In this document: in pieces, positions 1 to 64,000 of the stretch
How positions within the stretch are numbered: position 1 is the stretch's first letter
Layout: every line of letters starts with the position of its first letter
Assembly: GCA_963708045.1 (NCBI GenBank)
Contig: OY970181.1
Coordinates: 515,740 to 579,739, forward strand
Direction of reading: 5' to 3'
DNA: 64,000 bases
From: an uncultured bacterium
Lineage (GTDB): Bacteria > Patescibacteriota > Patescibacteriia > CAIQCM01
Notes under the pieces: model-generated
What the model was told of the DNA's origin: nothing
Seen by the model: only the letters and a program-made list of their open reading frames with translations
Database searches by the model: none
Made by a program: the position numbers and the translations under genes

Positions 1-1
1 T

Positions 2-316
2 TTGCGTGCACCCGCGGAAGTGTTGCTTGCGCGAATTAGTGATCACCATTCGCGACTTTGCGAAAATCGTGAAAGCGAATCGCGGGTCGTGAACGTTACC
101 TCACTGCCGTTGGTTGAGGCAGCGGATCGTCTGCGTCTTCTTGTTCTAGGTCTAAAAACGGAATCCGCTTTTAGCAAATTGGCGATGGACGTTGATGCGG
201 CCGCGGGCAGAATTGTGGAGATAATCAAACTTCGTTTATTCCACGACCTGCCATTTTGCCCCGACCGTCCGCGAACGATGGCGGCACCGCAACCAGTTGT
301 TTCCGCCACACTGTAG
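2..316 (+). CDS. hypothetical protein, 5'-partial at the window edge
   Basis: Open frame from the window start to TAG 314-316; GC-rich; no recognisable motif; followed by hairpin 343-378. Confidence 0.2.
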   Translation: MRAPAEVLLARISDHHSRLCENRESESRVVNVTSLPLVEAADRLRLLVLGLKTESAFSKLAMDVDAAAGRIVEIIKLRLFHDLPFCPDRPRTMAAPQPVVSATL

Positions 317-342
317 TTCGTGAGAGAACGACGTCTCAAAAT

Positions 343-378
343 AAAATCCCGCCTCGAGCGAACTCGCGGCGGGATTTT
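343..378. terminator. bidirectional intrinsic terminator-like hairpin (aaaatcccgcc ... ggcgggatttt)
   Basis: 11-bp perfect arms with an A-tract before and a T-tract after; sits between the convergent ORF 2-316 (+) and radA (-). Confidence 0.6.
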
Positions 379-395
379 TGCAATTTATTAAAGTT

Positions 396-1700
396 TTAAA
401 AATTTAATCCTTTTAGCGCATCGGCGATCGTTCGGCTGTCGGGTGGAGAAACGATTTTTTTAAGGCCAAAACGCAGGGCTTCGGTAATGCGGCGGTCGGA
501 GCCGCGCACGGTGCGTAGTTCGCCGCCAAGCCCGACCTCGCCAAAGGCGCAGAGGTCAGAGGGAAGTGGTTTGTTTTTGGCGGCCGAATAAATAGCAATC
601 GCAACGGCAAGGTCGGCGGCTGGCTCGCGTAATTTTATTCCGCCGACAATGTTAATGTGCACGTCGGCTTTGCCAAGGTTAAGGCCGCCGCGCGACGAAA
701 GAACGGCCACGATCATTTGTAGGCGATTAAGGTCAAAACCCGAGGCGCGCCGTACGGGAGCGCTATAAGACGACGGGTGGACGAGTGCCTGAACTTCAAC
801 AAGCATTACGCGCGAGCCTTCAAGCGCGGCGGTAATCGCCGAACCGGCGAGGTGCGACCGCTCGCGGACGAAAAGCTCCGAAGGATTGGGGACTTCTTTT
901 AACCCTTTTTCTTTCATTACAAAAACACCGACCTCTTCGGTTGAACCAAAGCGATTTTTTTCGGCGCGCAAAACGCGGAATTGTGATTCGCGATCGCCTT
1001 CAAGCGACAAGTTAACGTCAACGAGATGTTCCAGCGATTTTGGTCCGGCCGCCGAGCCTTCTTTGGTAACCTGTCCGATAATAATTGTCGGCACGCCAGA
1101 CTTTTTTGCGGCATCGGTTAAAATAGCCGCCGAGCTTCGGACACCAGCCAGCGAGCCGGCATCGGCACCCGGAGTTTTCATTGTTTGGATGGAGTCAATA
1201 ATCGCGAGCGATGGACGTTCGTTAGTAATTGTTGCGGCAACGCGGGTGGCATCGGTTTCGCCAAGAAAATTTATTTTTGTAAGATCGGCGCCGATGCGGT
1301 CAAGGCGCATTTTTACTTGCTCAACGCTTTCTTCACCAGAAACATAAAGCGTTTTCGCACCCGTGCGCCCAAGCTCGTTCGCGATTTGCGCCGCGAGCGT
1401 GGACTTGCCGTTCCCGGGTTCGCCGCAAAGCAAAATAACTTCACCAAGAACAAGACCGCCGCCGATCACGCGGTCAACCTCATTAATTCCGGTTGGTGTT
1501 CGCTCACTGCTTACCGAAGAAACATCGGCAAAGGAAACTGTTTTGGCGGCGCCAGCGATCGGCGCTGAGACGGTCGCTTTTTCCGTTTTTATTTCTTCTC
1601 TTACTGAACTCCACGCGCCGCATTCCGAACAGCGCCCGATCCACTTAGGGAACTGGGCGCCGCATTTTTCGCATTCAAAAATCGTTTCAGGTTTTGGCAT
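396..1700 (-). CDS. radA: DNA repair protein RadA/Sms
   Basis: N-terminal C4 zinc ribbon (CEKCG...CSECG), RecA-like Walker A GEPGNGKST, KNRFG motif, Lon-protease-like C-terminal domain. Confidence 0.9.
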   Translation of the reverse strand: MPKPETIFECEKCGAQFPKWIGRCSECGAWSSVREEIKTEKATVSAPIAGAAKTVSFADVSSVSSERTPTGINEVDRVIGGGLVLGEVILLCGEPGNGKSTLAAQIANELGRTGAKTLYVSGEESVEQVKMRLDRIGADLTKINFLGETDATRVAATITNERPSLAIIDSIQTMKTPGADAGSLAGVRSSAAILTDAAKKSGVPTIIIGQVTKEGSAAGPKSLEHLVDVNLSLEGDRESQFRVLRAEKNRFGSTEEVGVFVMKEKGLKEVPNPSELFVRERSHLAGSAITAALEGSRVMLVEVQALVHPSSYSAPVRRASGFDLNRLQMIVAVLSSRGGLNLGKADVHINIVGGIKLREPAADLAVAIAIYSAAKNKPLPSDLCAFGEVGLGGELRTVRGSDRRITEALRFGLKKIVSPPDSRTIADALKGLNF

Positions 1701-3130
1701 TAGAAGGCAGAGTTACCGGTTCCGTAAGGTCGATCGCAAGGTTTGGCGCGTTTGGCACCAAGCGGTAAATTATATTCAAAGTGCCACCACTCCGGACAAT
1801 AACGCACCCAGCCCGCTTGGTTCATAATTGATTCAAGGGCGTCAATGCGAGCTTGACTCATATTCTCTGAAGTGAGTTCGTTCCCTTTTGAAATAAGGTG
1901 AATATCAACCGCGTGGCCCGTAAGATGGGCGCCGCTGCAGGTAGTGCCAGTGGCGACGTGTTTTCTGGCTTCTTCTTCGGAACCATACTGCGCAACGGCG
2001 TCTCTAAATTTTGCTTGTTGTTCGGCCTGTGTTCTTATGGCGTCAACAACTTTTAGACCGGAAAAATTCGCGCCGCTTCCTGGTTCTTTTGGTGGGTTTC
2101 CTGGGTCAACGGTTTTGGCGGCAATTTGTCCAGCTTGCCCTAGCGCGCCATTCGTGTCGCTCGTGAGACGATTATCTCCGGCGGCCGCAGTTATGTTTGA
2201 AGTTCCAGAAATGTTCGTTAATGTTGCTGCGTCGGCGCAGGTAAAATTCCCAATGTCCGAGCCAACGTCGGCAAGCGGCAACGGCACGCCGGTTACGGAT
2301 TTTAGAGTTATTGATTTTAAAGCAGTTAGTTGTGGATTGATAAGTTGAAGCGCAGTGTATGAACCAAGAGCAAGCAAGAGGCCGATAACCGCGCTTGTGA
2401 TCATTGTTTTGGCTTCGGAAATTTGCGGCGCGCTCCCCGCGGCAATAAGCCAGCGAAAACCACCAACCATAATCATAATGACGGCGAGGACGGCGGCCAT
2501 CGCGACGCCGTAGCGGTACAAGGCGCTAATGTAGACGGCAATGTAGGGGATATTAATGTCGCCGTTCGCGTCCTGGGTTGCGACCAAGTCGGAAATATTT
2601 AAAGTCGGAATGTCAATCATTAATTTTGGATTGACAGCGGTAAAAGGAATTGCGGCTGGCGTGGTTGGTACAGTGCCGCCAGGAGAGGTGGTCTCGGTTT
2701 TGGCGCCGCATTCGGGAACCAGATCCATTGAAGTTTTAGGAATCTCGCTCAGGAAAACATAGCCGGCGATCGGCGGTGTGACCGTTGAGCAGTTTTCTTT
2801 TGGACCGTTTGTTTCGGCGCAGATATTGCCGCCTGGGTTTGTCAGGCAGGTGGTTGTTGCGGAGTCGCAAGGCGGCGGGGTTGGCGTTGTTCCACCGGAA
2901 GAGCTTCCTGGTGGGGCGAAAACGCAGGTGTTAGAAATATATTTATCGCAAAAAGTTGGATCTGTTTCACAGTGGGCTTGGGTTGCACCAAACGCCGCGC
3001 AACCTTGCGCCGGCGGCGGAAAGCATTTGGCCATTTCGCTGCTTTTGGTAATACAACAAAATCTAGCCATTGTTGGCAGCGGTGTGCAAAGAAAAAAAGT
3101 TAAAATTGTCGCGAAAATTATTTTTTTCAT
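1700..3130 (-). CDS. secreted Cys-rich protein with a TrbC/VirB2-like membrane hairpin and a C-terminal peptidase M15 (VanY / D-Ala-D-Ala carboxypeptidase-like) domain
   Basis: Signal peptide; ~14 Cys in the first 130 residues; two TM helices flanking RWLIAAGSAPQISEAK (TrbC/VirB2 pilin-like topology); C-terminal SGAHLTGHAVDI ... EWWHFEY zinc-peptidase M15 motifs; stop overlaps the radA start (TAATG). Confidence 0.6.
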   Translation of the reverse strand: MKKIIFATILTFFLCTPLPTMARFCCITKSSEMAKCFPPPAQGCAAFGATQAHCETDPTFCDKYISNTCVFAPPGSSSGGTTPTPPPCDSATTTCLTNPGGNICAETNGPKENCSTVTPPIAGYVFLSEIPKTSMDLVPECGAKTETTSPGGTVPTTPAAIPFTAVNPKLMIDIPTLNISDLVATQDANGDINIPYIAVYISALYRYGVAMAAVLAVIMIMVGGFRWLIAAGSAPQISEAKTMITSAVIGLLLALGSYTALQLINPQLTALKSITLKSVTGVPLPLADVGSDIGNFTCADAATLTNISGTSNITAAAGDNRLTSDTNGALGQAGQIAAKTVDPGNPPKEPGSGANFSGLKVVDAIRTQAEQQAKFRDAVAQYGSEEEARKHVATGTTCSGAHLTGHAVDIHLISKGNELTSENMSQARIDALESIMNQAGWVRYCPEWWHFEYNLPLGAKRAKPCDRPYGTGNSAF

Positions 3131-3132
3131 TT

Positions 3133-3783
3133 TTATTCCAGAAAAATATTTATTTCCTGAGCGGTGACGTTGCCCGAATATACCTCGCCATTAATAAAAA
3201 GATAGGGGAGCGAATCAATGCCGGCTGCGTCGCCCGAAGCAAGTCCATAATTGACTTCGTTTTTATGTACTAGGTTTTTAAGACAAGAAGAAAACGTACC
3301 TAGATTAAGCTTAAGCTCAGCGGCAAGGGTAGTGTATTTTTCTTCGTTTAAAGAATTTTGATATTGAAAAAGCGCGTCATGAAATTGCCAAAATTTTCCT
3401 TGGTCGTTCGCGCAGCGTGCTGCCTCGGCAGCCGCCGCGGCGTTGGCGTGTCCCGACATTGGATAATCTTTCCAAACAAGACGCGTATCGTTTCGGAGTT
3501 TTACCAAAGCGGCAAGTTCGCTTGCCGCATTGGCACAAGCGGCGCATTCATAATCGCCAAATTCAATAATCGTGTTCACGGCATTTTTTGGTCCCAAGAA
3601 CGGGTCAGACGCCAAAACACCAGGTACGACAATGTTATCGGCGTTTTTATTTAAATCAAAGTCAGCGATGCGCGGCGTTGTGGTGGGACTAGAAAAAACA
3701 AAAAAAGCAAAAATACCAATTACCGCAATCGCGGCCAGGGAAATATAAATCGCCAATTTTCCGGAGAGCTTATCGTCGGTCAT
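3133..3783 (-). CDS. membrane-anchored DsbA-like thiol:disulfide oxidoreductase (thioredoxin fold)
   Basis: N-terminal TM helix; thioredoxin CxxC active site (GDYECAACA); DsbA-family length and spacing. Confidence 0.7.
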   Translation of the reverse strand: MTDDKLSGKLAIYISLAAIAVIGIFAFFVFSSPTTTPRIADFDLNKNADNIVVPGVLASDPFLGPKNAVNTIIEFGDYECAACANAASELAALVKLRNDTRLVWKDYPMSGHANAAAAAEAARCANDQGKFWQFHDALFQYQNSLNEEKYTTLAAELKLNLGTFSSCLKNLVHKNEVNYGLASGDAAGIDSLPYLFINGEVYSGNVTAQEINIFLE

Positions 3784-5000
3784 TAGCGGAGAAGCATATT
3801 TTTAATAGAGCCGGTTCTGGCGTCCAAAAGAAAAAGATTGGTTTCGTCTTTTGAAATTTGTATTTTTGAAACGGTCATATCGTTTTCCGGACGGCCAATA
3901 AAGGACACCGTGCCGCTGGCTGCATTAATGCTATAAATGGAGTCGGGCGTATTGTTTAAGATTGTTGGATCCAAGCCGGAGCCTTCGGGTAAAACATCGG
4001 GGACGGCGCAATAGATGGTTTTGTTTCCAAAAAAAACGCATTTGTCGGCGGTGGTAAAAAGTTCGGTCGTAATACGGTCGCCGCCCGGCGTGGCGCCCGT
4101 TCCATCAACGATATAAAGACGCGGCTTGTAGTCGTCGTCGTTTGAAGCGGTGGAATAAAGAATTAGCGCGCCGTCGGGTGACCAAAGTGGGTCAAAATTT
4201 TCTCCTTGAACCGTGATGCCGGGCAAGTTTTCTCCATTTTTTCCGATCAGCAAAATAACTTTACTGCCAGGGTCGGCAAGCGGCCCGGTTTGTGAGAAAG
4301 CGGCAACTTGGCCGTTTGGCGATTGCTTAATAATTACTTTGTCAGCGTTCGCGCCCATTGGTTCAATCGGTTGCGGATCACTGCCGTCGCCTTTAGAAAC
4401 AATAAGCCAGTTTTGGTCGTTTGCATCATCGGTATTTTTTGTCGCCAGGTCGCCGTTTTGGGAAAAAGAAAATTCTGACCAAGTTTTTGGCAGCGTCGTC
4501 TGTTTTTGCGAGTCAAAATTAAAAGTTATTTTACTGCCGTCGGGAAATTCAATAACCGCGGTTTTGGCGTCGGTTGACCAGGTTACATTTTGCACGTCGG
4601 GAAAAATTTGCGAAGAAAGTTCTTGTTTGGTTCCGTCTGGTTTTACGGTGAAAAACTTTCCCGTTGCCCGATCATAATAATTTACCGATCGTCCATCTGT
4701 GCCAAGCGTTGCTCCAGCGGTTTCTCCGGAAACCAAAGTTGAAACAATCGTGAGTCCGCCGCGAGCCACAAGCGAGGCGCTCGTAAGGCTGGTATTGGCG
4801 TTTTCGTTTCCTGGAACAACGGGACGATTTCCAGCCTGGCCAGCCGAAGGAAGATTGCCGGAAGGAGTATTTATGTTGGTATTTTCTGGCGGCGGCGTTA
4901 CCGCGCTTGGTTTAAAAAAGAAGAAATAAATGGCATAAGCCATGCCGCAAACAACGGCGAGAAGTAAAATGCCCAAAGCGATGCGTTTAGTTAATGACAT
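3783..5000 (-). CDS. membrane-anchored TolB-like WD40/PD40 beta-propeller protein
   Basis: N-terminal TM helix; repeated WSPDG / KPDG / SPNG blade motifs typical of PD40 repeats; overlaps the dsbA-like start by 1 nt. Confidence 0.5.
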   Translation of the reverse strand: MSLTKRIALGILLLAVVCGMAYAIYFFFFKPSAVTPPPENTNINTPSGNLPSAGQAGNRPVVPGNENANTSLTSASLVARGGLTIVSTLVSGETAGATLGTDGRSVNYYDRATGKFFTVKPDGTKQELSSQIFPDVQNVTWSTDAKTAVIEFPDGSKITFNFDSQKQTTLPKTWSEFSFSQNGDLATKNTDDANDQNWLIVSKGDGSDPQPIEPMGANADKVIIKQSPNGQVAAFSQTGPLADPGSKVILLIGKNGENLPGITVQGENFDPLWSPDGALILYSTASNDDDYKPRLYIVDGTGATPGGDRITTELFTTADKCVFFGNKTIYCAVPDVLPEGSGLDPTILNNTPDSIYSINAASGTVSFIGRPENDMTVSKIQISKDETNLFLLDARTGSIKNMLLR

Positions 5001-5085
5001 AGTTGTTTATTATAACGCATTATCAAAGTTTGGGCACGTAATTATTAACTTTTAACTGTTAACTGTTAACTTTTTGGAAAATAAC

Positions 5086-5113
5086 AAAAAAGACCCAGCG
5101 TTGAGTCTTTTTT
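5086..5113 (-). terminator. intrinsic terminator hairpin downstream of lemA (aaaaaagac ... gtctttttt)
   Basis: 9-bp stem flanked by A/T tracts, so usable in either direction. Confidence 0.55.
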
Positions 5114-5129
5114 GTTATTAAACTTTTAG

Positions 5130-5681
5130 CTAAAACTGGACTTTTGGCGCTTCGCGTTCGGCGCCGGTCATTGTTTCAAAAAATTCACGAGCGGTAAACT
5201 TGAGAAGTGAGGCGATAATGTTGGTTGGAATTGATTGAATAAGGATGTTCCAGTCGCGAACATTGGCGTTGTAAAAACGGCGCGCGGCTTCAATTTTGTC
5301 TTCAGCATCGCGCAACTCCGACTGCAAACGCATAAAGTTTTCCGAAGCTTTAAGTTCGGGGTAATTTTCCGCAACCGCAAAAAGGGTTTTTAAGGTGGAG
5401 GTCAGCATATTTTCCGCGACCGCGTGCTCGGCTGGGGACTTGGCGTTCATCGCCGCGGAACGGGCGAGGGCAATATCTTCAAAGGTGGATTTTTCGTGGA
5501 CAGCGTAGCCTTTGACCGTCTCCACCATATTGGGGATAAGGTCGTAGCGGCGCTTAAGCTGAACGTCAATGTCGGACCACGAATTATCGGCGGCGTTTTT
5601 TGCGCCGATGAGTTTGTTGTAAGTCGCTACAAACCAAGCGAGAATAATAACGATGACGCCAATTACGATCCAAAGGGCCAT
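5130..5681 (-). CDS. lemA: LemA family membrane protein
   Basis: N-terminal TM helix plus the conserved LemA core (NKLI...DIDVQLKRRYDLIPN...ENYPELKA...RRFYN). Confidence 0.85.
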   Translation of the reverse strand: MALWIVIGVIVIILAWFVATYNKLIGAKNAADNSWSDIDVQLKRRYDLIPNMVETVKGYAVHEKSTFEDIALARSAAMNAKSPAEHAVAENMLTSTLKTLFAVAENYPELKASENFMRLQSELRDAEDKIEAARRFYNANVRDWNILIQSIPTNIIASLLKFTAREFFETMTGAEREAPKVQF

Positions 5682-5757
5682 AGTAGTTATTTAGTTAATA
5701 ATCAAGTATTATATATTTATGGTCGCACAGTCGCGGCTATTCGTCAATCATAAAAAT

Positions 5758-7110
5758 ATGGAAATTAGTCCAAAAATATTCAAATCCTACGATATTCGCG
5801 GTTTGGCCAATAGTGAAATAAACGAAAAGAATGCCGAACTAATCGGTCGCGCTCTTGTGGAGTATTCGGAGGCAGAGCGGGTTCTTGTTGCACGCGATAT
5901 GCGTCTTTCTTCGCCGTCACTGCTTCGTGCTCTTGAGCGCGGGATAAATGCTTCTGGCGCTGACGTAATTGATATTGGTCTGGCTTCAAACCCGCTTTTT
6001 TATTTTGCCGTATCCGAAGAATTCCGCGATGGGAAAAAGGGTGCGGGCGTTAATGTTACTGCCTCGCATAATCCCAAAGAATATAACGGCTTTAAACTTG
6101 TTCACGAAGACGGTTCGCCGATTGGCGAAGGCGCGGGAATGGAAGCGATCCGCGATCTCGTGCTGGCTCAGAAATTTGACAATCATAAGCCGGGGAAAAT
6201 TAGCGAGAAAGATTTGCTTAAAAAATATATTGAACGCATTCTCTCGTTGGTTCCCAAAGAAGCGGTGGGCGAGCGACGTGTGGTTTTTGACGCGGGTAAT
6301 GGTATGGCCGGCATTACGCTTCCTGCTTTTATTCGCGCCTACGGGATTCAGAATGAAAATTTATTTTTTGATCTTAACGGCAATTTCCCAAACCATACGC
6401 CCAACCCCGTGCAAGAAGAAACGCTTGGCGCTCTAAAAAATATGGTTTTGCAAACGCACTCGGAGCTTGGTGTGTCTTTTGATGGCGACGCTGACCGGGT
6501 TGGGTTTGTTGATGAGCGTGGCGTTTTTGTACACGGCGACATTATGACAGCGTTTATCGCTAAAGAAATGTTGCGGCGAAGTCCGGGGAGCTGGATTGTG
6601 ACGACAATTCAGGCGAGCTTGATTGTGGGCGAAACTGTTTCCGCCGCCCATGGGAAATTAGAGACCGTCCGTGTCGGCAGTCCGTTTTTAAAATACGCGA
6701 TGCGTAAGTCGGGTGCGGTTTTTGGCGGCGAGCTTTCTATGCACTTTGTATTTCGCGAAATGAATTATTTGGAAGCGCCGGAACTGGCTGTAGCGATTGT
6801 TCTGGCCGCAATAAATCGTGAGAAAAAACCTTTTTCCGAATTAATTCGGCCACTCATTAAGTACCACAAGACCGCCGAAATTAATTTTCCCGTTAAAGAC
6901 AAGGTCGCCACACTTGCTGCTTTGGAGAAAAAATATTCCGACGGCAAAGTTAATCATTTGGACGGCGTGCGAATTGATTATCCCTCGTGGTGGTTTTCGG
7001 TTCGTGTTTCTAATACCGAACCCGTCATCCGCCTAAACCTTGAAGCCAATACGGAAGAAGAAAAGAACTCGCGCCTCGCGGAGGTAATGGAAATTATAAA
7101 AAACTTTTAA
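5758..7110 (+). CDS. phosphomannomutase/phosphoglucomutase (alpha-D-phosphohexomutase family)
   Basis: FKSYDIRG N-terminal motif; active-site TASHNP; four-domain length. The ORF track starts at 5719, but ATG 5758 (MEISPKIF) is the likely start. Confidence 0.85.
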   Translation: MEISPKIFKSYDIRGLANSEINEKNAELIGRALVEYSEAERVLVARDMRLSSPSLLRALERGINASGADVIDIGLASNPLFYFAVSEEFRDGKKGAGVNVTASHNPKEYNGFKLVHEDGSPIGEGAGMEAIRDLVLAQKFDNHKPGKISEKDLLKKYIERILSLVPKEAVGERRVVFDAGNGMAGITLPAFIRAYGIQNENLFFDLNGNFPNHTPNPVQEETLGALKNMVLQTHSELGVSFDGDADRVGFVDERGVFVHGDIMTAFIAKEMLRRSPGSWIVTTIQASLIVGETVSAAHGKLETVRVGSPFLKYAMRKSGAVFGGELSMHFVFREMNYLEAPELAVAIVLAAINREKKPFSELIRPLIKYHKTAEINFPVKDKVATLAALEKKYSDGKVNHLDGVRIDYPSWWFSVRVSNTEPVIRLNLEANTEEEKNSRLAEVMEIIKNF

Positions 7111-7167
7111 CTTTTAACTTTTAACTATTAGGAAAGACCTAAAAGTTAACAGTTAACAGTTAACAGT
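7103..7167. repeat. heptamer-repeat palindrome: (AACTTTT)x3, spacer, (GTTAACA)x3
   Basis: Tandem 7-mers overlap the phosphohexomutase stop, and the inverse array ends 7 nt before the murI ATG. Confidence 0.8.
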
Positions 7168-7173
7168 TCGGCA

Positions 7174-7959
7174 ATGATCGGCATCTTTGACTCGGGAATC
7201 GGTGGACTTACCGTGGCACGCGCTGTGCGGAAAAAAATTCCTGGCGCGGATATTTTGTATTTTGGCGACGTCGCGCGGATGCCGTATGGCAACAAAAGCG
7301 CAGAAACGGTTGTTGAATATAGTCGCGAGATTGTTCGTTATCTCGTGGCGCATGGTGCAGAAATGATCATCATTGCCTGCAATACCGCTTCTGCCGCGGC
7401 GGCGGATAAATTGCGAAAAGAATTCTCCGTTCCGATTTTAGACGTCATTAAACCTGCCGTTCTTGTGGCACGTAGCATGTCGCGTGTGGCACGTAGCAAT
7501 ATTGCCGTTTTGGGTACCAGGGGGACAATTGGGAGCGGCGCCTACCAAAAGCTGTTGCGTAAAGGCGACGGCAAGGTTAAGGTATTTCCGCTCGCTTGCC
7601 CAATGTTTGTTCCGCTGGTTGAAGAGGGTTTTGCTGGCACCCGCGAAGGCGCGGAAATCGTAAAGCATACTCTGCGGCCGCTTGCTCATAAAAAAATAAC
7701 CAAAGTTATTCTTGGTTGTACTCATTATCCGTTGCTTAAAAAAGAGATTGCGGCGGTTTTTCCAAAAGCTCGGCTTGTTGATTCTTCCGCTGTCGCCATT
7801 CTAGCGGCGCGGCTCTATAAAAAAAGCGGCAAAGCAGGGAAGACGCAAGTTGTCGTGACCGACCTAACGCCGCATTTCAACAGGTTAGCTCAAAAAATAA
7901 TGGGAGAAAAAATCGCCGTTAAAAAAATCACCATTGATAAATTAAATTCAAAAAAATAA
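7174..7959 (+). CDS. murI: glutamate racemase
   Basis: GIFDSGIGGLTV N-terminus; ACNTAS and GCTHYP catalytic Cys motifs. Confidence 0.9.
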   Translation: MIGIFDSGIGGLTVARAVRKKIPGADILYFGDVARMPYGNKSAETVVEYSREIVRYLVAHGAEMIIIACNTASAAAADKLRKEFSVPILDVIKPAVLVARSMSRVARSNIAVLGTRGTIGSGAYQKLLRKGDGKVKVFPLACPMFVPLVEEGFAGTREGAEIVKHTLRPLAHKKITKVILGCTHYPLLKKEIAAVFPKARLVDSSAVAILAARLYKKSGKAGKTQVVVTDLTPHFNRLAQKIMGEKIAVKKITIDKLNSKK

Positions 7960-7975
7960 CTTAACCCAACGCCAA

Positions 7976-9076
7976 ATGTCTCTTGTCTTAGCTTTTATCA
8001 TTGTTTTTGCCACAATTGTTTTTGTTCACGAATTCGGTCATTTTATTACTGCGCGCAAATCGGGAATGAACGTTGAAGAATTTGGCTTTGGTTTTCCGCC
8101 GCGATTGTTTTCTATAAAACGCGGCCAGACGGTTTATTCGCTAAACCTTATTCCCTTGGGTGGCTTTGTTAAAATAAAAGGGGAGAATGGCGAAGACAAC
8201 GATTCGTCCGACAGTTTTTCCGCAAAAAGCATTCCGCGTCGCGCGATTACTTTGGCCGCCGGCGTTCTCGCGAACGTTCTTTTGGCGTTCGTTATTTTTA
8301 CCGTTATCTATATTGTTGGCGCGCCGCAGATGACCGAAAATTTGCCGCCTAGCGCGATTGTTTCCGGTGAACGGACGGTGATAACCGAAGTCCTTGCAGA
8401 TTCACCGGCGGCGCGCGCGTCGCTAAAGGCCAATGATGAGGTTTTAAAAATTAACAACGGGAAAATAACTGGCGTTCTGGCTTTGCAGACAGAAATAAAA
8501 AATAGCGTCGGTGACATTAACTTGCTCATTTCTCGCTCGGGCAAGGAATTTAATGTCACAATTACACCAGCCGCGCTTTCGGAAACCGTGAGCCGTGGCA
8601 TTGGCGTCGGGTTGGCTGATATTGGAACTGTGCGCTTTCCTTGGTATCGGGCGCCAATATACGCCGCTTCCGCCGTTGCCTCGGTGACAACGGCAATCGG
8701 CAGTTCACTTTGGAGTTTGATTGTGAATATCGTCATTGGCAAAGGTCTTTCGTCCGAAGTGTCGGGTCCAATCGGCATTGCCGCGGCAACGGGACAAGCG
8801 GCCAACTTAGGCTGGCGATATTTGGCTCAGTTTACGGCAATTTTATCGTTAAATTTGGCCGTTTTAAACATCATTCCGTTTCCAGCGCTTGATGGCGGGC
8901 GCTTGCTCTTTTTGCTAGTTGAGGCCTTGCGCCGCCGTCCGATTTCTAGGAAGATTGAAGGGGTCGTCCACCAGTCGGGTTTTGCTTTGTTAATGCTTCT
9001 TGTATTAGTAATTACTTGGAAAGATCTGATAAGATATGGAGGAGCAATCGGTGGGTTTTTTAAGGGAATGTTTTAG
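7976..9076 (+). CDS. rseP: RIP zinc metalloprotease RseP (site-2 protease, M50)
   Basis: HEFGH zinc motif in TM1; PDZ domain; LDGG motif near the C-terminus. Confidence 0.85.
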   Translation: MSLVLAFIIVFATIVFVHEFGHFITARKSGMNVEEFGFGFPPRLFSIKRGQTVYSLNLIPLGGFVKIKGENGEDNDSSDSFSAKSIPRRAITLAAGVLANVLLAFVIFTVIYIVGAPQMTENLPPSAIVSGERTVITEVLADSPAARASLKANDEVLKINNGKITGVLALQTEIKNSVGDINLLISRSGKEFNVTITPAALSETVSRGIGVGLADIGTVRFPWYRAPIYAASAVASVTTAIGSSLWSLIVNIVIGKGLSSEVSGPIGIAAATGQAANLGWRYLAQFTAILSLNLAVLNIIPFPALDGGRLLFLLVEALRRRPISRKIEGVVHQSGFALLMLLVLVITWKDLIRYGGAIGGFFKGMF

Positions 9077-9167
9077 CATATACCATGAACCACGTACCAT
9101 GTACCATCCACCAAGGAGTAGTTAATGGTTTGTTTTCAATGGTTCATGGTTCATGGTGCATGGTTCA
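9077..9167. repeat. heptamer-repeat palindrome: (CATGWAC)x5, AAGGAG-containing centre, (TGGTTCA)x4 ending 9 nt before the pheS ATG
   Basis: Left array 9077-9111, right array 9140-9167; the right array is in sense orientation immediately upstream of pheS, which has no SD. Confidence 0.8.
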
Positions 9168-9176
9168 TAAATAAAT

Positions 9177-10241
9177 ATGTCCGAAATAGAACAATTGGAA
9201 AAATTGATCGCCGTGGCGGTTTTGAAAATGAGTACCGCCGGCGAAGAAGAGCTAAGCGGCATTGAAATGTCCTTACTCGGAAGAAAGGGCGAACTTAATC
9301 GTTTGCTCGCGATTTTGCCAACCCTGCCCGCGGAAAAACGCTCGGCTTTTGGCGCCGCCGCGAACGCGGCCAAAGCAAAAATCAGTGACGAGATTGCTCG
9401 CCGTCGCAAAGAGTTGTCGTCCGAATTTTCCTCCGAACTCGCGAAAAAGGAAAAAATTGACGTGACCGAACCGGGCGCGGAAGGTGCGGTTGGACACAAG
9501 CACTTGGTGAGCGCGGCAATAGAGGATATGGCGCGGATTTTTGAACGGATCGGTTTTCATCGCGAACGCTATAACGAAGCTGATTATGACCACTATGCTT
9601 TTGAAGCGCTGAATGTTCCCGACGATCACCCGGCGCGCGACGATTGGGAAACGTTTTTTTTGGACGCGCCGAACAATAAAAAATACGGACGTCTTTTGCT
9701 TACCCCGCATACTTCAAATTCACAAGTTCACGAAATGGAGCGCCGCGAGCCGCCGATTCGGTTGGTTGCTTTCAGCAAGTGCTATCGTCGCCAAGCCGAC
9801 CTTACCCATCTTCCAATGTTTCATCAGTTTGAAGGTTTGGTTATAGATCGCGGAATTGCTTTAACGCATCTTAAGGGCGTTTTGGATCATTTCGCGAAAA
9901 ATTATTTTGGGGCTGGAAGAAAAACGCGTTTGCGGCCGCATCATTTTAAATTTACCGAGCCGAGTTTTGAAGTGGATATTTCTTGCGATCTTTGCAATGG
10001 AACAGGGTTTGTAGAAAATGGAATGCCATGTCGCGTTTGCAAATCGGGCTGGTTGGAGCTTGGCGGCGCGGGGATGGTGCATCCAAACGTGCTTCGTGCT
10101 GGGGGAATTGATCCCAAAGAATGGAGTGGCCTAGCTTTTGGCTGGGGCGTAGAGCGAACAATGATGATGCGCTCTGGTATGCGCATTCCCGACATTCGGA
10201 TGATTTACGACAACGACCTTCGCTTTCTAAAACAATTCTAA
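9177..10241 (+). CDS. pheS: phenylalanine--tRNA ligase alpha subunit
   Basis: Class II aaRS motifs FKFTEPSFEVD and GWLELGGAGMVHPNVL; Cys4 insertion as in many bacterial PheS; C-terminal NDLRFLKQF. Confidence 0.95.
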   Translation: MSEIEQLEKLIAVAVLKMSTAGEEELSGIEMSLLGRKGELNRLLAILPTLPAEKRSAFGAAANAAKAKISDEIARRRKELSSEFSSELAKKEKIDVTEPGAEGAVGHKHLVSAAIEDMARIFERIGFHRERYNEADYDHYAFEALNVPDDHPARDDWETFFLDAPNNKKYGRLLLTPHTSNSQVHEMERREPPIRLVAFSKCYRRQADLTHLPMFHQFEGLVIDRGIALTHLKGVLDHFAKNYFGAGRKTRLRPHHFKFTEPSFEVDISCDLCNGTGFVENGMPCRVCKSGWLELGGAGMVHPNVLRAGGIDPKEWSGLAFGWGVERTMMMRSGMRIPDIRMIYDNDLRFLKQF

Positions 10242-10242
10242 A

Positions 10243-10578
10243 ATGAAATACATTCTCTTTATCATCATTGCCCAAGCCGCCTACTCCATTGGCGATGTCG
10301 TCCGAAAACTTGTGATGCACGACCAGCCGTTTGGATGGAATTTATTCAGTTCAATGCCATTTGCTTTTTCTTTTCTCGTCACCTCGGCCGCCTTTGTGCT
10401 GCAGTTATATGTTCTTAAAAATTATGATCTCTCAAAAACCATTGTTGTTTTGGGTTGCGCGGCGATAATTTTTTCCGAAATTTTGGGGGCGTTGGTTTTT
10501 AACGAAAAGGTCAATGTCTATGGTTGGGCGGGCGTTGGTTTTGCCATTCTCGCCATCATCTTTACCCATATTGGATAA
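10243..10578 (+). CDS. small 4-TM membrane protein (SMR/EamA-like fold) wedged between pheS and pheT
   Basis: 111 aa with four predicted hydrophobic helices; 1-nt and 3-nt spacers to the flanking genes. Confidence 0.4.
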   Translation: MKYILFIIIAQAAYSIGDVVRKLVMHDQPFGWNLFSSMPFAFSFLVTSAAFVLQLYVLKNYDLSKTIVVLGCAAIIFSEILGALVFNEKVNVYGWAGVGFAILAIIFTHIG

Positions 10579-10581
10579 ATT

Positions 10582-13005
10582 ATGAATATTTTAGTTTCCG
10601 ATAAGTGGCTTCGTGAATACGTTAAAATGAAGCAAAATCCCGAAGAATTTGCCGCGCTTATTTCTAAAGCCGGTCCTTCGGTTGAACGGATTGCCAAACT
10701 TGGCGCGGACTTGGATAAAGTCGTTGTCGGGAAAATTTTGTCGCTTACAAAACATCCGAATGCTGACAAGCTTAGGTTGACAGTGATTGATGTTGGGAAT
10801 AAAAAACTCAACATTGTTTGCGGCGGCGTTAATCTTTATGAAAATCAACTGGTCGCCGTCGCACTTGTGGGCGCCCGCGTGCGTTGGTCTGGAAAAGGTG
10901 AACTCATGGCGTTAGAACCGGCGACGATTCGCGGTGTTGCTTCCGAAGGAATGATTTGTGGCGCAAACGAGATTGGTCTTGTTGATCGTTTCCCGGCTAA
11001 AGAGGAAAAAGAGATCGTTGACCTCACGGCATTTGGATACAAACCCGGGACGCCGCTCGCTACCGCTCTTGGACTGAACGACTGCGTTTATGATATTGAA
11101 GTGACTAGCAACCGTCCGGACGCGCTTGGTATTGTTGGCTTGGCGCGCGAGGCGGCGGCGGCAACTGGCGGGGAATTTTTATGGAAAGAGTCGGTTTTAA
11201 AAGTTTCCGCCAAAGGTGGATCTGCTTCGAGTAGAAACAATTCTAAGTTAAAAGTTAATATTCAAACCAAGAAAAATTGCTTGCGCTTTCAAAGCGCGGT
11301 GATTGAAGACGTAACGGTCGGCGCATCGCCCGCGTGGATGCAGGGCAGGCTTATTGCCGCCGGATTGCGGCCGATCAATACGATTGTGGATATTACGAAT
11401 TACGTGATGTTAGAATTTGGTCAGCCGCTTCATGCTTTTGACGAAGCAGCTGTGCCTGGCCGCGTCATCAAAGTGCGCGAGGCAACGGAAGGAGAAAAGA
11501 TCGTCGCCCTCAACGGCAAGGAATATGCTCTGAAGCCGGGGATGATGGTCGTTGCGAATGCGACGACGCCGCTTGATATTGCCGGGATAATGGGCGGCAA
11601 GGGGAGTGGGACGACGGTGCAGACAAAAAATATAATTTTGATCTCGGCTTGCTTTAGCGGTCTTTCTGTTCGCCGCACCGGCCGCGCGCTTAACTTGCGT
11701 TCCGATGCCGCGATGCGTTTTGAGAAGAATATACCACAAGGACTTACCGCACCAGCGATTGCGCGCGCCGCTGAACTGGTGCTTTCGCTTTGTGGTGGGA
11801 AGATAACCGCAATTAGTGATGTTGCTTCCCAAAAACAAACCCCTAAGCACATCGTGGTCTCGCTAAAAGATCTTTGTGCAAAAATTGGCGTCAATTTGTC
11901 CGCCGCCATCGTTAAAAAATATTTGTTGGCACTTGGTTTTGCGGTTACGGCGACGGCAAAAAATATTTCTGTTCGTGTTCCGTATTGGCGCGAAGGCGAT
12001 ATTTGTATCCCCGAAGATTTAATTGAAGAAGTCGCCCGTCTTTATGGCTATGAGCGCTTACCGTCCTTGCTTCCGCCAAATGCTGTTTCGGGCGAAGCGC
12101 CAAATCCAATTTTTGACGCCGAGGACGTAGTCCGTAACTCTCTCGTTAATGCTGGTGCGACCGAGCTTATTAGTATTTCCCTTGTTGGCGATGAGCTGGT
12201 TAAAAAAAGTTGCGAAGCAGACGCGCCGGCAATGCGTTTGGCAAACCCACTTAATAACGAAATGACAATTTTGCGGCCGTCGCATCGCGCTCGTCTTTTG
12301 GAATGCGCGAGCCGGAACGAAAAAATTTCTGGCGCTGGCGAAGTTTTTGAGATCGGCAATGTTTTTGTTCCCGATGCCGACACCGATCGCACGCCCTTGG
12401 AAATTTTAAGTCTTGGTATTGCCGTGTGGGGCAAAGACGAAACGGGTACACAATTTTATCGCGCCAAGGGGTTGCTTACTCGCGCGGCTTTGGCAACCGG
12501 CACAACCCTAACTTTTGGCAAAGATTTTCCCAAAGACGGTTTTTGGCATCCTGGTCGCAGTGCCTCGGTGCATCTTGGCGCGGCGGTAATCGGCACGGTT
12601 GGTGAATTGTCGCCCGAAGCGCTGAGTGCGGCGGGAATAGAATCGCGCGTTGCTTTGACGCTTGTTGATTTTAAGGAGCTGGTGCGGAGCGGATCAAAAA
12701 ATCCTAAGTTTGCTGGTATTCCTCCGTTTCCGCCAGTACTGCGCGATGTCGCCTTTATTTTGCCGCGCGAGGCGGAGCACGAATTTCTCGTCGCCGCCTT
12801 TTTAGCCGTTCATCCGCTCATTGTTTCCGTTGAACTGTTTGATCGTTATGAAGGTAAAAATATGCCTGAGGGTAAGAAGAGTTTGGCCTATCACTTGGCT
12901 TATCAGTCGCCCGAACGCACGCTAACTTCCGAAGAAGTTGAAGTTGTTCATGCTAAGGTTTTAAAAATGCTTGAAAATAAATTTGGCGCCGTAATCAGAA
13001 CATAA
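10582..13005 (+). CDS. pheT: phenylalanine--tRNA ligase beta subunit
   Basis: N-terminal tRNA-binding domain (KHPNADKLRLTVIDVG); B3/4 and B5 domains; FDRYEGK C-terminal anticodon-binding region. Confidence 0.95.
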   Translation: MNILVSDKWLREYVKMKQNPEEFAALISKAGPSVERIAKLGADLDKVVVGKILSLTKHPNADKLRLTVIDVGNKKLNIVCGGVNLYENQLVAVALVGARVRWSGKGELMALEPATIRGVASEGMICGANEIGLVDRFPAKEEKEIVDLTAFGYKPGTPLATALGLNDCVYDIEVTSNRPDALGIVGLAREAAAATGGEFLWKESVLKVSAKGGSASSRNNSKLKVNIQTKKNCLRFQSAVIEDVTVGASPAWMQGRLIAAGLRPINTIVDITNYVMLEFGQPLHAFDEAAVPGRVIKVREATEGEKIVALNGKEYALKPGMMVVANATTPLDIAGIMGGKGSGTTVQTKNIILISACFSGLSVRRTGRALNLRSDAAMRFEKNIPQGLTAPAIARAAELVLSLCGGKITAISDVASQKQTPKHIVVSLKDLCAKIGVNLSAAIVKKYLLALGFAVTATAKNISVRVPYWREGDICIPEDLIEEVARLYGYERLPSLLPPNAVSGEAPNPIFDAEDVVRNSLVNAGATELISISLVGDELVKKSCEADAPAMRLANPLNNEMTILRPSHRARLLECASRNEKISGAGEVFEIGNVFVPDADTDRTPLEILSLGIAVWGKDETGTQFYRAKGLLTRAALATGTTLTFGKDFPKDGFWHPGRSASVHLGAAVIGTVGELSPEALSAAGIESRVALTLVDFKELVRSGSKNPKFAGIPPFPPVLRDVAFILPREAEHEFLVAAFLAVHPLIVSVELFDRYEGKNMPEGKKSLAYHLAYQSPERTLTSEEVEVVHAKVLKMLENKFGAVIRT

Positions 13006-13038
13006 ACGTCGTCTAAAAAAATTTTAAAAATTAAAAAT

Positions 13039-13608
13039 ATGAATGAACAAATATTGTCCTCACCGCTCATTGGCAAAACCATTCCCGATTTTGACTTAGA
13101 TGTTTTGAACGGCGAAAGCATTGATCGTGTCAGTTTAACGTCATTTCGCGGCAAGTGGCTGGTTCTTTTCTTTTATCCTGGCGATTTTACTTTCGTTTGT
13201 CCGACCGAGCTTCACGAGATTGCGACAATCTATAAAGATTTTCAGGATCAAAAAGCGGTTGTTGCGAGCGTTAGTTGCGATTCGGTTTATTCGCATCGTG
13301 CTTGGCACGATAGTTCCGAATCAATCAAAATCGTTAACTTCCCGATGCTATCCGACAAAGCCGGCGTTCTTTCAAAAATGCTTGGCGTTTACTTGGATGG
13401 CCAAGGTGTGTCTTTGCGCGCAACGTTCATCATTGATCCTAAGGGCGTTATTCGGGCGATGGAAGTGAACGACAACAGCATTGGCCGCTCAGCATCTGAG
13501 CTTCTGCGCAAACTTCAGGCCGCCAAATACGTTGAAGATCATAAAGGCGAACTTTGTCCGGCAAGCTGGCACCCTGGAAGCGAAACTATCAAACCCGAGA
13601 CGCTTTAA
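13039..13608 (+). CDS. 2-Cys peroxiredoxin (AhpC/TSA family)
   Basis: FYPGDFTFVCPTE peroxidatic Cys motif; C-terminal resolving Cys (ELCPASWHPG). Confidence 0.9.
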   Translation: MNEQILSSPLIGKTIPDFDLDVLNGESIDRVSLTSFRGKWLVLFFYPGDFTFVCPTELHEIATIYKDFQDQKAVVASVSCDSVYSHRAWHDSSESIKIVNFPMLSDKAGVLSKMLGVYLDGQGVSLRATFIIDPKGVIRAMEVNDNSIGRSASELLRKLQAAKYVEDHKGELCPASWHPGSETIKPETL

Positions 13609-13621
13609 TTAAAAATTTTTT

Positions 13622-13651
13622 AAAACACTCCGATGGCCATCGGAGTGTTTT
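13622..13651 (+). terminator. intrinsic terminator, 30-nt perfect palindrome with the core CCGATGGCCATCGG
   Basis: aaaacactccgatgg|ccatcggagtgtttt followed by a T-run; downstream of the peroxiredoxin gene. Confidence 0.75.
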
Positions 13652-13687
13652 TTATCCACACGCCAAAGAGTGGTATAATAAATAACT

Positions 13688-13969
13688 ATGTATTTTGCAA
13701 CTTCAAAAGACGTTTTATTCATTGTCCTGGCCTTTGCCGTGCTTTGGCTCGCGATCTTTCTTTCCTGGGCGCTTTATTACCTCATCTGCATCCTCAAGGA
13801 CGCGCGCGACACGGTTAATGGTATTCGCCGCGCTTCGGACGCAATCGAGTCCGCCGCCGGGCACTTTAAAGGCAAATTTGAATCGCTTCTTAACATTGTT
13901 TCGGTTATGGGCGAGGGCTTTCAAATGTTTATGAACCGCGCCGGGGGATCGGGGAAGAAAAAGAAATAA
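13688..13969 (+). CDS. hypothetical small membrane protein
   Basis: 93 aa; one or two hydrophobic helices; lysine-rich C-terminus; no known motif. Confidence 0.3.
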   Translation: MYFATSKDVLFIVLAFAVLWLAIFLSWALYYLICILKDARDTVNGIRRASDAIESAAGHFKGKFESLLNIVSVMGEGFQMFMNRAGGSGKKKK

Positions 13970-14001
13970 ATCCAAATTCACACATAAGATTAAATAGACG
14001 C

Positions 14002-14028
14002 CAAGGCGTCTATTTTTTCGGATTAGAT
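14002..14028 (+). terminator. intrinsic terminator hairpin (aaatagacgcc aa ggcgtctattt)
   Basis: 11-bp stem plus a T6 run; followed by 4 tandem heptamers ATTAGAY at 14032-14059. Confidence 0.7.
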
Positions 14029-14112
14029 ATTAGTCATTAGACATTAGATATTCAACAGGGTAATGTATACCAATTATTCCTCCATCCCCACGGGCTATAA
14101 GCCATCAGCCAT

Positions 14113-17100
14113 ATGCCAAGGTTTGTCCACCTCCACGTCCACACTCATTACTCGCTTTTGGACGGTTTAACGCAAATTGATCCGCTTATTGCCAAGGTCA
14201 AAGAACACGGCATGGATGCCGTGGCGATAACCGACCATGGGGCAATGTATGGCGCGATAGAATTTTATTTGGCGTGCAAGAAAAAGGAAATCAAGCCGCT
14301 CATTGGAATGGAAGCGTACGTGGCGCCTAAGTCGCGTTTTGAAAAGTCTGGTCGCGGCGGCGAAAATGACACTTCGCATTTAACGCTCATTGCGAAAAAT
14401 ATTACCGGCTATCGCAATTTGATGAAGCTTGCGACCAAAGCTTCGCTTGAAGGATTTTATTATAAACCTAGAGTTGACCACGAACTCCTTGCCGAATTTG
14501 GCGAGGGGATTGTCGCACTTTCGGGCTGTATGAATGGCGAGGTTCCCAAGGCGATTCTTGGCGGCGATCTTTCGCGCGCGCGCGACCTTGTCAAAAGATA
14601 CAAAAGTTATTTTGGCGAAAATTTTTTTCTGGAGATTCAATATCACCCGACGGTTTCGGAACAAGAAATCGCCAACCAAGGGCTTTATAAATTGTCGCAG
14701 GAATTCGGCATTCCGCTCGTCGCGACCCAAGACTCGCATTATCTTAATCCTGACGACAACGAAGCGCAGGATATTTTGGTTTGCGTGCAGACGGGGAAAA
14801 CGGTAGACGATCCGAAGCGTTTGGATATGCGCGGGATGGACGTCAGCTTTCCCTCGGGCGCGATTATGGAAGAAAACTTTCGCGCCTATCCCGGGTCTTG
14901 TGAAATGACCGGCAAGATCGCCGACCTCGTTGATTTACAGTTGGACTTGGGTAAGTGGGTATTTCCGGCCTTTACGCCGCCGGGCGGACTGTCGGCTAAA
15001 GATTATTTGGACAAACATTCGCACGAAATGTTGGACGCGAAATATGGCGGCAAAGCGCCCAAGGAAGTCGTTGACCGTTTGGAATACGAACTGGGAATTA
15101 TTTCTAAAAAAGGTTATGACCCTTATTTCCTTGTCGTTGCCGACTACACCAACTGGGCGCGGTCAAAGGGAATTGTTTCAACCACTCGCGGTTCGGCCGC
15201 CGGTTCGCTCGTGTCTTATGTAATCGGAATTTCCCAAATCAATCCGTTATTTTTTAAATTGCCTTTTGAACGTTTTTTAAACCCGTTCCGTCCGTCGCCA
15301 CCGGATATTGATATGGACTTTGCCGACAACCGCCGCGAAGAAGTTTTGGAATACGTCAAAGAAAAATATGGTGCCGACAAGGTCGCGCAGATCTGCACTT
15401 TTGGAACAATGCAGGCGCGTGCCGCGGTTCGCGATGTCACTCGCGCGCTCGGACTTCCTTACGCCTTTGGCGATCGCGTGGCAAAATTGATTCCGCAGGG
15501 CGCACAGGGTTTTCCAATGACAATTGACCGGGCAATAGAAGAAACACCCGAGCTCAAAGAGTTGGTTAGTCGCGACCCCGACGCCAAGCGCGTCATTGAT
15601 CTCGCAGAAAAAGTTGAAGGCTGTGTTCGCCACTCGTCGGTGCACGCCGCCGGTGTTGTAATCGCGCCGTCACCCTTAACCGATTTTACGCCGCTTCAAA
15701 AAGAATCCGGCGGCGGCGACAAAATTATCACCCAATACGATATGAACGCGGTGGAGCTTTCGGGCACGCTCAAGATGGACTTTCTCGGCATCAGAAACTT
15801 GTCCATTCTCGGTAACGCCATTTTTCTCGTTAAACAGACCAAAGGCATTGACGTTGATTTGGTGAATTTGCCACTTGAAGACAAAAAAACTTTTGAAATG
15901 CTTAGCCGCGGCGAAACTTTTGGCGTTTTCCAACTTTCTGGCGACGGGATGACGCGATATTTAAAAGAGTTGCATCCAACGACGATTTTTGATCTTCAGG
16001 CGATGGTCGCGCTTTATCGCCCGGGCCCGATTGACTCCATTCCGGAATATATTGCGCGTAAAAATGATCCCAAGAAGATTTCGTATCTTGATCCGCGAAT
16101 GAAAGAAATTTTGGATCAGTCGCATGGCGTTATTACATATCAAGACGACGTCCTGCTTATTTCCATCATTCTCGCCGGTTACAGCTGGGAAGAGGCTGAC
16201 AAATTTAGAAAAGCGATGGGCAAAAAGATTCCCGAGGAGATGGCCAAACAAAAGGAAAAATTTTGGAAGGGGATTGTCGCGAATGGCGGCAACGAAAAAT
16301 TGGCTGGCGATCTTTGGAAACTGATTGAACCATTCGCCGCCTACGGTTTTAACAAGGCGCACGCCGCTTCGTACGCGACGGTTGCTTTTGAAACCGCGTA
16401 TATGAAGGCTCATTATCCGGCCGAATATATGACGGCGATTATGACCGCCGAGTCCGATGATTTGGAAAAAGTCGCCGAAGCGGTTACCGAGTGCGGCCGG
16501 ATGGGGGTTTCGGTTTTGCCGCCCGACGTTGGCACTTCGTTTAAGGATTTTACCTACATTGACGACACACACGTTCGTTTCGGATTGCTCGCAATAAAAA
16601 ATATTGGTTCGGACACAGTGGAAAATATTATTGCCGAGCGAAAAAAGAACGGTCCCTTTGTGTCGCTTGAAGATTTTTTAACGCGTCTAGAAGCAAAGTC
16701 GGTTAATCATAAGTCGCTAGAAAGTTTGATCAAGTCGGGCGCGATGGATTCTTTTGGCGAACGCGAAGCGTTACTTGAAGCGATTCCGCAGATGCTGGTT
16801 TTTGCGCGTGAAAATCAAAAAGCGGCGGCGAGCTCGCAGTCTTCACTTTTTGGCGCGATGACACTTCCAGACGCGACGATTCGTCTGCTTCAGAATACTC
16901 AGCCCAACAAGGCCGATCGGCTGGCTTGGGAAAAAGAATTACTCGGTCTTTATGTTTCCGAGCATCCTTGGAAACAATGGGAGACGGTGTTTGCTGGCGT
17001 AACCACGAAAATCTCGGACGCGCTCGCGCTTACCGAAGGGACACTCACGATTGTTGGGGGAGTGATTGCTACCGCCAAAAAGATTTTGACCAAAAAAAAT

Positions 17101-17568
17101 GAGACCATGCTTTTTGTTAAGCTGGAAGACACGAATGGTTCCACCGAGATAATCGTTTTTCCGTCGGTTTATAAAATGGCACCCCAGCTGTGGGATCCGG
17201 ACCGACCGATTGTGGTTGAAGGAAAAATTTCTTCCAAAGATGGCGTGCCAAAAATTATTGCCGGCCGCGCGGAAGTGGTTATTCCGCAAACGGTGGCGAG
17301 AATTAAAGAAGATTTTGGCCGAATGCGTCAGGTTATGCGCGCGTCCGCGGAACCAATTCCGCAGAAAATTTTTTCGTTGCAAATTCCGGCGACCTTGTCC
17401 CGCGAAACGGTTGCTTTGCTACGCGCCGTTTTTGCCAAATATCCGGGTGACACTATTGTTGAATTGGCTTATGCCGAAAACGGCCGCTCTAGGAAAGTGC
17501 ACACCTCGTACATGGTGACCCCGAGCGAAGAATTTAACAATGAAATCGCGCAAACTTTAAAGAAATAG
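14113..17568 (+). CDS. dnaE: DNA polymerase III alpha subunit
   Basis: N-terminal PHP domain (HLHVHTHYSLLDG); polymerase core, OB fold; 1151 aa. Confidence 0.95.
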   Translation: MPRFVHLHVHTHYSLLDGLTQIDPLIAKVKEHGMDAVAITDHGAMYGAIEFYLACKKKEIKPLIGMEAYVAPKSRFEKSGRGGENDTSHLTLIAKNITGYRNLMKLATKASLEGFYYKPRVDHELLAEFGEGIVALSGCMNGEVPKAILGGDLSRARDLVKRYKSYFGENFFLEIQYHPTVSEQEIANQGLYKLSQEFGIPLVATQDSHYLNPDDNEAQDILVCVQTGKTVDDPKRLDMRGMDVSFPSGAIMEENFRAYPGSCEMTGKIADLVDLQLDLGKWVFPAFTPPGGLSAKDYLDKHSHEMLDAKYGGKAPKEVVDRLEYELGIISKKGYDPYFLVVADYTNWARSKGIVSTTRGSAAGSLVSYVIGISQINPLFFKLPFERFLNPFRPSPPDIDMDFADNRREEVLEYVKEKYGADKVAQICTFGTMQARAAVRDVTRALGLPYAFGDRVAKLIPQGAQGFPMTIDRAIEETPELKELVSRDPDAKRVIDLAEKVEGCVRHSSVHAAGVVIAPSPLTDFTPLQKESGGGDKIITQYDMNAVELSGTLKMDFLGIRNLSILGNAIFLVKQTKGIDVDLVNLPLEDKKTFEMLSRGETFGVFQLSGDGMTRYLKELHPTTIFDLQAMVALYRPGPIDSIPEYIARKNDPKKISYLDPRMKEILDQSHGVITYQDDVLLISIILAGYSWEEADKFRKAMGKKIPEEMAKQKEKFWKGIVANGGNEKLAGDLWKLIEPFAAYGFNKAHAASYATVAFETAYMKAHYPAEYMTAIMTAESDDLEKVAEAVTECGRMGVSVLPPDVGTSFKDFTYIDDTHVRFGLLAIKNIGSDTVENIIAERKKNGPFVSLEDFLTRLEAKSVNHKSLESLIKSGAMDSFGEREALLEAIPQMLVFARENQKAAASSQSSLFGAMTLPDATIRLLQNTQPNKADRLAWEKELLGLYVSEHPWKQWETVFAGVTTKISDALALTEGTLTIVGGVIATAKKILTKKNETMLFVKLEDTNGSTEIIVFPSVYKMAPQLWDPDRPIVVEGKISSKDGVPKIIAGRAEVVIPQTVARIKEDFGRMRQVMRASAEPIPQKIFSLQIPATLSRETVALLRAVFAKYPGDTIVELAYAENGRSRKVHTSYMVTPSEEFNNEIAQTLKK

Positions 17569-17606
17569 CTTTGTTTTCCCAAAGTTCATTATTAAAACGA
17601 TGTTTG

Positions 17607-17615
17607 TGGTATAAT
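17607..17615 (+). promoter_or_regulatory. extended -10 promoter element (TGgTATAAT) for the gene at 17647
   Basis: TGnTATAAT about 30 nt upstream of the ATG; GGAG Shine-Dalgarno at 17636-17639. Confidence 0.5.
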
Positions 17616-17646
17616 ATTTATTAGAATTAAGAGATTGGAGATAAAA

Positions 17647-18804
17647 ATAAATATGCCCAAAGATCAAATAACGCATCCGCATCACCGCAACCTGTCGGTA
17701 AAAGTTTACAAAAAAATCGCGATTATTTTTTTGGGACCGGTTTTGATTTTGGCCGGCGTGGTTTTGGCGGCAACACTTTCTCGGGCGACAATTACCGTTA
17801 CCGCTAACCAAATTCCTGTTAGCGCCCCGGCAAAAATAAATATCGCGGGCGAGGAATCTATGTTGGATACGGTGCTTGGAAAAGTTTTTAAAACAACACT
17901 AGAAGACACAAAAACGGTTACGCCAAAAGGCAGTGGCGTCGTTAAGGACGAGCTAGCGACGGGTACGGTCGCGTTAATTAATAAGCGTGCTTCGGCGCAG
18001 ACGCTTATTCCAACAACGCGGCTTTTAACCGATACCGGCATCCTTTTTCGGATTAAAGACAGAGTAAATATTCCGGCCGGCGGCGAACTTAAAAATGTCG
18101 CGGTCTATGCCGACAAGCCGGGTGCTTTGGGTAATATTTCCGCAACAACTTTTACGATCCCTGGTCTTCCCGTCGCGCTTCAGAAAAGCGTTTACGCTGT
18201 TTCTACCGCGCCGATGACTGGCGGTACGGTGACGGTTGTTGGCGTTTCAAACGATGATATAAATAACGCGATCGCTGATCTTAATACCCAACTCGCGGCT
18301 AAGGCGATAGAATCTTTTTCCGACGCCATAAAAAAATCCGGCTACGATGGGATTGTTTCAAAAACTGACGAAGTATCAAGATTGGTTTCGGCCAAAGTCG
18401 GCGATACGGTAGACGCGTTTACGATTCAATATAAAGCGACTATTACCGCTGTTGCTTTTGATCGTTCTAAATTTACCAAAATTGCGGAGGGGGTTGCTCA
18501 CCAGGCGATTCCATCGGACACCGAACTTAAAACATCAAACGCCGCGACGGTAATTCCCGTTATTCAAAACGCCGACGCTAGCGCCGGAACAGCAACCTTA
18601 GTCGCTAATCTTTCTGGCACGGCAACGCTTTCGGCCGATAATTCAATTTTAAATAAAGAACGTCTTGCGGGGCTTAATGCCGATACGGTTGTCGGATATT
18701 TAAAAAGTTTTAGCGCTGTTTCCGACGCTAAAGTTTCTCTTTGGCCATTCTGGGTGCACAAAACGCCGTCGCTTAAGAGTCATATTCAGGTTAAGGTTGA
18801 ATAA
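17647..18804 (+). CDS. hypothetical membrane-anchored extracytoplasmic protein
   Basis: SD-supported ATG at 17647 (the track start at 17635 is less likely); N-terminal TM helix; Thr/Val/Ala-rich beta-like repeats; no known domain. Confidence 0.45.
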   Translation: MNMPKDQITHPHHRNLSVKVYKKIAIIFLGPVLILAGVVLAATLSRATITVTANQIPVSAPAKINIAGEESMLDTVLGKVFKTTLEDTKTVTPKGSGVVKDELATGTVALINKRASAQTLIPTTRLLTDTGILFRIKDRVNIPAGGELKNVAVYADKPGALGNISATTFTIPGLPVALQKSVYAVSTAPMTGGTVTVVGVSNDDINNAIADLNTQLAAKAIESFSDAIKKSGYDGIVSKTDEVSRLVSAKVGDTVDAFTIQYKATITAVAFDRSKFTKIAEGVAHQAIPSDTELKTSNAATVIPVIQNADASAGTATLVANLSGTATLSADNSILNKERLAGLNADTVVGYLKSFSAVSDAKVSLWPFWVHKTPSLKSHIQVKVE

Positions 18805-18824
18805 TTTTAAAGTAATTGCGTAAT

Positions 18825-18854
18825 AAAATAGCCCGGCTTATACCGGGTTATTTT
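18825..18854 (+). terminator. intrinsic terminator hairpin (aaaatagcccgg cttata ccgggttatttt)
   Basis: 12-bp stem (one G-U pair) with flanking A/T tracts. Confidence 0.7.
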
Positions 18855-18903
18855 ATTAGACATAAAGACTGAAAAATTGTAAGATATTGGCTTAACCAAA
18901 CAT

Positions 18904-20694
18904 ATGGAATATCCAATAGAAACCAAGCGACATTCGGCGGCGCATATAATGGCGGCGGCGATTTTTGAACTTTATCCGGGTGCCAAATTTGGCGTCGGAC
19001 CGGCAGTGGATAACGGCTTTTTTTACGACGTGCAAACCGAGAAGCCGCTAACCGAACAAGATCTTTTAAAGATAGAAAAACGAATGCGAATGATTATTTC
19101 GCGCCGCGTTCCGTTCCGCCGCGACGTGATGCCGATTGATGAAGCAATTTCGTTTTTTCGCGAGCGCAAGCAGGATTTTAAAGTTGACTTGCTTGTTGAC
19201 CTAAAAACAAAAGGCACAACCGCGGTAGAAGGCAGTGAAGCTGAAGTTTTTGACGCAAAAAAACCCGAGGAGGTCTCGGTTTATTGGACAGGGGAGTTTG
19301 TTGATCTTTGCCGCGGGCCGCACGTTGCCGACGCGTCCGAGATCGGCGTTTTTAAACTTTCCAAACTCGCCGGCGCTTATTGGCGCGGCGATGCTAAGCG
19401 CGCTCAGCTCACCCGCATTTACGGATTGGTTTTTAATACGCAAGCCGAATTAGACGCGTATCAAAAAATGCAAGAAGAGGCTGAACGCCGCGATCATCGC
19501 AAGCTTGGCGCCGAACTGGATCTGTTTACGTTTTCGCCGCTCGTCGGTTCCGGCTTGCCGCTTTTTACGCCACGCGGCACAATTCTTCGCCGTTTGCTTG
19601 AAGATTTTGTCGGCAAACTCAACGCTAAATATCACTATGAACGGGTTTGGATTCCGCACATCACCAAGTCTGATTTATATAAGACGTCCGGACATTGGGA
19701 CAAATTTGGCGATGATATTTTTCACGTTTCGTCAAAAAAATCTGACGATGAATTTGCGCTTAAACCGATGAACTGTCCGCATCACACACAAATATATGCG
19801 AGCCGACCGCGAAGTTATCGCGATCTGCCGATCCGCTACGCCGAAAATACGACTTGTTATCGTGATGAAAATACCGGACAACTGGCCGGGCTCACTCGCG
19901 TCCGCTCGCTTACGCAAGACGACGCCCATATCTTCTGCACACCAGATCAGGTGGAAAAAGAAATCGCCGGTATCTACCAAATTATCAAAACCTACTACAA
20001 AGTATTTAAGATGCAGCTTAAAATTAGGCTCTCGGTGCATGACCCCAAAGAAATGGAAAAGTATTTGGGCGGCGCTGCGGTTTGGGAAAAGGCTGTTAGC
20101 ACGCTTAAGAAGTTTTTGGCCGATAATAAGTTGGAATACGAGCTTGGCGTGGGTGAAGCGGCCTTCTACGGTCCCAAGCTGGATTTTATGAGCATTGACG
20201 CGATCGGCCGCGAGTGGCAACTGGCCACGGCGCAACTGGATTTTAATTTGCCCGATCGTTTTAGTTTGGAATACGCGGATACCGATGGAACCAAAAAACG
20301 CCCGGTAATGATCCATCGCGCTATTCTTGGATCGGTGGAACGTTTTCTTGGCGTCGCGATTGAACATTTTGCCGGTGCCTTTCCGACGTGGCTCGCGCCC
20401 GTGCAAATCGCGATCGTTCCCGTTAGTAAAGAATTTATGAGTGCGTCAAAAAAATTAAACGAGCTTTTCTTAAAAGAGGAAATGCGCGTAGAAATTTACG
20501 ACCCAAGCGAACGCGTTGGCTACAACATTAGAAAAGCGATTACAATGAAAGTTCCGTATATGCTGGTTGTTGGTGAAAAGGAAAAGTCGCTTAAAAAACT
20601 TACGGTTCGCATTCGCGGCCAACAAACAGAAAAGCAGATGACGCTAAAGCAGTTTATTGAACGGGTAAAAAAGGAAATTGCGTCAAATAAATAA
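18904..20694 (+). CDS. thrS: threonine--tRNA ligase (lacks the N-terminal TGS domain, retains the editing domain)
   Basis: Starts at the editing-domain HSAAH motif; class II catalytic core; RDHRKLG motif; C-terminal anticodon-binding domain. Confidence 0.95.
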   Translation: MEYPIETKRHSAAHIMAAAIFELYPGAKFGVGPAVDNGFFYDVQTEKPLTEQDLLKIEKRMRMIISRRVPFRRDVMPIDEAISFFRERKQDFKVDLLVDLKTKGTTAVEGSEAEVFDAKKPEEVSVYWTGEFVDLCRGPHVADASEIGVFKLSKLAGAYWRGDAKRAQLTRIYGLVFNTQAELDAYQKMQEEAERRDHRKLGAELDLFTFSPLVGSGLPLFTPRGTILRRLLEDFVGKLNAKYHYERVWIPHITKSDLYKTSGHWDKFGDDIFHVSSKKSDDEFALKPMNCPHHTQIYASRPRSYRDLPIRYAENTTCYRDENTGQLAGLTRVRSLTQDDAHIFCTPDQVEKEIAGIYQIIKTYYKVFKMQLKIRLSVHDPKEMEKYLGGAAVWEKAVSTLKKFLADNKLEYELGVGEAAFYGPKLDFMSIDAIGREWQLATAQLDFNLPDRFSLEYADTDGTKKRPVMIHRAILGSVERFLGVAIEHFAGAFPTWLAPVQIAIVPVSKEFMSASKKLNELFLKEEMRVEIYDPSERVGYNIRKAITMKVPYMLVVGEKEKSLKKLTVRIRGQQTEKQMTLKQFIERVKKEIASNK

Positions 20695-20707
20695 CTATAA
20701 TCACGCT

Positions 20708-20748
20708 AAAAATACCCCCCACTTTATAAAAAGTAGGGGGTATTTTTT
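20708..20748 (+). terminator. intrinsic terminator (aaaaatacccccc ... ggggggtattttt)
   Basis: GC-rich stem flanked by A5 and T6. Confidence 0.7.
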
Positions 20749-20877
20749 GGTGTTTATTCTTGACAAAGTGCTAATTTAGTGCTAAAAAGCATAAGCCTTG
20801 AAAATGCATTTTTGTTGAGAATTACGCCGAATAATTCGGCGTTAAAGATTTTGGCAAGCAAACAATGGGAGAACCAA

Positions 20878-21270
20878 ATGAACAGTCAACGAATGGGTTT
20901 TAAAGTATTTGTGAGGAGTATTGCGCACGCGCTTGCACTTGAGCTCACTGAGGACGAGCTTGAAATGATTAGCAAAACGGTTAACGGCCTTTTTGGACTA
21001 GCAATTGATGAAGTAAGTTTGAGTCTTGTTAACCAAGTTCAGCGCCGTTTGCCGCAAGACGAGCACTCACGTGGGGTGATGCGTGAACGAACGATCAATA
21101 CCTGTCTTCGTCGGAACGACGCGTTTAGAGAGGTGCTTCGCGATTTGATCAGTAGGGTTACTGCGTCATCGGGTGACAAACGCGCGGACTGCATCGGTTT
21201 CATCCTCTACTGGGTCACGCAAGGCATAGAGACTAATCGGCAGTTTAGCGTCAGCGCTACTCACCTTTAG
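20878..21270 (+). CDS. hypothetical protein (130 aa)
   Basis: ATG 20878 preceded by GGGAGA SD; the track's upstream extension to 20779 covers promoter/operator-like sequence; no recognisable domain. Confidence 0.4.
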   Translation: MNSQRMGFKVFVRSIAHALALELTEDELEMISKTVNGLFGLAIDEVSLSLVNQVQRRLPQDEHSRGVMRERTINTCLRRNDAFREVLRDLISRVTASSGDKRADCIGFILYWVTQGIETNRQFSVSATHL

Positions 21271-21374
21271 CAATCTCTATCAAAATGGGCGGCACGCAAC
21301 ACGCGGCCGCCCATCTTCATTTGCGGATATAATAAAATTTTCGGTCGTGTTAGAATAATTTAATAAACAATCAA

Positions 21375-22265
21375 TTGATGACAAAAAAACTTCCAAAACT
21401 TCTGGTTATTTGCGGGCCAACGGCGTCAGGTAAAACCGAGCTCGCAATTGCCCTCGCCAAAAAATATAACGGCGTACTGATTGCCGCTGATTCGCGCACG
21501 GTTTATAAATATATGGATATTGGCACGGGTAAGGATTTAAGTTATCCGCATAAGCTTATTAACATTGTTTGCCCAGACGAGACGCTAACACTGGCTAGTT
21601 ACAAGAAAAAAGCGGTCGCTGCGGTTCGCGCTGCGGTTCGCGCTGGGAAATTGCCGATTTTGGTCGGCGGAACTGGGCTGTATATTTGGGCGATTGTTGA
21701 TAATCTTTTGATTCCCAAAGTTGCTGCCAACGAAAAAATGCGCGAAGAATTGGAAAAGAAAACAGCCGACGAGCTTTATACGCTTTTGAATTCCATTGAC
21801 CCAGCCGCGGCTAAAGTAACGGGAAAAAATAAGCGCCGAATGATTCGTGCACTAGAAGTGGTCGCCGCTTCTGGCAATAAATTTTCTGAAAGCACGAAAA
21901 AAGGCAAACCACTTTTTGATTTTTTGGAGCTCGGTATATTTTTGCCGCGCGAAGAATTGGTTAAAAGAATAGATAAGCGCGTTCAGACAATGATCAACGC
22001 TGGTTTTATGGCTGAGGTTTTGTATCTTAGAAAAAAATTGTATTTGCCGGATCTGCCGGCAATGAGCGGGATCGGTTACAAAGAATTAAACGACGTAATT
22101 GACGGAAAGGGGACGATTGACGAAGCGGTGGAGCGGATAAAAGCGCGGACGCGTCAATATGCCCGTCGGCAAATGACCTGGTTTCGTCGCGATAAACGGA
22201 TTAATTGGATTGGTGGGTTGGCTGAAGCCGACGCACTAGTAAAAAGATGGTTATCTGCCTCCTAG
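21375..22265 (+). CDS. miaA: tRNA dimethylallyltransferase
   Basis: P-loop GPTASGKT; DSRTVYKYMDIGTGK; full-length IPP transferase. Confidence 0.9.
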   Translation: MMTKKLPKLLVICGPTASGKTELAIALAKKYNGVLIAADSRTVYKYMDIGTGKDLSYPHKLINIVCPDETLTLASYKKKAVAAVRAAVRAGKLPILVGGTGLYIWAIVDNLLIPKVAANEKMREELEKKTADELYTLLNSIDPAAAKVTGKNKRRMIRALEVVAASGNKFSESTKKGKPLFDFLELGIFLPREELVKRIDKRVQTMINAGFMAEVLYLRKKLYLPDLPAMSGIGYKELNDVIDGKGTIDEAVERIKARTRQYARRQMTWFRRDKRINWIGGLAEADALVKRWLSAS

Positions 22266-22323
22266 TGCGGAAAACTCAATTATTTGCTATAATATAGGCA
22301 GTTAATTCATCTATTTTTATCGT

Positions 22324-22506
22324 ATGGAAGGACAAACAATGTCGATTGAGGCCTATTGCGTTAAGTGCAAGGCCAAGCGGGAAATGAAGAGCCCTGCAGA
22401 GGTTGAGATGAAGGGCAAGGGCGACGTTAAACGTCGCGCAATGACCGGCCTTTGCGCCGTCTGCGGCACCAAAATGTTTAAGATTTTAGGCAACAAACCA
22501 GCCTAA
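22324..22506 (+). CDS. small zinc-ribbon protein (CxxC...CxxC)
   Basis: 60 aa with paired CVKC ... CAVCG motifs; followed by the terminator at 22509-22540. Confidence 0.5.
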   Translation: MEGQTMSIEAYCVKCKAKREMKSPAEVEMKGKGDVKRRAMTGLCAVCGTKMFKILGNKPA

Positions 22507-22508
22507 CC

Positions 22509-22540
22509 CAAAATCCCTCCGAGCACTCGGAGGGATTTTG
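22509..22540 (+). terminator. intrinsic terminator (aaatccctccgag ca ctcggagggattt)
   Basis: 13-bp stem and a T-run, directly followed by TATAAT 22544-22549 and the leaderless ATG at 22558. Confidence 0.75.
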
Positions 22541-22557
22541 TTATATAATAATTTTGT

Positions 22558-23325
22558 ATGGCAAAGTTATTTATAGGAAAAATTGTCGCAATTGGCGGAG
22601 GCGAAATGGGGCGGCCGGGGTATCCCGTAGAAACGACAAAAATAGACAAGGAAATAATCCGTTTAACCGGTAAAAAATATCCCAAGATATTATTTATTCC
22701 GACGGCAAGCAATGACTCTGTATCTTATTACGAAATTTTTAAAAAACATTTTGGCAAGCGTTTGGGCTGCCAAACTGATGTTTTGTATTTAATAAATAAT
22801 AAATTGAACAAAAAAGAAATCACCGAAAAAATATTTTCGGCGGATGCGATTTATGTCGGCGGGGGAAATACTTTGCGCCTCATGAACGCATGGCGCCGTC
22901 GCGGTGTAGACAAAATTTTAAAAAAGGCGCTCCGGGCGGGGATTGTGCTTTCGGGGGTAAGCGCCGGCTCGCTTTGTTGGTTTAAGTGGGGAAATTCCGA
23001 TTCGCGAAAATCAAAATCAAACCCGAATAATTTTATTATTGTTCGTGGTCTAGATTTTATACCACTGGCGCACTGTCCGCATTTTGATGTTGAAAAAGAA
23101 CGCGAGACGTCGCTTAAGAAAATGGTTAAAGTTAAAAAAGATGTTTGTGTTGCTTTGGATAACTGCTCGGCCATCACAATGATTGATGGCCGGTATCGGA
23201 TAATCTCGTCAAAGCGCACGGCTAATGCTTATAAGATATATCATCAAAATGGTCAATATCGTAAAGAGTTGATTAAAAAAGAAAATCAATTTAATCATTT
23301 TTCAAAATTACTAACTAAGTCATAG
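22558..23325 (+). CDS. peptidase E / cyanophycinase-like serine peptidase (family S51)
   Basis: S51 fold motifs LFIPTAS, YVGGGNT, GVSAGS (nucleophile Ser), His in HCPHFD. Confidence 0.7.
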   Translation: MAKLFIGKIVAIGGGEMGRPGYPVETTKIDKEIIRLTGKKYPKILFIPTASNDSVSYYEIFKKHFGKRLGCQTDVLYLINNKLNKKEITEKIFSADAIYVGGGNTLRLMNAWRRRGVDKILKKALRAGIVLSGVSAGSLCWFKWGNSDSRKSKSNPNNFIIVRGLDFIPLAHCPHFDVEKERETSLKKMVKVKKDVCVALDNCSAITMIDGRYRIISSKRTANAYKIYHQNGQYRKELIKKENQFNHFSKLLTKS

Positions 23326-23377
23326 TTTTTGGTTTCGTGCTATAATTAAATTAATTAATAATTTAATTATATTTTTT

Positions 23378-24241
23378 ATGAATTCAACCTTAAAAAATAC
23401 GATTGCTGTTTTGGGTGCCGTAGTCGCGCTCGTACTTGCATACGCCGCCGTTAGTTATGTAACGTCGTATGGAAAATCAATTCAGCCGTCGTCATTTAGA
23501 AGTTTTTCCGTATCAGCCGAAGGTAAGTCGGTGAGTATTCCTGATGTGGCGCAATTTTCGTTTCAGGTTATAACCGAAGGTGGTAAGGACTTGACCGATT
23601 TGCAAACAAAAAATACCGAAGCTATGAATAACGCCATAGACTTTGTTAAGGGTCAGGGCGTTGACGCAAAAGATATTAAGATCTCGTCATACAACGTTAA
23701 TCCGCGCTACGAAAATTATAATTGTTATGATGCGCCGGCCGAATTGGATTATATGGAAAAGTCGTCGGTATCGTCCGGTTCGTCATCGGGGGTCGCGACT
23801 GCGCCCGCCGTGGCCGAGAGAATGGTAAAAACATGTCCGCCGCCTGCGATTGCTGGTTACACTATCACTCAATCGGTTGCCGTTAAAATTAGGGACTTTA
23901 AAAAAATAAGCAACATTATGTCTGGCGTGGTAACAAATGGCGCTAATCAGATTGGTTCTCTTTTCTTTACCACCGACGATCCAACCACTCCTCAAGACAA
24001 AGCGCGTGCCGAAGCAATTGCCAAAGCTAAGGTTAAGGCTGAAGCGATGGCAAAAGCCGGAGGCTTTAAAATTGGTCGCTTGCTAGGCATTACCGATGGC
24101 AGTTATAGTCCTTACGCGGCATACCGAAGCTACGACGCTGTAGGTTTAGCTAGCGACGCAAAAGCAGAATCTGTCCCAACCATTGAACCCGGCTCACAAG
24201 AAACATCTATCAGTGTAACTTTGCAGTACGAGATTCTGTAA
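23378..24241 (+). CDS. SIMPL domain (DUF541) periplasmic protein
   Basis: Signal peptide/TM; SVSAEGKSVSIPD ... IAGYTITQSVAVKIRD ... KAKVKAEAMAKAGGFKIGRL pattern of DUF541. Confidence 0.7.
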   Translation: MNSTLKNTIAVLGAVVALVLAYAAVSYVTSYGKSIQPSSFRSFSVSAEGKSVSIPDVAQFSFQVITEGGKDLTDLQTKNTEAMNNAIDFVKGQGVDAKDIKISSYNVNPRYENYNCYDAPAELDYMEKSSVSSGSSSGVATAPAVAERMVKTCPPPAIAGYTITQSVAVKIRDFKKISNIMSGVVTNGANQIGSLFFTTDDPTTPQDKARAEAIAKAKVKAEAMAKAGGFKIGRLLGITDGSYSPYAAYRSYDAVGLASDAKAESVPTIEPGSQETSISVTLQYEIL

Positions 24242-24260
24242 ATAAAATTTATTGTATAAA

Positions 24261-24297
24261 ATAAACATCCCCACTTTTACTAAAGTGGGGATGTTTA
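24261..24297 (+). terminator. intrinsic terminator (ataaacatccccacttt act aaagtggggatgtttat)
   Basis: 17-bp stem, AT-rich flanks. Confidence 0.7.
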
Positions 24298-24390
24298 TAT
24301 AAACGATAAATTTACAACGTCTAATTGATAATCAATTAATTTTTTTGATACAGAACAATATATATGGCGATTAATGTTTATGATTTTTTG

Positions 24391-24428
24391 CCCTCCCATC
24401 TTTCCACGATCGTGGAAAGATGGGAGGG
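24391..24428 (-). terminator. 38-nt perfect palindrome terminator downstream of the CYTH gene
   Basis: ccctcccatctttccacgat|cgtggaaagatgggaggg. Confidence 0.7.
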
Positions 24429-24452
24429 ATATTGGTAGCGTATTTAATTTTT

Positions 24453-25052
24453 TTAAAAATCTTTTATCACGCCGGCTTTGAGCAAGGCTTGGTAGTGATT
24501 GGGGCTTTTTTGTTTTAAAAATTCCAGAACTTTTCCCCGAACAGTCGTGGTTTTTAAATTTTTTTCTTTTGCAAAAGCTATAATTTTGTTTATGGTCGTG
24601 TCAATTTCGGAGGCGTTGTTCACCATTAATTCTATTTCGCCGATTTTATAGTCAAAGTTAAAACCGGTAACCGTATCAAGATCAATGTTAAAATCGTCTT
24701 TTTTAAATTTTTTTCGCGTTGTCGTGAGTGAACAAAAAGGGGTGTAGTTATTTTCCTTAAGATCGTCAGAAAACGATCCTTGTTTTGCTAAACCGAGCGC
24801 GGTGCGGATTTTTTCTTCATCTTCCAGTTCTTCGTATTGATCAGCTAGGCGGTCAACGCCTTTGTGCAAGGGGAGTTTGAGTTCAAAACGATTGTCGCGA
24901 GCGCGCAGCCAAATATCTTTGGTTGTAAGAGAAAACGATGGCGTATCGTAATAAGTGTCGGTAAAAACGCGCTCTTTTAAAAATTCAGCGCCGTTTGTGA
25001 GCCGCGTGATGTCGTCTTCGTTCAGCAGAAATTTTTTTTCAACTTCTATCAT
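24453..25052 (-). CDS. CYTH domain protein (class IV adenylyl cyclase / inorganic triphosphatase superfamily)
   Basis: N-terminal EVEKKF (ExExK) signature; ~190 aa; acidic motifs through the barrel. Confidence 0.65.
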   Translation of the reverse strand: MIEVEKKFLLNEDDITRLTNGAEFLKERVFTDTYYDTPSFSLTTKDIWLRARDNRFELKLPLHKGVDRLADQYEELEDEEKIRTALGLAKQGSFSDDLKENNYTPFCSLTTTRKKFKKDDFNIDLDTVTGFNFDYKIGEIELMVNNASEIDTTINKIIAFAKEKNLKTTTVRGKVLEFLKQKSPNHYQALLKAGVIKDF

Positions 25053-25063
25053 AGTAATATAAA

Positions 25064-25258
25064 TTATTTATCAAAAATAAATAAGTCGTCTAGGTTTGAA
25101 CGCAAAGCGCGGCTGACGTCGTGAGCGAGCTTTAGTGAAGGATTATATTTTCCTTGTTCAAGAAAAATAATTGTCTCGCGCCGAACGCCGGCTTTTTTTG
25201 CCAGTTCTTCTTGGGTAATGTTAAGTTTGGTGCGCAATTCTTTAATGCGATTAGTCAT
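25064..25258 (-). CDS. XRE-family helix-turn-helix transcriptional regulator
   Basis: 64 aa; [26 protein letters not shown]_3 motif. Confidence 0.85.
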
Positions 25259-25262
25259 AAAA

Positions 25263-25808
25263 TTATTTGCAGGCGCTTTGCGGAGCGGCGAACGACGGCG
25301 CGCCGTGCCTTACCCAAACGCCATTTTGGCAGATCCAATTGTCTTCGCCGGAGAGCAAGCGAAGGCCGGCAATAAGCAAAACAACTGCAATTAGAATAAT
25401 GACGATTGTACCTATAGTTTTGTGGTTGGTTAATTTAATCCGGTCGTGGTATCTGAAAATTAATGAATAAACGATCATTAAAAAACAAGCTGAAAATGCC
25501 AGCGTGTGCGCGATTGATTCGTATGACGGGTTGGTGTTGCGGAAAGTGTAAAAGAAAAGCATCCCAACCACCGCGAGCCAAGAAAATATTTGTAAAGTTA
25601 AAAGCGCTGCCTTGCCGCCCAAAGCATAATCGCGTTCATCGGCAATGACTTCTTTTACGCGCCGGCGCAGGATAAGCATAACGAGCGTCGCGACAATGAT
25701 TGTGACAATAGGAAGAAAAAAACTTTCAAAAACAATCGCTTGGCTCACGGTAATGCCGATAATGACGGCGGCGATAATTTGAATTTGCTTAAAGGTTTTT
25801 AACGTCAT
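25263..25808 (-). CDS. DUF2178-like multi-TM membrane protein (typical partner of XRE HTH regulators)
   Basis: Four predicted TM helices with the DUF2178 layout; ATG at 25808 (the track used TTG 25814); 4 nt from the XRE gene; extra C-terminal Cys pair. Confidence 0.55.
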
Positions 25809-25812
25809 ATTC

Positions 25813-25868
25813 AATGTTAGAATTAATTAACTTTATTTTATGTTATATAATTCTAACATTGGTGTCAA
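25813..25868 (-). promoter_or_regulatory. promoter (TTGACA-15-TATAAC) overlapped by a 13-bp perfect inverted repeat operator (AATGTTAGAATTA, 22-nt spacer, TAATTCTAACATT)
   Basis: -35 at 25863-25868 and -10 at 25842-25847 on the minus strand; IR arms at 25813-25825 and 25848-25860 bracket the -10 and the 5'UTR of the DUF2178-XRE-CYTH operon. Confidence 0.5.
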
Positions 25869-26123
25869 GCAGTGGATAAGTAGAATAAAATAGGGGGTCG
25901 GGTATATCATTTTTTTGAGCATAGTAGTATTTTTTATGTTTGTAAAAAGTGCATGAGTAACGCATTTTAAATAAAACCCTTCTGTACACCATTTCGCGCG
26001 GCCGGACGAAATGGTGTACATGGTTTTTTCGGGGAAATATTCTATAAAACTAGAATTTTTTATTATTAGAAAGGGACTGGCATCGGACGCCAGTCCCTTT
26101 GTCGTGAAGGTTCAAAGTCGGAG

Positions 26124-26471
26124 TTATTTGGTGACTAGCCAAGCGCGCGACCAGATGCGGTAGACGTTGTGATAGTCGTTTTCAACCATTAAACCAAAAG
26201 CAAGTTCCTCGCGTGCCCCATCGCCGTCGCCACCAAAGGTTCCGGCGATGGGGCCTCCGCTAAAGCAGCTCGTGCCCCAGCGTTTTCGTTCCATTTCAAT
26301 GAATGCCCAGAACGCTTCGGCAACGGTTAGTTGTTGTTCGGGAAACTGATCGTATCGCTCTTCGCCTAAAACATTGAACATAAAACGAAGTCCGAATTTG
26401 GAGACGACGCGCATCTGTGCGAGATATCCGTCGTCAATTGGTTTTTTTCGACTCACTAAAGAACGCGGCAT
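26124..26471 (-). CDS. hypothetical protein
   Basis: 115-aa ORF; overlaps the upstream ORF by 38 nt in another frame; no motif. Confidence 0.3.
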   Translation of the reverse strand: MPRSLVSRKKPIDDGYLAQMRVVSKFGLRFMFNVLGEERYDQFPEQQLTVAEAFWAFIEMERKRWGTSCFSGGPIAGTFGGDGDGAREELAFGLMVENDYHNVYRIWSRAWLVTK

Positions 26472-26778
26472 AGTCTACTGAAGCGCGCCCATGACCATCA
26501 TGGATTCCGGTGATACGCATAAGCGCATCAAAGTCCGCTTTCGCGATGTCGTTTCCAAAGTAGATTACGCCACCGTGCTCCTCTTCGGGCGGGGCACTCA
26601 GAAAAGGATTGTTTTTATCCATATCCTGGTATCCGTAGACGCTATTACCACTCGGGGCGAACATGGTGAGGTAGCCGGGTTTTCTTTCTGCTACGGGATC
26701 AGGCCAATCGGGTGGGGAAATTTTAATCTTCTTCATTAGCTCTGCGAGTGCTTGTGAGTCGGGTTTATTTTGCGCCAT
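26434..26778 (-). CDS. hypothetical protein
   Basis: 114-aa ORF; no motif. Confidence 0.3.
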   Translation of the reverse strand: MAQNKPDSQALAELMKKIKISPPDWPDPVAERKPGYLTMFAPSGNSVYGYQDMDKNNPFLSAPPEEEHGGVIYFGNDIAKADFDALMRITGIHDGHGRASVDYAAFFSESKKTN

Positions 26779-26886
26779 CGGCGTTTCCTTTTCGTGGGTT
26801 GTTATGGTGCTATTTGTCGCTCAACCATAGATAAATTATCGATAAATGTCAAGAATACTGTCTTGGTATTTATGCTTTGAAAAACT

Positions 26887-26913
26887 AAAAGGCCGCCTTG
26901 TAGCGGCCTTTTA
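26887..26913 (-). terminator. intrinsic terminator (aaaaggccgc cttgtag cggcctttt)
   Basis: 8-bp GC stem with A/T flanks, downstream of the 26954-27280 gene. Confidence 0.65.
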
Positions 26914-26953
26914 GACTATCTAAAAAATCATTATCTTCTACATCCGACGGGTA

Positions 26954-27280
26954 CTAGTTCAATATTTCTATTGCCCGCTTAATGGCGACATAACCGTATG
27001 CCCAAAGGAAGGGGAGCCAAAGTGGCATAACGCCAAAGAGTGTGTTGCGTTTAAATGTTTCAACACCCGTGCTCACGAAAAAATATTCTGCAATGATCAT
27101 TATAAAAAATCCAAAGACAAGGATAAGAATATCGTTTTTATTTCTTTTGTTCGTGAGAGAAATTAAAATAATTGCAGCATAGATTGCTGTAAGCCAATAA
27201 TCATTCGCAACGAGCGGGATAAGGCCGATCATAATAATGATCGGGATGGTGTCTAGGACAATCCGTAACGCTTTTTTCAT
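26954..27280 (-). CDS. hypothetical 3-4 TM membrane protein
   Basis: 108 aa, hydrophobic helices, no motif. Confidence 0.4.
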   Translation of the reverse strand: MKKALRIVLDTIPIIIMIGLIPLVANDYWLTAIYAAIILISLTNKRNKNDILILVFGFFIMIIAEYFFVSTGVETFKRNTLFGVMPLWLPFLWAYGYVAIKRAIEILN

Positions 27281-27298
27281 ATCATTTTTAAATCAGGA

Positions 27299-27320
27299 GG
27301 CCGGGCTCATTAGCCCGGCC
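27299..27320 (-). terminator. terminator hairpin downstream of gatB (ggccgggc tcatta gcccggcc)
   Basis: 8-bp GC stem. Confidence 0.6.
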
Positions 27321-27327
27321 TTTAAAG

Positions 27328-28878
27328 TTATTTCATCAAATCTTTTAGCAATTCCTCAGCCACTTGGGGGTTGGCTTTGCCGCCGGTGGCTTTCATTACG
27401 GCGCCGAGGAGGAATTTTATCACTTGGATTTTGCCGGCTTTATACTGAGTAACGCTATCTGGGTTTTGATTGACGATACTTTCCACAATCGGCCGGAGTT
27501 CGTCGGGGGATGATTTTTGGCCTAAGTCTTTTTCTTTAAGTACCGACTCGGGTGACGCGCCGGTTGTAAGCATTTCGGCGAGAATGACCTGTGCGGTCGC
27601 GGAATTTATTTTGCCTTCGTGGATGAGCGTTAAAAATTCGGCAAAGGCGTCGGGGGTGATTTTGGTTTTAAGTTCCAGCCAAGACATTTTTTTATCAACC
27701 AAAAGTCCGCCGAGTTTGGAAAGCAGCCAGCCCGAAACAAGCTTGGAAAGCTTGCCTTTGTTCGCCTGCCATTTTTCTTCTTCGGTGCCATCGGCGTCGC
27801 CGGTCGTCATAAGCCACGCACGTAGTTCGCTAAACGCTTCCTCCACATAATCAGCTAGCGCTGGGTCGTCGGTCATAAGCGTCGCGTCTTCGCGCATAAG
27901 ACCGTACTCGTCCATAAAGCGGGCGCGTTTGGCCATTGGTAGTTCGGGGATAAGTTGGCTCATTTTTTCACGAAGAGAAACAAGATCAAGTGGGGGAATG
28001 TCGGGCTCGGGGAAATAACGATAATCGTGTGCCGCTTCTTTTGAGCGCTGTTCTACGGTTACGCCTTTGGCATCGTCCCAACCGCGCGTGGTCGTAATAG
28101 CGACCGGGCTTCCTGTATCTTCCCAAACATTGGTTTGACGTTTTATTTCAAATTCCAAAGCGCGTTCCACATTGCGAATGGAATTGATATTTTTAACTTC
28201 GGTTTTTGGATTTAGTTTGCGCGCGGAAGAAGTTTCTTTTTTGGGGTCATCAATAACTTCGCGCATACTAATGTTGGCGTCGCAACGCATCTGTCCTTTT
28301 TCCATATCGGCGTCGGACACGCCAACCGCGCGCATTATGCGCTGAAGTTCCTGCAAAAACACGCGCGCTTCGGCCGGTGAAGCAAAATCTGGTTCGGTGA
28401 CAATTTCAGCCAGTGGTGTGCCGCCGCGGTTATAGTCAACATACGATGCTTTGCCATCGGCGGAATGTGTAAGCTTGGCGGCGTCTTCTTCCAAATGCAA
28501 GCGCGTAATGCCAATTCTTGGTTTTGGTCGTCCAATGGCGCCGGCTGGTAGTTCAATATCAAGATATCCTTCAACACTGATTGGTTCGTCAAATTGGGAA
28601 ATTTGATAACCTTTGGGAAGGTCGGGATAAAAATAATTTTTTCGGTCAAACTTGGCGCGGTCGGGGATACGGCAGTTTATAGCGAGCGCGGCTAAGACGC
28701 CAAGCTCTAGCGCCTTCGCGTTTGTAACCGGCAAAGTGCCAGGGTGTCCCGTGCAAACCGGGCAAATGGCAGTGTTGGGGGCCCGATCTTCGGAAATGTT
28801 TTCACAACCGCAAAACATTTTTGTCGCGGTTTTAAGCTGGACGTGGATTTCCAATCCGATTACCGGTTCAAGCTTCAT
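27328..28878 (-). CDS. gatB: Asp-tRNA(Asn)/Glu-tRNA(Gln) amidotransferase subunit B
   Basis: MKLEPVIGLEIHVQL N-terminus; CxxC; C-terminal GatB/YqeY domain. Confidence 0.95.
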   Translation of the reverse strand: MKLEPVIGLEIHVQLKTATKMFCGCENISEDRAPNTAICPVCTGHPGTLPVTNAKALELGVLAALAINCRIPDRAKFDRKNYFYPDLPKGYQISQFDEPISVEGYLDIELPAGAIGRPKPRIGITRLHLEEDAAKLTHSADGKASYVDYNRGGTPLAEIVTEPDFASPAEARVFLQELQRIMRAVGVSDADMEKGQMRCDANISMREVIDDPKKETSSARKLNPKTEVKNINSIRNVERALEFEIKRQTNVWEDTGSPVAITTTRGWDDAKGVTVEQRSKEAAHDYRYFPEPDIPPLDLVSLREKMSQLIPELPMAKRARFMDEYGLMREDATLMTDDPALADYVEEAFSELRAWLMTTGDADGTEEEKWQANKGKLSKLVSGWLLSKLGGLLVDKKMSWLELKTKITPDAFAEFLTLIHEGKINSATAQVILAEMLTTGASPESVLKEKDLGQKSSPDELRPIVESIVNQNPDSVTQYKAGKIQVIKFLLGAVMKATGGKANPQVAEELLKDLMK

Positions 28879-28886
28879 AGATTCGT

Positions 28887-29642
28887 TTATCTAGCCTCCT
28901 TAAAGTCGCGATACAGAGCAACCAGGGTCAAGAAAGGAAGAGAAATTACAACCCAACGGACAATGAGTGTGATGAAATAGTTGGCGTATGACATTATATT
29001 GGCGGTCATAACCGAGCCCGAGAGATTGTAGACAAGAACGGTGATGATATTAAGAAAAGCGGCGATGAGCCAAACACCGACAAAAATGCTAACGCCAATA
29101 ATAACGCTAATGCTAATTAGGTCAACAAGTAAAACAAAAAGTTTTCCTTGAGTGATTTCGCGGCTACGTGCGAGGGCGGCGCGTCCTCGTTTGCCTTCAA
29201 AAATTACCGTTTGTTCGGCAAACATATAGCGAAGGCTCCAAATAATGCCAGGGACGATAAGGAGGATGGTTCCGGCAATTACGATCAGCGAACGCAAAAT
29301 AGAAACCCAGAGAACCGAGAGAATCAAGGAAAGGCCTTTTTTAAACGAAGTCACGGCTTCAATTTTTTGGTTTTCAAAAAGACGGTTAAGGCTAAAGTAA
29401 AGGCTGATTGTGCTTGCCAAACAAAAAGCAATATAAATAATTCCTACCAAAATGTAGATTGTGGTCGTGGCGTAAGGCGGAAGGGGGACAATTTCCTGAA
29501 AACGTTTTAAAGGTAAAAAGACGCTGACAATACCGCTCACAATCATTGCAATGCCGAGTGGTAATGAGGCGATAATCACCGCCTTAAAATTTTTCGTGTA
29601 ATGATTCCAGATATTTTTTAATATGGTAACTGGATGAGTCAT
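28887..29642 (-). CDS. hypothetical polytopic membrane protein
   Basis: 251 aa, ~6 TM helices; (ACCTAAW)x5 heptamers directly upstream of the ATG. Confidence 0.45.
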   Translation of the reverse strand: MTHPVTILKNIWNHYTKNFKAVIIASLPLGIAMIVSGIVSVFLPLKRFQEIVPLPPYATTTIYILVGIIYIAFCLASTISLYFSLNRLFENQKIEAVTSFKKGLSLILSVLWVSILRSLIVIAGTILLIVPGIIWSLRYMFAEQTVIFEGKRGRAALARSREITQGKLFVLLVDLISISVIIGVSIFVGVWLIAAFLNIITVLVYNLSGSVMTANIMSYANYFITLIVRWVVISLPFLTLVALYRDFKEAR

Positions 29643-29646
29643 ATTG

Positions 29647-29681
29647 TTTAGGTATTAGGTTTTAGGTATTAGGTTTTAGGT
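29647..29681. repeat. tandem heptamers (WTTAGGT)x5
   Basis: tttaggt attaggt tttaggt attaggt tttaggt; 5 nt upstream of the 28887-29642 start on the sense strand. Confidence 0.8.
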
Positions 29682-29753
29682 ATAGAGAGATAAGAATGAT
29701 GATGTAAAATTAAGAAGACTGTTACAAACTTCTTAATTCTTAAATCTTACCTC

Positions 29754-30203
29754 TTAATTCTTTTTGTCGGAATAGCCGCCCGTTGAACCAAAACTGCCAC
29801 GTGATGTTTTTTTAATATTTTCCACCTCGTTCCATTCGGCGCGTTCTATTTTAACAAACATTCCTTGAGCAATGCGTTCGCCGCGTTCTACGGTTACGGA
29901 GTCTTTTCCAATATTCCACAGTTGGAGATGGACTTCGTCGGCGGGGCCGCAAAAATCTTGATCAATGATGCCGACCGAATTTGGCATTAGCAGATTTTTT
30001 TTGCGCGAAAGCGATGAACGCGGCGCGATCATAAACATATATCCGGGCGGCGTTGCCACGATAACATTTGCTGGTACAAGCGCGATCTCATTAGGATTTA
30101 TGACCATTGTTTTCCTGACGAGCAAATCAAACGCCACCGATCCCTCGGTTTCGTGGCGCGGCAGGGGAAGATCTTTGTCTATCCGTTTGATTTCTACGAG
30201 CAT
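29754..30203 (-). CDS. dut: dUTP diphosphatase
   Basis: dUTPase motifs RSSLSRK, GIIDQDF, GERIAQ, RGSFGSTG; start taken at the second ATG (30203) because the TGAAACA heptamer array covers the first ATG (30216-30218). Confidence 0.85.
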   Translation of the reverse strand: MLVEIKRIDKDLPLPRHETEGSVAFDLLVRKTMVINPNEIALVPANVIVATPPGYMFMIAPRSSLSRKKNLLMPNSVGIIDQDFCGPADEVHLQLWNIGKDSVTVERGERIAQGMFVKIERAEWNEVENIKKTSRGSFGSTGGYSDKKN

Positions 30204-30210
30204 GTTTTTA

Positions 30211-30291
30211 TGAAACATGAATCATGAAACATCCTCGCCGCGCTTTGCGCGGCCAAAATGATCCATGTTGTGTGCTTCATGCTTCATTATA
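30211..30291. repeat. heptamer array (TGAAWCA)x3, GC hairpin 30237-30253, degenerate inverse array, between rplA and dut
   Basis: Same architecture as the other loci; the rplA stop is at 30295. Confidence 0.7.
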
Positions 30292-30294
30292 TCA

Positions 30295-30975
30295 CTAAAC
30301 CGTGAGGTTGATAGCCGGTCCCATTGTCGTCGTGATAACGGCTTTGACGATAAAATTACCCTTGGAAGCGGACGGGCGAGCGCGGCGAAGTGCCTCCATA
30401 AAAGCGGTGGCGTTTTCAGCGAGCTTGGTTTCGTCAAAAGAAACCTTGCCAAGAATGGCATGGACGTTTCCGGTGTCATCATTTTTAAAAGCGATTTTGC
30501 CTTTCTTTTGGTCTTCAACCATCGCTTTAATATTCGGGCCGACGGTGTCGGTTTTTGGGTTCGGCATCAAGCCCTTAGGACCGAGGATTCTTGCAATTTT
30601 GGCGAGCTTTGGCATCATATCCGGCGTTGCAATGGCCACTTCAAATTCAATTTTATTTGAAGACGCGATTTGGGCGATTAATTCTTCGCCGCCGACAATG
30701 TCGGCGCCGGCGTCCTTGGCTTCTTTTTCTTTTTCAACCGCGCCCGTGAAAACGGCAACTTTTTTGTTTTTGCCAGTACCATGGGGGAGCGAGACGGTTC
30801 CGCGCACCTGTTCGTCGCCTTGTTTTGGATCAATTCCAAGCTTGGCGTGGAATTCAACGGACGCGTCAAATTTAGCCACGCCGGTTTTTTTGGCTAAAGC
30901 CACAGCTTCGGCGAGTGAATAAGTTTTCTTGGGGTCAATCAACTTGACCGCTTCGGCATACTTTTTTCCTGACAT
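30295..30975 (-). CDS. rplA: 50S ribosomal protein L1
   Basis: Full-length L1 (MSGKKY ... KLID ... GTVSLPHGTGK); heptamer array and a 275-nt leader upstream. Confidence 0.95.
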   Translation of the reverse strand: MSGKKYAEAVKLIDPKKTYSLAEAVALAKKTGVAKFDASVEFHAKLGIDPKQGDEQVRGTVSLPHGTGKNKKVAVFTGAVEKEKEAKDAGADIVGGEELIAQIASSNKIEFEVAIATPDMMPKLAKIARILGPKGLMPNPKTDTVGPNIKAMVEDQKKGKIAFKNDDTGNVHAILGKVSFDETKLAENATAFMEALRRARPSASKGNFIVKAVITTTMGPAINLTV

Positions 30976-31251
30976 ATTTTTTTATGGACCATGAACTATG
31001 GACCATGAACAATTATTTCGAGGCTCGGCCTCGAGGCTGAGCCTCGAAGATTTGCCGGTGAATTAAAGAAACGGACCGCCATGGGTCCGTCTTTGGATCT
31101 CATGACGTGGTATTAGCGAGCCGATGGACATCGGCTCTCCCACATCCGTTATGGCAATATATTAGCCCAAAGCCGTATTTTTGGCAAGTCTACCGTCATC
31201 CCAGCGATAAGCTGGGATCCAGTGATTCCTCGCAATGACAAAAACACCGCA

Positions 31252-31701
31252 CTATTTCCCCAAATACATCCTAACTCCTTCTAAAAGGCCAGAAGTAAAG
31301 TATTTTTCTAATTCTATTTTATTTAGATTAACCCATTCAAATCCGGCGTGCTCGTCGCTGGTTTTTATTTCGCCGCCTAAGTATTGCGCTTCAAAGAAAA
31401 GATAAAGTACATGAACATCCTTACCGGTTTTGGTGAGCGAGGAGGGGATAATGTGGCGGCCGAAGGCGATAATTTTTGGTTGAAGTTTAAATTGAACGTC
31501 GCCGAGTTCCTCGGAAATTTCGCGGCTAATAATATCAGCAAAGTCGGCCTTAAATTCGTCCTCGTCAATTCGTCCGCCCGGAAGGTCGTAAAAGCCGGCA
31601 TAACTGCCGCGCGAAACCGCTTTGAGTGCCAAAATTTCGTTGCTCGCGTTTTTAAGGATGAGCTTTAGTGATATCTGACAGAGATCTTTTTCTTTTGCCA
31701 T
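31252..31701 (-). CDS. NUDIX hydrolase
   Basis: Nudix box GGRIDEDE ... REISEELG. Confidence 0.85.
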   Translation of the reverse strand: MAKEKDLCQISLKLILKNASNEILALKAVSRGSYAGFYDLPGGRIDEDEFKADFADIISREISEELGDVQFKLQPKIIAFGRHIIPSSLTKTGKDVHVLYLFFEAQYLGGEIKTSDEHAGFEWVNLNKIELEKYFTSGLLEGVRMYLGK

Positions 31702-31704
31702 AGG

Positions 31705-32127
31705 TTATTTTTTTGCAAACGAGATATACGTTCTCGCAAATTTTTTTATCGCCGGCGAGATTTTTAGTTTCAGCAGTTCGTTCGGCGTAACCCATTTGAG
31801 GTCGTCGTGTTCAAAACTTAGGACAACGTTTTTGCGCGGTGCGCAAGCAATATAATATAACTTAACCCAAAACTCGCCGCGATCGTTGATTTTTGACGAG
31901 GTATCCAAAAGCAGGAGCCCTGAAACTTTTAGCCCGGTTTCTTCTTTTATCTCACGAATAATTCCGGCCTTAGTGTCTTCGCCAAAATCCAAACGTCCGC
32001 CGGGGAGATCCCAATAAAGCGGTCTTGAAGGCGCGGTTTTTGTCCGTCTAATAGTCAAAATTTTTCCTTGCTCATTAAGAAGGATCGCCTTTTGCGAAAT
32101 TCTTGTGAGATAGTGCTTGTTTTTCAT
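31705..32127 (-). CDS. NUDIX hydrolase (second, tandem)
   Basis: Nudix box LPGGRLDFGED...REIKEETG; start moved to ATG 32127 (MKNKHYL) to avoid an 80-nt overlap with the HD gene. Confidence 0.8.
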   Translation of the reverse strand: MKNKHYLTRISQKAILLNEQGKILTIRRTKTAPSRPLYWDLPGGRLDFGEDTKAGIIREIKEETGLKVSGLLLLDTSSKINDRGEFWVKLYYIACAPRKNVVLSFEHDDLKWVTPNELLKLKISPAIKKFARTYISFAKK

Positions 32128-32137
32128 AACGATAAAT

Positions 32138-32764
32138 TTATTTTCGCCGTTTCCATTTTTTATTTTTTTCGCCGCGGTCAACAAACCAAGCGTCATCGGC
32201 ATTGAACCACCAAGCATCGGGGTGCATTTTATTCATAAACTGCCCGATTTTTTTCGCGGCTGGAGTCTTAAGGCGTTTAAGGGCAATTATAATCCACGCG
32301 CGCGCTTTGGTGTTGCCTTTTACCTCTTCGGTGCGCAAGGTGGAGATCCATTCAAGCACGTCGGCATCCTTTACCAATTTTGCTTCAATTGTTTTTCGTT
32401 CCTGCTCTTCTTTAAAAAGAGAAAGAATTTCATCGCCAAAAGGGATGCTCTTCGCGATGTCAGCAACGGCATCGGCTTCGGCCAACCGTCCATAACGCTG
32501 GTGAACATAGTTATGGTCGGAGGTTCGGCCTTCGCCAATATCGTGGAACAAAGCCATAAGAATGACTTTTTCTTTGTTGGCTTTTGGTTCAAGGTGTGTG
32601 AGCGCATACGCGATCATCGCCGTATGAAACAAGTGTTCGGCCACCGACTGTTTGCCGCTTCCTAAAAACCAAAACCCCGAACGCGGCGTTTGGCTGTGAA
32701 TATTTGTTTCGTAAATAAAATCACTGATCTTGGCGTAAATGTGTTTTTGTTTTTTGTCAGGCAT
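32138..32764 (-). CDS. HD-domain phosphohydrolase (YfbR-like 5'-deoxynucleotidase family)
   Basis: H...HD...D metal motifs (VAEHLFH, LFHDIGE, KDADVLE). Confidence 0.75.
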   Translation of the reverse strand: MPDKKQKHIYAKISDFIYETNIHSQTPRSGFWFLGSGKQSVAEHLFHTAMIAYALTHLEPKANKEKVILMALFHDIGEGRTSDHNYVHQRYGRLAEADAVADIAKSIPFGDEILSLFKEEQERKTIEAKLVKDADVLEWISTLRTEEVKGNTKARAWIIIALKRLKTPAAKKIGQFMNKMHPDAWWFNADDAWFVDRGEKNKKWKRRK

Positions 32765-32787
32765 ATTTTCCGGTCAAGCTTTAATGT

Positions 32788-33171
32788 TTACACCTCTTTT
32801 CGTTCCTTCCATTCTTTTTGCACAATCCTAAAGTGAAAGAGAAAGAGGGGAAGCGCGATGACGAGCATAGACAGGTCGCGAACGGCGGAAGATTGGTTTT
32901 GGCGGACGGTATTTTCTTTGTTTTGCTTGTCTTGGAGATCGCACTCGGCTTGGGTTGGACCCGACGGAATGTCGTTTCCAACCGTGCTCGGCGTTTTTAT
33001 GCCGTAGCTACCAGGAATACATTGGCTGTACATTGGCTCGGCATTCTTAAAAACCCAGGTTTTAAGCCCAAGGTTAACAAGGTCAACGCAGGAAAATACC
33101 AGCATAAAGAGAGCGATGATTGAAACGGTGTAGAAATAGATTGAACGAATGATTTGTGTTGCTTTAGACAT
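32788..33171 (-). CDS. hypothetical membrane protein
   Basis: Two terminal TM helices with a Cys-containing loop; no motif. Confidence 0.4.
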   Translation of the reverse strand: MSKATQIIRSIYFYTVSIIALFMLVFSCVDLVNLGLKTWVFKNAEPMYSQCIPGSYGIKTPSTVGNDIPSGPTQAECDLQDKQNKENTVRQNQSSAVRDLSMLVIALPLFLFHFRIVQKEWKERKEV

Positions 33172-33256
33172 AAATTTAGCTTTTTAGGGTTAATAAAAAT
33201 TAAACCGCCCCTTGGACAGGGACGGTTTAATTATATACTACTTTATGTTTTATTTA

Positions 33257-33291
33257 CCACGTGCAACGTGCAATGTGCTATGTGCGACGTG
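33257..33291. repeat. tandem heptamers (CNAYGTG)x5 directly after the rplK stop
   Basis: ccacgtg caacgtg caatgtg ctatgtg cgacgtg; same unit family as the 46366-46555 array. Confidence 0.8.
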
Positions 33292-33295
33292 CCAA

Positions 33296-33724
33296 CTAGC
33301 CTTCAATAACTTCCAAACCCATTTGACGGGCGGTTCCCATAATCTGGCTTATTGCGGATTCAATGTCGGTCGTGTTTAAGTCTGGCATTTTACGCTCGGC
33401 AATGGCGCGAACTTGCGACTTTTTCACTTTACCGACTTTTTCGGAAAGTGGCTTGCCCGAACCTTTGGTAATGCCGGCGGCTTTCATAAGCAAGTTGGAA
33501 GCTGGCGGGGTTTTTAACTTCATTGAGTACGTCCTGTCCTCGTAGATTGTGAGGTCAAGCGGAATGATGTCATCGCCCATCGCTTTGGTCGCGGCATTAA
33601 ACTTGGTGCAAAATTCACCAAGATTAAGACCGTGCGGGCCGAGCGCAGTTCCGACTGGCGGGGCGGGAGTCGCCTTTCCGGCCGGAATTTGCATTTTTAC
33701 GATTGTTTTAATTTTTTTGGCCAT
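33296..33724 (-). CDS. rplK: 50S ribosomal protein L11
   Basis: [20 protein letters not shown]11 signature. Confidence 0.95.
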
Positions 33725-33852
33725 ATATTAGCTTGTAGATTGTAGGTTCATTAAAATTTATGAATTAGATGATGGCTTTGGAACCTCGAGAAGCGCAAGG
33801 TTTCAAACAATCATCCGTCTTCTAAATTCTAATCTCCAGGATCTAATCTCTT

Positions 33853-34398
33853 TTAGATTTTTTTAATTTGCAAGAAGTCCAATTCAACCGGCGTTTCGCG
33901 GCCAAACATATTAACCAACACTTTGACCTTGCCGCGTTCGGCGTCAATGTCGCTCACTTTGCCTTCAAAGTTTTTAAACGGTCCGTCATTAATGCGCACG
34001 GGGTCGCTCACCATAACGTCAATTTTGTATTGCGGCTCATCAACGCCCATCCGCTTTTGCAATGACTTGATTTCCTCGTCGGCAATTGGGGTCGGGGTAG
34101 TGCCGGTGCCAATAAAACCGGTAACGTTCGGCGTATTGCGGACAACGTACCATGAGTCGTCGGTCACAATCATATCTACAAGCACATATCCAGGGAAGAT
34201 TTTTTCTTCAATAACCTTGCGCTTGCCGTTTTTAATTTTGATTTTTTTCTCTTTTGGAATAAGGATGGCAAAAATTTTGTCTTCCATATCCATGGAGTCA
34301 ATGCGTTGTTTGAGGTTTTCGGCGACGTTTTCTTCGTAACCCGAGTAGGTGTGAATGGCGTACCAGCGTCGGCCTTGTTGAATGACTTGTTTTGGCAT
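33853..34398 (-). CDS. nusG: transcription termination/antitermination factor NusG
   Basis: NGN domain (RRWYAIHTYSGYE) and KOW domain; ATG 34398 overlaps the secE stop, so the track's N-terminal extension is not coding. Confidence 0.9.
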   Translation of the reverse strand: MPKQVIQQGRRWYAIHTYSGYEENVAENLKQRIDSMDMEDKIFAILIPKEKKIKIKNGKRKVIEEKIFPGYVLVDMIVTDDSWYVVRNTPNVTGFIGTGTTPTPIADEEIKSLQKRMGVDEPQYKIDVMVSDPVRINDGPFKNFEGKVSDIDAERGKVKVLVNMFGRETPVELDFLQIKKI

Positions 34399-34399
34399 A

Positions 34400-34585
34400 T
34401 TAACGAGTAATAATTTTTGTGAGGCCGTAAGTAAAAAGAAGGTCGGCGGCACCAAGGTAAATAGCAATAAGAAGCGACACGCCAATAACAAGCAGGGTGT
34501 GTTTGGTCACCATTTCGCGATTTGGCCAGGAAACGCGGGAGAGCTCTTCTTTTGTTTCGTGGAAGAATTTGATAATTTTACCCAT
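34400..34585 (-). CDS. secE: preprotein translocase subunit SecE
   Basis: 61 aa, single C-terminal TM helix, conserved secE-nusG-rplK context. Confidence 0.85.
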   Translation of the reverse strand: MGKIIKFFHETKEELSRVSWPNREMVTKHTLLVIGVSLLIAIYLGAADLLFTYGLTKIITR

Positions 34586-34760
34586 ATTTAACTAATTTTT
34601 TAGTCTTAAAAAAGCCCTGGCGGGCTTGGATAATGACTATAGCATATCTGCAAAAAGTGTCAATTTGGCAAAACAAAAACCCCGCCCTTATTTTGCTGTT
34701 GAAAAATATTTCAAAAATTCTTTTTAAAACCGGTCAGTAAAATAAGAGCGGGGTAAAAGT

Positions 34761-34853
34761 TTATCTTCGGCGCTTGGCCGCCTTCTTTACCTTGCGCACA
34801 ACTTTCTTGGCCTTGCGCACCACCTTTTTTTTCGCTGTCTTCTTTTTTGCCAT
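34761..34853 (-). CDS. 30-aa highly basic peptide (MAKKKTAKKKVVRKAKKVVRKVKKAAKRRR)
   Basis: Below the ORF-track size cutoff; strong SD GGGAGGTG 6 nt upstream of the ATG; terminator-like hairpin and T-run downstream (34612-34627); directly upstream of secE, where rpmG normally sits. Confidence 0.45.
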   Translation of the reverse strand: MAKKKTAKKKVVRKAKKVVRKVKKAAKRRR

Positions 34854-35017
34854 TTAAAACACCTCCCTTCAAATTTGTTTCGCCAAGCTTAGCTCGGCAG
34901 AAAATTTTTTCGTGCCGTAAAACAATTGCACGTTAAATATATTCTAGCACGTTTTTACATTTTTGTCGGGGAAAAAACATCTGTGCATAACTTTTTAACA
35001 AAAAATAAAAAATATTT

Positions 35018-36916
35018 TTATTTAATTGGCAGAGTAAACCAAAACCTAGATCCTTTTTCGGGTTCGCTCGTAACGCCGATTTCTCCGCCCAACTTTTCAA
35101 TAATCATTTTGGCGATGTAGAGGCCAAGACCGATTCCTTCTTGCGATCGGCTGAACGAAGCATCGAGTTGTCCAAATTTTTTAAATATTTCGGATTGTTT
35201 TTCTTTAGCGATTCCCGGCCCTTCATCCGTGACACTTATGGTAATTTTGTTATTTTTAATATTAGAAACAGAAAGTTTAATAGTTTGTTCCCTTGGCCCA
35301 AACTTAATCGCGTTGTCTACAAGATCAAAAATAACTTGCGAAATTTTTTCTTGATCACTGATGATTACTTGCTCGGGCAAACTAACTTTTAATAATATTT
35401 TATCATCGCGGTCGCGGGCAATTGATTTTAGAATTGGTTCTAAGCCGTTTATAAAGTCGCCAACTTTAAAGGTCGTCGCATTCGTTGGTATATTTTTGTG
35501 TTCATAACGCGTGACGTCTAAGATTTGCTTGATTGTCCGAGACAACCGCTCGGCTTCCTCGTGAATAATATTGATATACTGATGCTCCTGAGTCGTGAGC
35601 GCTCCGTTTTCGTGTTCAATAATTTCCGAAAGCCCGATAATTGAAGTAAGCGGCGTGCGCAATTCGTGGGTGGCAATATTTATAAACTCGTCTTGAATTG
35701 TTTTAAGTTCAAGTAGTTCGCGTAGTTTTTTAACATCGGTTATGTCGCGGGCAACACAAACCAAGACGGTCTGGCCATAATAGTCAGCCTTTCGCGCGAT
35801 TAGTTCAAAGGGGATGGCTTGTCCATTTTTGGCGCGCATTTCTATTTGTAAAAATAACATTCCTTGGGACTTGACGCGGTTCACCCGTTCGGTAAGGATC
35901 TCAGGCAAACTATTTTTTGCCGGTAAAATTTCAAGATCTCGCGGTGTCATCTTTAGGAGTTCGTCATGGCGATAACTAAGTTTTTCACAAGCTGTCCGGT
36001 TGACTTCTATAAATTTTTTGTCATAAACATTTTCGCCGGGAAGAATAAAGATGGCGTCGCCAGCGCTGTCAAAAACCATTTTAAATTTTTTCTCGCCCAT
36101 AAGCGCCAGCCGTTTGAGATCGCGGACGCGGAAGTTTTTGCTCATATCGCGGCAGATTGCCACCATAAGTTTTCGGTTGTTTAAAACCATGATATGAGAG
36201 TGGATCTGAACGGGGATGATCTTGCCAAGTTTGGTCACGTGTTCGGTTTCAAAAACACCAACCCCTTTTTGTTTTACTAAGGCGATTTTTTCTAGGGTCG
36301 TAGGCCGTGTTGCTTGCGAATTAATGTCCATTGCTGACATTTTTAACAATTGCCGTCTGGTGTAGCCGCTTTGTCGGCAGGCCGCGTTGTTTACTTCAAC
36401 AAAGCGTCCGTTCTCGTCCAAAATATATATTGGATCGGCGGTGTTTTTGAAAATGGTTTTAAATTTAATATCATTGATAATCGCCGTTTGCTGCGTGTTT
36501 ATTTCTGGTGTTATGTCGCGGAAATACCAAACGCGACCGAGGTATTTTTTATTCGCGCCGAAGATTGGCGACGAATAGCGCGAGAAAGTGCGCCCGTCTT
36601 TTAGTTCAATTCGTTCGTAATTGTTTTCGTTCGGGTTTTGGTATAGATATGTAACTGTTTTTAAAAATTGGTTGGGGTTTTTAATGAGCCGCGTTACGTG
36701 TTTAAGAAATTTTTTGTCATTGTTCGTGCTTAACACCGCTTTTGGGATGAGCCACATTTTTCCAAAGAGGGTATTATGCGCCAAAATTTTTCCTTCCGAA
36801 CTAACAACAAGAATGCCGTCGGGCGAGGTTTCAAACTGTGCCGCTAAAAGTGCGTCCGTGCGAATATTTTTTTTGGCGTTCAAATTCTTTAATAATGGTT
36901 TTTTCTTGGTTGACAT
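35018..36916 (-). CDS. cytoplasmic multi-PAS sensor histidine kinase
   Basis: Three PAS-like segments; HisKA H-box HELRTPLTSI; HATPase_c N, G1 (DNAIKF), G2 (GIGLGL) boxes; no TM helix. Confidence 0.9.
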   Translation of the reverse strand: MSTKKKPLLKNLNAKKNIRTDALLAAQFETSPDGILVVSSEGKILAHNTLFGKMWLIPKAVLSTNNDKKFLKHVTRLIKNPNQFLKTVTYLYQNPNENNYERIELKDGRTFSRYSSPIFGANKKYLGRVWYFRDITPEINTQQTAIINDIKFKTIFKNTADPIYILDENGRFVEVNNAACRQSGYTRRQLLKMSAMDINSQATRPTTLEKIALVKQKGVGVFETEHVTKLGKIIPVQIHSHIMVLNNRKLMVAICRDMSKNFRVRDLKRLALMGEKKFKMVFDSAGDAIFILPGENVYDKKFIEVNRTACEKLSYRHDELLKMTPRDLEILPAKNSLPEILTERVNRVKSQGMLFLQIEMRAKNGQAIPFELIARKADYYGQTVLVCVARDITDVKKLRELLELKTIQDEFINIATHELRTPLTSIIGLSEIIEHENGALTTQEHQYINIIHEEAERLSRTIKQILDVTRYEHKNIPTNATTFKVGDFINGLEPILKSIARDRDDKILLKVSLPEQVIISDQEKISQVIFDLVDNAIKFGPREQTIKLSVSNIKNNKITISVTDEGPGIAKEKQSEIFKKFGQLDASFSRSQEGIGLGLYIAKMIIEKLGGEIGVTSEPEKGSRFWFTLPIK

Positions 36917-36919
36917 AAG

Positions 36920-37324
36920 CTAGGCGGCGTCATTGCTCATACTTTTAACAATCGCGTGAACTTTGGCGACAAAATCGTCCATCGCAAACGGTTTTTCCAT
37001 AACGCCTTTTACCGCCGATAGTTCTTTGAATTTTTCTATTGAAGTCTGAAAATCTTTTGATTCAATTGGTAGCGCCGAGATGATTAGAATTGGAATTTTG
37101 CTCATTTCGGCGCTAGTTGCCATTGCCGAACAAACATCAATACCACTAATGTCCGGCATCATTATGTCTAAGACGAGTAGATCGTAATTTGGATCATTGG
37201 TCATCATTGCTAGGGCTTGTTTGCCGCCGTAAGCCGAATCGGCAGTTATTTGTTTTTCGTTATGCAAGGCCGCTTTTAGTGTTTCCACGGTGTTTTTGTC
37301 GTTGTCAACGATTAGAATACGCAT
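36920..37324 (-). CDS. single-domain response regulator (CheY-like receiver)
   Basis: MRILIVDND ... LLVLDIMMPDISG (phospho-acceptor Asp) ... PILIISAL; 3 nt from the kinase gene. Confidence 0.9.
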   Translation of the reverse strand: MRILIVDNDKNTVETLKAALHNEKQITADSAYGGKQALAMMTNDPNYDLLVLDIMMPDISGIDVCSAMATSAEMSKIPILIISALPIESKDFQTSIEKFKELSAVKGVMEKPFAMDDFVAKVHAIVKSMSNDAA

Positions 37325-37330
37325 AAATTT

Positions 37331-38200
37331 TTATTTATGATTGAAATATTTTTCTAAAATTTTTAGATTTTTGTTGACTGGGCGGATAACTTCGCTCACG
37401 TCTTTGCCGATTGGTTCGGGGGTTGCGGTTATTTTTCTGCCAAGGGCGTTTTCGTATTTATAAATCAGGAGAGCGATTATTTCCGATGGGTCTTTTTCCA
37501 TTTTAATAACTCGTCCGGTGCGATTATCAACCAAAAGGCCGTCAATTTGATTGGCCATTATTAAGGCTTTGTTCCCGATTTGGTTTCGGATTTGGGCGAT
37601 AATATCGCTCGTGATTTCATAAAACAATCGATCGCGCGTTGGTGTTTTTTTGTATTCAAGCGGCGAGCCGCGCGAAATTCGTCTCCCCGCGTAAAAATTA
37701 CCAATAAACGCCGCCATTCCCGCAAGTAAAATAAGTCCGATTAAGCACAGCACGAAATCGCTTAAGAAAATGCCAAAAATTTTTGGTTCAATTTTGAATC
37801 TAAATTTTGACGATGCCGGCGCAATCTGTCCGGGATAAGTCACGGTGCTGGTTAATGTATAAACTCCGCTTCCTAGTCCGTTGGGTATCTGGATCGGACG
37901 TATAAAACTGCTGGTAGTTTCCACGGCAACGGTTTCTGATATTGAAGAAACGACGACGTTGCGCGGACTGGTAATGTCGTATTCAATTAAGATATCAACA
38001 CGTTTGGGTGCGCCAAAATTGGATAGCACAACCGAGGTGGGGAGAATGTCGCCCGACGCAAAACGGGTTGCCCCGCCACCGATCGCAAAGTTTGAAAAGA
38101 CTGACCCTTCGGCCAAAGCTGTCGTAGGTGACCCTAAAAATGACAGGGTTATTAAGGTGACAATCCAGGGGCATGGAAATTTTTTTAATTGAGTAATCAT
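37331..38200 (-). CDS. hypothetical secreted protein with a C-terminal TM anchor
   Basis: Signal peptide (TALAEG), beta-rich region, C-terminal hydrophobic helix. Confidence 0.4.
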   Translation of the reverse strand: MITQLKKFPCPWIVTLITLSFLGSPTTALAEGSVFSNFAIGGGATRFASGDILPTSVVLSNFGAPKRVDILIEYDITSPRNVVVSSISETVAVETTSSFIRPIQIPNGLGSGVYTLTSTVTYPGQIAPASSKFRFKIEPKIFGIFLSDFVLCLIGLILLAGMAAFIGNFYAGRRISRGSPLEYKKTPTRDRLFYEITSDIIAQIRNQIGNKALIMANQIDGLLVDNRTGRVIKMEKDPSEIIALLIYKYENALGRKITATPEPIGKDVSEVIRPVNKNLKILEKYFNHK

Positions 38201-38916
38201 ATTTTATCGCGATTTTTATTTTGTCGCCATATTTGGCGAAGGGGGATAATGCCAGCAATGATGACAAAAAATAATTCAATAATGATTAAAAAGATTAAAT
38301 TAGATTTTTGTGGTGTCTTTGATGGGGAAATTTGGACGTCAAAAAGCGGCGGAAAAACGATTTTTTGAGTTTCTGGCGCTGACAAGACTGGTGGCTCAAT
38401 GGCGGCGGTTGGTGTTGGTGTGCTGGTTTGCGGTACGAGGACGCTCACGAATACATTTGAATATGGCGCGGTCAATGAATTTTGGTTTTTAGAATTTAGT
38501 GCAAACGAGTCTGGATAAATCGCGATGTTGCCTGTTCCCGTTGCTTTGGTTTTAAAAGTAATCGTTCCGAGTTCGGCAGGTTGATCAATTCCTCCTGGGT
38601 AGCCAGCAGTTAAATAGATTGTCTCGGTATTATTACTAATTAGACTGCGATTTGCGGCCGGTAAACTTATCCATTGGTCACTCCAACGAAACCATCCAGC
38701 TTCTAACAAATTAATTGGAAATATTATTGCCGCTTGGACCGTAAAGATTTTTTCATTTTTTGGGGAAATATTGATTCCTAAATTTATATTCTCGCCAACG
38801 TTGGCTGTAATCGGATTTCCATCAAAAAATAGAGTCGTTGCCAAGGCTGGGTAAAATGCCATAAAGGTAGATGTAAAAAATATTATGGCGAACGATTTGT
38901 ATCTCATATCGTCCAA
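38197..38916 (-). CDS. cohesin-like domain protein with a C-terminal membrane anchor
   Basis: ITANVGENINLGINI...IFTVQAAIIFPINLLE and TAGYPGGIDQPAELGTITFKTKATGTGNIAIY match the cohesin beta-sandwich pattern; Pro/Thr linker, then a TM helix. Confidence 0.5.
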   Translation of the reverse strand: MDDMRYKSFAIIFFTSTFMAFYPALATTLFFDGNPITANVGENINLGINISPKNEKIFTVQAAIIFPINLLEAGWFRWSDQWISLPAANRSLISNNTETIYLTAGYPGGIDQPAELGTITFKTKATGTGNIAIYPDSFALNSKNQNSLTAPYSNVFVSVLVPQTSTPTPTAAIEPPVLSAPETQKIVFPPLFDVQISPSKTPQKSNLIFLIIIELFFVIIAGIIPLRQIWRQNKNRDKI

Positions 38917-39527
38917 TGGACCATAAGCTGATTAAAATCAAAAATATCAACTCGCCCGCCCGCGTCGTAATCGGAAGGGTTAATTTTATTTTGCGTGCCC
39001 CAATTCGCAACCAGCGCGTTAAATTCGTTTAGGTCAATGCGGTTGTCTTGATTAGTGTCATAGGGCTGAGTTGTGTCGTTGTTTGGAACTAAGATAATGC
39101 CATCGGAATAAATATCCGAACACACGTCCTCAGTATTACAAAATCTCGCATAAATTGTTTTAAGTCCGGGCGCGTTGGGAAATTCGTGGGGTGTGTGATT
39201 AATTTTATAATTTGTATCAAAATTAAGGCGTCGTTTTTCACCAAAAGCCGGGTCTTCGGAGATCTCAACCCAAGTTGTGTCTGGTTTTCCAAAAAGACTA
39301 ATGGTTACTTGTGGCGAAGAAGTGTTCGCTTCGTCGTTGTTAATTTTGATGCCATAGTTTTCCGTTTCGGATGTGTTTATATCGCTTAGCGTCGCCGTTG
39401 TTTTAGTGAAAATTAATTTTTTGTTAATTTCTAAACCAACGCTCACATTGTTTTCTAGTGCGAACGTCAATACTGCCAAACAAAAATATTTTACAGCGCC
39501 TTCAAAGACCAGATTATTTTTTTGCAT
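38904..39527 (-). CDS. dockerin-type (double EF-hand-like Ca-binding repeat) secreted protein
   Basis: C-terminal DTNQDNRIDLNEFNALVANW and DYDAGGRVDIFDFNQLMVHW are the two ~22-aa dockerin type I repeats; N-terminal signal/TM. Confidence 0.55.
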   Translation of the reverse strand: MQKNNLVFEGAVKYFCLAVLTFALENNVSVGLEINKKLIFTKTTATLSDINTSETENYGIKINNDEANTSSPQVTISLFGKPDTTWVEISEDPAFGEKRRLNFDTNYKINHTPHEFPNAPGLKTIYARFCNTEDVCSDIYSDGIILVPNNDTTQPYDTNQDNRIDLNEFNALVANWGTQNKINPSDYDAGGRVDIFDFNQLMVHWTI

Positions 39528-39582
39528 TAAAAAAATAAGTAAGCACCTATAGCTTACTTAAAAACCGGTTGGATAAAGTTAT

Positions 39583-40017
39583 CTAACTGTCGGCGTATCT
39601 TGGATTAACCGCAATAGTCAGTTTTTTTACCAAAAGCAAATCTTTGATTGTTGTCTCGGACGAAACCTTATTATTAATTTCGCGTCCGGCATTGTAAATA
39701 GTTCGCCATCCCTTATTAGGGCTAGGATCGTTCCATTTTTCAAGCACCTCATCCCACGACCATTCTTTATGCAAAGAAGCCTTATTTGCAAAAAGCGTTT
39801 TGCAAAGCATGTTCTGGTCAGAATTATAAGGTATTTTAATTTCTACGCCGGCAAAAAATATTTTGTGCGATAATAAATTATAAGTTGGTGGCGGAAAGCG
39901 GGACTGGCTGATTTTTTCTTTTAGAGTCGGAACAATATCGGAAAAAAAGTAGTCATTAAAATTTTCAAGTCTATTTTTTTGACCCCCGCCCTCCAAGCTT
40001 TGGATCAATTTTGACAT
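39583..40017 (-). CDS. hypothetical protein
   Basis: 144-aa ORF, no motif. Confidence 0.35.
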   Translation of the reverse strand: MSKLIQSLEGGGQKNRLENFNDYFFSDIVPTLKEKISQSRFPPPTYNLLSHKIFFAGVEIKIPYNSDQNMLCKTLFANKASLHKEWSWDEVLEKWNDPSPNKGWRTIYNAGREINNKVSSETTIKDLLLVKKLTIAVNPRYADS

Positions 40018-40071
40018 ATTTAAAAAATACCACTGTGATAGGTTTTGTCAATATTCTTGGCTTTTTTTAAA

Positions 40072-42138
<2,067 letters not shown>

Positions 42139-42253
42139 TTAACAAAGATGGGGTTTCCCCCAGACTAAAAGGCATTACGAAGAACGTATTTTAGCATTTC
42201 GTTTCGGTTCGGGCAATGGATATGTTAATGAATTTTTGTTATTATATTAAACT

Positions 42254-43132
42254 ATGCCGGAAACTGAATTTACCCCGCAAAATCTATCGGAAAAGACCCT
42301 GCGCTACGGTTATTGGTTTGTCACGCACAAACTTTTAATAAAGAAGATTATAATCATAATCATAATTTTGTTTGACGCGGTGACGATCGGGTGGAGCGGT
42401 TGGGTTTGGTTTAGTTCTTATGTTCTTGAAGTGGAAAGCGACAAACAGGCCGCTGCTGAGAACGCTACCTCGGTTCTTAATTCATCGTTCCGCAGCGGAA
42501 CGGCAAGTCCGCTCATTATCGGGAACGCCCAAATGTTTACAGTCGGCGACAAGGTTGATTTTTCCGCGGAGGTAAAAAATCCAAACGTCAGTTATCGCGC
42601 AGATTTTACCTATCGTTTTATTGTGGGCGACAAGGCAACGGCGGAGCGAACGGGTTTTGTCTTGCCGAACGATGGCAAGGATATTATGGCGCTTGGCGAA
42701 AAAGTCGTCGGCTCGCCGCCGACCGTGGTTTTTGAAATTACTAATATCGCTTGGAAGCGAGTTGACCGCCATCAAATACCCGATTATCAAAAATTTTCTT
42801 CCGATCGTCTTAATTTTAACATCACCGATATTAAATTTGTGCCCGAGGGGACGGCAGCACCGACTTTGAGCGTGGTTAAAACCGGAGCAACAGGAAAAAC
42901 CACCTTTACGTTTAAAAATAATACCGGCTTTGGCTATAAGGCGATAAAATTTTCAATTCTTCTTTATCGCGGCCCCGCGCTTGCCGCCGTTAATTCAATT
43001 ACCATCGCCGATGTTCGCGCTGGCGACACACGGTTGGTTGAAGCTTCATGGTTTCAGCCGCTCCAGGCAATTTCCGACACGCGCATTATTCCCGAGGTGG
43101 ATATAATGAATGATGCGGTGTATTTAAGGTAA
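42254..43132 (+). CDS. hypothetical membrane-anchored protein
   Basis: N-terminal TM (IIIIIIILF); TATATT box 5 nt before the ATG, so probably leaderless. Confidence 0.45.
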   Translation: MPETEFTPQNLSEKTLRYGYWFVTHKLLIKKIIIIIIILFDAVTIGWSGWVWFSSYVLEVESDKQAAAENATSVLNSSFRSGTASPLIIGNAQMFTVGDKVDFSAEVKNPNVSYRADFTYRFIVGDKATAERTGFVLPNDGKDIMALGEKVVGSPPTVVFEITNIAWKRVDRHQIPDYQKFSSDRLNFNITDIKFVPEGTAAPTLSVVKTGATGKTTFTFKNNTGFGYKAIKFSILLYRGPALAAVNSITIADVRAGDTRLVEASWFQPLQAISDTRIIPEVDIMNDAVYLR

Positions 43133-43134
43133 AT

Positions 43135-43162
43135 ACTGAATACCTAATTTCTAATTTCTAAT
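43135..43162. repeat. tandem heptamers (CTAATNT)x4
   Basis: ctaattt ctaattt ctaatat ctaatcc; same unit as the 47404-47504 arrays. Confidence 0.75.
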
Positions 43163-43206
43163 ATCTAATCCGTTTTTTTAATATCGTTCCTGCGGTAATG
43201 TCTTTA

Positions 43207-43236
43207 CCCCCTCCCCGATGGCCATCGGGGAGGGGG
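43207..43236. terminator. 30-nt perfect palindrome hairpin with the core CCGATGGCCATCGG, followed by a second C-rich hairpin at 43288-43325
   Basis: ccccctccccgatgg|ccatcggggaggggg; shares its loop-proximal 14-mer with the 13622-13651 terminator. Confidence 0.6.
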
Positions 43237-43409
43237 TAGGGGGAGTTCGTTTCGCCGTAAATAATTTTAACGTAATAAAAAAGAACTCTCCCTACCCTCC
43301 CTTTTACCAAAGGGAGGGCTAAGATTTTTCGTTTCATCTCTTCATCCTCTTTGGGAGGCGCAAAATGGTTTTATGTTGCGATGTTTTGGTTTTGTGATAT
43401 GGTCTTTGT

Positions 43410-44534
43410 ATGAAAAAAGTGTTGTTATTTCTTCGCGAATTGGATCCGTGGATGCTGCTTGGAGTCACGGCACTTTTGCTTTTTGGTTTTACGGCTATTT
43501 GGAGCGCGGGAATCGCGAGGGGTGGGAACGAGGTAGTAAAGCAAGTTGTGGCGCTAGTAATTGGGCTCGTAATATTTTTTGTGACGGCGACGGCTCATCC
43601 GCGGACGATTCATCGTTTGCGTTACGTTATATATATCGCGGGAATTGTTTTGCTGATTGCGGTTTTAATTTTTGGCCACAGTGCCAAGGGAACGCAGGGT
43701 TGGATTCGTTTTGCTGGAACATCTTTTCAGCCGGTTGAGCTTGGGAAAATTATTCTCCTTATTGTGCTCGCGGCAATTTTGCCCTTGCACGCGCGAACCA
43801 AGTCGCTTCGGGCGATGATCGGCGCCACCGTTGTTTCTGGTATTTACGTTTTTTTGGTGATGCTGCAGCCCGACTTAGGGTCGTCGCTTGTTCTCGTTAT
43901 GCTTTGGGTGGTGATGCTTCTCGCTTCAGGTATTCCGCGGCGCTATGTTATTGGAATTTTTATTGCCGCCATCGCCGTTGCCGCGCTCGCTTGGCAGTTT
44001 GGGTTGCAAGACTTTCAAAAAGGACGCGTCCTCACGTTTTTAGATCCGTCGCGCGACCCGCGCGGCCGCGGTTACAATGTTGCTCAGGCGCAGATCGCCG
44101 TTGGCTCGGGCGGGCTGTTTGGAAAAGGTTTTGCCTCGGGATCGCAAAGCCAGCTTCGTTTTTTGCCGGAAAGCCAGACGGATTTTATTTTCTCGCTGAT
44201 TGTTGAAGAGTTTGGACTTATTGCCGGACTGATTGTTTGTGCGGGAATGGGACTGATTATTTTTCGTCTTTACCGATTATCTTGCCGCGCGCCCGACGAT
44301 TTTTCGCAATTCCTGGCGATCGGCGCGGCGGCGATGCTGACGACGGAGTCGCTCGTCGCGATCGGCGGCAACATTGGGCTTTTGCCAATGACCGGGATTA
44401 CTTTGCCGTTTGTTTCGGCCGGCGGTTCTTCGCTAATTGCTCACTTTATTTTGCTCGGGTTGACCCAATCGGCATATCGCGCCGCGGCGCGCGGCTCGGC
44501 AATGCGCCCGGCCGATCTGGTCTCGTCCACTTGA
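43410..44534 (+). CDS. SEDS family peptidoglycan glycosyltransferase (FtsW/RodA)
   Basis: 10 TM helices; conserved loop GSQSQLRFLPESQTDFIFS; C-terminal PFVSAGGSS. Confidence 0.85.
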   Translation: MKKVLLFLRELDPWMLLGVTALLLFGFTAIWSAGIARGGNEVVKQVVALVIGLVIFFVTATAHPRTIHRLRYVIYIAGIVLLIAVLIFGHSAKGTQGWIRFAGTSFQPVELGKIILLIVLAAILPLHARTKSLRAMIGATVVSGIYVFLVMLQPDLGSSLVLVMLWVVMLLASGIPRRYVIGIFIAAIAVAALAWQFGLQDFQKGRVLTFLDPSRDPRGRGYNVAQAQIAVGSGGLFGKGFASGSQSQLRFLPESQTDFIFSLIVEEFGLIAGLIVCAGMGLIIFRLYRLSCRAPDDFSQFLAIGAAAMLTTESLVAIGGNIGLLPMTGITLPFVSAGGSSLIAHFILLGLTQSAYRAAARGSAMRPADLVSST

Positions 44535-44611
44535 CGAATGAATGGCGATAATGTAGTTTATTCATAGATTTAGCCGACGCCGTTGGGCGTTGCTTTTCGT
44601 CTTATAAGACT

Positions 44612-45301
44612 ATGGAAATTATTACACTTGAAGCTAAAAAAAGAACAATTCAGGGAAAAGCCAATGCTGCTTTGCGCCTTACGGGTGTGATTCCCGCCGT
44701 TATATACGGTAAGAATCAGCCGTCAATTTCTCTGGAACTCCCGGAGCAAGCTTTTGATAAAGCTTTTCAAATTGCTGGCGAATCAACTTTGATTGATTTG
44801 GTTGTTGATGGTGAAACAAGCAAGGTGCTTGTTGCTGACGTCGCGCGCGACGCGATGTCTGACCGTGTTATTCACGTTGACTTTCATAAAGTTTCGCTTA
44901 CCGAAAAATTGCACACCAAGATTCCGATTGCCTTTACGAACGAGTCGCCGGCGGTTAAGGGCTTGGGCGGCGTTCTTATTAAGTCGGTTCAAGAATTTGA
45001 CGTTGAATGTTTGCCTTCGGCTTTGGTGCACCAGATTCCGGTGGATATTTCTGTGCTCACCAAGTTTGGCGACGTGATTCACTTTAAAGATGTCATTATT
45101 CCTCCGGGCATTACCGTTAAACACCTTCATGATACCGACGTAATTGCTTCGGTCGCTGAACCACGTTCTGAAGAAGAAATGAAAGCGCTTGAAGAAAAAC
45201 CAGTTGAATCAGTAGAAGCGGTAGAAGTCATTAAGAAGGAAAAGGCTGCCGAAGGCGAGGAGGCCGCCCCGGAAGCTGACAAGAAAAACGAAAAGAAATA
45301 A
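44612..45301 (+). CDS. rplY: 50S ribosomal protein L25 / general stress protein Ctc
   Basis: RLTGVIPAVIYGK N-terminal signature; acidic/Lys-rich C-terminal extension. Confidence 0.9.
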   Translation: MEIITLEAKKRTIQGKANAALRLTGVIPAVIYGKNQPSISLELPEQAFDKAFQIAGESTLIDLVVDGETSKVLVADVARDAMSDRVIHVDFHKVSLTEKLHTKIPIAFTNESPAVKGLGGVLIKSVQEFDVECLPSALVHQIPVDISVLTKFGDVIHFKDVIIPPGITVKHLHDTDVIASVAEPRSEEEMKALEEKPVESVEAVEVIKKEKAAEGEEAAPEADKKNEKK

Positions 45302-45307
45302 TTTTTA

Positions 45308-45333
45308 CGAAGGCCGCCTCATGGCGGCCTTCG
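45308..45333 (+). terminator. intrinsic terminator (cgaaggccgcc tcat ggcggccttcg)
   Basis: 11-bp GC stem; TATAAT at 45337-45342 and the ATG at 45348 follow immediately. Confidence 0.7.
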
Positions 45334-45347
45334 CTGTATAATACTAT

Positions 45348-46367
45348 ATGTCGCTTAAAATTATTTTTGATTTTTTAAAAAAACATTGGATCAAGTTGTC
45401 GTTTGTCGGGGGAATCTTGCTCATCGTCGTTTCACTCGCGGCTATCTTTTTTATTTTTGGCGAAAGAAAAACGGAAATTGGAAATATAACCAATGCAAAA
45501 AATGAGCCGTTGCCTTCGGCGCCAGGGGTAAAAAATTGGGTTGACCTTTATGCAGTTTCCATAGACAACCACGTTAATGCGCGTCCGGTTTCTGGATTAA
45601 ACAATGCGGAATTTGTCATTGAAGCGCCAGTTGAGGGTGGAATAAGTCGCTTCCTAGCTTTTTTTGAACGCGGAAAATCGGTTTCCGAAATTGGGCCGGT
45701 TCGCTCGGCGCGCCCATATTTTTTGGATTGGGTAATGGGCGCGGGGCCAGCGCTATTTATTCATATCGGCGGCTCGCCCGAGGCGATGGCGCGAATTGCG
45801 GCGGATCCGGTTTTGCTTGTGACTAACGCCGATGGCATTGGTGCGGCTGGCGTTTATTTTTCACGCGATTTGTCGCGTGAAGCCCCGCACAACGCCTATG
45901 TTTCTTCAAAAGACATAGAGACATTATTTTTTAAACGCAGTCCGACGCCGCGCTCGGTTGCGGGCTGGAATTTTGTTGTCGCGCCCGAAGCTTTAAAATT
46001 GGGGAGTGCTGGCGAGATAAAAATAAAATTTGGCGATCCTGCAAATAGCGTCGTTTGGAATTTTGACAAAGAGAAAAATATCTACTTGCGTTCTTCGGGC
46101 GGCAAAGCCGACAAAACGAGAGATGGGGAGGTGATTAGCGCGAAAAACATCGCCATAATTTATACCGAAGTTAAGTCAATTGATAGCGAAGACCGAAAAA
46201 AAATTCAGACAACCGGCGAAGGCACGGCTAAGGTTTACGTAAATGGAAATGAGATTGGTGGAACATGGAAAAGCGACGGCAAATCCTTGCCACGTTTTTA
46301 CGATTCTTTTGGCAACGAAATTATTTTTACCGAGGGGAATGTGTGGGTTGAGGTAATTGGCACGTAG
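45348..46367 (+). CDS. DUF3048 domain protein (YerB-like), membrane anchored
   Basis: SIDNHVNARPVSGLNNAEFVIEAPVEGGISRFLAFF matches the DUF3048 N-terminal core; N-terminal TM. Confidence 0.65.
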   Translation: MSLKIIFDFLKKHWIKLSFVGGILLIVVSLAAIFFIFGERKTEIGNITNAKNEPLPSAPGVKNWVDLYAVSIDNHVNARPVSGLNNAEFVIEAPVEGGISRFLAFFERGKSVSEIGPVRSARPYFLDWVMGAGPALFIHIGGSPEAMARIAADPVLLVTNADGIGAAGVYFSRDLSREAPHNAYVSSKDIETLFFKRSPTPRSVAGWNFVVAPEALKLGSAGEIKIKFGDPANSVVWNFDKEKNIYLRSSGGKADKTRDGEVISAKNIAIIYTEVKSIDSEDRKKIQTTGEGTAKVYVNGNEIGGTWKSDGKSLPRFYDSFGNEIIFTEGNVWVEVIGT

Positions 46368-46555
46368 CGCGTAGCACGTAGCACGTAGCGCGTGGCGCGT
46401 AGCACGTAGCACGTGGCGCGTAGCACGTAGCACGTGGCGCGTAGCACGTAGCACGTGGCGCGTAGCACGTAGCACGTGGTTTTAAAAAACAGGCTAAAGC
46501 CTGTTTTTTTCGTTTTCTACGTGCCACGTGCTACGTGCTACGCGCCATTTGGCTA
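46366..46555. repeat. 17 tandem heptamers GCRCGTR (119 bp, 21-bp super-period), terminator hairpin 46484-46509, inverse array (CYACGYG)x4-5
   Basis: Direct reading; not CRISPR because there are no spacers; convergent gene ends (DUF3048 + / prmC -). Confidence 0.9.
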
Positions 46556-47398
46556 TGTGCCAAAAAGGGCGATGCGGGGCAGGTTGGCAAGATCATTTTT
46601 TATTTCTACCATTGCGGTGGGGAAGTGGCGTTTGGCTAATTTGGGAAACGAGCTTTTTTGCGATGGGTCTATTTCACAAATAATTATGCCAGTTATTCCG
46701 CGCGCGACAATTTGGTGGAATAATTCATCGTAATATTTTAGTCCGTCCTTGCCGCCCGTGAGGGCGGTTTTTGGTTCAAAATTTTTTACGTCGGGCGGGC
46801 ATTTTTGCCAAACCCTGGTTGGTAAATAGGGGAGATTGGCGACAATAATCGCTGGTGCGTTAATTTTGATTTTTTTTGGCAGCAAGTTGGTACGTTCAAA
46901 AATTATTTTATCTTGCACGTCATTTAGCGCGGCGTTTTCTTTTGCGATTTTTAGGGCGGCTTTTGAAATGTCAGTGGCGACGACTGTTGCGCTTGGGTAA
47001 TTTTTAGCAACGGCGATCGCGATAGCGCCACTGCCGGTTCCGACGTCAATAAACGGCACGTAGCACGTAGTACGTAGTACGTTGATGGCTTCCTCCACTA
47101 GCATTTCCGTCTCTGGGCGGGGGATGAGGGTGTGTTTGTTTACAAAAAATGGCAGGCTAAAAAATTCCTTAATTCCGACGATGTAGGCGACTGGTTCGTG
47201 CTTGGCGCGGCGGGCGAGAAAGGTATGATATTTTTTTGCGGCCAAGCTTGGCATTGCGCGGTCGTCGTGCGTAAGCAGTTCTTCACGGGTAATGCCAAGC
47301 GCATGCGCAAGTAAAATTTCAGCGTCAATAGCCGCTGATTCTTTTGAAGCGCGACGGAGTTTTTTTATGCCGAAAATTTTTGCTTCTTTTATTGTCAT
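46553..47398 (-). CDS. prmC: release factor glutamine N5-methyltransferase PrmC/HemK
   Basis: SAM motif IDVGTGSGAIAIA; substrate motif present as NLPY (variant of NPPY); downstream of prfA. Confidence 0.8.
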   Translation of the reverse strand: MTIKEAKIFGIKKLRRASKESAAIDAEILLAHALGITREELLTHDDRAMPSLAAKKYHTFLARRAKHEPVAYIVGIKEFFSLPFFVNKHTLIPRPETEMLVEEAINVLRTTCYVPFIDVGTGSGAIAIAVAKNYPSATVVATDISKAALKIAKENAALNDVQDKIIFERTNLLPKKIKINAPAIIVANLPYLPTRVWQKCPPDVKNFEPKTALTGGKDGLKYYDELFHQIVARGITGIIICEIDPSQKSSFPKLAKRHFPTAMVEIKNDLANLPRIALFGT

Positions 47399-47403
47399 TG
47401 TTT

Positions 47404-47504
47404 GTTGGTAGAGATTAGAAATTAGATTTTAGAAGCTGGTAGCTCGTCTTCTAATTTCAAATCTCTAATCTCTAATCTCAAATTCACATTCTAATTCTAA
47501 AATA
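47404..47504. repeat. heptamer palindrome: (GARATTA-like)x3, centre, (TCTMAWY)x8, starting 6 nt upstream of the prmC ATG
   Basis: gagatta gaaatta gatttta ... cttctaa tttcaaa tctctaa tctctaa tctcaaa ttcacat tctaatt ctaaaat. Confidence 0.8.
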
Positions 47505-47755
47505 AAAGAGCCCCCGACGAAAGAGGCGACGTTTAACAAGGGGAGGGGGGTCTTGTTACGCACTCAATTCCGTCGGGGGAGAAAATAGGGGGCCTTGGAG
47601 TGGTTAGCTAGCGACGCTGCTGCTACAACGCGTTTTGCCTATGCAACCTTGGGCTAAAGATGGAGGTTCGGGACACCCAGGAAACCCGATAAAACCATCG
47701 TAAGCGTTTGGCGCATCCACTCCAAAGCCAAGACAAGAAAGAACGTCTAATTAAC

Positions 47756-48820
<1,065 letters not shown>

Positions 48821-48840
48821 AAAGTCATTGTAACATTAAA

Positions 48841-48931
48841 TGAAACATGAACCATGTACCACGTACCATGAACCATGAACCACGAACCACGAAACATGTA
48901 CCACGAAACACGTACCATGAAACATGTATAA
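48841..48931. repeat. 13 tandem heptamers (YGWAMCA; sense-strand reading TGKTWCR) filling the prfA upstream region
   Basis: tgaaaca tgaacca tgtacca cgtacca tgaacca tgaacca cgaacca cgaaaca tgtacca cgaaaca cgtacca tgaaaca tgtataa. Confidence 0.9.
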
Positions 48932-48940
48932 ATAGAATAC

Positions 48941-48970
48941 AAAAACAGCACCAATTAAGGCGCTGTTTTT
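48941..48970 (-). terminator. terminator hairpin downstream of rpmE (aaaaacagc ... gctgttttt)
   Basis: 9-bp stem, 12-nt loop, A/T flanks. Confidence 0.6.
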
Positions 48971-48977
48971 GGAATAG

Positions 48978-49274
48978 CTATTTTGATTCAGGCTTTGCTT
49001 CTTTGGTGGTCTTTTCAGCCTTTTTCGTCGCGCGTTTTATCGCTTTGACTTTTTTACCAGTCGCGACCGTTGATTTTTTTCCGGCGCGATCGGTGAATCT
49101 TTCTACACGGCGGGCGGTGTCTACAAGCTTCTGTTTGCCGGTAAAGAAGGGGTGGCAAGCAGAACAAAGTTCAACGTGAATTTCGTCGCGCGTAGAGCCG
49201 ACTTCGTAGACTTTGCCGCAGGCGCAGATGATCTTAGCCTTTGGATGATAAGTTGGGTGGATATCTTTCTTCAT
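48978..49274 (-). CDS. rpmE: 50S ribosomal protein L31 with a Lys-rich C-terminal extension
   Basis: [10 protein letters not shown] start; CxxC...CxxC zinc motif (CACG ... CSACH). Confidence 0.9.
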
Positions 49275-49341
49275 AAGACAATTATCCTAACAAAAAGCCG
49301 TAATTTGGTCAACTTCTGACGATTGGAGTATTATTTTAGTT

Positions 49342-50319
49342 ATGAAAATCATTATTATTGCCTTATTTTTCGCTTTATTTATTTTAACACGCCCGGTTTT
49401 GGCGGTAACGCCGAAAACGCCGATTTTGGGAAAGGCGGAGGTCGTTAGTTCAACGGAAATTCGCTGGCATTTTGTTAACCGCGACAAAAACGCAGTTGCT
49501 TTTGAACTGTGGGACGTGCTTGGGAGGAGAATTGTAAAGCGGGTGGATGACAAAAAAGCGACGTATATAACCGAGGACAATATTATTCCCGCCGACCCGG
49601 ATCAGGCCTGCGGGCGGTATGTTGTTGCGGTGAATAAAAATGGCGAGCGGTCGTTTGGGCAGGTTATGACATATCCGTGCGTTAGGACGCCGCCAGTGGT
49701 TCCGCCGCCGCCGGAAATTGAAATAAAAGATAATAAGATTATTAAAGTTAATGTGTCATCGGGCGCTAATGACCCAGCAACTTCCATTGGCGTTTACGAA
49801 GCCAAGCGCGGTGTTTGGTTGTCGCCGGAAAATTTATTTGTCGCTGATCCGTTTATGGAGCCAGCTGGTATTTGGGGCGCGGATATGGGGTCGGTGCTAA
49901 TTGGTTTGCGACACAATTCTAGTTATGTTTTTTATTCGCGCGCTCGTTCGGTTACGGGCGAGCTCTCTATTTGGTCAACGCCGGTAATAATTCGGATGCC
50001 GGCGGAAGTGGCTGACCCAGGTGCGCCGGTGCTTGATCGGATTGGCGAGTTAAAAAATTTGCGCGGCGAAAAGCTTGATCAAACTTTTACGGTTAAGTCC
50101 GCGGCGCCGGTTATCGCCGGAATCTTTCGCGGCGCGAACGTAACCGTGGACTTGGACGACCGTCCGTATCAAGCGACTGTTTTTGGAAGCGGGGAGATAA
50201 AAAGTTTTTCTTTCGCGCCTGGGAAAATTGGTTCGGGCTTTCATTATTTGCGCCTTGGCGCGATTGCGAATGGGACTGTAAGTTGGTCGCCGACAATAGA
50301 GTTTTTGATAAAAAAGTAA
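49342..50319 (+). CDS. hypothetical secreted protein
   Basis: Signal peptide (VLAVTP); beta-rich; no known motif. Confidence 0.4.
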   Translation: MKIIIIALFFALFILTRPVLAVTPKTPILGKAEVVSSTEIRWHFVNRDKNAVAFELWDVLGRRIVKRVDDKKATYITEDNIIPADPDQACGRYVVAVNKNGERSFGQVMTYPCVRTPPVVPPPPEIEIKDNKIIKVNVSSGANDPATSIGVYEAKRGVWLSPENLFVADPFMEPAGIWGADMGSVLIGLRHNSSYVFYSRARSVTGELSIWSTPVIIRMPAEVADPGAPVLDRIGELKNLRGEKLDQTFTVKSAAPVIAGIFRGANVTVDLDDRPYQATVFGSGEIKSFSFAPGKIGSGFHYLRLGAIANGTVSWSPTIEFLIKK

Positions 50320-50331
50320 TATAATATAAAA

Positions 50332-52347
50332 ATGCAGTTTAGAGAAATAAAAAACTGGAAAATAAAAACCGGCCCGTTTGTGATGGTCGGGGTAATTGTT
50401 TTTAGTATCTTTTTTTCTTTAATAAAACCCAACGTTGCTTTGGCTCATCCCGACTTGGGTTTGCATGCGGCCTCAATCGTGTGGTTAGACGAAACGCATA
50501 TTCGCGTTACCTACGATTGGTCAACTGCTGATCAAGTCTCGGATTGGGTGACAACAATCGGCGGGGCTATTACTTGGAATTCTGGAAGTTCAACCGTTTC
50601 AGTTGGTGGAGGGTGGGGAGATATACGAGGTATGCAGTGGGTGCGCCCAATTGCGGCCTCGTCGGTCACGGCTCATGCTAAATCTGCGCCGACTTATTTT
50701 ATAAATATGTATACCAATCTTCCGTCTGATTGGTATACAAATCCAAGATGGGATCCAACCCCAGGGCTTGGCACAATCTATTATGACCACCCGCGACAAT
50801 TAGTTGTAAACGGTGTTTCTTATATCGATGAAGCAAGTTGGGATGTTGGTTTGCTTGAGCGAAGTACTTGGTATGATTTTTTATTCACTGCAAGTCCGTC
50901 AGTAATTACAACATGGTCTAGTGTAGCAAATACGGGTGGGGCAACATTCAGCAAGACCGGGTCTTATGATTTAAGCACCGATGGTCGCGTGGGTGTGGGT
51001 GCTTATGGAGTTTCACCAACCGAATGGGGGACGATCGTCATTGAAGGCGAAATTTCATTACCGTCATACACCCTTACCTATACTGCCGGTGCGAACGGTT
51101 CAATTACTGGTTCCTCGCCACAAACGGTTCATCAAAATTTTGACGGCACGCAAGTTACTGCTACTCCTGCCGCGAATTACCACTTCACGAGCTGGTCCGA
51201 CAGTGTCCTTACCGCCGCGCGCACTGATTTGAATGTAGTGGGAGATATAACGGTCACCGCCAACTTTGCGATTGACACCCACACCCTCACCTACACCGCC
51301 GGCGCAAATGGTTCAGTTACCGGTACTAATCCGCAAACCATTAATCACGGCTCCGACGGTACCGCCGTCACCGCCGTTCCCAACTCGGGTTATCGCTTTG
51401 TTGATTGGTCGGATACTTCAATAATAAACCCGCGCACGGACACGAATGTGACAACCAATCTGGCTGTGACGGCTAACTTTATGGCAAACAGACGCCCTCC
51501 AAGCAGCAGTGGCTCATCGGTAGTTCTTTCGCCATCAATCACAATCCGCACACCGGCGAGCGGCGTATCATATAATGCCGACGCAATCGTTGGCCTTGAT
51601 TGGTCATCGGCCAATGGCGCCTTTACTAAATACAAAATTTATTACTCATCGGATAATGGCACAACTTATTCGGCGATTGGCGAAACAACCTCAACTTCGT
51701 TAAGTTGGACTGTTCCCGACGTCGGCACAACGCAAGGAAAAATAAAAGTTGAAGGTTATGATGCCGCGAGAACTCTGCTTGCTTCGGCAACTTCAAACGG
51801 AAACTTTGTCGTGGTCGGCGATGCAATACTGGAATCAGAAGAGGGAACACAACCAACCACAACACCGCCTGTCACCGACTCAACCGCGACCGGAACTTAT
51901 TCTCCCACTGAAGCGCTGGAAAATACTCCCGACATCAATACCGACATGAACCTCACGCTAGTCGCGCCATCACTCTGCACCTCAGGCTCACTCATTAAAG
52001 GTTCGCTTTCTTCAGTTTATTACTGCGGCGCTAATGGCAAGCGTTATGTCTTTGTGAACGACCGCGCTTACTTTAGCTGGTACCAAGACTTCTCAACCAT
52101 TAAAACTATTTCCGACGCCGACCTCGCCTTAATCCCGCTCGGGGGCAACATTACTTATCGTCCCGGCTCCCGAATGATCAAAATCCAATCCGACCCCAGA
52201 GTCTACGTTATTTCTCGTGGCGGCATCTTGCGCTGGGTTAGCTCCGAAGCCATCGCCGCCGCACTCTATGGCGCGAACTGGGCAACAATGATTGACGATG
52301 TCTCTGATGCCTTTTTTGTAAATTATACAGTTGGCGCGCCGATTTAG
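50332..52347 (+). CDS. cell-surface protein with two Listeria-Bacteroides (flg_new-type) repeats
   Basis: Duplicated HTLTYTAGANGS.TG..PQT...DGT.VTA.P...Y.F..WSD ... TANF units; signal peptide/TM at the N-terminus. Confidence 0.5.
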   Translation: MQFREIKNWKIKTGPFVMVGVIVFSIFFSLIKPNVALAHPDLGLHAASIVWLDETHIRVTYDWSTADQVSDWVTTIGGAITWNSGSSTVSVGGGWGDIRGMQWVRPIAASSVTAHAKSAPTYFINMYTNLPSDWYTNPRWDPTPGLGTIYYDHPRQLVVNGVSYIDEASWDVGLLERSTWYDFLFTASPSVITTWSSVANTGGATFSKTGSYDLSTDGRVGVGAYGVSPTEWGTIVIEGEISLPSYTLTYTAGANGSITGSSPQTVHQNFDGTQVTATPAANYHFTSWSDSVLTAARTDLNVVGDITVTANFAIDTHTLTYTAGANGSVTGTNPQTINHGSDGTAVTAVPNSGYRFVDWSDTSIINPRTDTNVTTNLAVTANFMANRRPPSSSGSSVVLSPSITIRTPASGVSYNADAIVGLDWSSANGAFTKYKIYYSSDNGTTYSAIGETTSTSLSWTVPDVGTTQGKIKVEGYDAARTLLASATSNGNFVVVGDAILESEEGTQPTTTPPVTDSTATGTYSPTEALENTPDINTDMNLTLVAPSLCTSGSLIKGSLSSVYYCGANGKRYVFVNDRAYFSWYQDFSTIKTISDADLALIPLGGNITYRPGSRMIKIQSDPRVYVISRGGILRWVSSEAIAAALYGANWATMIDDVSDAFFVNYTVGAPI

Positions 52348-52351
52348 CCGA

Positions 52352-52447
52352 ACTGTTAACTTTTAACCTTTAACTTTTAGTTAGAAAATATCTCCGTCAC
52401 ATCGGAGATATTTTAATTCGCCAAAAGTTAAAAGTTAACAGTTAAAA
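52352..52447. repeat. heptamer palindrome: (AACTKTT)x4, terminator hairpin 52385-52414, (AAAAGTT/AACAGTT)x4
   Basis: Same GTTAACA-type family as 5045-5070 and 7103-7167. Confidence 0.85.
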
Positions 52448-52484
52448 GTTAGTTAAAATTTGCATCTATGCTACAATTTAATAA

Positions 52485-53042
52485 ATGCTGACCGAACTTG
52501 CGAATGAAAAAGAGTTGGCTGAACGGGCGACGAAAGACGGTGACGCTTTTGCCGCGCTTTACGATTTTTATTTTCCAAAAATTTGGGCGTACACGATTAG
52601 GCGCGTCGGACACACGGAAACGGCTGAAGATATTGTTTCACAAATATTTTTAAAAATTACCGAAGCTTTGCCGCGCCGAAAAAATAACGCGCCCTTTGGC
52701 GCTTGGGTTTTTCGGATCGCTACAAATACAATCATTGATCATTATCGGGCAAGTGGTCGGCACCGTGAAGAAGAAATCGTTGCCGCGGAAAATATTCCCG
52801 AACGCGGTTTAGCTCCTGACGAATTTTCCGAGGCTAGGCTCGTGTTTAGAGAAATAGAAACAATCCTCGGCGAACTTCCCGAGCGCGACCGACGCATTGT
52901 TCACCTTAAATTTTTTGCCGGCTTAAGTAACGGTGAAATCGCCGTAACGGAAAAAACTAAAGAGGGGAATATAGCAATAATTGTTCATCGGGCGCTTCAA
53001 AAAATACGTAAACAGAGCAAATTTTATGGAAAACTTGAATAA
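52485..53042 (+). CDS. ECF-subfamily RNA polymerase sigma-70 factor
   Basis: Region 2 (YDFYFPKIWAYTIRRVG...AEDIVSQIFLKI) and region 4 HTH (LPERDRRIVHLKFFAGLSNGEIA); TACAAT box 7 nt before the ATG. Confidence 0.85.
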   Translation: MLTELANEKELAERATKDGDAFAALYDFYFPKIWAYTIRRVGHTETAEDIVSQIFLKITEALPRRKNNAPFGAWVFRIATNTIIDHYRASGRHREEEIVAAENIPERGLAPDEFSEARLVFREIETILGELPERDRRIVHLKFFAGLSNGEIAVTEKTKEGNIAIIVHRALQKIRKQSKFYGKLE

Positions 53043-56000
53043 TCAAGACGAAAAAAACTTAAATAGCGAAGAGGTAAAGCGTAATGAAAACACTGGCGGA
53101 GCGTTGGAAGAGATGGAGAGCAAAATCTCCATGCTTATCAACCATAATAATACGGACGCCTCAGACAAATTCCGCGAATCGTTAAAAACGCGGGTACTTG
53201 AGGCGCACGCCAAAAATAATATGCCTCGTTTTTCCGGCTTTAAGAATTTGATCGGATTTTTTTCCGCTCGCCGCTTTTCGTTTGCCATAACGATCGTTCT
53301 CTTGCTCGCGGTCGTCGGCGGTGTTTTGCTTAATGGTTATTTTGGCGGACGCGAACGGAGTATTGCTAAAATTTTTATTAATCCCGCCTACGCCGCCGAC
53401 GACTTTTCACTTGTCTCGCTTGCGGCTGATTCCGCCGGTGTTACTCCCGATTCGGTCTACAAACTCACAAGCAAAGAATCGTTTTCCACGGCCGACATTA
53501 AAGCTGGACTAAGTCTGACGCCAACGATGGAGGTCGGTGTCAAACAAACAGCGGATAAAGAATGGATGATTACGCCGAGTGAAAAATTGCCAGCCAATTC
53601 GCTTTTAAAAATTGCCCTTGCCGCGGCAATAAACGACAACGGAACAATCACGACGCGCGATTTTTCTTGGGCGTTTCAAGTTAAAGATCATTTCCGCGTT
53701 CTTAATTCGCTTCCTGGGAACGCGGCAACCTCGGTCCCGGTGAATACGGGTATAGAAGTAACTTTTAGCCATCCAAACTTAAATGGCTATGAAAAATATT
53801 TTGCCATTAGTCCCGAAGTTAAAGGACGTTTTGAATATCACGCCCGCACCGCCGTTTTTGTGCCAACCGAACCACTCAAGGCTGGTGAGCTTTATACGGT
53901 GACCATTGGCGCTGATCTGGTACTAACCGAATCCACCGAAAAATTGGGCGAAGATTATAAATTTAGTTTTGAAACGGCTAAAGAAACCAAAGACGCTGGC
54001 GGTTATGAAAATTGGTTTGGCGTTAATGAAAAAATGGTGCAATTCAGTTCCGACGAAAGTCCGTTCATTGGTGTTTATGGCGACACCAAGGCGCAAACCA
54101 CGGCTAATGTATATTCGTTTTCTTCGGCCGACGCTTTTCTTGCGGGTATAAATGAACGCAATAAATATCCGCGCTGGACGGAAAAATGGAATAATTATCA
54201 CTATGATGTTTCGGGGCTTGCCAAAGTCACGTCGTTTACGCCAAAAATTGAAACGCAAAATTACGCCAACTTCTTTGTTTTCCCGTCAAAATTGCCGATT
54301 GGTTTTTATCTCACCGAAGTCGCGTATCAAAACAAAACTTTCCAAGTCTGGATGCAGGTGAATGATTTAAACGTTTTTTACAACATTGATATTAACCACA
54401 CGCTGGTTTGGGTAAACCGGATTGGTGGCGTTTCGCCGGCTACCGAGGCGACGGTTTCGGTCGGTGATTTGGTACAAAATGTAAAAACGGACGCTAGTGG
54501 CGTGGCAACGTTTGATATTCCGGCGGCGTATCAAGATGCCAAAAGCAAATATGCCGACCAGCCGCTTTATCTAATTGTTCGCGCGGGCGCCTCAACGATG
54601 ATTACTGATTTTTATCCCGGCGGGAAAACAGCCGCCAGTCGTTGGTCATATTTTTATACCGACCGCCCGCGCTATCAATCAACCGATACGATTCATTTTT
54701 TTGCGATGACTCGGGATCGCGCGAGCGGCATCGCCTCGCCCGGAAAATACTCGGTAATTCTCCGCAAATCCGGTTGGTACGATTATTATTACAACCCGGT
54801 AAAAATTGTTGAAACCGAAGTTGCGCCGGACGCCTACGGCACAATGACGGGCGCGCTTTCGCTTGCCGATTTGCGCCCCGACTACTATGAAGTCGCGCTT
54901 ACGCTTGACGGCGAAACAATTGCGACAAGCTGGGTAAATGTTCTCCCTTATACCAAACCGGCCTACTCAATTTCGGTAACTAACGACCGCGCCGCGGCCT
55001 TCTCGGGCGAACAGATAAATTTTACCGCGACGGCGAAATTTTTTGACGACACGCCGGCCGCCGGAATTAAAATGAAGGTCGTAGACGAATTAGGGATAAA
55101 GATTGGCTCTTTCACGACCGACGAACAAGGACAAATAACTTTTTCTTCAACCCAAGATTACGACGGAACAAAATATTGGCCGCAATGGAAGTATTTTACC
55201 GTTAGTCCAGAGTCGTCGGAGCTTGGCGACATTAGCGGCTCGGCAAACGGCGCTTGGTACGGTCCGCGCGTTTACGGAACAAGCGAAGTTAAGTATCCGG
55301 AAAAAGGCCGCGCCGAATTAAAGATCAAAGTTCGTAACGTTGATATTAACAAAATTAATTTCCCAAATAACGTGCAATGGGATGAAGATTGGCAAGGGTC
55401 GGATCCGGCTGCGGGCATAAATATTTCTGGCGAAGTAATAAAGATTACTTACAACAAGGTTGAAACTGGTACAGCTTATGACTTCATCAACAAAACGTCT
55501 TATAAAACTTATCGTTACGATCGGGTGGAAACAAAAGTTGACACGCTTTCGCTTGTAACTGGCGCGGACGGTATGGCGCGTTACAGTCGCGCGGTTGAAC
55601 CGAACACTTTTTACAACATAAATTATAAAATCAGCGACGCGGCGCATCGCACCGAAGCGCACAACGACGGCTTCTATTATTATGACGGCAATACTTATTA
55701 TCGCGATTATTTCTCTTACGGGGAAAATGCGCAACCGACAATTGAATTTAACACGAGCGACCGTCTGTATTCGCTCGGCGACAAGGTTAAAGCGACGCTT
55801 TCGCTTAACGCTAAGCCGGTTTCCATGGCGCAAACTGACCGCATTCTTTTTGCCAAATACCAAAACGGTCTAAAGAGCTTTGTGGTGCAAGGGAGCCCAG
55901 TTTATGAATTTAATTTTTCCGAAAGCGATGTTCCTAACGTTCAGCTTTTTGCCGCCTGGTGGGATGGAAAAAATTATCACACGGCGCGAACCGACGGCTG

Positions 56001-58620
56001 GTGGGGGATGAGCGACGGCGGCGCGAAATATAAATATACTGATCGCGAACTCACGATTGACGCCGCTTTTGATAAAACGACGTATGCGCCAGGGAGCGAC
56101 GCTAAATTTTCAGTAACGGTTAAAGACAAGAATGGTCGTCCGGTCGCCGCCGCTCTAAATCTTAATTTGGTTGACGAAGCGTATTACGCGATTGCGAATA
56201 GCTCGGCAAATCCGCTCCAAAGCATCTACACGCCGCAATATTCGGGAATCATTGATTCGGCGGAAACGCAAGAACCGCCGCCTTCGGCCACGGCCGGCGG
56301 TGCGGAACGTGGTGGCTGTTTTGCCCCTGGCACGATGATTACGATGGCTGATGGTAGCAAAAAGGCGATTGAAAAAGTTAAAGTTGGCGACAAGGTGGCG
56401 ACACTCGCGAATCCGCTTAACGCCGATGTTGTAACAGGAACAGTTGGCGCGGTTTTTGAGCATACCGCGAATAAAATGATTTCCGTTAACAACGGACTTC
56501 TCAAGGCTACACCCGAACATATGATCTATGCGAGCGGCACTTTTAAAACCGCTGGCGAAATTGCGGTTGGAGATGTACTCCTTGGACTTAACGGGAAAAA
56601 GACGGTTGTCACTTCGGTTAAAGTTGTTTTTGAAAAAATTTCCGTCTACAATTTGCGTGTTGATCCATATCACACCTTTATTGCAAACGGTATCTATGTT
56701 CACAATGACAAGGACGGCGCCGTGCGTCAGAACTTTGTTGATGTCGCGCTTTTTCGCACGGTCACAACCGATAGCGCAGGCAAAGCGACAGTTGACTTTA
56801 AGTTGCCGGATAACGTTACTTCTTGGCGGCTTACGACACAGGCGATTGGTGCTAATCTTTCAGTCGGAATGTCCACACAAAAAATAAAAACCACCTTGCC
56901 GGCTTTTGTTGACGTTACCATTGGTAAGGATTATCTCGTAGGCGATCAGGTTGTTGCTAAACTGCGTTCGTTTGGTACGAACCTTACAGCCACGGACGCG
57001 GTTTCTTACGCTGTTACTTCGGAAGGGCTTGGCAACGCCTCATTTTCTTTTGCAACCGAAGGCAAAGCGTACCGTCCGACCGAAGTTAATCTGCCACCGC
57101 TCACATCGGGAAATTTCAACGTTACCTATTCAATGAAAAGCCAAAAAGGAAATGACGCCGTGCTTTTGCCGCTAAACGTTTCCAAGTCGTTTTTGCGGAT
57201 CAATAAAATCCTTTCATCCACTGATGTTTCGCCCGGGGTAAAGTTTTCTGCGCCTGGCGCAACTGACTCCGTAAAAATTACTTTTGCCGACGCGAGTTCA
57301 ATGAAATTATATCGGCCGCTTTCGGAACTTAGCTGGAGTTGGGGAAAACGCGTTGACCAAACGCTCGCGCATTCGCTTGCCGCCGATTTGCTTCTTAAAT
57401 ACTTTAAAGAAGATTGGCACGAAAATACTTTTGACGGCAGCGCGTATCAGCAAGCTGATGGCGGCATCGCGATTTTGCCTTACGGTTCTTCGGATATGGA
57501 TCTTTCGGCGCGTCTCGCGGCTTTAGCGCCGGAAAAATTTAGCGTCTCGGCGTTACGTCAATATTTTATGGCGGAAATTGATTCCAAGAATGCGACGCCC
57601 GAGACGGTGACTAACGCGCTTTTGGGTTTGGCGTCGCTCGGTGATCCGGTTTTGCCGCGGTTAGAGCTCTGGAAAGATAGAACTGATCTGACAATAGAAA
57701 GCCGCATGCGCGTTGCTCTCGCTCTTTACAAGGTCGGCGCGAACGAAGATGCGCGGATGATTTATAACGATGTGCTAAAGAGCGGCGAAAGTCGCGGTGC
57801 GTATTATCTCTTGTCCGGCAAAGACGAGAACGAAACATTACTGCGCACGGCCTTTTTGGGCGAACTTGCGGCCGCGCTTAATATGCCGGAACGCGACGCG
57901 CTCTGGGCTTACGTTACTGATCATAAATATGATAAAAAAATTGAAGTCCTGACCAACCTTGAAGATTTGTCGTTTGTTATGTTGGCTATCCCAACACTTA
58001 CGCCCGGTCCCTCTAAAGTCGCTTACGAACTTAAGGGAATGAAAAATGAAATTGATCTGAATGGCTGGGGTCAAAAAGTAATCAGACTTCAGGCGTCGGA
58101 ACTTGATAAATTGAACATCACCTCGGTGGAAGGAAAAATCAGCGCGGCGGTTTCTGCGGATGCTTCTATCACCGAAGTTGATCTGGTCGCGAACAAGGAC
58201 GTTTCCATTACCCGATCATATTCGGTGGTCGGCGGCGCCGATAATACAACCGACTTTAAGGACAATGATATTATTCGTGTGACGATTGACGTAAAAATTT
58301 CGCGCAATTCGCCGAGTCGTAATTATCAGGTGACGGACATTCTTCCGGCTGGCTTAATTTCGGCGACAAATGTTTATGACGCGTATCGTCCTTATGACAA
58401 CTATTGGAGCAACCCGTTTGATGTAAACGGCCAGCTTGTTTCCTTTAATGTTTGGAAGTACGGCGATCCGGATAAATATGGAAATTATTCGGAGACGATT
58501 CATTATTACGCCCGAGTAAAAACAAAAGGCAGTTACAAGGCCGAGCCGGCGATTATTCAGGCCTTTTCTGACCCAGGAACGATTAATTATTCTTCGGCTG
58601 GAATCGTAACCGTTAAATGA
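53026..58620 (+). CDS. anti-sigma-like giant membrane protein with alpha-2-macroglobulin-like MG domains and an internal Hint domain
   Basis: ATG 53026 overlaps the sigma gene by 17 nt (the track starts at TTG 52981); ~85-aa cytoplasmic N-region then one TM helix (FAITIVLLLAVVGGVLL); YFYTDRPRYQSTDTIHFFAMTRD resembles the A2M MG-domain motif TDRPIYRPGxTVHF; Hint domain at nt 56317-56706; ends with TGA. Confidence 0.55.
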   Translation: MENLNNQDEKNLNSEEVKRNENTGGALEEMESKISMLINHNNTDASDKFRESLKTRVLEAHAKNNMPRFSGFKNLIGFFSARRFSFAITIVLLLAVVGGVLLNGYFGGRERSIAKIFINPAYAADDFSLVSLAADSAGVTPDSVYKLTSKESFSTADIKAGLSLTPTMEVGVKQTADKEWMITPSEKLPANSLLKIALAAAINDNGTITTRDFSWAFQVKDHFRVLNSLPGNAATSVPVNTGIEVTFSHPNLNGYEKYFAISPEVKGRFEYHARTAVFVPTEPLKAGELYTVTIGADLVLTESTEKLGEDYKFSFETAKETKDAGGYENWFGVNEKMVQFSSDESPFIGVYGDTKAQTTANVYSFSSADAFLAGINERNKYPRWTEKWNNYHYDVSGLAKVTSFTPKIETQNYANFFVFPSKLPIGFYLTEVAYQNKTFQVWMQVNDLNVFYNIDINHTLVWVNRIGGVSPATEATVSVGDLVQNVKTDASGVATFDIPAAYQDAKSKYADQPLYLIVRAGASTMITDFYPGGKTAASRWSYFYTDRPRYQSTDTIHFFAMTRDRASGIASPGKYSVILRKSGWYDYYYNPVKIVETEVAPDAYGTMTGALSLADLRPDYYEVALTLDGETIATSWVNVLPYTKPAYSISVTNDRAAAFSGEQINFTATAKFFDDTPAAGIKMKVVDELGIKIGSFTTDEQGQITFSSTQDYDGTKYWPQWKYFTVSPESSELGDISGSANGAWYGPRVYGTSEVKYPEKGRAELKIKVRNVDINKINFPNNVQWDEDWQGSDPAAGINISGEVIKITYNKVETGTAYDFINKTSYKTYRYDRVETKVDTLSLVTGADGMARYSRAVEPNTFYNINYKISDAAHRTEAHNDGFYYYDGNTYYRDYFSYGENAQPTIEFNTSDRLYSLGDKVKATLSLNAKPVSMAQTDRILFAKYQNGLKSFVVQGSPVYEFNFSESDVPNVQLFAAWWDGKNYHTARTDGWWGMSDGGAKYKYTDRELTIDAAFDKTTYAPGSDAKFSVTVKDKNGRPVAAALNLNLVDEAYYAIANSSANPLQSIYTPQYSGIIDSAETQEPPPSATAGGAERGGCFAPGTMITMADGSKKAIEKVKVGDKVATLANPLNADVVTGTVGAVFEHTANKMISVNNGLLKATPEHMIYASGTFKTAGEIAVGDVLLGLNGKKTVVTSVKVVFEKISVYNLRVDPYHTFIANGIYVHNDKDGAVRQNFVDVALFRTVTTDSAGKATVDFKLPDNVTSWRLTTQAIGANLSVGMSTQKIKTTLPAFVDVTIGKDYLVGDQVVAKLRSFGTNLTATDAVSYAVTSEGLGNASFSFATEGKAYRPTEVNLPPLTSGNFNVTYSMKSQKGNDAVLLPLNVSKSFLRINKILSSTDVSPGVKFSAPGATDSVKITFADASSMKLYRPLSELSWSWGKRVDQTLAHSLAADLLLKYFKEDWHENTFDGSAYQQADGGIAILPYGSSDMDLSARLAALAPEKFSVSALRQYFMAEIDSKNATPETVTNALLGLASLGDPVLPRLELWKDRTDLTIESRMRVALALYKVGANEDARMIYNDVLKSGESRGAYYLLSGKDENETLLRTAFLGELAAALNMPERDALWAYVTDHKYDKKIEVLTNLEDLSFVMLAIPTLTPGPSKVAYELKGMKNEIDLNGWGQKVIRLQASELDKLNITSVEGKISAAVSADASITEVDLVANKDVSITRSYSVVGGADNTTDFKDNDIIRVTIDVKISRNSPSRNYQVTDILPAGLISATNVYDAYRPYDNYWSNPFDVNGQLVSFNVWKYGDPDKYGNYSETIHYYARVKTKGSYKAEPAIIQAFSDPGTINYSSAGIVTVK
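56317..56706 (+). other. Hint / mini-intein-like domain (130 aa) embedded in the giant protein
   Basis: Block A CFAPGTMITMADGS, block B TPEH, block G HTFIANGIYVHN; the residue after the terminal Asn is Asp, not Cys/Ser/Thr. Confidence 0.6.
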
Positions 58621-59513
58621 CAAAGAAAAGAACAATAATTTTGTTTTTTGCCGCCGTCGCTTTTTTTGCGGCGGCGGCTTTGGGATTTTTGTTTTTTAAA
58701 AAAACAGAACAACCAATAATGCAAACGGCAAAAAATAATTATCAACGCATTCCGATTCTGGATATTTTTTACGATAAGGAAAATTTTGTTAATGCCGAGG
58801 CAATGGCCAAAGACACAAAGACCGAAGTTGGCGTAAAAGCCGTGGTCGTGCCGCACCACCTGCTCGCATCGCGCCTTGTTGCCGATGCCCTTGCGCGCGC
58901 CAAGGGGAGTAATTATTCGCGGATTGTGATTGTGGGGCCGAATCACGACGACCGCGGCGCTGATGTTGTTACTTCGTCGGCGATTGAATACGATACGCCG
59001 GTCGGCGTGGTTTTGCCCGACGAAGAAAAAATAAATTTGTTTAGAACAGCTTTTGCTTGCCGCGCGGGCAGTGACGTATTTTTAGGTGAACATTCCATTG
59101 GTGCCATCGTGCCGTTTGTGGCCGAAGCGTTTCCAAACGTAAAAATAATTCCCATCATTATTTCGTCACACGCGGGTGACCTTGATGCTCGTAAACTCGC
59201 AGATTGGCTTCGTCGTCTTCCGGCAGATACGCTTGTGATTTTTTCCGTTGATTTTTCTCACTATAAGACCGAGGCAGAGGCCGATGTTTATGACCAAGAA
59301 ACTGCGTCCGCGCTTATGAGTCGTGACAATTCTAAAATTGAAGGCTGGGGGAATGAACACATTGACTCGCCGTTTACAATCGCGACGATGTTGCTTTATG
59401 CCGAAAAAATCGGCGCCAATATCAACATTGTCGCCAACAAAAACGCCAACGATTTTCTGTCACAAAAAGTAGATTCAACAACGAGCTATTTTGAGATAGT
59501 GGCGAGCAGATAA
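58617..59513 (+). CDS. Memo-like protein (MEMO1 / AmmeMemoRadiSam system protein B family) with an N-terminal membrane anchor
   Basis: VVPHH...IVIVGPNHD...GEHSIGAIVPFV...FSVDFSHY match the Memo family metal-site motifs; ATGA overlap with the preceding gene. Confidence 0.6.
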   Translation: MTKKRTIILFFAAVAFFAAAALGFLFFKKTEQPIMQTAKNNYQRIPILDIFYDKENFVNAEAMAKDTKTEVGVKAVVVPHHLLASRLVADALARAKGSNYSRIVIVGPNHDDRGADVVTSSAIEYDTPVGVVLPDEEKINLFRTAFACRAGSDVFLGEHSIGAIVPFVAEAFPNVKIIPIIISSHAGDLDARKLADWLRRLPADTLVIFSVDFSHYKTEAEADVYDQETASALMSRDNSKIEGWGNEHIDSPFTIATMLLYAEKIGANINIVANKNANDFLSQKVDSTTSYFEIVASR

Positions 59514-59522
59514 TGGACCATG

Positions 59523-59603
59523 TACCACGCACCATGAACCACACTAATGAGTAGTTATTGGTTTATGGTACATGGTTCATGTTTTATGGTTCATGACAAA
59601 ACG
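59523..59603. repeat. heptamer palindrome (ATGNACC)x4, centre, (TGGTWYA)x5 at the start of the rpsB upstream region
   Basis: Left array 59523-59550, right array 59569-59603. Confidence 0.8.
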
Positions 59604-59794
59604 CATCTTGCCCCAAAACAGGTTTTATAGTAAGATCATTGAATCGCCAAAAAGAGCGATTTTTTATTCAATAAATCCGTCAAATGACGGAAAAATTCCC
59701 CGCCGAATGGCGGGGCAAGCAGGCGTTGCGTCCGATGGCCTTCTCCGCGTAAGCGGGGTGCAAACGCCGGTGTTAAAAAGGTCAGACAAAAACT

Positions 59795-60523
59795 ATGCCT
59801 TATTCAATACCTAATTTAGTGGAAATGCTTTCCTCGGGAATGCATTTTGGCCACCGCTCTTCGCGTTGGCACCCCAAGATGCAGCCGTACATCTTTGCCG
59901 AAAGAAATGGCGTTCACGTCATTAATTTGGAAAAGACGGCCGAGCTTCTTTCGGTAGCGCTTGGATACATTCGCGACATTGTCGCGGCCGGCGGCACAAT
60001 TCTTATCGTCGGAACCAAGGAACAAGCGCAAGCGATTACCGAACGCGTGGGCAAGGAAACGGGAATGCCGTACGTTCATTTGCGCTGGCTTGGCGGAACG
60101 CTTACGAACTTCCGAATGCTTAAAGAAAATTTACTAAGCCGCTACCTTGATCTTAAGAGCAAGCGCGACAAAGGCGAACTTGGTAAGTACACCAAAAAGG
60201 AACAGCTTGAATTTGCAAAGCAAATTGAAGAACACGACGTTAAGATCGGTGGCTTTGCCAATCTTACCAAGCTTCCAGAAGCGGTTTTCATTATTGATCT
60301 TAAAACCGAAGTCACGGCTTTTGCCGAAGCCTTAGAAACAAAAACGCCAATTGTCGCCATTTGCGACACCAATGTTAACCCAGACGGCGTTTCCTACGTG
60401 ATTCCAGCAAATGACGACGCGGTCAAGTCTATTGATCTTATAATGACGCTTGTTGCCGAGGCAGTTAAAGAAGGCAAAAAACTCTACGCCGACCGGCCGA
60501 TTATGCCGCCCTCGGCCAAATAA
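59795..60523 (+). CDS. rpsB: 30S ribosomal protein S2
   Basis: MLSSGMHFGHRSSRWHPKM N-terminal signature. Confidence 0.95.
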   Translation: MPYSIPNLVEMLSSGMHFGHRSSRWHPKMQPYIFAERNGVHVINLEKTAELLSVALGYIRDIVAAGGTILIVGTKEQAQAITERVGKETGMPYVHLRWLGGTLTNFRMLKENLLSRYLDLKSKRDKGELGKYTKKEQLEFAKQIEEHDVKIGGFANLTKLPEAVFIIDLKTEVTAFAEALETKTPIVAICDTNVNPDGVSYVIPANDDAVKSIDLIMTLVAEAVKEGKKLYADRPIMPPSAK

Positions 60524-60550
60524 TCATTTAATTTCTAAACCATAAATTTT

Positions 60551-61168
60551 ATGTCGTTAGATCTTTCTGTCATCACCAAAATTCGCGAAGCAACTGGCGC
60601 TGGTATTGTTGATGTAAAAAAAGCTCTTGAAGAAGCCAACGGCAAAGCCGACGCGGCCATAGAAATTCTTCGCAAAAAAGGCGCGATTAAGGCGGCTAAA
60701 AAATCGGCCGAACGCGTAACTCGCGAGGGGATTATTGAATGCTATAACCATGCCGGCGGCAAAGTCGGCGTGATGGTTGAATTGCTTTCGGAAACCGATT
60801 TTGTCGCGCGCAACGAAGAATTTAGACAATTGGCTCATGACCTCGCGCTTCATATTGCCGCGGCTGACCCAATTTATCTTTCATCCGAAAATATCGCGCC
60901 CGAAGTGATTGAAAAAGAAAAAGAAATGGCCTCGGAAGAATTTGCCGGCTCGGGAAAACCCGCGAGCGTGATTGAAAAAATCGTTGAAGGCAAGCTTGGC
61001 AAGTGGTACTCCGAAACCTGTCTTATGTCGCAAGCGTTTGTCAAAGATGAAGACATGACGATCAAGGATCTCATTAACAACGTTTCGGCAAAAGTGGGGG
61101 AGAAGATTGAGGTCAAACGCTTCTGTCGTTTTGCCATCGGCAACACGAGCGCGACTTTGGTTGGTTAG
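60551..61168 (+). CDS. tsf: elongation factor Ts (short form)
   Basis: IREATGAGIVDVKKAL UBA-like N-terminus; conserved rpsB-tsf pair. Confidence 0.9.
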   Translation: MSLDLSVITKIREATGAGIVDVKKALEEANGKADAAIEILRKKGAIKAAKKSAERVTREGIIECYNHAGGKVGVMVELLSETDFVARNEEFRQLAHDLALHIAAADPIYLSSENIAPEVIEKEKEMASEEFAGSGKPASVIEKIVEGKLGKWYSETCLMSQAFVKDEDMTIKDLINNVSAKVGEKIEVKRFCRFAIGNTSATLVG

Positions 61169-61232
61169 ACAATACTCATACTTTATTAACAAAAACCGTT
61201 CCGTTTGGGGCGGTTTTTGTGATATACTCCGA

Positions 61233-61308
61233 ATGGACAATGAACCATGAACCATGAACCATGAACCATTGACTAGTCATTGGTGCGTGGTGTGTGGTAC
61301 GTGGTTCA
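61233..61308. repeat. heptamer palindrome (ATGAACC)x5, SpeI-palindrome centre, (TGGTNNG/TGGTTCA)x4 ending 21 nt before the gap ATG
   Basis: Left array 61233-61267, right array 61281-61308; the tsf terminator hairpin at 61191-61218 precedes it. Confidence 0.85.
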
Positions 61309-61329
61309 TAAATTTAACCCTAAAACAAT

Positions 61330-62340
61330 ATGATCAAAGTAGGAATCAATGGTTTTGGCCGCATTGGCCGCAATGCTTTTAAAGTCGCCTGGGACGGCGG
61401 CAAAATTGAAGTCGTTGCCATAAACGACCTCACCGACCCCTCTATTCTCGCGCATTTGTTAAAACACGATTCGGTTTATCGCAATTGGAATCACGAGGTT
61501 AAATCGGACAAAACCAATTTAATCGTGGACGGAAAAAAGATTCCGGTTTCCGCCGAAAAAGAACCGGCCAAATTGCCATGGGGAAAGTATGGAGTTGAAG
61601 TAGTAATTGAATCAACTGGTCGTTTTACAAAAATAGAAACCGCGTCGGAACATCTTAAAGCTGGCGCCAAAAAAGTGGTTGTTTCCGCGCCCGCCAAAGG
61701 CGTGCCGACTTATCTTATCGGTGTGAACGCAAATAAGATGAAGAAAACGGATTTGGTCGTGAACAATGCTTCTTGCACGACCAACTGCATTGCGCCGCCA
61801 GCGGCTGTTATTGAAAAAGTTTTTGGCATTAAAAAGGCGATGATGACAACAGTGCACTCGGTCACGGCCGAACAAAATTTGGTTGACGGTCTGCCGCCTT
61901 CTGGTCACCCTGATTTGCGTCGCGCGCGTTCGGGGCTTATTAATATGATTCCAACGACAACCGGCGCGGCGATCGCGACCGCCGAGGTGATTCCGTCGCT
62001 CGTCGGAAAATTTGATGGAATGGCAATTCGCGTGCCAACGCTTGATGTATCGCTTGCCGATTTTACTTTCTTGCTTAAAAAGAAAACGACAGTGGAAGAA
62101 GTTAACAACGCTTTCCGCGCCGCGGCAAAGAGCAAAGAAATGAAAGGCGTGCTGGGCGTAACCGACGAGCCGCTCGTTTCCGCAGATTTTGTCGGCAGCA
62201 CTTTTTCCTGCATTGTTGATTTGCCGATGACAAAAATCGTTGATGGTGATTTGTTAAAAGTTTTGGCATGGTACGACAACGAATGGGGATACTCCTGCCG
62301 CTTGCTTGAGATTGTTGAAATGGCGGGGAAGTTAAAGTAA
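61330..62340 (+). CDS. gap: type I glyceraldehyde-3-phosphate dehydrogenase
   Basis: NGFGRIGR NAD-binding motif; active-site SCTTNCIAP; WYDNEWGYS. Confidence 0.95.
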   Translation: MIKVGINGFGRIGRNAFKVAWDGGKIEVVAINDLTDPSILAHLLKHDSVYRNWNHEVKSDKTNLIVDGKKIPVSAEKEPAKLPWGKYGVEVVIESTGRFTKIETASEHLKAGAKKVVVSAPAKGVPTYLIGVNANKMKKTDLVVNNASCTTNCIAPPAAVIEKVFGIKKAMMTTVHSVTAEQNLVDGLPPSGHPDLRRARSGLINMIPTTTGAAIATAEVIPSLVGKFDGMAIRVPTLDVSLADFTFLLKKKTTVEEVNNAFRAAAKSKEMKGVLGVTDEPLVSADFVGSTFSCIVDLPMTKIVDGDLLKVLAWYDNEWGYSCRLLEIVEMAGKLK

Positions 62341-62393
62341 ATTTTTTTATAAATTAAAACGACCGGCGGCACCCTCGTTGGGTTGCGCGCCGG

Positions 62394-63246
62394 TCAGTTG
62401 GTTGTCACCTTTGGTGGTTCATCGGGTTGCTTGCGGTGTCTGCTCTCGTCTTCTTCTGGGCAGATAACGATTGACTCTATGTTTGTTTGGAGAAGCCACT
62501 TTCTGTACGTGTGGGCAAAACCAAGTAACGCCGAAGCTGAGTCTTGATACTTGCCGATTTTGAGCACAATCGGCAAGTCGCTTGCTCCGCCATTGATTTT
62601 GACGATGGCGATGTAGTTTTTCATCGCTTCTTCTTGCTGTGGTTGCTCCTGCGCGGCCGAGCGCCTTGCGTTGCCGTAGCGATCAGTTTGTAGAAGATCA
62701 TCAGATTGGTGTCTTGGAGTCTAATGATACGACACTTCCGTCTCGGCGCGGACGCTGCGAGGTTGACCAAGCAGAAGAAATCGTTAAAACCCCTCGCCTT
62801 GAATTCGGTTACTTCGTTGCCGTCGCAAGACGCTGCGAAACCTTGCGCGTCAAAAATGAAGTACGTGCAGGTGCTAGGGAAAAAGGCAAAACGCGCGCCC
62901 TTTCCAATCCTAAGCGGTTCGCCAGTTCTTCGGTATAGCATCGTTATCTCCTCGTTCGTTGTCTGGGTGGGCGTGGCAGAGGTACGAATACAAGACTCAA
63001 GGTTTCGTTTTTGTTGTAGACCTCCCTGATCCGACATCCGGCCATAGCGGCTAGAAAATCGGCAAACGCGCGCACAGTTTGTTCGTCTTCAATTCTGGGA
63101 ATCCTTGATCGTTGAACGCCATCAACACGGTAAAGCGCGCTACCAACGCGATTTGAGATATCAATCTCGTGCAAAGATTTATTCCAAACGATATATGTGC
63201 CTGAGCTGAACCTGAAGCGTTTTCCGTTATCGGTGTAAATCATCAC
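62394..63246 (-). pseudogene. three consecutive overlapping minus-strand ORFs in different frames; possible frameshifted gene remnant
   Basis: ORFs 62944-63246, 62621-63037 and 62394-62624 overlap end-to-start in shifting frames; no recognisable domain; locally GC-rich. Confidence 0.3.
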
Positions 63247-63306
63247 ATTCCCTTCTGTTCGTTGTCATCGGCCGAAGCGGCCGTTTTAAATGTTCGCCGG
63301 ACAAAC

Positions 63307-63336
63307 AAAAACCATTCGCGCTTGCGAATGGTTTTT
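63307..63336 (-). terminator. intrinsic terminator downstream of the glycosyltransferase gene (aaaaaccattcgc gctt gcgaatggttttt)
   Basis: 13-bp stem with A5/T5 flanks. Confidence 0.75.
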
Positions 63337-63338
63337 GT

Positions 63339-64000
63339 TTATTCAGCGACCGGAACGCGCACTGGACGGGCGGTGCTTAAATATACTTCCATTGTTCGGT
63401 TGACGATTTTATCCCAAGAATATTTATCCTGAATTTGCGGCGCAAAATTTTTAGCCGCATTTTTTATTTCGTCAATTTGTCCGATCGCGCCCTCAAGTGC
63501 GCGCGTCAGGTCGTAAGAATTTTTTACTTCAAAATAATTTCCTTCGTCGCCCAAAATTTCGCGGTGCGCAGAAATGGACGAAGCAATGACTGGCGTGCCG
63601 GTGCCAGCCGCTTCCAAAACAACGATCGGCATGCCTTCGGTTTCCGAAGGTTGAATGAGTGCCGTCGCGTGGCGAAAGAGTGCCGCAAGGGGATTACCGA
63701 CTTGATTGCCGACAAATTTTACGGGCAGTCCTTTGGCAAGCGTGGTTAGTTCTTTAAGATACGAATCGGAATAATAACCTTCGCCGACAATCACGAGCGG
63801 ATATTCGTTTCGCGTGGCTTCGGGAAGATTGCGATAGGCGATAAGCAAAGTGTGCAGACCCTTAAGCCGAATAATGCGGCCGACGAAAAGCAAAAACTTG
63901 CCTGGGTGAAGATTCCATTCGTTAAGAAACGATGGCGAAGTTTCGGGCATCGTTGTAACGCCGTTTGGGATTAACGCCGTGTCAGTTTCGTACGCTTCGG
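63339..64000 (-). CDS. glycosyltransferase family 1 (GT4-like); C-terminal part, 5' end beyond the window
   Basis: E-x7-E motif (SETEGMPIVVLEA), GTGTPVIAS; the open frame continues to the window edge. Confidence 0.8.
   Translation of the reverse strand, partial: EAYETDTALIPNGVTTMPETSPSFLNEWNLHPGKFLLFVGRIIRLKGLHTLLIAYRNLPEATRNEYPLVIVGEGYYSDSYLKELTTLAKGLPVKFVGNQVGNPLAALFRHATALIQPSETEGMPIVVLEAAGTGTPVIASSISAHREILGDEGNYFEVKNSYDLTRALEGAIGQIDEIKNAAKNFAPQIQDKYSWDKIVNRTMEVYLSTARPVRVPVAE

Follow-up and report, generated by a model that had tools for sequence, protein, structure and literature searches.

STRR arrays were reportedly described in cyanobacteria by Mazel et al. in 1990; the classical units are CCCCAGT, TTGGTCA and CAACAGT. 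Heptanucleotide repeats in general are the commonest class of long SSR in prokaryotes and have been attributed to polymerase slippage, according to Mrazek et al. 2007 (summary in PMC4679880). Direct repeats of TAACTGA occur in marine Beggiatoaceae, some Cyanobacteria and Bacteroidetes, and a translational role has been hypothesised for them (MacGregor 2015, PMC4679880); one unit dominates that system, with 169 direct sets and 1 indirect set (PMC4679880). In H. influenzae, the (ATCTTTC)n repeats of hmw1A and hmw2A are transcribed, lie between promoter and start codon, and form one arm of a 5'UTR hairpin that is cleaved by RNase III (PMC12721329; PMC8262952). The TTTTGAT heptad repeats of the V. 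cholerae ctxAB promoter are located upstream of the core promoter, with a copy number that depends on the strain (bioRxiv 10.1101/2021.05.14.444153). Finally, REP/BIME and REPIN elements are imperfect palindromes at gene 3' ends, often transcribed, whose dispersed copies share sequence (PMC3116915). No description of heptamer arrays in Patescibacteria was found in the literature searched.

Within the window, by which we mean the whole 64,000-nucleotide stretch of DNA analysed, a regular-expression scan located an unbroken run of 12 TG-N-T-N-C-R units on the minus strand (48841–48924), in the order TGTTTCA, TGGTACG, TGTTTCG, TGGTACA, TGTTTCG, TGGTTCG, TGGTTCA, TGGTTCA, TGGTACG, TGGTACA, TGGTTCA, TGTTTCA. 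TRF assigned a period of 7 to positions 48840–48926 (12.4 copies) and a 21-nt super-period to 48842–48919. The initial annotation had counted thirteen tandem copies before prfA; the array is real and the count close, although 12 units were obtained here. On the minus strand, the order of elements is rpmE (ribosomal protein L31, 48978–49274), its intrinsic terminator (48940–48971, a 13-bp stem followed by a T tail), the heptamer array, TTTAATGTTACAATGACTTT and the ATG of prfA (release factor 1, 47756–48820, with the ATG at 48820). The array has no inverted partner and ends 20 nt from the ATG. In between, 6 nt before the ATG, lies an extended -10 box, TGTTACAAT (48827–48835), a putative promoter that would produce a leaderless prfA mRNA. 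The array was also considered as a folded element and rejected, as its MFE self-hairpin is weak and missing from the centroid structure, which leaves no robust structure.

Period-7 runs number 26 in the window, against 0–2 at the other periods between 4 and 12 and a mean of 0.24 (maximum 2) in first-order Markov simulations. With this excess and with 12 units at prfA, long head-to-tail heptamers (at least 3 copies) occur here above chance, and the flagged element is a heptanucleotide simple-sequence array of the long SSR/STRR kind. The window holds about 20 such fast-evolving arrays, and 635 of the 719 array bases (88%) are intergenic, in a window of which intergenic DNA makes up 9.4%. About five unit families are represented, namely the TGGTTCA type, AACTTTT/AAAAGTT, GCACGTA, ATTAGAN/TCTAATN and TTAGGTA/TTCTTAA. 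Many arrays come as inverted pairs, which can enclose a loop or a canonical terminator in a hairpin of 25–45 bp, and higher-order periods of 14 and 21 nt are present, including one array with a 21-nt unit at 96% identity (TRF). Canonical terminators at 48940–48971, 46484–46509 and 52388–52417 are separate from the arrays that flank them, and the arrays were rejected as intrinsic terminators themselves because no T run or U-tract follows their arms. Across the whole window, Rfam returned neither a match at the gathering threshold nor an rRNA gene, and around the arrays its matches at E≤1 were limited to miRNA and snoRNA families at chance level; tRNA and tmRNA genes are likewise missing from the window. 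A restriction-site reading was set aside, since the distribution of CATG (observed/expected 0.46 outside arrays, concentrated inside them) is a trivial outcome of the unit sequence, with no function linked to it. In the loci sampled, those labelled as CPR carry 2.18 period-7 runs per 10 kb and the non-CPR ones 0.19, an approximately 11-fold difference, and runs of period 6 and 8 differ little between the two groups. The allocation of about 10% of the intergenic DNA in the window to heptamer arrays, in a streamlined genome of 1.19 Mb, is an observation that speaks against neutrality.

TGGTTCA-type arrays had been noted beforehand at pheS, rplA, dut and gap and far upstream of rpsB, and all of them were found, in mRNA sense. 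Between the rseP stop codon and pheS (9077–9168, plus strand), an inverted pair made of ACCATGN x5, a loop with GAGTAGTTAATGGTTT and ATGGTTC x4 (arms at 9077–9113 and 9140–9167) has a predicted hairpin of -37.9 kcal/mol. The rplA array (30983–31010, minus strand) is single, with a 14-nt period (GTTCATGGTCCATA x2), and lies 8 nt before the ATG. The dut leader (30207–30294, minus strand) consists of a TGATATAAT box (30286–30294), GAAGCAT units, a GC hairpin, ATGTTTC/ATGATTC units and the dut start, with the sense-oriented array at 30211–30231, its opposite partner at 30273–30287, and predicted fold energies of -39.8 (sense) and -27.7 kcal/mol (antisense). The gap leader (61220–61308, plus strand) begins with a TGATATACT box (61220–61228), followed by ATGAACC x4, a loop, TGGTGCG/TGGTACG/TGGTTCA x4 and 21 nt to the ATG; its sense array (61281–61308) and opposite partner (61232–61273) give a predicted hairpin of -39.9 kcal/mol. 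The rpsB-upstream pair (59514–59603, plus strand) comes directly after the stop of a Memo-like gene and ahead of the conserved promoter of rpsB (TTGCCC-N17-TAAGAT, 59608–59636), with the sense array at 59566–59603, about 190 nt from the start, and the opposite partner at 59514–59541. A partner array in opposite orientation is thus present just upstream at 4 of the 6 TGGTTCA loci (pheS, dut, rpsB and gap), forming hairpins, and the suggestion that the arrays are downstream halves of palindromes is literally true of these four, but not of the partnerless prfA array. The pheS, rplA and dut arrays end 3–9 nt from the ATG, in forward orientation, over the expected ribosome-binding region.

The other families show comparable arrangements. 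Between the convergent DUF3048 and prmC genes (46360–46547), GCACGTA x17, with a 21-nt super-unit at 96% identity, is followed by a bidirectional terminator and inverted CTACGTG x4. On the plus strand, AACTTTT x4, a canonical terminator and AAAAGTT x4 (52351–52451) are followed by the TGCTACAAT-N7-ATG of an ECF sigma gene, and AACTTTT x4, a loop and AAAAGTT/AACAGTT x4 (7100–7170) fill the whole spacer between phosphoglucomutase-like and racemase genes. A single AAAAGTT/AACAGTT array (5043–5075, minus strand) lies between a terminator and a TATAAT-N8-ATG promoter, in a layout like that of prfA. A GATTAGA/TCTAATN inverted pair is found ahead of prmC (47405–47500, minus strand), ATTAGAC x3.5 between a terminator and dnaE (14028–14052, plus strand), and an in-frame period-7 stretch inside prmC itself (47055–47085, minus strand), in the loop before the DVGTGSG motif. 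The T-rich orientation of TGGTTCA is sense and start-proximal at 6/6 loci, and that of AAAAGTT at 3/3. As the six TGGTTCA loci are distributed three per strand while GC skew is constant, their polarity tracks transcription and not replication. Polarity that follows the gene strand in this way, in 6/6 and 3/3 cases, would be unexpected under pure neutrality.

Orthologous spacers were obtained through protein searches and contig look-ups from eight related lineages (L081, L082, L083, L088, L091, L093, L174 and L175). A genome-contig scan with PrfA and a metagenome scan with GAPDH returned only relatives with identities of at most 56% and 64%, respectively, and no orthologous spacers. The rpmE–prfA spacer contains 12 units in the window, 4 in both L081 and L082 (two samples; 92% PrfA identity and an identical terminator), 0 in L083, L088, L174, L175 and L093, and an inverted TTGGTTC pair in L091, where a likely promoter (TGATTATAAT) inside the loop would cause the sense array to be transcribed. 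The rpmE terminator, identical in L081, is conserved in other relatives as well. At the opposite end of the spacer, the window, L083 (TGCTATATT), L088 (TGCTACAAT), L174 (TGCTAAACT) and L093 (TGGGATAAT) all have a clear TGnTAnnnT-type box at a distance of exactly 6 nt from the prfA ATG; at this spacing the sequences of L081 and L175 resemble the box only weakly. Since an extended -10 box is conserved at exactly this distance from the ATG in most of the eight lineages, the prfA mRNA would be leaderless, and the array is most likely located upstream of a conserved leaderless prfA promoter. An array upstream of the start would in turn be dispensable, given that 12, 4 or 0 copies, or other inserts, are accommodated between the conserved terminator and the box. 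Within 60 nt of a start, 6 of the 13 TGnTAnnnT boxes of the window are 6–8 nt from the ATG, and the lineage is predicted to rely on leaderless promoters of the extended -10 type and has hardly any Shine-Dalgarno sequences.

We therefore favor, with moderate confidence, a reading in which the heptamer arrays are slippage-driven heptanucleotide satellites, and the prfA array, upstream of a leaderless promoter, is dispensable and not a translation signal. Replication slippage in 7-, 14- and 21-nt registers would create and resize the arrays, and the higher-order 14- and 21-nt periods, like the 21-nt unit at 96% identity, were read as marks of recent slippage. Units would be homogenised within each array. 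A loop or an intrinsic terminator would often separate two mirrored arrays, and the resulting palindromes, long and imperfect, would take up the intergenic spacers. In L088 the left arm has ATGAACA x3 and the right arm GTTCATC x5, with a periodic mismatch between them that was taken to support independent homogenisation of arms. The spacer occupied by the prfA array, hypervariable and probably not transcribed, would run from the rpmE terminator to a conserved extended -10 promoter, and transcription from this promoter would start at or next to the prfA AUG. Outside the prfA message, the array would be no substitute for a Shine-Dalgarno sequence and at most neutral spacer DNA. A standby or enhancer element in the prfA 5'UTR, one of the initial proposals, is unlikely, since the conserved N6 box puts the inferred transcription start downstream of the array. 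The initial annotation had itself named arrays lying outside the transcript as the outcome contrary to that idea, and this is what the conserved box, rather than transcript mapping, indicates at prfA. The prfA array is probably not a translation signal.

A wider version of the same idea treats the TGGTTCA arrays as Shine-Dalgarno-independent standby or enhancer sites, or as tandem sites for a regulator of translation-apparatus genes, for example an OB-fold protein of the cold-shock/S1 type with a 6–7 nt footprint. The sense, start-proximal placement at all six loci would suit it, as would the presence of the unit at four of about 14 translation-related genes versus two of about 48 others (our own tally) and an equivalent proposal for the TAACTGA repeats of SD-poor Beggiatoaceae (PMC4679880). 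Nevertheless, we regard it as very improbable. GGAG is found near the start in only about 4 of the 62 genes of the window, so that the lack of a Shine-Dalgarno sequence, noted for the array genes, is common to about 58 of the 62 and has no specific link to arrays. Among the translation genes, thrS, pheT, gatB, miaA, rpmE, the L25 gene, nusG and tsf have no TGGTTCA-type array, and the arrays of prfA and rpsB are each followed by a conserved promoter. Orthologous genes in relatives also lack arrays: none was found in the gap, rpsB and prfA spacers of L174, L175 and L093, and L088, L091 and L174 do not have the rpsB-upstream pair in the corresponding spacer. The translation genes are unlikely to form a dedicated regulon, as the prfA and rpsB spacers of relatives are array-free and other heptamer families precede non-translation genes, including murI, dnaE, the ECF sigma factor and hypothetical genes. 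CATAAA follows the pheS, rplA, dut and gap arrays, but is not specific to arrays; the six starts with CATAAA at most 25 nt upstream include those of tsf (60551) and a response-regulator gene (37324), which have none. CATAAA(W) was separately rejected as a -10 element, because it has no -7 T, its spacing is inconsistent and it also precedes these two array-less genes. No translation-enhancer role is supported for the arrays.

The gap and dut arrays, by the position of promoter-like boxes, are probably downstream of a conserved-looking promoter and transcribed. A TGATATA(C/A)T box precedes both pairs, that of gap being conserved in L088 and L091, and the gap layout of promoter, array, loop and inverted array is shared by these two lineages and the window (about 80% PrfA identity). 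Pairs inside transcripts (gap, dut and probably rseP–pheS) should fold as 25–35 bp hairpins, with a possible effect, incidental or adaptive, on the stability of the mRNA, on its processing by RNase III or on coupling. The inverted pairs, and by extension the arrays, could then be selected cis-elements of the transcript, with copy number tuning their strength; as long hairpins, 5'-proximal or intercistronic, they might block RNase J or PNPase, provide RNase III sites, or bring the upstream stop close to an SD-less start so that the terminating ribosome opens the start region. The very stable predicted hairpins (z-scores from -4.3 to -10), the promoter boxes at gap and dut, and the position of left arms 0–10 nt after stop codons and of right arms 5–21 nt before starts are in line with this proposal, as is array polarity that follows transcription. 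The retention of rnc, rnj and pnp in at least 90% of CPR genomes (PMC12641178) and a precedent in which a 5'UTR hairpin contains a heptamer SSR (PMC12721329) also favor it, the H. influenzae hmw 5'UTR being the nearest analogue that has been tested.

A further sign of selection on sense RNA seemed to be that, through G-U pairs, the gap and dut hairpins of the window are 12 kcal/mol more stable in sense than in antisense. This asymmetry, promising in the window, is reversed in relatives, where the gap fold reaches -37.5 in sense versus -54.8 in antisense in L088, and -24.7 versus -31.2 in L091, and it was discarded as an indicator. The sense-minus-antisense differences are -17 for L088 gap, -6.5 for L091 gap, -7 for L091 prfA–prmC, and about 0 elsewhere. 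As no consistent strand-specific advantage in fold energy is seen, an origin at the DNA level fits better than selection on the sense RNA. The prfA array, moreover, has no partner and precedes the inferred start. Three relatives do without arrays in the orthologous spacers of gap, rpsB and prfA, and the arms, followed by no U-tract, are not terminators. Overall, a role of the pairs as functional RNA modules appears unlikely, though an RNA-level role may exist at gap and dut.

An origin by mobility was also weighed, in which REP/MITE-like palindromes with heptamer arms would have been spread by a transposase or by recombination to terminator-proximal sites. The hairpins at pheS and upstream of rpsB have a 16-nt loop core, GAGTAGTTAWTGGTTT, in common with 0 mismatches, and two hairpins of L175 share another core, AATGTTTYAAACATT. 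The ATTAGAY unit is present at non-orthologous sites, before dnaE in the window (ATTAGAC) and before tsf in L088 (ATTAGAT), and L088 carries a Y1 transposase (Y1_Tnp) gene. Against this, no transposase was detected among the window proteins scanned, neither target-site duplications nor fixed termini are visible, and arm lengths and units vary continuously. Core GAGTAGTTAWTGGTTT is confined to two window loci plus one 3-mismatch match, a total of at least 3 matches being reached in 5 of 100 shuffles, and was not found in any related locus fetched. We consider mobility of this type improbable.

Slippage-driven satellites, the reading preferred here, have also to accommodate layouts that recur between lineages. 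In two lineages the terminator between prmC and DUF3048 is bracketed by array pairs, the units of L083 (TTTTAGC/AAAAGCT) being unrelated to those of the window, and a period of 7 is maintained in the prmC loop of four lineages whose units differ. Along with gap, these cases suggest that such layouts have either persisted for long or been created repeatedly at preferred positions. A bolder interpretation would make the arrays a functional code across Patescibacteria that uses several unit families, each 7-nt unit being the footprint of an OB-fold protein (cold-shock/S1-type) whose binding to the T-rich, start-proximal arm opens or locks the long hairpins that join the preceding stop or terminator to the next start, SD-less or leaderless. 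Such a code would gate transcription insulation, access of RNase III/J/PNPase and translation of the neighbor, with copy number as gain, and would explain the transcription-linked polarity, the recurrence at gap and prmC/DUF3048 with different units, and the approximately 11-fold enrichment in CPR loci. We give it little credence.

If the arrays are merely satellites, they matter mainly for annotation and as a caution on the regulatory reading of start-proximal repeats, and a streamlined genome of 1.2 Mb tolerates a repeat content of about 10% in its spacers. The lead for further work is the approximately 11-fold denser occurrence of period-7 arrays in the CPR loci sampled and their persistence at shared positions, with units that differ. 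With their dense, hairpin-forming arrays, small CPR genomes could offer a compact test system for the preference for period 7 and for the function of STRR-type repeats, a question dating from 1990.

In comparison with the described systems, the arrays are most likely of the heptamer-satellite kind, here in hairpin-forming form. They share with long SSR/STRR repeats the head-to-tail 7-nt units, the few families with many arrays, the intergenic location, the copy number that differs between relatives and the proposed origin by slippage. They differ in their host, a CPR/Patescibacteria bacterium with a 1.19-Mb genome, in being mostly inverted pairs that bracket a loop or terminator, in taking up about 10% of intergenic DNA, and in a period of 7 that also occurs in frame in prmC. 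The units found here (TGGTTCA, TGGTACG, AAAAGTT, GCACGTA and ATTAGAC) only resemble the classical STRR units.

The TAACTGA system has a counterpart in the TAACTGT/TAACTTT arrays of the window (5045–5071 and 52351–52379). However, the unit is not TAACTGA, it is the opposite orientation of the TAACTGT-type unit that lies near starts, there are several units, inverted pairs are frequent, and a promoter box separates the prfA array from the ATG. Like the hmw repeats, the gap and dut leaders (-38 to -40 kcal/mol predicted) follow promoter-like boxes, with the distinction that cleavage is known for hmw and the folds here are predicted. Moreover, hmw is a contingency locus for a surface adhesin, phase-variable at the population level and with one repeat arm, whereas essential housekeeping genes are concerned here and both arms are arrays. 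The position of the prfA array upstream of a core promoter recalls the ctxAB repeats, which, by contrast, are AT-rich and bound by known regulators, while the prfA array is absent in close relatives. Finally, REP elements are not tandem heptamers and are linked to RAYT transposases, none of which was found among the window proteins scanned.

In the window, the minus-strand gene rpmE (49274-48978) is followed on the same strand by a canonical intrinsic terminator of 13 base pairs with a T tail (48971-48940), an A/T-rich stretch of fifteen bases, the flagged array (48924-48841), TTTAATGTTACAATGACTTT and the prfA ATG (48820). The array consists of head-to-tail heptamers in the order TGTTTCA TGGTACG TGTTTCG TGGTACA TGTTTCG TGGTTCG TGGTTCA TGGTTCA TGGTACG TGGTACA TGGTTCA TGTTTCA. 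The array reported in the initial annotation was confirmed, with 12 full units instead of the thirteen copies counted there, and the five further arrays it cited, at pheS (9140-9167), rplA (30983-31010), dut (30211-30231), gap (61281-61308) and far upstream of rpsB (59566-59603), were all present in mRNA sense.

Orthologous rpmE-prfA regions were compared in seven further lineages, ranging from 92% to 72% PrfA identity. The prfA starts are orthologous, and the encoded N-termini have the form MD-PAE-KK-RARA. The 12 units of the window precede a promoter-like box, TGTTACAAT, located six bases (N6) before the ATG. The closest relatives (L081/L082, 92%) have an identical terminator, 4 units (TGGTACR) and a weak box, TGGTACATA, at N6. 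No array was present in L083 (74-nt spacer, box TGCTATATT), L093 (box TGGGATAAT) or L175 (weak box TGCGACGAT), and unrelated inserts of about 120 and 70 nt occupied the spacers of L088 (box TGCTACAAT) and L174 (box TGCTAAACT), all five with N6 spacing. L091 contains an inverted pair, GAACCAA x3 ... TTGGTTC x3, with no box at N6 and a TGATTATAAT box within the loop. Between lineages, the terminator is kept, as is an extended -10 box at a spacing of exactly six bases from the ATG; all sequence between the two is hypervariable. N6 is the spacing expected of transcription that begins with the A of the AUG, and the simplest interpretation is a leaderless prfA mRNA with the array in non-transcribed spacer DNA. 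This outcome, which the initial annotation itself counted against a 5'UTR model, disfavors a role of the array as a 5'UTR element at prfA, the array being placed upstream of the transcription start by comparison rather than by mapped ends. Relatives also hold other dispersed palindromic inserts in such spacers (for example, L088 9860-9990, TTGCGAGGAG...CTCGCAATGACG; L175 5690-5789 and 7267-7495, both CTCGATTCGCTC-CGCTCACTCGAA...TTCGAGCGA-AGTCGAGAATTAC), and L088 also carries a Y1 transposase gene (14364-15032).

The nearest named relatives by PrfA are Buchananbacteria, Magasanikbacteria, Kerfeldbacteria and Moraniibacteriota (Patescibacteria), at 54-61% identity. Even a GGAG is present near the start (within 22 nt) in only about 4 of 62 window genes, and the base composition of the 15 nt upstream of starts is 39% A, 32% T and 12% G. 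A TAnnnT hexamer lies 5-8 nt before the ATG in about 16 genes, and of 13 TGnTAnnnT boxes located no more than 60 nt from a start, 6 are spaced 6-8 nt from the ATG; start-proximal boxes occur, for example, at 13679 (TATAAT-N8-ATG), 45337, 52469-52477 and 48827-48835. This implies that initiation in this lineage would be independent of Shine-Dalgarno (SD) sequences throughout, and very often leaderless. Since SD-less starts are lineage-wide, a missing SD at array-bearing genes carries no information, and the proposed tie between the two does not hold. CATAAA was detected within 25 nt upstream of six starts, with roughly one expected; two of these starts (tsf and a response-regulator gene) lack an array.

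The flagged array is one case within a much larger set. A sliding self-similarity test detected 26 runs of period 7, a density of about 4.1 per 10 kb for the window, versus 0-2 for each other period from 4 to 12; in first-order Markov simulations, period-7 runs averaged 0.24 and never exceeded 2. As 635 of the 719 array bases are intergenic, in a window with a 9.4% intergenic share, arrays make up around a tenth of all spacer DNA. The units fall into the families TG-N-T-W-C-R (TGGTTCA, TGTTTCA, TGGTACG), from which TGCTACG, the reverse complement of a GCACGTA unit, differs by one base, AACTTTT/AAAAGTT/AACAGTT and ATTAGAN/TCTAATN, together with TTAGGTA and TTCTTAA. Among 80 loci from a PrfA scan, period-7 runs were about 11-fold denser in those labeled as candidate phyla radiation (CPR) than in the others (2.18 versus 0.19 per 10 kb), and periods 6 and 8 together were similar (0.66 versus 0.42); a second background of diverse metagenome contigs gave 0.6 period-7 runs per 10 kb. 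Notable array-bearing loci were L028, L031, L011, L017, L036, L045 and L068. Since every genome uses units of its own, the distribution of the trait across Patescibacteria is patchy; for this group, no report of heptamer arrays was found in the literature searched.

Two tetranucleotides are also scarce in the window. TCGA is almost absent (15 observed versus about 270 expected from trinucleotide frequencies over 1-64000, O/E 0.06; sites include 354, 1730, 31018, 31031 and 31044), suggesting that a TaqI-type restriction site is strongly avoided. Outside arrays, CATG is depleted (O/E 0.46); 25 of its 84 sites lie within them.

Many arrays are paired in inverted orientation around a short loop or a canonical terminator (7100-7170, 9077-9168, 30207-30290, 46360-46547, 47405-47500, 52351-52451, 59514-59603 and 61232-61308). 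The left arm typically starts 0-10 nt past the upstream stop codon and the right arm ends 5-21 nt ahead of the next start, so that the hairpin fills the spacer. Predicted energies range from -23 to -40 kcal/mol, reaching -82 kcal/mol for the GCACGTA pair, with z-scores of -4.3 to -10. The main rival explanation is that such pairs are functional RNA hairpin modules, and as RNase III, RNase J and PNPase are almost always retained in CPR genomes (PMC12641178), long hairpins in transcripts would have consequences. Under selection on the sense transcript, G-U pairing is expected to give the sense strand a systematic stability advantage over the antisense. This was seen at gap (-39.9 versus -27.7 kcal/mol) and dut (-39.8 versus -27.7) in the window, but the asymmetry was reversed at gap of L088 (-37.5 versus -54.8) and L091 (-24.7 versus -31.2) and at prfA-prmC of L091 (-21.8 versus -28.7), and was about zero for the remaining eight pairs. 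Moreover, the arms in L088 were homogenized separately (ATGAACA x3 against GTTCATC x5), leaving a mismatch at each seventh position, and super-periods of 14 and 21 nt are present, one at 96% identity. Tight selection on a specific RNA helix does not fit these three observations, which match satellite-like concerted evolution via slippage within arms; the arms could have been mirrored through strand switching at a palindrome. We consider the hairpin-module explanation unlikely. The prfA array is an orphan, without an inverted partner, and its predicted self-fold is missing from the centroid structure.

At rpsB, the window pair lies directly after the stop of the upstream gene and before the promoter TTGCCC-N17-TAAGAT (59608-59636); promoter and leader are conserved in L088, L091 and L174, where arrays are absent. 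At gap, one order of elements is common to the window, L088 and L091: tsf terminator, TGATATA(C/A)T box, [ATGAA-N-C]n array, loop or GC hairpin, inverted array, 12-21 A/T-rich bases and ATG. These arrays are probably in the 5'UTR, judging from the position of the box. L174 keeps the box without arrays, and L175 and L093 have no gap arrays. The layout at dut matches that at gap, and its TGATATAAT box immediately follows the stop codon of rplA. The dut coding sequence has two candidate starts. One is the ATG at 30218, within the array, which opens the longest ORF; the other, in frame and five codons downstream (30203), follows a CATAAAAAC tail. A family profile alignment did not decide between them. 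In the convergent prmC/DUF3048 spacer, an array, a bidirectional terminator and an inverted array are built from GCACGTA units in the window and from TTTTAGC units in L083. Architecture hence recurs at the same sites while unit sequence changes. Replacement of the SD or a shared regulon, as initially proposed, is unsupported at prfA and weakly supported elsewhere.

Several observations, the density of period-7 runs in CPR loci among them, speak against pure neutrality. At all six loci (three per strand), the T-rich unit TGGTTCA reads in sense and lies on the start-proximal side, although GC skew is positive all along the window; AAAAGTT is likewise oriented at three loci. A 16-nt loop core, GAGTAGTTAWTGGTTT, is common to two window hairpins, another to two L175 hairpins, and identical unit families occupy non-orthologous sites of different genomes, which hints at dispersal or ectopic conversion. 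Within prmC, a loop that immediately precedes the SAM-binding DVGTGSG motif has a coding sequence of period 7 in the window (47055-47085, minus strand), L088 (11685-11717), L174 (11576-11603) and L175 (11450-11482), with differing units and constant loop length, and a Moraniibacteriota prmC (L028 11228-11859) contains four in-frame heptamer arrays encoding 7-residue peptide repeats. A GC-rich, apparently structured spacer of ~250 nt (47500-47755, minus strand) separates the prfA stop from the hairpin near prmC; it ends with a terminator-like hairpin and has motifs such as GTTGTAGCAGCAGC in common with relatives (L081 1412-1650; L174 11051-11200). Nothing in Rfam matched it even at E<=1, and it was not called as a tmRNA, making it a candidate undescribed small RNA. 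Elsewhere, a 1864-aa alpha-2-macroglobulin-like protein (53026-58620) has a PT-HINT/Hint-type domain at about residues 1100-1230, likewise annotated in its L083 orthologue.

Overall, we lean towards regarding the flagged array as a heptanucleotide satellite that is driven by slippage and sits in a dispensable, probably untranscribed spacer. The classic case of heptanucleotide repeats is that of the cyanobacterial STRRs. Repeats with 7-nt units were reported to be the most abundant class of long simple-sequence repeats in prokaryotes and were ascribed to polymerase slippage (Mrazek 2007, as summarized in PMC4679880). TAACTGA repeats were described directly ahead of SD-less starts, in forward orientation, among them the starts of ribosomal protein genes (MacGregor 2015, PMC4679880), and the hypothesis proposed for them is essentially the translational idea of the initial annotation; one alternative given there is that the repeats are irrelevant and translation proceeds as for leaderless mRNAs. 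The only comparable transcribed heptamer array that has been dissected experimentally lies in the hmw 5'UTR of H. influenzae, in which (ATCTTTC)n forms one arm of an RNase III-processed hairpin (PMC12721329). The arrays described here represent a hairpin-forming version of STRR/TAACTGA-type repeats, with several unit families, and extend the range of such repeats to CPR bacteria.

Follow-up and report, generated by a model that had tools for sequence, protein, structure and literature searches.

The 64,000-nucleotide stretch of DNA analysed here (the window) comes from a Patescibacteria (CPR) bacterium with a tiny genome. Its positions 52485-59513 encode an ECF sigma factor, a 1864-aa TM-anchored homologue of alpha-2-macroglobulin (A2M) and a signal-anchored Memo-like protein. 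An earlier note on this DNA had described the three genes as translationally coupled, and the same open reading frames and overlaps, one of 17 nt and one of the ATGA type, were found again. Profile searches against Pfam and NCBIfam also upheld all three of its domain assignments, namely sigma, A2M/MG with Hint, and Memo. The sigma protein matched Sigma70_r2 (3e-13), r4_2 (2e-9) and TIGR02937 (3e-26). The operon probably ends at the hairpin and T-run that follow the Memo gene. Details of the features are presented in Table 1.

Table 1. Features of the sigma/A2M/Memo locus (positions in the window).
Feature	Position	Strand	Basis and remarks
TGCTACAAT, extended -10 of housekeeping type, putative promoter	52469..52477	+	7 nt between its end and the sigma ATG
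ECF-type sigma factor gene	52485..53042	+	185 aa; sigma regions 2 and 4 only
A2M-family gene with embedded Hint	53026..58620	+	start ATG 53026; 1864 aa; 17-nt overlap with sigma gene
P2, ECF-type promoter-like motif CGTAAT-N16-CGTT, inside codons 19-27 of A2M gene	53080..53105	+	cross-locus conservation
Met30 ATG, candidate leaderless start (isoform without residues 1-29)	53113..53115	+	7 nt past P2 CGTT; conservation
Met66 ATG, candidate alternative start (form without cytoplasmic domain)	53221..53223	+	conserved; ~8-19 residues before TM helix
Single transmembrane helix (residues 85-105)	53278..53340	+	hydrophobic stretch SFAITIVLLLAVVGGVLLNGY; AF2 helix 85-105
Extracytoplasmic Big_5 and MG domains through bait-region domain (residues 223-1055)	53692..56190	+	Pfam, hhalign, AF2 beta-sandwich domains
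Bait-like disordered linker IDSAETQEPPPSATAGGAERGG (residues 1076-1097), ending at Hint junction	56251..56316	+	AF2
Hint, type-A bacterial intein-like (BIL) kind (residues 1098-1227)	56317..56706	+	PT-HINT 2e-14; intein_Cterm above cut-off
C-terminal half: MG (PF00207), CUB/TED-like alpha-helical domain (residues ~1425-1657), MG10	56746..58575	+	Pfam A2M, bMG10
GKRVDQ at position of thioester motif GCxEQ	57343..57360	+	hhalign of family vs thioester-bearing A2Ms
Memo-like gene	58617..59513	+	298 aa; ATGA overlap with A2M gene
Terminator-like hairpin and T-run 3' of Memo gene	59641..59670	+	consensus scan only

Pfam domains of the large protein are Big_5, bMG3, MG2, A2M_BRD (907-1055), PT-HINT (E 2e-14), A2M (1241-1311) and bMG10, and no thioester domain was matched in the Pfam and NCBIfam search. 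The protein matched ECAM and Salmonella A2M in the profile search, and hhalign of the A2M family against thioester-bearing A2Ms gave a probability of 100% over 1469 columns. Its AF2 model (pLDDT 84) has ECAM (1e-46) and Salmonella A2M (2e-43) as top Foldseek matches. The longest stretch with pLDDT <50 in this model is the linker at residues ~1076-1097, which directly precedes Cys1098; in the homologues it is rich in Gly and differs in length, and it maps to ECAM residues ~948-956, adjoining the ECAM bait (R923-L942). The CUB/TED-like domain corresponds to helices 761-993 in AF2 model numbering. The A2M fold of the large protein is genuine: a TM helix anchors it at the N-terminus, its bait loop is disordered, and both a TED-like and a C-terminal MG domain are present. 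Best matched in both sequence and structure are the PbpC-paired type I A2Ms (E. coli ECAM/YfhM and Salmonella A2M), with which it shares the domain order MG-BRD-MG-CUB/TED-MG10 and the disordered bait (PMC4498604), whereas their CLEQ thioester, lipoprotein anchor and PbpC neighbour are missing here.

The earlier note had looked for a CxEQ thioester motif in the large protein and found none, and this absence is confirmed. Cys1098 of the Hint domain is the sole cysteine among the 1864 residues, and an invariant Arg1442 stands where the thioester Cys would be. The pattern GxRx(D/E)Q is present in 70 of 78 full-length homologues, with or without Hint; since Hint-less members carry GxRxDQ too, Hint gain is uncorrelated with thioester loss. 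An A2M fold with a bait region and without the CxEQ thioester, membrane association and operon-encoded partners are also features of the type II A2Ms (P. aeruginosa MagD, E. coli YfaS), and thioester-less MagD still traps protease, non-covalently (PMC5764988). The present family differs from type II A2Ms in having its own N-terminal TM anchor, in conserving GxRxDQ where the thioester would be, and in pairing with an exported Memo-like protein in place of MagA/B/C/E/F. Many of its members have Hint inserted in the bait region and are encoded behind an ECF sigma gene, and the hosts are CPR bacteria and Firmicutes rather than Gram-negatives.

Activated ECAM fits the AF2 model better than native ECAM (TM 0.40-0.42 vs 0.26), which could mean that the fold serves a purpose other than trapping, or could be an artefact of modelling. 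Protease trapping is assumed here from the fold. Alternatively, an episymbiotic CPR cell might re-use the A2M/TEP fold for adhesion or host contact and not for trapping, in which case Hint would release a fragment, or attach one, at the surface of the host. Attachment to the host is the role generally ascribed to giant surface proteins of CPR bacteria (PMC8080830), and the absent thioester, the N-terminal Big_5 domain and the likeness to activated ECAM would suit such a role. However, the full trap apparatus (bait loop, TED-like domain and C-terminal MG) is kept, the family and its Memo partner are also present in free-living Firmicutes, and MagD traps protease without a thioester (PMC5764988). 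We therefore regard an adhesin that is not a trap as unlikely.

The Hint domain, 130 aa in length, is placed where the disordered bait loop ends on its C-terminal side, and its insertion point is a GAExGG/GGG linker that leads from the bait-region domain to the next MG domain. The earlier note mentions neither this placement of Hint in the bait nor the P2 motif within the A2M gene. Cys1098 is its nucleophile, block B contains TPEH, and the domain terminates in His-Asn (Asn1227) with Asp1228 at the +1 position. Among 79 Hint homologues of 128-131 aa, Cys1 and TxxH are found in 79/79 and His-Asn in 78/79, while the +1 residue is D/E/A/Q/N in 75 and Ser in 4. As judged from its sequence, Hint has every residue required for the N-S acyl shift and Asn cyclisation, and it is predicted to cleave itself within the A2M protein. 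The 80 loci analysed are those that matched a Hint-bearing query best, and the frequency of Hint among them is for this reason biased upward. Cys1, block-B TxxH, a C-terminal His-Asn, the lack of a +1 nucleophile, the mini size and secreted hosts are shared with type-A BIL/PT-HINT domains, in which cleavage products dominate with some ligation (PMC4031507). In contrast to these, Hint occupies one fixed, functionally critical site here (the A2M bait), is vertically inherited across many CPR phyla, and is located neither before a toxin nor in a hypervariable adhesin region.

Hint could alternatively be a degenerate selfish intein that has lost its +1 nucleophile and is tolerated as a functionless insertion in the flexible loop. 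A disordered loop is the site where an insertion harms least, and Hint-less relatives function with a continuous loop. An inactive insertion, however, would not retain Cys1, TxxH and His-Asn, and these catalytic residues are near-invariant in the 79 homologues although the hosts are only ~32% identical. Hint, at 45% identity, is better conserved than the host A2M at 32%; it has no endonuclease, is constant in length, shows no sign of recent transfer and contributes the only cysteine of the window protein. A degenerate intein is hardly credible on these grounds. Hint and the host protein co-diverge (r = 0.72).

Complement C3/C4/C5 reportedly carry an anaphylatoxin domain and a maturation cleavage site in an MG6 insertion equivalent to the A2M bait, and mature into a two-chain protein. 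Complement is processed by external proteases (furin, convertases), whereas the built-in Hint could process its host autocatalytically, and would thereby fill the role of furin-type processing at the equivalent site.

The third protein of the locus matched Pfam Memo (E 3e-25) and TIGR04336 (E 6e-30) and aligns to human MEMO1 with PHH, GPxH, EHS and DFSH conserved. Like MEMO1 and AmmeMemoRadiSam system protein B, it is above threshold for PF01875 and TIGR04336 and conserves the His/Asp motifs. Unlike them, it is exported or signal-anchored, an N-terminal hydrophobic helix being present in 58 of 62 Memo partners, and it is coupled to an A2M gene instead of AMMECR1 and radical-SAM genes. Fusion to PGA_cap (CapA-like) is seen in ~18 loci. 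The exported, translationally coupled Memo-like protein is a near-constant A2M partner, encoded directly downstream in 61 of the 79 assessable loci.

The A2M family is large and uncharacterised; species-level genomes contain at least 586 of its loci, nearly all in Patescibacteria. The only recurrent families around the A2M gene in 86 loci are A2M, Memo and sigma, and the three-gene arrangement is therefore not due to chance. A synteny check, which the earlier note had proposed as a possible refutation, revealed that sigma/A2M-Hint/Memo recurs with proteins of 27-38% identity in settings where the flanking genes are unrelated. The suggestion of a three-gene module thus holds for its recurrence but not for an obligate triad, as roughly every second locus examined has a sigma gene (directly upstream of A2M, adjacent or overlapping, in 36/71). 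The A2M+Memo pair without Hint and without sigma is also found in cultured, free-living Firmicutes, and Petroclostridium has a Hint-less orthologue. The arrangement had not been recognised as a described system, and our literature search gave no published description of it.

In the window, TGCTACAAT is a putative promoter of the sigma gene, and in the relatives L086 and L088 either TGCTACAAT or TGCTAGAAT is kept with 7 nt and an ATG behind it. Ending 7 nt before the sigma ATG, it implies a leaderless sigma mRNA. A different motif, P1 (TGTAAT-N16-CGT(T/A)), lies 5-9 nt ahead of the sigma start codon in 14 loci. Since the promoter of the window-clade sigma is of the housekeeping, constitutive type, post-translational control of this sigma factor would be needed.

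The large protein indeed has the anti-sigma-like layout previously ascribed to it, with the N-terminal 84 residues cytoplasmic and a single TM helix thereafter. The TM helix of A2M starts at a median residue of 70.5 in loci with sigma and at <=25 in those without (Mann-Whitney p = 2.7e-10), and the long cytoplasmic N-terminus occurs only where a sigma gene is upstream. Two cytoplasmic helices are predicted in this extension by AF2, at low pLDDT (34-70) for residues 1-84. A distant homologue, P0025, has a zinc anti-sigma motif H-x3-C-x2-C, and the comparison of 86 loci revealed no other conserved neighbour fit to be an anti-sigma factor. The neighbouring sigma probably has the large protein as its membrane anti-sigma factor.

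The overlap with the sigma gene might also be an ORF-calling artefact, with the true A2M start at Met30 or Met66 and no cytoplasmic domain. A promoter-like motif and conserved Met codons do occur downstream of the annotated start, and sigma-less homologues begin at about the Met66 equivalent. Yet in 21/21 loci no stop interrupts this frame between the end of the sigma gene and the TM helix, against about 4-8 stops in the other two frames, and third-position substitutions dominate, indicating coding selection. An internal true start is therefore very unlikely.

The promoter-like motif P2 (TGTAAT-N16-CGTT type) is in frame within the first ~30-50 A2M codons in 21/21 long-form loci, and is the same DNA motif as that upstream of many of the family's sigma genes; clades with short N-termini have no internal copy. 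In the window by itself the pattern occurs no less often than expected by chance (2 matches vs 0.95 expected), and the case for P2 hence rests on its positional conservation across loci. In the 21 long-form loci P2 begins without exception with a TGT or CGT codon (Cys/Arg), and Leu is invariably preceded by GCG, TCG, CCG or ACG (Ala/Ser/Pro/Thr). Such first-codon-position changes alter the amino acid while keeping the DNA motif, which indicates selection on the DNA and not on the peptide, and the apparent peptide conservation (C/R)N....(A/S)L is partly this DNA motif. We infer that P2 may act as a promoter. Its spacing to Met30 matches the promoter-to-ATG geometry of the sigma genes, and the four window-clade loci have ATG/ATG/ATG/GTG at this position. 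An in-frame start directly after P2 is present in only ~7/21 loci; an in-frame ATG 115-133 nt past CGTT is present in 21/21.

It can also be argued that sigma regulates A2M and Memo while the A2M N-terminus is no anti-sigma factor, the extension being mainly a carrier of the internal promoter and of translational coupling, and sigma being controlled elsewhere or only via transcription. The profile search gave no match of the window N-terminus to known anti-sigma families, and the partly DNA-level conservation of (C/R)N....(A/S)L and the low AF2 confidence for residues 1-84 are in keeping with this. Against it, the extension downstream of P2 keeps a helix F...LK..IL..R and coding-type selection, and extension and sigma co-occur (p = 3e-10). 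The zinc anti-sigma motif of the distant homologue, the want of another conserved partner at the locus and the constitutive-type promoter of the window-clade sigma speak against it as well, and we consider it rather improbable.

A membrane anti-sigma factor with a self-cleaving ectodomain, the former putative and the latter predicted here, is comparable to RsgI/SigI with a SEAL domain, whose fragments should remain together up to the point at which a signal takes them away (bioRxiv 10.1101/2023.06.27.546760). SEAL adjoins the membrane, and the site-2 protease is licensed directly once SEAL is lost, whereas Hint lies ~1000 residues from the membrane, so that Hint cleavage alone would make no site-2 protease substrate. 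The idea of the earlier note, a module that may report its own cleavage to the cytoplasm, would need revision on this point. Hint also differs from SEAL in fold and chemistry, and SigI is not an ECF-type sigma.

We give about an even chance to the possibility that the locus is a surface protease-trap module with its own transcriptional feedback loop in a CPR bacterium. After export, Hint would autoprocess like a type-A BIL domain, mostly by cleavage with some ligation, so that the precursor would mature into a trap of two chains (or a re-ligated one), and attacking proteases would be trapped non-covalently after bait cleavage, as by type II MagD. Memo may serve as an accessory metalloenzyme or docking partner on the trap or envelope, in a logic comparable to PbpC or the Mag partners. 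The cytoplasmic N-terminus would sequester the sigma factor until the ectodomain is destroyed or shed and intramembrane proteolysis sets sigma free. Freed sigma would then fire P2 for more trap and Memo, the product being a leaderless isoform from Met30 in the window clade and, in other clades, possibly starting at the conserved Met that closely precedes the TM helix. New trap would restock the surface and re-close the loop. As about half of the loci are without sigma and the short-N-terminus clades are without the internal promoter copy, this feedback loop would be lineage-specific, and the core of the system is A2M+Memo.

ORF calls and profile searches bear out the three genes described in the earlier note, namely an ECF sigma factor gene, a gene for a giant A2M-like protein with an embedded Hint domain and a Memo-like gene, joined by overlaps of 17 nt and ATGA. 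Judged by the ORF coordinates, the overlaps and the profile matches, that observation was correct in every checkable detail. All three genes lie on the same strand between 52485 and 59513. The large protein contains the Pfam domains Big_5 (residues 223-317), bMG3/MG2 (456-577), A2M_BRD (907-1055), A2M (1241-1311) and bMG10 (1727-1850) together with a PT-HINT match (E 2e-14), and no thioester-domain match was obtained in it with profile searches. The Memo-like protein matches Memo (E 3e-25) and AmmeMemoRadiSam protein B (TIGR04336, E 6e-30). The flanking genes, which encode a release factor and an InlB-repeat protein on the 5' side and comprise rpsB, tsf and gap on the 3' side, are housekeeping or unrelated. 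Scans of the window for tRNAs and Rfam families gave no matches, PADLOC gave no defence-system match, and a generic scan for sigma-70 promoters and terminators gave counts equal to those of shuffles.

Coordinates of the module, its motifs and neighbouring elements in the window, and of comparable features at loci from related genomes (L numbers)
Feature	Location	Strand	Remarks
ECF-type sigma factor, 185 aa	52485-53042	+	ORF; Sigma70_r2 and r4_2 (profile search)
Large A2M-family protein, 1864 aa	ATG 53026 to 58620	+	overlaps sigma gene by 17 nt
P2 motif	CGTAAT 53080-53085, N16, CGTT 53102-53105	+	positional conservation across loci
Hint domain	residues 1098-1227, nt 56317-56706	+	clean insertion in alignments
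Memo-like protein, 298 aa	58617-59513	+	ATGA overlap with A2M gene
InlB-repeat protein, 671 aa	50332-52347		closest relative L086:939-2987
80-aa ORF	59572-59814		between Memo gene and rpsB
Terminator-like hairpin	59641-59662	+	inside 80-aa ORF
Terminator-like hairpin	59698-59715	-	inside 80-aa ORF
Heptamer repeats	52355-52377	-	inverted array
Heptamer repeats	52424-52446	+	inverted array
Heptamer repeats	5044-5073, 7103-7168, 11244-11259
P1, TGTAAT-N16-CGTT	L013:4351-4376, L016:2147-2172, L021:4298-4323, L034:4375-4400, L071:4389-4414, others		ahead of sigma gene
Hint-less A2M and Memo	L089:2993-8939		Petroclostridium sp. X23, CP124862.1; TM anchor, no CxEQ, GERVDQ
Hint-less A2M and Memo	L090:3136-9098		Symbiobacterium terraclitae; TM anchor, no CxEQ
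Memo-PGA_cap fusions	L024:8113-10047, L029:10040-11917, L030:10135-11904, L041:7417-9189, L084:10255-12030, L028:10187-11490
Homologue P0025	L005:3027-8935		4-nt overlap with sigma gene

Some elements around the module were also recorded. The protein directly 5' of it has divergent InlB B-repeats (Flg_new_2), occupies the same place in the closest relative (L086) but in no other locus, and is probably another surface protein outside the conserved module. The 80-aa ORF has no Pfam matches and is probably non-coding spacer. Heptamer-periodic repeats, (A)AAGTTAA(A/C) in three to four copies, make up inverted intergenic arrays (11 matches versus 0.12 expected) and flank or form long hairpins; the two arrays between 52355 and 52446 bracket a terminator-like hairpin just 5' of the sigma promoter. 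Possibly they represent a REP-like or terminator element specific to this genome.

The large protein is one of many members of an uncharacterised A2M family. A scan of one genome per GTDB species, seeded with a 10-sequence alignment, identified at least 586 confirmed loci; among the matches listed almost all are named as Patescibacteria (Magasanik-, Uhr-, Falkow-, Peregrini-, Collier-, Doudna- and Saccharibacteria, Gracilibacteria and others), the few exceptions belonging to WOR-1, Dehalococcoidia and Clostridia. ORFs were called and clustered in 86 loci, 80 of which were kept as the best matches to the Hint-bearing query out of the at least 586. Recurrence around the A2M gene is limited to three families, A2M (86 loci), Memo (62) and sigma (40), and the genes beyond the module vary between loci. 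Memo is present directly downstream of A2M in 61 of the 79 loci with enough flank, usually with an overlap of 4 or 1 nt, and the sigma gene directly upstream in 36 of 71. Hint is found in 79 of the 86 loci, a frequency biased upward by the Hint-bearing query. A Memo-seeded search located the A2M and Memo pair without Hint or sigma in two cultured Firmicutes, Petroclostridium sp. X23 and Symbiobacterium terraclitae, and therefore the conserved core is A2M plus Memo, with Hint and sigma as add-ons that are dominant in CPR. Many MAGs labelled 'uncultured Gammaproteobacteria' or 'Pseudomonadales' (L010, L012, L015, L019, L020, L026, L029, L031-L033 and others) carry a CPR-type locus with 30-38% identity to the query and CPR-like neighbours, and their taxonomic labels look unreliable.

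Pfam, hhalign and AF2/Foldseek agree in assigning the large protein to the A2M superfamily, with an MG chain, a bait-region domain, a CUB/TED module and a C-terminal MG domain. Alignment of the family to thioester-bearing A2Ms with hhalign covered 1469 columns at a probability of 100%, and the AF2 model of residues 665-1864 (pLDDT 83.7, pTM 0.65) found its best Foldseek matches in ECAM, the type I A2M of E. coli (1e-46), and in Salmonella A2M (2e-43). The thioester motif CxEQ, which the earlier note had not found in the window protein, is absent from its 30 closest homologues (P0001-P0030) and present in most of the distant A2Ms of the same search. The GCxEQ site aligns to G-K-R1442-V-D-Q in the window protein, and GxRx(D/E)Q occupies this position in 70 of 78 full-length homologues, whether Hint is present or absent, and in Petroclostridium as well, GxRxDQ being the family-wide motif. 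On this distribution, the alignments indicate that the family is thioester-less through an ancient Cys-to-Arg replacement. Since Hint-less members also have GxRxDQ, Hint as a compensation for the lost thioester was rejected as a correlation. A 'CTEQ' in the Hint-less protein of L076 occurs in another helix and matches by chance.

We thus describe an A2M that is anchored at the surface, lacks the thioester and exposes a bait. It is possible that the A2M fold has been re-used as an adhesin in a family devoid of the thioester; the bait region is retained here, and in both respects the window family resembles type II A2Ms (MagD/YfaS-like), of which the thioester-less MagD of P. aeruginosa traps protease non-covalently (PMC5764988). 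The AF2 model fits protease-activated ECAM (4ziq, 4rtd; TM 0.40-0.42) better than native ECAM (0.26), to which we give no weight. Its domain arrangement is also nearer to induced human A2M, native forms giving TM 0.21-0.26.

The linker that joins the bait-region domain to the following MG domain is rich in Gly ('GAExGG | GGGxR..F.D'); Hint is inserted in it, and in Hint-less relatives this linker is uninterrupted. No disordered stretch of the AF2 model is longer than the 21 residues ahead of Cys1098 (pLDDT 26-39), and order is poor at the C-terminal junction of Hint as well. Profile alignment maps the site to ECAM residues ~948-956, just past the disordered, protease-cleaved bait R923-L942 and at Arg956; this mapping is approximate at the level of residues, while the placement at the level of domains is firm. 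Arg956 of ECAM contacts the C-terminal MG domain after bait cleavage (PMC4498604).

Across 79 homologues the catalytic residues of Hint are almost invariant, with Cys1 and the block-B T..H in all 79, the terminal His-Asn in 78 and Gly at -1 in 76. The +1 residue is D (29), E (26), A (12), Q (6), S (4) or N (2), and hence non-nucleophilic in 75; it is D1228 in the window protein, of whose 1864 residues Cys1098 is the sole cysteine. With its nucleophile and TxxH, its His-Asn and no +1 nucleophile, the domain fits by sequence the definition of a type-A BIL, in which an N-terminal thioester forms and C-terminal cleavage proceeds via Asn cyclisation, cleavage products dominating with some ligation (PMC4031507). 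A canonical class 1-3 intein was rejected because of the +1 residue and because the domain is 128-131 aa long (130 aa in the window) with no endonuclease. A functionless intein remnant that has lost its +1 nucleophile is very unlikely in view of the near-invariance of the catalytic residues. Pairwise identity of Hint tracks that of the host protein (Pearson 0.72; 45% for Hint versus 32% for the host), and no near-identical Hint was found in a divergent host among the homologues. Taken together, these patterns argue for a domesticated, vertically inherited and predicted autoprocessing module and not a mobile intein.

The sigma factor consists of regions 2 and 4 only and belongs by this layout to group IV/ECF (~170-200 aa); no specific ECF subgroup model scored above its cut-off, the best being TIGR02952 with 115.7 bits (cut-off 206). 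The anti-sigma-type layout claimed earlier for the large protein is confirmed, with a 17-nt overlap downstream of sigma, a cytoplasmic N-terminus and a single TM helix at residues 85-105, and a long N-terminus co-occurs with the sigma gene. The TM helix starts at a median residue of 70.5 (range 36-123) in A2Ms with sigma directly upstream and at a median of at most 25 (range 3-68, an upper bound) in those without (Mann-Whitney p = 2.7e-10). AF2 predicts, with low confidence, cytoplasmic helices at residues 23-38 and 47-64 of the window protein, and a helix motif P-x-x-x-F-x3-L-K-x2-I-L-x2-R is conserved ahead of the TM helix.

A mis-called A2M start codon could also account for a long N-terminus, and an in-frame ATG (Met66, 53221, in the window) is indeed present in all 21 loci with the long N-terminus, 115-133 nt past the CGTT of a promoter-like motif (P2), approximately where sigma-less homologues start. 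In these 21 loci no stop interrupts the A2M frame between the sigma stop codon and the TM helix, the other two frames having ~4-8 stops, and substitutions between close relatives are biased to the third position (148; position 1, 88; position 2, 61), which together indicate that the extension is translated. Another possibility is that sigma regulates the module while the A2M N-terminus has no anti-sigma role. Among nine CPR N-termini no Pfam match to anti-sigma families was obtained at E up to 5, and a profile search with the N-terminal alignment returned no matches in 5.8 billion proteins, so that the N-terminal module is not demonstrable on other ectodomains. A distant, high-GC and sigma-coupled homologue (P0025) has H-x3-C-x2-C with a weak zf-HC2 match (E 0.017), and clustering of the 86 loci yielded no other conserved gene able to serve as an anti-sigma factor. 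These two results, the co-occurrence of sigma and extension and the translation of the latter make a putative anti-sigma module at the window N-terminus a well-supported inference. The zinc anti-sigma motif of P0025 is of the classical type (LLAHMVGCVSCRTF); Hint and Memo are both missing from its locus, where VanY is encoded downstream in the opposite orientation.

Promoter-like motifs occur at two places. P1, TGTAAT-N16-CGT(T/A), precedes the sigma gene in 14 of the long N-terminus loci with the start codon 5-9 nt on, which implies leaderless, autoregulated sigma mRNAs. Other clades have ECF-like motifs of their own at the same place (CGCAAC-N16-17-GTGTTA and TGTAAGA-N15-CGTTATA). As a gap of 5-9 nt, seen in many CPR loci, leaves no room for a ribosome-binding site, such mRNAs appear to be common. 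In the window clade the sigma gene has a housekeeping-type extended -10 (TGCTACAAT) followed by 7 nt and ATG.

P2, a motif of the TGTAAT type, lies within the first 30-50 A2M codons in all 21 long N-terminus loci. Its first codon is always TGT or CGT (Cys/Arg) and the codon before Leu always GCG, TCG, CCG or ACG (Ala/Ser/Pro/Thr), whereas gene-wide the share of NCG and CGT codons in their synonymous families is just 12-31%, and the 16-nt spacer varies freely; these codon choices point to conservation of P2 as DNA and not as peptide. The pattern is not significantly enriched within the window alone, the evidence being positional conservation across loci, and no internal copies of their own motifs were found in the clades with a short N-terminus. 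We infer that P2 may have promoter activity and give access to alternative starts. In the four loci of the window clade it is followed after 7 nt by ATG (three) or GTG (one), which in the window is Met30 at 53113; a leaderless in-frame start after P2 as a general rule was rejected since it holds in only ~7 of the 21 loci.

The Memo partner scores well above curated cut-offs (PF01875, 89.3 bits versus 27; TIGR04336, 104.5 versus 26) and aligns to human MEMO1 across the PH, GPxH, EHS and DFxH motifs; PHH, GPxH, EHS and DFSH are conserved in 62 partners. With an N-terminal hydrophobic helix in 58 of the 62, the partner is exported from the cell or anchored on its outside. In ~18 loci Memo is fused to a C-terminal PGA_cap domain (CapA/PgsA-like, PF09587; six verified by Pfam), which hints at a possible envelope-polymer-related activity. 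In the AmmeMemoRadiSam system protein B is accompanied by AMMECR1 and a radical-SAM protein; both are absent from the window module and from the conserved neighbours in the 86-locus clustering.

Bacterial A2Ms are split into two types, a thioester-bearing type with PbpC and a thioester-less type with the Mag operon. Type I A2Ms, such as ECAM, have a thioester, a lipoprotein anchor and an adjacent pbpC, none of which is present in the window module, where the anchor is an N-terminal TM helix and the sole conserved neighbours are sigma and Memo. Type II A2Ms belong to a six-gene mag/yfa operon, whereas no MagA/B/C/E/F families were found near A2M in the 86 loci and the window neighbours are unrelated. 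The nearest signalling precedent is RsgI/SigI, in which the SEAL domain autocleaves (bioRxiv 10.1101/2023.06.27.546760). In RsgI-type proteins this juxtamembrane cleavage gates site-2 proteolysis; Hint lies too remote from the membrane for a SEAL-like action, with ~1000 residues between it and the TM helix. CPR papers mention A2M domains only as a putative defence against host proteases (PMC8080830, PMC9793634). Beyond this we found nothing relevant in the literature joining A2M with anti-sigma, ECF, intein/HINT or Memo, and the ECF reclassification paper has no mention of A2M-linked ECF sigma factors.

Complement C3, C4 and C5 undergo a maturation cleavage at the equivalent of the Hint insertion site. 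By analogy, Hint may autoprocess after export at Gly1097|Cys1098 and Asn1227|Asp1228 to give a two-chain or re-ligated mature trap, which would inhibit attacking proteases non-covalently as MagD does. The N-terminus would hold sigma until loss of the ectodomain led to intramembrane proteolysis and sigma release, and free sigma would fire P2, and P1 where present, so that trap and Memo are replenished. A full protease-alarm sensor, running from Hint at the bait through attack and shedding to sigma release and P2 firing, seems to us unlikely as a whole. In such a sensor Hint would either cut the chain at the bait in advance or maintain a backbone Gly-Cys thioester there, replacing that of the TED; a foreign protease would trigger the trap, the C-terminal fragment would be shed and the membrane stub exposed to intramembrane proteolysis. 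The freed ECF sigma would then switch on a promoter that lies within the sequence coding for its own anti-sigma domain, yielding fresh trap, possibly as an isoform that no longer binds sigma. If true, this would be the first A2M conformational trap serving as a transmembrane signalling receptor and the first Hint to act as a built-in element for bait processing or as a warhead.

The module, with its Hint embedded in the bait and its ECF/anti-sigma fusion, would be a third type of bacterial A2M system, TM-anchored, with GxRxDQ at the thioester site and an exported Memo-like partner, ranging over hundreds of CPR species plus cultivable Firmicutes. It provides the enigmatic bacterial Memo family with a concrete extracytoplasmic context and has a domesticated Hint, inherited vertically, at the very site where an A2M is mechanistically most sensitive. 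It also suggests that a protease trap may serve at the same time as sensor for an ECF sigma pathway whose target promoter lies within the anti-sigma coding sequence. The Hint-less A2M and Memo core is genetically approachable in Petroclostridium or Symbiobacterium. Given the tiny genomes of CPR bacteria and their life in attachment to other cells, a 5.6-kb gene kept across many of their lineages is likely to be central to surviving the proteases of hosts or competitors.

Follow-up and report, generated by a model that had tools for sequence, protein, structure and literature searches.

Our analysis of a 64-kb window (the whole stretch of DNA that was analysed) identified a 130-residue Hint domain inside a large, membrane-anchored, A2M-like surface protein of a tiny uncultured Patescibacteria bacterium. 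This protein belongs with the alpha-2-macroglobulins (A2Ms), which trap proteases. This domain looks like a type-A bacterial intein-like (BIL) / PT-HINT domain by all the sequence and structure criteria applied, and its invariant catalytic residues suggest that it is autocatalytic. By analogy with related domains, the host protein probably cuts itself at a bait-equivalent linker without a protease. The domain is thus of a known type, but at a previously undescribed and functionally suggestive position. A search of the available literature library found no paper connecting A2M with inteins or Hint domains, nor Hint domains with Patescibacteria.

The host protein and the insertion site

The Hint domain is contained in frame in a long open reading frame (52981/53026-58620). 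The features of the locus are as follows.

52485..53042, + strand: ECF-type sigma-70 gene, directly upstream (Pfam Sigma70_r2/r4)
53026..58620, + strand: host gene, A2M-like membrane-anchored protein of 1864 aa (open reading frame list, translation, Pfam)
53275..53331, + strand: single predicted transmembrane helix, aa 84-102 (hydrophobicity scan, best 19-mer FSFAITIVLLLAVVGGVLL, score 2.72)
56227..56316, + strand: bait-like linker, aa 1068-1097 (AF2 pLDDT, alignments, human A2M alignment)
56317..56706, + strand: type-A BIL / PT-HINT Hint domain, 130 aa, aa 1098-1227 counted from the ATG (translation, Pfam, NCBIfam, PDB search, AF2)
56317..56319, + strand: Cys1 codon TGT, predicted nucleophile for the N-S acyl shift
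56509..56520, + strand: block B, T-P-E-H, aa 1162-1165 (translation)
56701..56706, + strand: terminal His-Asn of block G (CAC AAT), aa 1226-1227; the Asn is the predicted cyclising residue
56707..56712, + strand: +1 Asp (GAC) and +2 Lys (AAG), without a +1 nucleophile (codons read)
56746..56958, + strand: A2M domain (PF00207, MG7-type), aa 1241-1311 (Pfam, E=6.5e-9)
58617..59513, + strand: Memo-like gene, directly downstream (Pfam Memo, E=3.2e-25)

The ATG at 53026 is the likelier start of the host gene. It is also the start of an identical database protein (P0001), which is present in assemblies from NCBI, ENA, and Logan on a 1.19-Mb contig. The initial annotation had placed the Hint domain at residues 1113-1242; this is the same domain counted from the TTG at 52981, and the numbering shifts to 1098-1227 with the likelier ATG. 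The sigma-70 gene overlaps the host ATG by 17 nt, an arrangement also found in relatives, while the start of the Memo-like gene overlaps the host stop codon, and such a gene lies downstream in 55 of the 77 assessable loci. Both genes are context only: the former lies outside the Hint proper, and the latter is a conserved partner-gene context.

According to Pfam, the host protein comprises Big_5, MG2/bMG3, A2M_BRD, Hint, A2M/MG7, and bMG10. A2M and bMG10 were above the cut-offs, and A2M_BRD (21.7 vs 22.7), MG2 (27.2 vs 32.8), and bMG3 (34.3 vs 34.9) were slightly under them. Foldseek matched the protein to ECAM, C3, C4, C5, and A2M. About 83 residues N-terminal of the predicted helix would be cytoplasmic, which suggests a type II anchor with an extracellular ectodomain. 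The CXEQ thioester motif was absent from the host and from 30/30 family members in a C.EQ scan, and the single Cys in the whole host protein is Cys1 of the Hint domain.

The Hint domain sits between A2M_BRD and A2M/MG7, the latter of which starts 13 residues past it. The linker in front of it is variable in sequence, but AE.GG is conserved across the alignments; it closes with the conserved GAERGG, the final Gly being extein position -1. The AF2 pLDDT was 35-66 over model residues ~161-203, and the linkers flanking the Hint domain on both sides scored low and are predicted to be disordered. In the alignment to human A2M, the MG7-type domain is matched from residue 730 onward, host A1232 is aligned to T730, just past the bait, and the insertion point corresponds to residues 725/726. 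The bait of human A2M comprises residues 690-728 (PMC8267569). The Hint domain thus appears to occupy the slot where A2Ms offer proteases a bait loop. In complement proteins, the equivalent slot is filled by the anaphylatoxin domain. The likeness to A2M and complement chain processing, as suggested in the initial annotation, holds by position on the basis of the human A2M alignment and the bait linker.

Identity and conservation of the Hint domain

The translation of the domain is CFAPGTMITMADGS...TPEH...HTFIANGIYVHN, which is entered through GG|CF and left through His-Asn followed by Asp-Lys-Asp. Its Hint homology is far beyond chance. PT-HINT (PF07591) scored 60.0 bits (E=3.8e-16) on a 160-aa piece and 54.4 bits on the whole protein, the cut-off being 27.7. 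On the domain, Hom_end_hint, Hint, and Vint each exceeded their own Pfam cut-off, and NCBIfam intein_Cterm reached 25.9 bits (cut-off 15.6). The best PDB sequence match was the BIL of C. thermocellum, 2LWY (E=1.4e-13, ~35% identity), and the second-best was BIL2 of T. thermophila BUBL (E=4e-10); inteins followed at ~1e-4. The AF2 model of the Hint domain (pLDDT 96.4) gave TM values of 0.90 and 0.89 to the BIL structures 6Y75 and 2LWY, 0.80-0.82 to class-1 inteins, and 0.79-0.81 to Hedgehog, with a Foldseek probability of 1.00 for all of these groups. The nearest families are therefore BIL/PT-HINT and not canonical inteins, and the homology first proposed from the letters alone is backed by these profile and structural matches.

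Blocks A, B (TPEH), and G, on which that proposal was based, are present, with the correction that 'HTFIANG' is intein block F and 'IYVHN' is block G. It was also right that the domain is of mini-intein size (130 aa) without a homing-endonuclease insert. No second Hint domain was found across the 64-kb window. In inteins, Asp and His are the usual residues of block F (PMC7765530); the position of this Asp is Asn (VYN) in 36/36 relatives and in 2LWY. A conserved C-terminal His-Asn defines type-A BILs and distinguishes them from type B (PMC4031507, PMC7765530). We found Cys1-Phe/TxxH, the His-Asn, no +1 nucleophile, and a location in a variable region of a secreted-type host, which are the features of type A.

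For the comparison among relatives we used 63 A2M-type Hint domains, 36 Hint-containing relatives for identity and conservation, and 239 next-closest Hints. Cys1-Phe, the terminal His-Asn, and Gly at -1 are kept in 63/63 A2M-type Hints, and the block-B Thr and His, Cys1, and the terminal His-Asn are 100% conserved in the 36 relatives. The mean identity over these 36 is 46.5% for the Hint domain vs 33.4% for the host. Since the catalytic residues are invariant at ~33% host identity and the Hint domain is more conserved than its host, it seems to have been kept active. Inactivated Hint-like domains exist in other contexts, and an inactive, domesticated fold serving as a spacer or binding module without self-processing was also considered. 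However, an inactive spacer would not hold all catalytic positions invariant in 36-63 relatives, and we regard this explanation as improbable.

The +1 residue of the 63 A2M-type Hints is Asp in 35, Glu in 14, Gln in six, and Ala in six, and it is Ser or Thr in only two relatives (one each, L028 and P0147). A +1 nucleophile is thus absent in 61/63, and GAC is two substitutions away from any Ser, Thr, or Cys codon, which together exclude a sequencing error and indicate that the +1 Asp is genuine. Uniform Ser/Thr/Cys at +1 in orthologues, which the initial annotation had named as evidence against its reading, was not found. A canonical class-1 mini-intein with a misread or recently mutated +1 residue would account for the intein-like blocks A, B, F, and G, the intein_Cterm score, and the Ser and Thr of L028 and P0147. 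But it is ruled out by the +1 residue distribution in relatives, and we give it practically no weight: the same protein was obtained from three assembly sources, the nearest relatives are BILs, the host is no conserved housekeeping enzyme, and the insertion lies in a disordered linker rather than an active site. A +1 Cys/Ser/Thr, the block F Asp, and a conserved housekeeping site, as expected of class-1 inteins, are all absent.

BILs are found in variable, non-conserved, often secreted bacterial hosts (PMC7765530). Our results agree with this pattern, as had been proposed for this variable, exported, non-housekeeping host: the closest non-A2M Hints also occur in secreted or surface proteins with Laminin_G, PKD, Big_9, cadherin, and pilin-like regions.

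The search for empty sites, suggested at the outset, was positive. Relatives with a Gly-rich linker at the same position and no Hint domain made up 18/30 of a first homologue set and 66/102 of a larger one. Proteins with and without the Hint domain are interspersed in one clade, which needs 4-10 parsimony changes. The Hint and host distances are correlated (Mantel r=0.80, 0/2000 permutations), and this indicates vertical descent. The domain thus seems to have been inherited mostly vertically in a Patescibacteria clade whose A2M-like proteins are anchored in the membrane and have no thioester.

Predicted self-processing and its alternatives

The reading that we prefer, with about an even chance of being right, is that of an active type-A BIL, mostly vertically inherited, which would excise itself and cut the chain at the bait-equivalent linker, with the thioester mainly hydrolysed. 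Its steps are modelled on the chemistry of the HINT family. Export would place the host in the membrane with type II topology, and folding of the Hint domain would bring the Gly1097-Cys1098 and Asn1227-Asp1228 bonds together. Cys1098, aided by Thr1162 and His1165, would then undergo an N-S acyl shift to give a Gly1097 thioester. No branched intermediate would form because the +1 residue is Asp. Asn1227, aided by His1226, would cyclise and so cut the C-terminal junction, and the thioester would be resolved mainly by water, with a fraction possibly religated by amine attack. As a result, the Hint domain (~14 kDa) would be removed and two pieces would remain: an N-fragment (aa 1-1097), anchored in the membrane and with Gly-Gly at its new C-terminus, and a C-fragment (aa 1228-1864) with MG7, a TED-like region, and bMG10. 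Such a cut would be protease-independent and would fall where targets cut A2Ms and where maturation or activation proteases cut complement proteins. Against this reading, a classical A2M should be set off by constitutive cutting of its bait, so that the latent-trap logic may not apply here.

In type-A BILs, N- and C-cleaved products predominate (PMC7664689, PMC4031507), but the flanks can also be ligated by amine attack on the thioester (PMC4031507). The initial annotation had argued that standard splicing is impossible and that cleavage would occur instead. This argument is too absolute in view of such ligation.

It is possible, though on balance doubtful, that the chain is in fact rejoined: the thioester would be captured in cis, giving a peptide bond with the new alpha-amine of Asp1228 or an isopeptide with the epsilon-amine of the conserved Lys1229, which would restore a continuous chain and make the element near-neutral in function. 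The first steps, Gly1097 thioester formation and Asn1227 cyclisation, would be the same as for cutting, and a freed amino group attacks the thioester in type-A BIL splicing (PMC4031507). The top structural and second-best sequence match, BUBL BIL2, makes an isopeptide with the Lys epsilon-NH2 and couples its N-extein to Lys of other proteins (PMC8616854). Lys is found at +1 to +3 in 62/63 A2M-type Hints, and the sole exception, P0147, has Thr at +1. Lys is at +1 in 171/239 next-closest Hints, and it is at the aligned position in just 1/66 Hint-less linkers. Simple hydrolysis gives no reason to retain a Lys so close to the C-terminal junction, at most three residues away. Similarly, the patchy presence of the Hint domain counts against cutting, as it is simplest if the mature products with and without the domain are equivalent, i.e. 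spliced. The linker left after excision would read GAERGG-DKDGAVR, which resembles the empty sites (GAE.GG-GGGG.R). However, reviews give cleavage as the dominant BIL outcome (PMC7664689), and according to one of them ligation is impossible for A-type BILs (PMC7765530). A simple origin of the Lys may be the AE[K]GG motif of the host, which recurs C-terminal of the Hint domain in some members. There is no homing endonuclease to account for the persistence of a neutral element, and a Gly-rich linker ought to put up with imprecise deletion; nevertheless, the domain has been kept, at a higher conservation than its host.

Lysine capture might also go beyond religation. The Hint domain might replace the lost CXEQ thioester, with a bait-linker Gly-Gly thioester captured by Lys, either the +2 Lys (an isopeptide 'splice') or a Lys of a protease or envelope protein; we think this unlikely. 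Slightly less likely still is that the Gly1097 thioester is a donor captured by an external amine (protease Lys, envelope protein, or cell wall), which would covalently couple the N-fragment to a target, in analogy to cholesterol transfer by Hedgehog and to the ubiquitin-like conjugation of BUBL. The lack of C.EQ in 30 family members, the Hint Cys as the only Cys of the host, and the position where attacking proteases engage A2Ms are in line with such a donor. The last residues of the N-extein before the Hint Cys (R-G-G|C) match those of the ubiquitin-like domain that precedes BUBL BIL2, and BIL2 is documented to conjugate its N-extein to Lys of other proteins (PMC8616854). But this support is by analogy, and thioester-less relatives without the Hint domain evidently function without a thioester. 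Our computational analysis gave no sign of regulated thioester formation, and an unprotected thioester at the cell surface would mostly hydrolyse.

Significance and comparison with known systems

BIL domains have been recognised since 2003, and their biological roles are described in vague terms such as 'post-translational variability' and toxin release. Here, a BIL is found at the best-understood regulatory site of the A2M/complement superfamily, and it persists there throughout a deep Patescibacteria radiation with its catalytic residues complete. This suggests a testable BIL role, the protease-independent maturation or triggering of a macroglobulin, and would be a natural example of an autoprocessing module placed in a bait loop. 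The Hint-less orthologues in the same lineages are built-in controls. If lysine capture were true, it would be a second, independent covalent-capture chemistry, new to the A2M superfamily. The compact 130-aa, single-Cys, predicted self-cleaving domains with Gly-Gly/Lys flanks may also serve protein engineering.

Among known systems, the type-A BIL of C. thermocellum (BIL4, 2LWY) is likewise a ~130-138 aa Hint with Cys1, TxxH, His-Asn, no +1 nucleophile, a variable secreted host, and Asn at the block F position. Type-A BILs such as this one were reportedly studied by Amitai in 2003, Dassa in 2004, and Aranko in 2013, and the latter two are cited in PMC4031507 for type-A BIL splicing by a freed amino group attacking the thioester. 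The present domain differs in its A2M-family host and bait-equivalent site, in its vertical inheritance across a deep clade rather than a sporadic occurrence, and in its strongly conserved flanks (GG at -2/-1 and Lys at +2); its activity is predicted from sequence.

BIL2 of T. thermophila BUBL1 (6Y75/6TMM) also has R-G-G before Cys1 and no canonical +1 nucleophile. A lysine amine resolves its thioester (PMC8616854), and given the conserved Lys C-terminal of the domain, such a route is conceivable here too, with Lys1229 as a conjectural nucleophile. BUBL BIL2 is eukaryotic and cytoplasmic with ubiquitin-like flanks, whereas the domain described here lies between macroglobulin domains of an exported bacterial protein.

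Pretoxin-HINT, the best Pfam family, occurs in polymorphic toxin systems of the Rhs, CdiA, and MafB type, where it frees the part of a secreted protein C-terminal of the Hint by autoproteolysis. In contrast, our domain is internal, ~640 aa from the C-terminus. No toxin domain was found by Pfam in the 637 aa downstream of it (A2M/MG7 and bMG10), nor was there an immunity-like gene next to the host gene, the downstream gene being Memo-like.

Class-1 mini-inteins (Mtu RecA, Ssp/Npu DnaB) share the fold, blocks A/B/G, and the Cys1 and His-Asn chemistry without an endonuclease. Unlike them, the present domain has no +1 Cys/Ser/Thr, has Asn for Asp in block F, and is inserted into a disordered linker, its host being a non-essential surface protein.

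In A2M, C3, C4, and C5, processing breaks the chain in the equivalent inter-domain linker, just ahead of the 'VR..F.D' start of the MG7-type domain. There the break is the work of an external protease, in bait cleavage, furin-type processing, or ANA release. Here there is no CXEQ to unmask, and the cut is predicted to be autocatalytic with the loss of a 130-aa domain.

The Hog/Hint domain of Hedgehog also has G|CF as its scissile motif, passes through a thioester, and lacks a nucleophile at +1. Its thioester is attacked by a nucleophile that is not a side chain of the C-extein, as would be the case here. Our domain differs in having no sterol-recognition region. It has also retained His-Asn at its end, followed by a C-extein, and could therefore cleave at its C-terminus as well.

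Sequence, frame and class of the Hint domain

The Hint domain was found in frame within a very long ORF (52981 or 53026 to 58620, forward strand), which encodes a membrane-anchored A2M-like protein, and its terminal Asn is followed by Asp-Lys-Asp. This confirms the position, the translation and the Asp after the terminal Asn given in the initial annotation. The residue numbers given there, 1113-1242, denote the same domain but were counted from a TTG at 52981. More likely the gene starts at the ATG at 53026, which is also where the identical database protein P0001 begins; numbered from it, the domain comprises residues 1098-1227. As for the motifs, Hint blocks are indeed present, but HTFIANG is block F, not block G.

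Features of the Hint domain
56317-56706, forward strand: Hint domain, 130-residue stop-free translation CFAPGTMITMADGS...KATPEHMIY...VYNLRVDPYHTFIANGIYVHN
56317-56319, forward strand: TGT codon of Cys1 (DNA sequence)
56701-56712, forward strand: CAC AAT GAC AAG, encoding His-Asn-Asp-Lys (DNA sequence)

An antisense ORF (56155-56703, reverse strand, 182 aa, GTG start) was dismissed as spurious, a chance reading frame antisense to coding sequence with strong support. No target-site duplication at the DNA level, and no DNA repeat or compositional anomaly marking an insertion, was found around the domain in the window.

The Hint and BIL (bacterial intein-like) homology proposed earlier was supported by profiles, sequence matches and structure. 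The Pfam search gave PT-HINT at E=3.8e-16 (60.0 bits, cut-off 27.7); Hom_end_hint, Hint and Vint also exceeded their cut-offs, as did intein_Cterm of NCBIfam, while Intein_splicing and Hint_2 fell under theirs. Among PDB sequences, the top match was the C. thermocellum BIL domain 2LWY (E=1.4e-13), followed by the T. thermophila BUBL BIL2 (6Y75/6TMM, 4e-10); class-1 inteins reached about 1e-4 at most. The AF2 model of the domain (pLDDT 96.4) superposed best on these same two BILs (TM 0.90 and 0.89), against 0.80-0.82 for class-1 inteins and 0.79-0.81 for Hedgehog.

Type-A BILs have been defined (PMC4031507, PMC7765530) as intein-like domains which end in His-Asn, lack a C-extein nucleophile and occupy the variable parts of bacterial proteins that are not conserved. 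The window domain shares the His-Asn end, the missing +1 nucleophile (+1 being the first residue after the domain) and the location in a variable region. Judged by its sequence, it is a bona fide type-A BIL, agreeing with the published definition at every point testable here. At the block F position, where inteins usually have Asp (PMC7765530), the window domain, 36 of 36 relatives and 2LWY all have Asn. A class-1 intein was rejected because the +1 nucleophile, the block F Asp and a housekeeping host are all missing, and, in functional terms, a pretoxin Hint or polymorphic toxin was rejected too, as neither a toxin domain nor an immunity gene is present.

Conservation, empty sites and the wider family

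A canonical intein with a misread +1 codon has a practically negligible probability. Converting GAC into a codon for Ser, Thr or Cys takes two substitutions, and the same 1864-aa protein (P0001) came from independent assemblies (NCBI, ENA and Logan, among them a 1.19-Mb contig); this indicates that the +1 Asp is real, not a misreading. In 12 Hint-bearing homologues, whose hosts are 27-72% identical, the +1 residue was always D, E, Q or A; S, T and C did not occur there. We pooled these with 27 Hint-bearing loci, drawn from 80 loci in species-representative genomes, and with the 50%-identity cluster representatives of an exhaustive HMMER search, giving 63 A2M-type Hints. All 63 start with Cys-Phe, end with His-Asn and are preceded by Gly (Gly-Gly in 58). 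Their +1 residues were D in 35, E in 14, Q in 6, A in 6, S in 1 and T in 1, so the uniform +1 Ser, Thr or Cys in orthologues that the initial annotation had named as refuting is absent. A potential +1 nucleophile is present at the junction VHN/SKGGG of locus L028 (Patescibacteria MAG DAIRGB010000008.1) and at VHN/TTGAEKGGG of protein P0147, and these two may splice canonically.

The domain was missing from 18 of the first 30 homologues and from 66 of 102 in a larger set. The alignments showed a Gly-rich linker, GAE.GG-(E)GGG-.R..F, at exactly the Hint column of Hint-less homologues, which supplies the empty-site alleles that the initial annotation had proposed looking for. No Bacillota or Chloroflexota member has the domain, and every Hint-bearing member comes from a Patescibacteria-type MAG. 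The window, too, belongs to a Patescibacteria genome; the nearest named sequences of its ribosomal protein S2 are from Ca. Uhrbacteria and Patescibacteria (57-64% identity). Both states occur within Uhrbacteria (L020 with the domain, L030 without) and within Peregrinibacteria (L006 with, L057 without).

In an NJ tree of the hosts with the domain removed, the 36 Hint-bearing members were all confined to a single clade of 58, scattered among its 22 Hint-less members; presence and absence required 7 parsimony changes (4-10 over 59 bootstraps). Divergence of the domain was correlated with that of the host (Mantel r=0.80, 0/2000 permutations), and mean pairwise identity was 46.5% for the domain against 33.4% for the host. 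Cys1, Thr65/His68, Asn112, Thr120 and His129/Asn130 were invariant in the 36 Hint-bearing relatives. From the tree, the correlation, the higher identity of the domain and these invariant residues, we read an old acquisition with mainly vertical descent, several losses and ongoing selection on the catalytic apparatus. That the domain is an inactive spacer is very unlikely. In the NJ tree of the Hint domains themselves, 5 to 71 foreign tips fell inside the A2M-type clade across bootstraps, a spread that does not separate one gain from several.

At the P0147, P0011, L016 and L043 junctions, the host motif AE.GG preceding the domain recurs directly after it (AEKGC/Hint/TTGAEKGGG and AEGGG/Hint/AEKGGG). 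This protein-level direct repeat may be a trace of cassette entry into the Gly-rich linker; no DNA-level remnant of it was found in the window.

At E<=1e-3 the exhaustive HMMER search retrieved 44,768 proteins, of which 822 had E<=1e-30. The top single-domain scores (167-185 bits) all came from A2M-type proteins some 1800 aa long, and the next (<=149 bits) from unrelated secreted or surface proteins with Laminin_G_3, PKD, Big_9, cadherin-like, pilin-like or Tim44-like domains. These varied hosts bear out the BIL host pattern noted in the initial annotation. Hints in tandem, 2-14 of them, are frequent in these proteins, with GGG/CFL...VHN/KGGG at the junctions. Such arrays were seen in the closest non-A2M relatives (P0042-P0188, e.g. 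P0057, P0044 and P0043), joined as VHN/KGGG/CFL or VHN/KGCF, in otherwise unrelated secreted proteins.

Host protein and gene neighbourhood

The host opens with some 83 residues predicted to be cytoplasmic and a single predicted TM helix, followed in order by Big_5, MG2/bMG3, A2M_BRD, Hint, A2M/MG7 and bMG10; A2M_BRD, MG2 and bMG3 score just below the Pfam cut-offs.

Features of the host and its neighbourhood
Residues 907-1055: A2M_BRD (Pfam)
Residues 1241-1311: A2M/MG7 (Pfam)
49342-50319, forward strand: 325-aa protein with no Pfam match, upstream of the sigma gene
50332-52347, forward strand: 671-aa product bearing InlB B-repeat domains of divergent sequence (Flg_new_2), likewise upstream of the sigma gene
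52485-53042, forward strand: ECF-type sigma-70 gene, overlapping the host start and ending 17 nt inside the host gene
58617-59513, forward strand: Memo-like (PF01875) gene, starting on the host stop codon

When the Hint-deleted host was aligned to human A2M, A1232 paired with T730 (AVRQNF against TVRKYF), which fits the boundary of the A2M domain in Pfam. In human A2M the bait region comprises residues 690-728 (PMC8267569), and the disordered bait of ECAM is Arg923-Leu942, within a BRD inserted in MG8 (PMC4498604). In the AF2 model of residues 895-1345, the Hint domain is confident (pLDDT 82-96) and suspended between beta-sandwich domains by linkers of low confidence: roughly 40 residues lead into it at pLDDT 35-66, and roughly 10 follow at pLDDT <50. 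The flanking domains match C3, C4, C5, ECAM and A2M structures.

The CXEQ motif was absent from all 30 members of the host's A2M family checked, and Cys1098, the Hint nucleophile (codon 56317-56319, forward strand), is the sole cysteine of the 1864-residue host. By these residues a classical thioester is impossible in the host, and we regard the single-cysteine count as the decisive fact. Passing of the Hint thioester to a lysine of a target, which would substitute for the lost CXEQ, is an improbable alternative. The Hint nucleophile is likewise the single cysteine of relatives P0002 and P0004. Comparison of the TED-like region with the thioester-bearing relatives P0031-35 gave no significant alignment for the lost motif. 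That RVDQT in the host looks like CVEQT was judged by eye only and was left out of the evidence.

A sigma gene was found directly upstream in at least 15 of 26 Hint-bearing and at least 8 of 50 Hint-less loci (phmmer counts, which are lower bounds). The host N-terminus (53026-53331, forward strand), with its cytoplasmic residues and single TM helix, has the layout of a sigma/anti-sigma pair, and together with the sigma neighbour it suggests an anti-sigma/A2M fusion. Pfam found no anti-sigma domain in this N-terminus; one relative, P0025, had a weak, sub-threshold zf-HC2 match (E=0.019). In L001, a relative with 72% identity, the Flg_new_2 gene again lies upstream. The Memo-like gene was directly downstream in 21 of 29 Hint-bearing and 34 of 48 Hint-less loci, and the A2M-like/Memo pair is kept across Patescibacteria, Bacillota and Chloroflexota. 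Known bacterial A2M operons show pairing with PBP1c or the yfaS/mag cluster, and we know of none described that pairs with Memo. ARAGORN detected no tRNA gene in the window (1-64000, GC 46.3%, from a small-genome bacterium), and no Rfam family exceeded its gathering score there.

Proposed cleavage and comparison with known systems

After export and folding, Cys1098 would attack the Gly1097 carbonyl in an N-S acyl shift assisted by the block B Thr and His, giving a thioester. No branched intermediate would form, because the +1 nucleophile is absent and block F has Asn in place of Asp. Asn1227 would then cyclise and cut the C-terminal junction, and the Gly1097 thioester would be resolved last. 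Self-excision would thus leave two chains, a membrane-anchored 1097-aa N-fragment ending in Gly-Gly and a 637-aa C-fragment. In type-A BILs, N- and C-cleaved products dominate and the freed amine gives some ligation (PMC7664689, PMC4031507). We favour the two-chain outcome because of this dominance, and put its chance at about even.

The main rival, in which an amine would rejoin the two fragments, is possible but distinctly less probable. It is favoured by the interspersed Hint-bearing and Hint-less members, by a Lys lying no more than three residues beyond the C-terminal junction in 62 of the 63 A2M-type Hints (P0147 is the only one without Lys at +1 to +3), and by +1 Lys in 171 of the 239 next-closest Hints. 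It is further favoured by the closest solved structure, BUBL BIL2, which resolves its thioester by lysine, forming an isopeptide (PMC8616854). However, the Lys near the C-terminal junction carries less weight because AE.GG is repeated after the domain in some members (AEKGC/Hint/TTGAEKGGG, /AEKGGG), so that it may derive from the host motif.

The chemistry of BILs is already known; what is new is the host and the site, the bait linker of an A2M-like protein. In the literature searched, no paper links A2M to inteins or to Hint domains, nor the latter to Patescibacteria; one JGI metagenome annotation, P0002, lists Hint and A2M Pfam names side by side. With a Hint domain placed in the bait linker of a macroglobulin that lacks the thioester, and kept there throughout a radiation of phylum rank, the system offers a clean, testable biological role, and the Hint-less relatives serve as natural controls. 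In complement proteins, the anaphylatoxin domain fills the bait-region slot (PMC8267569), the same slot at which the Hint domain lies in this host.
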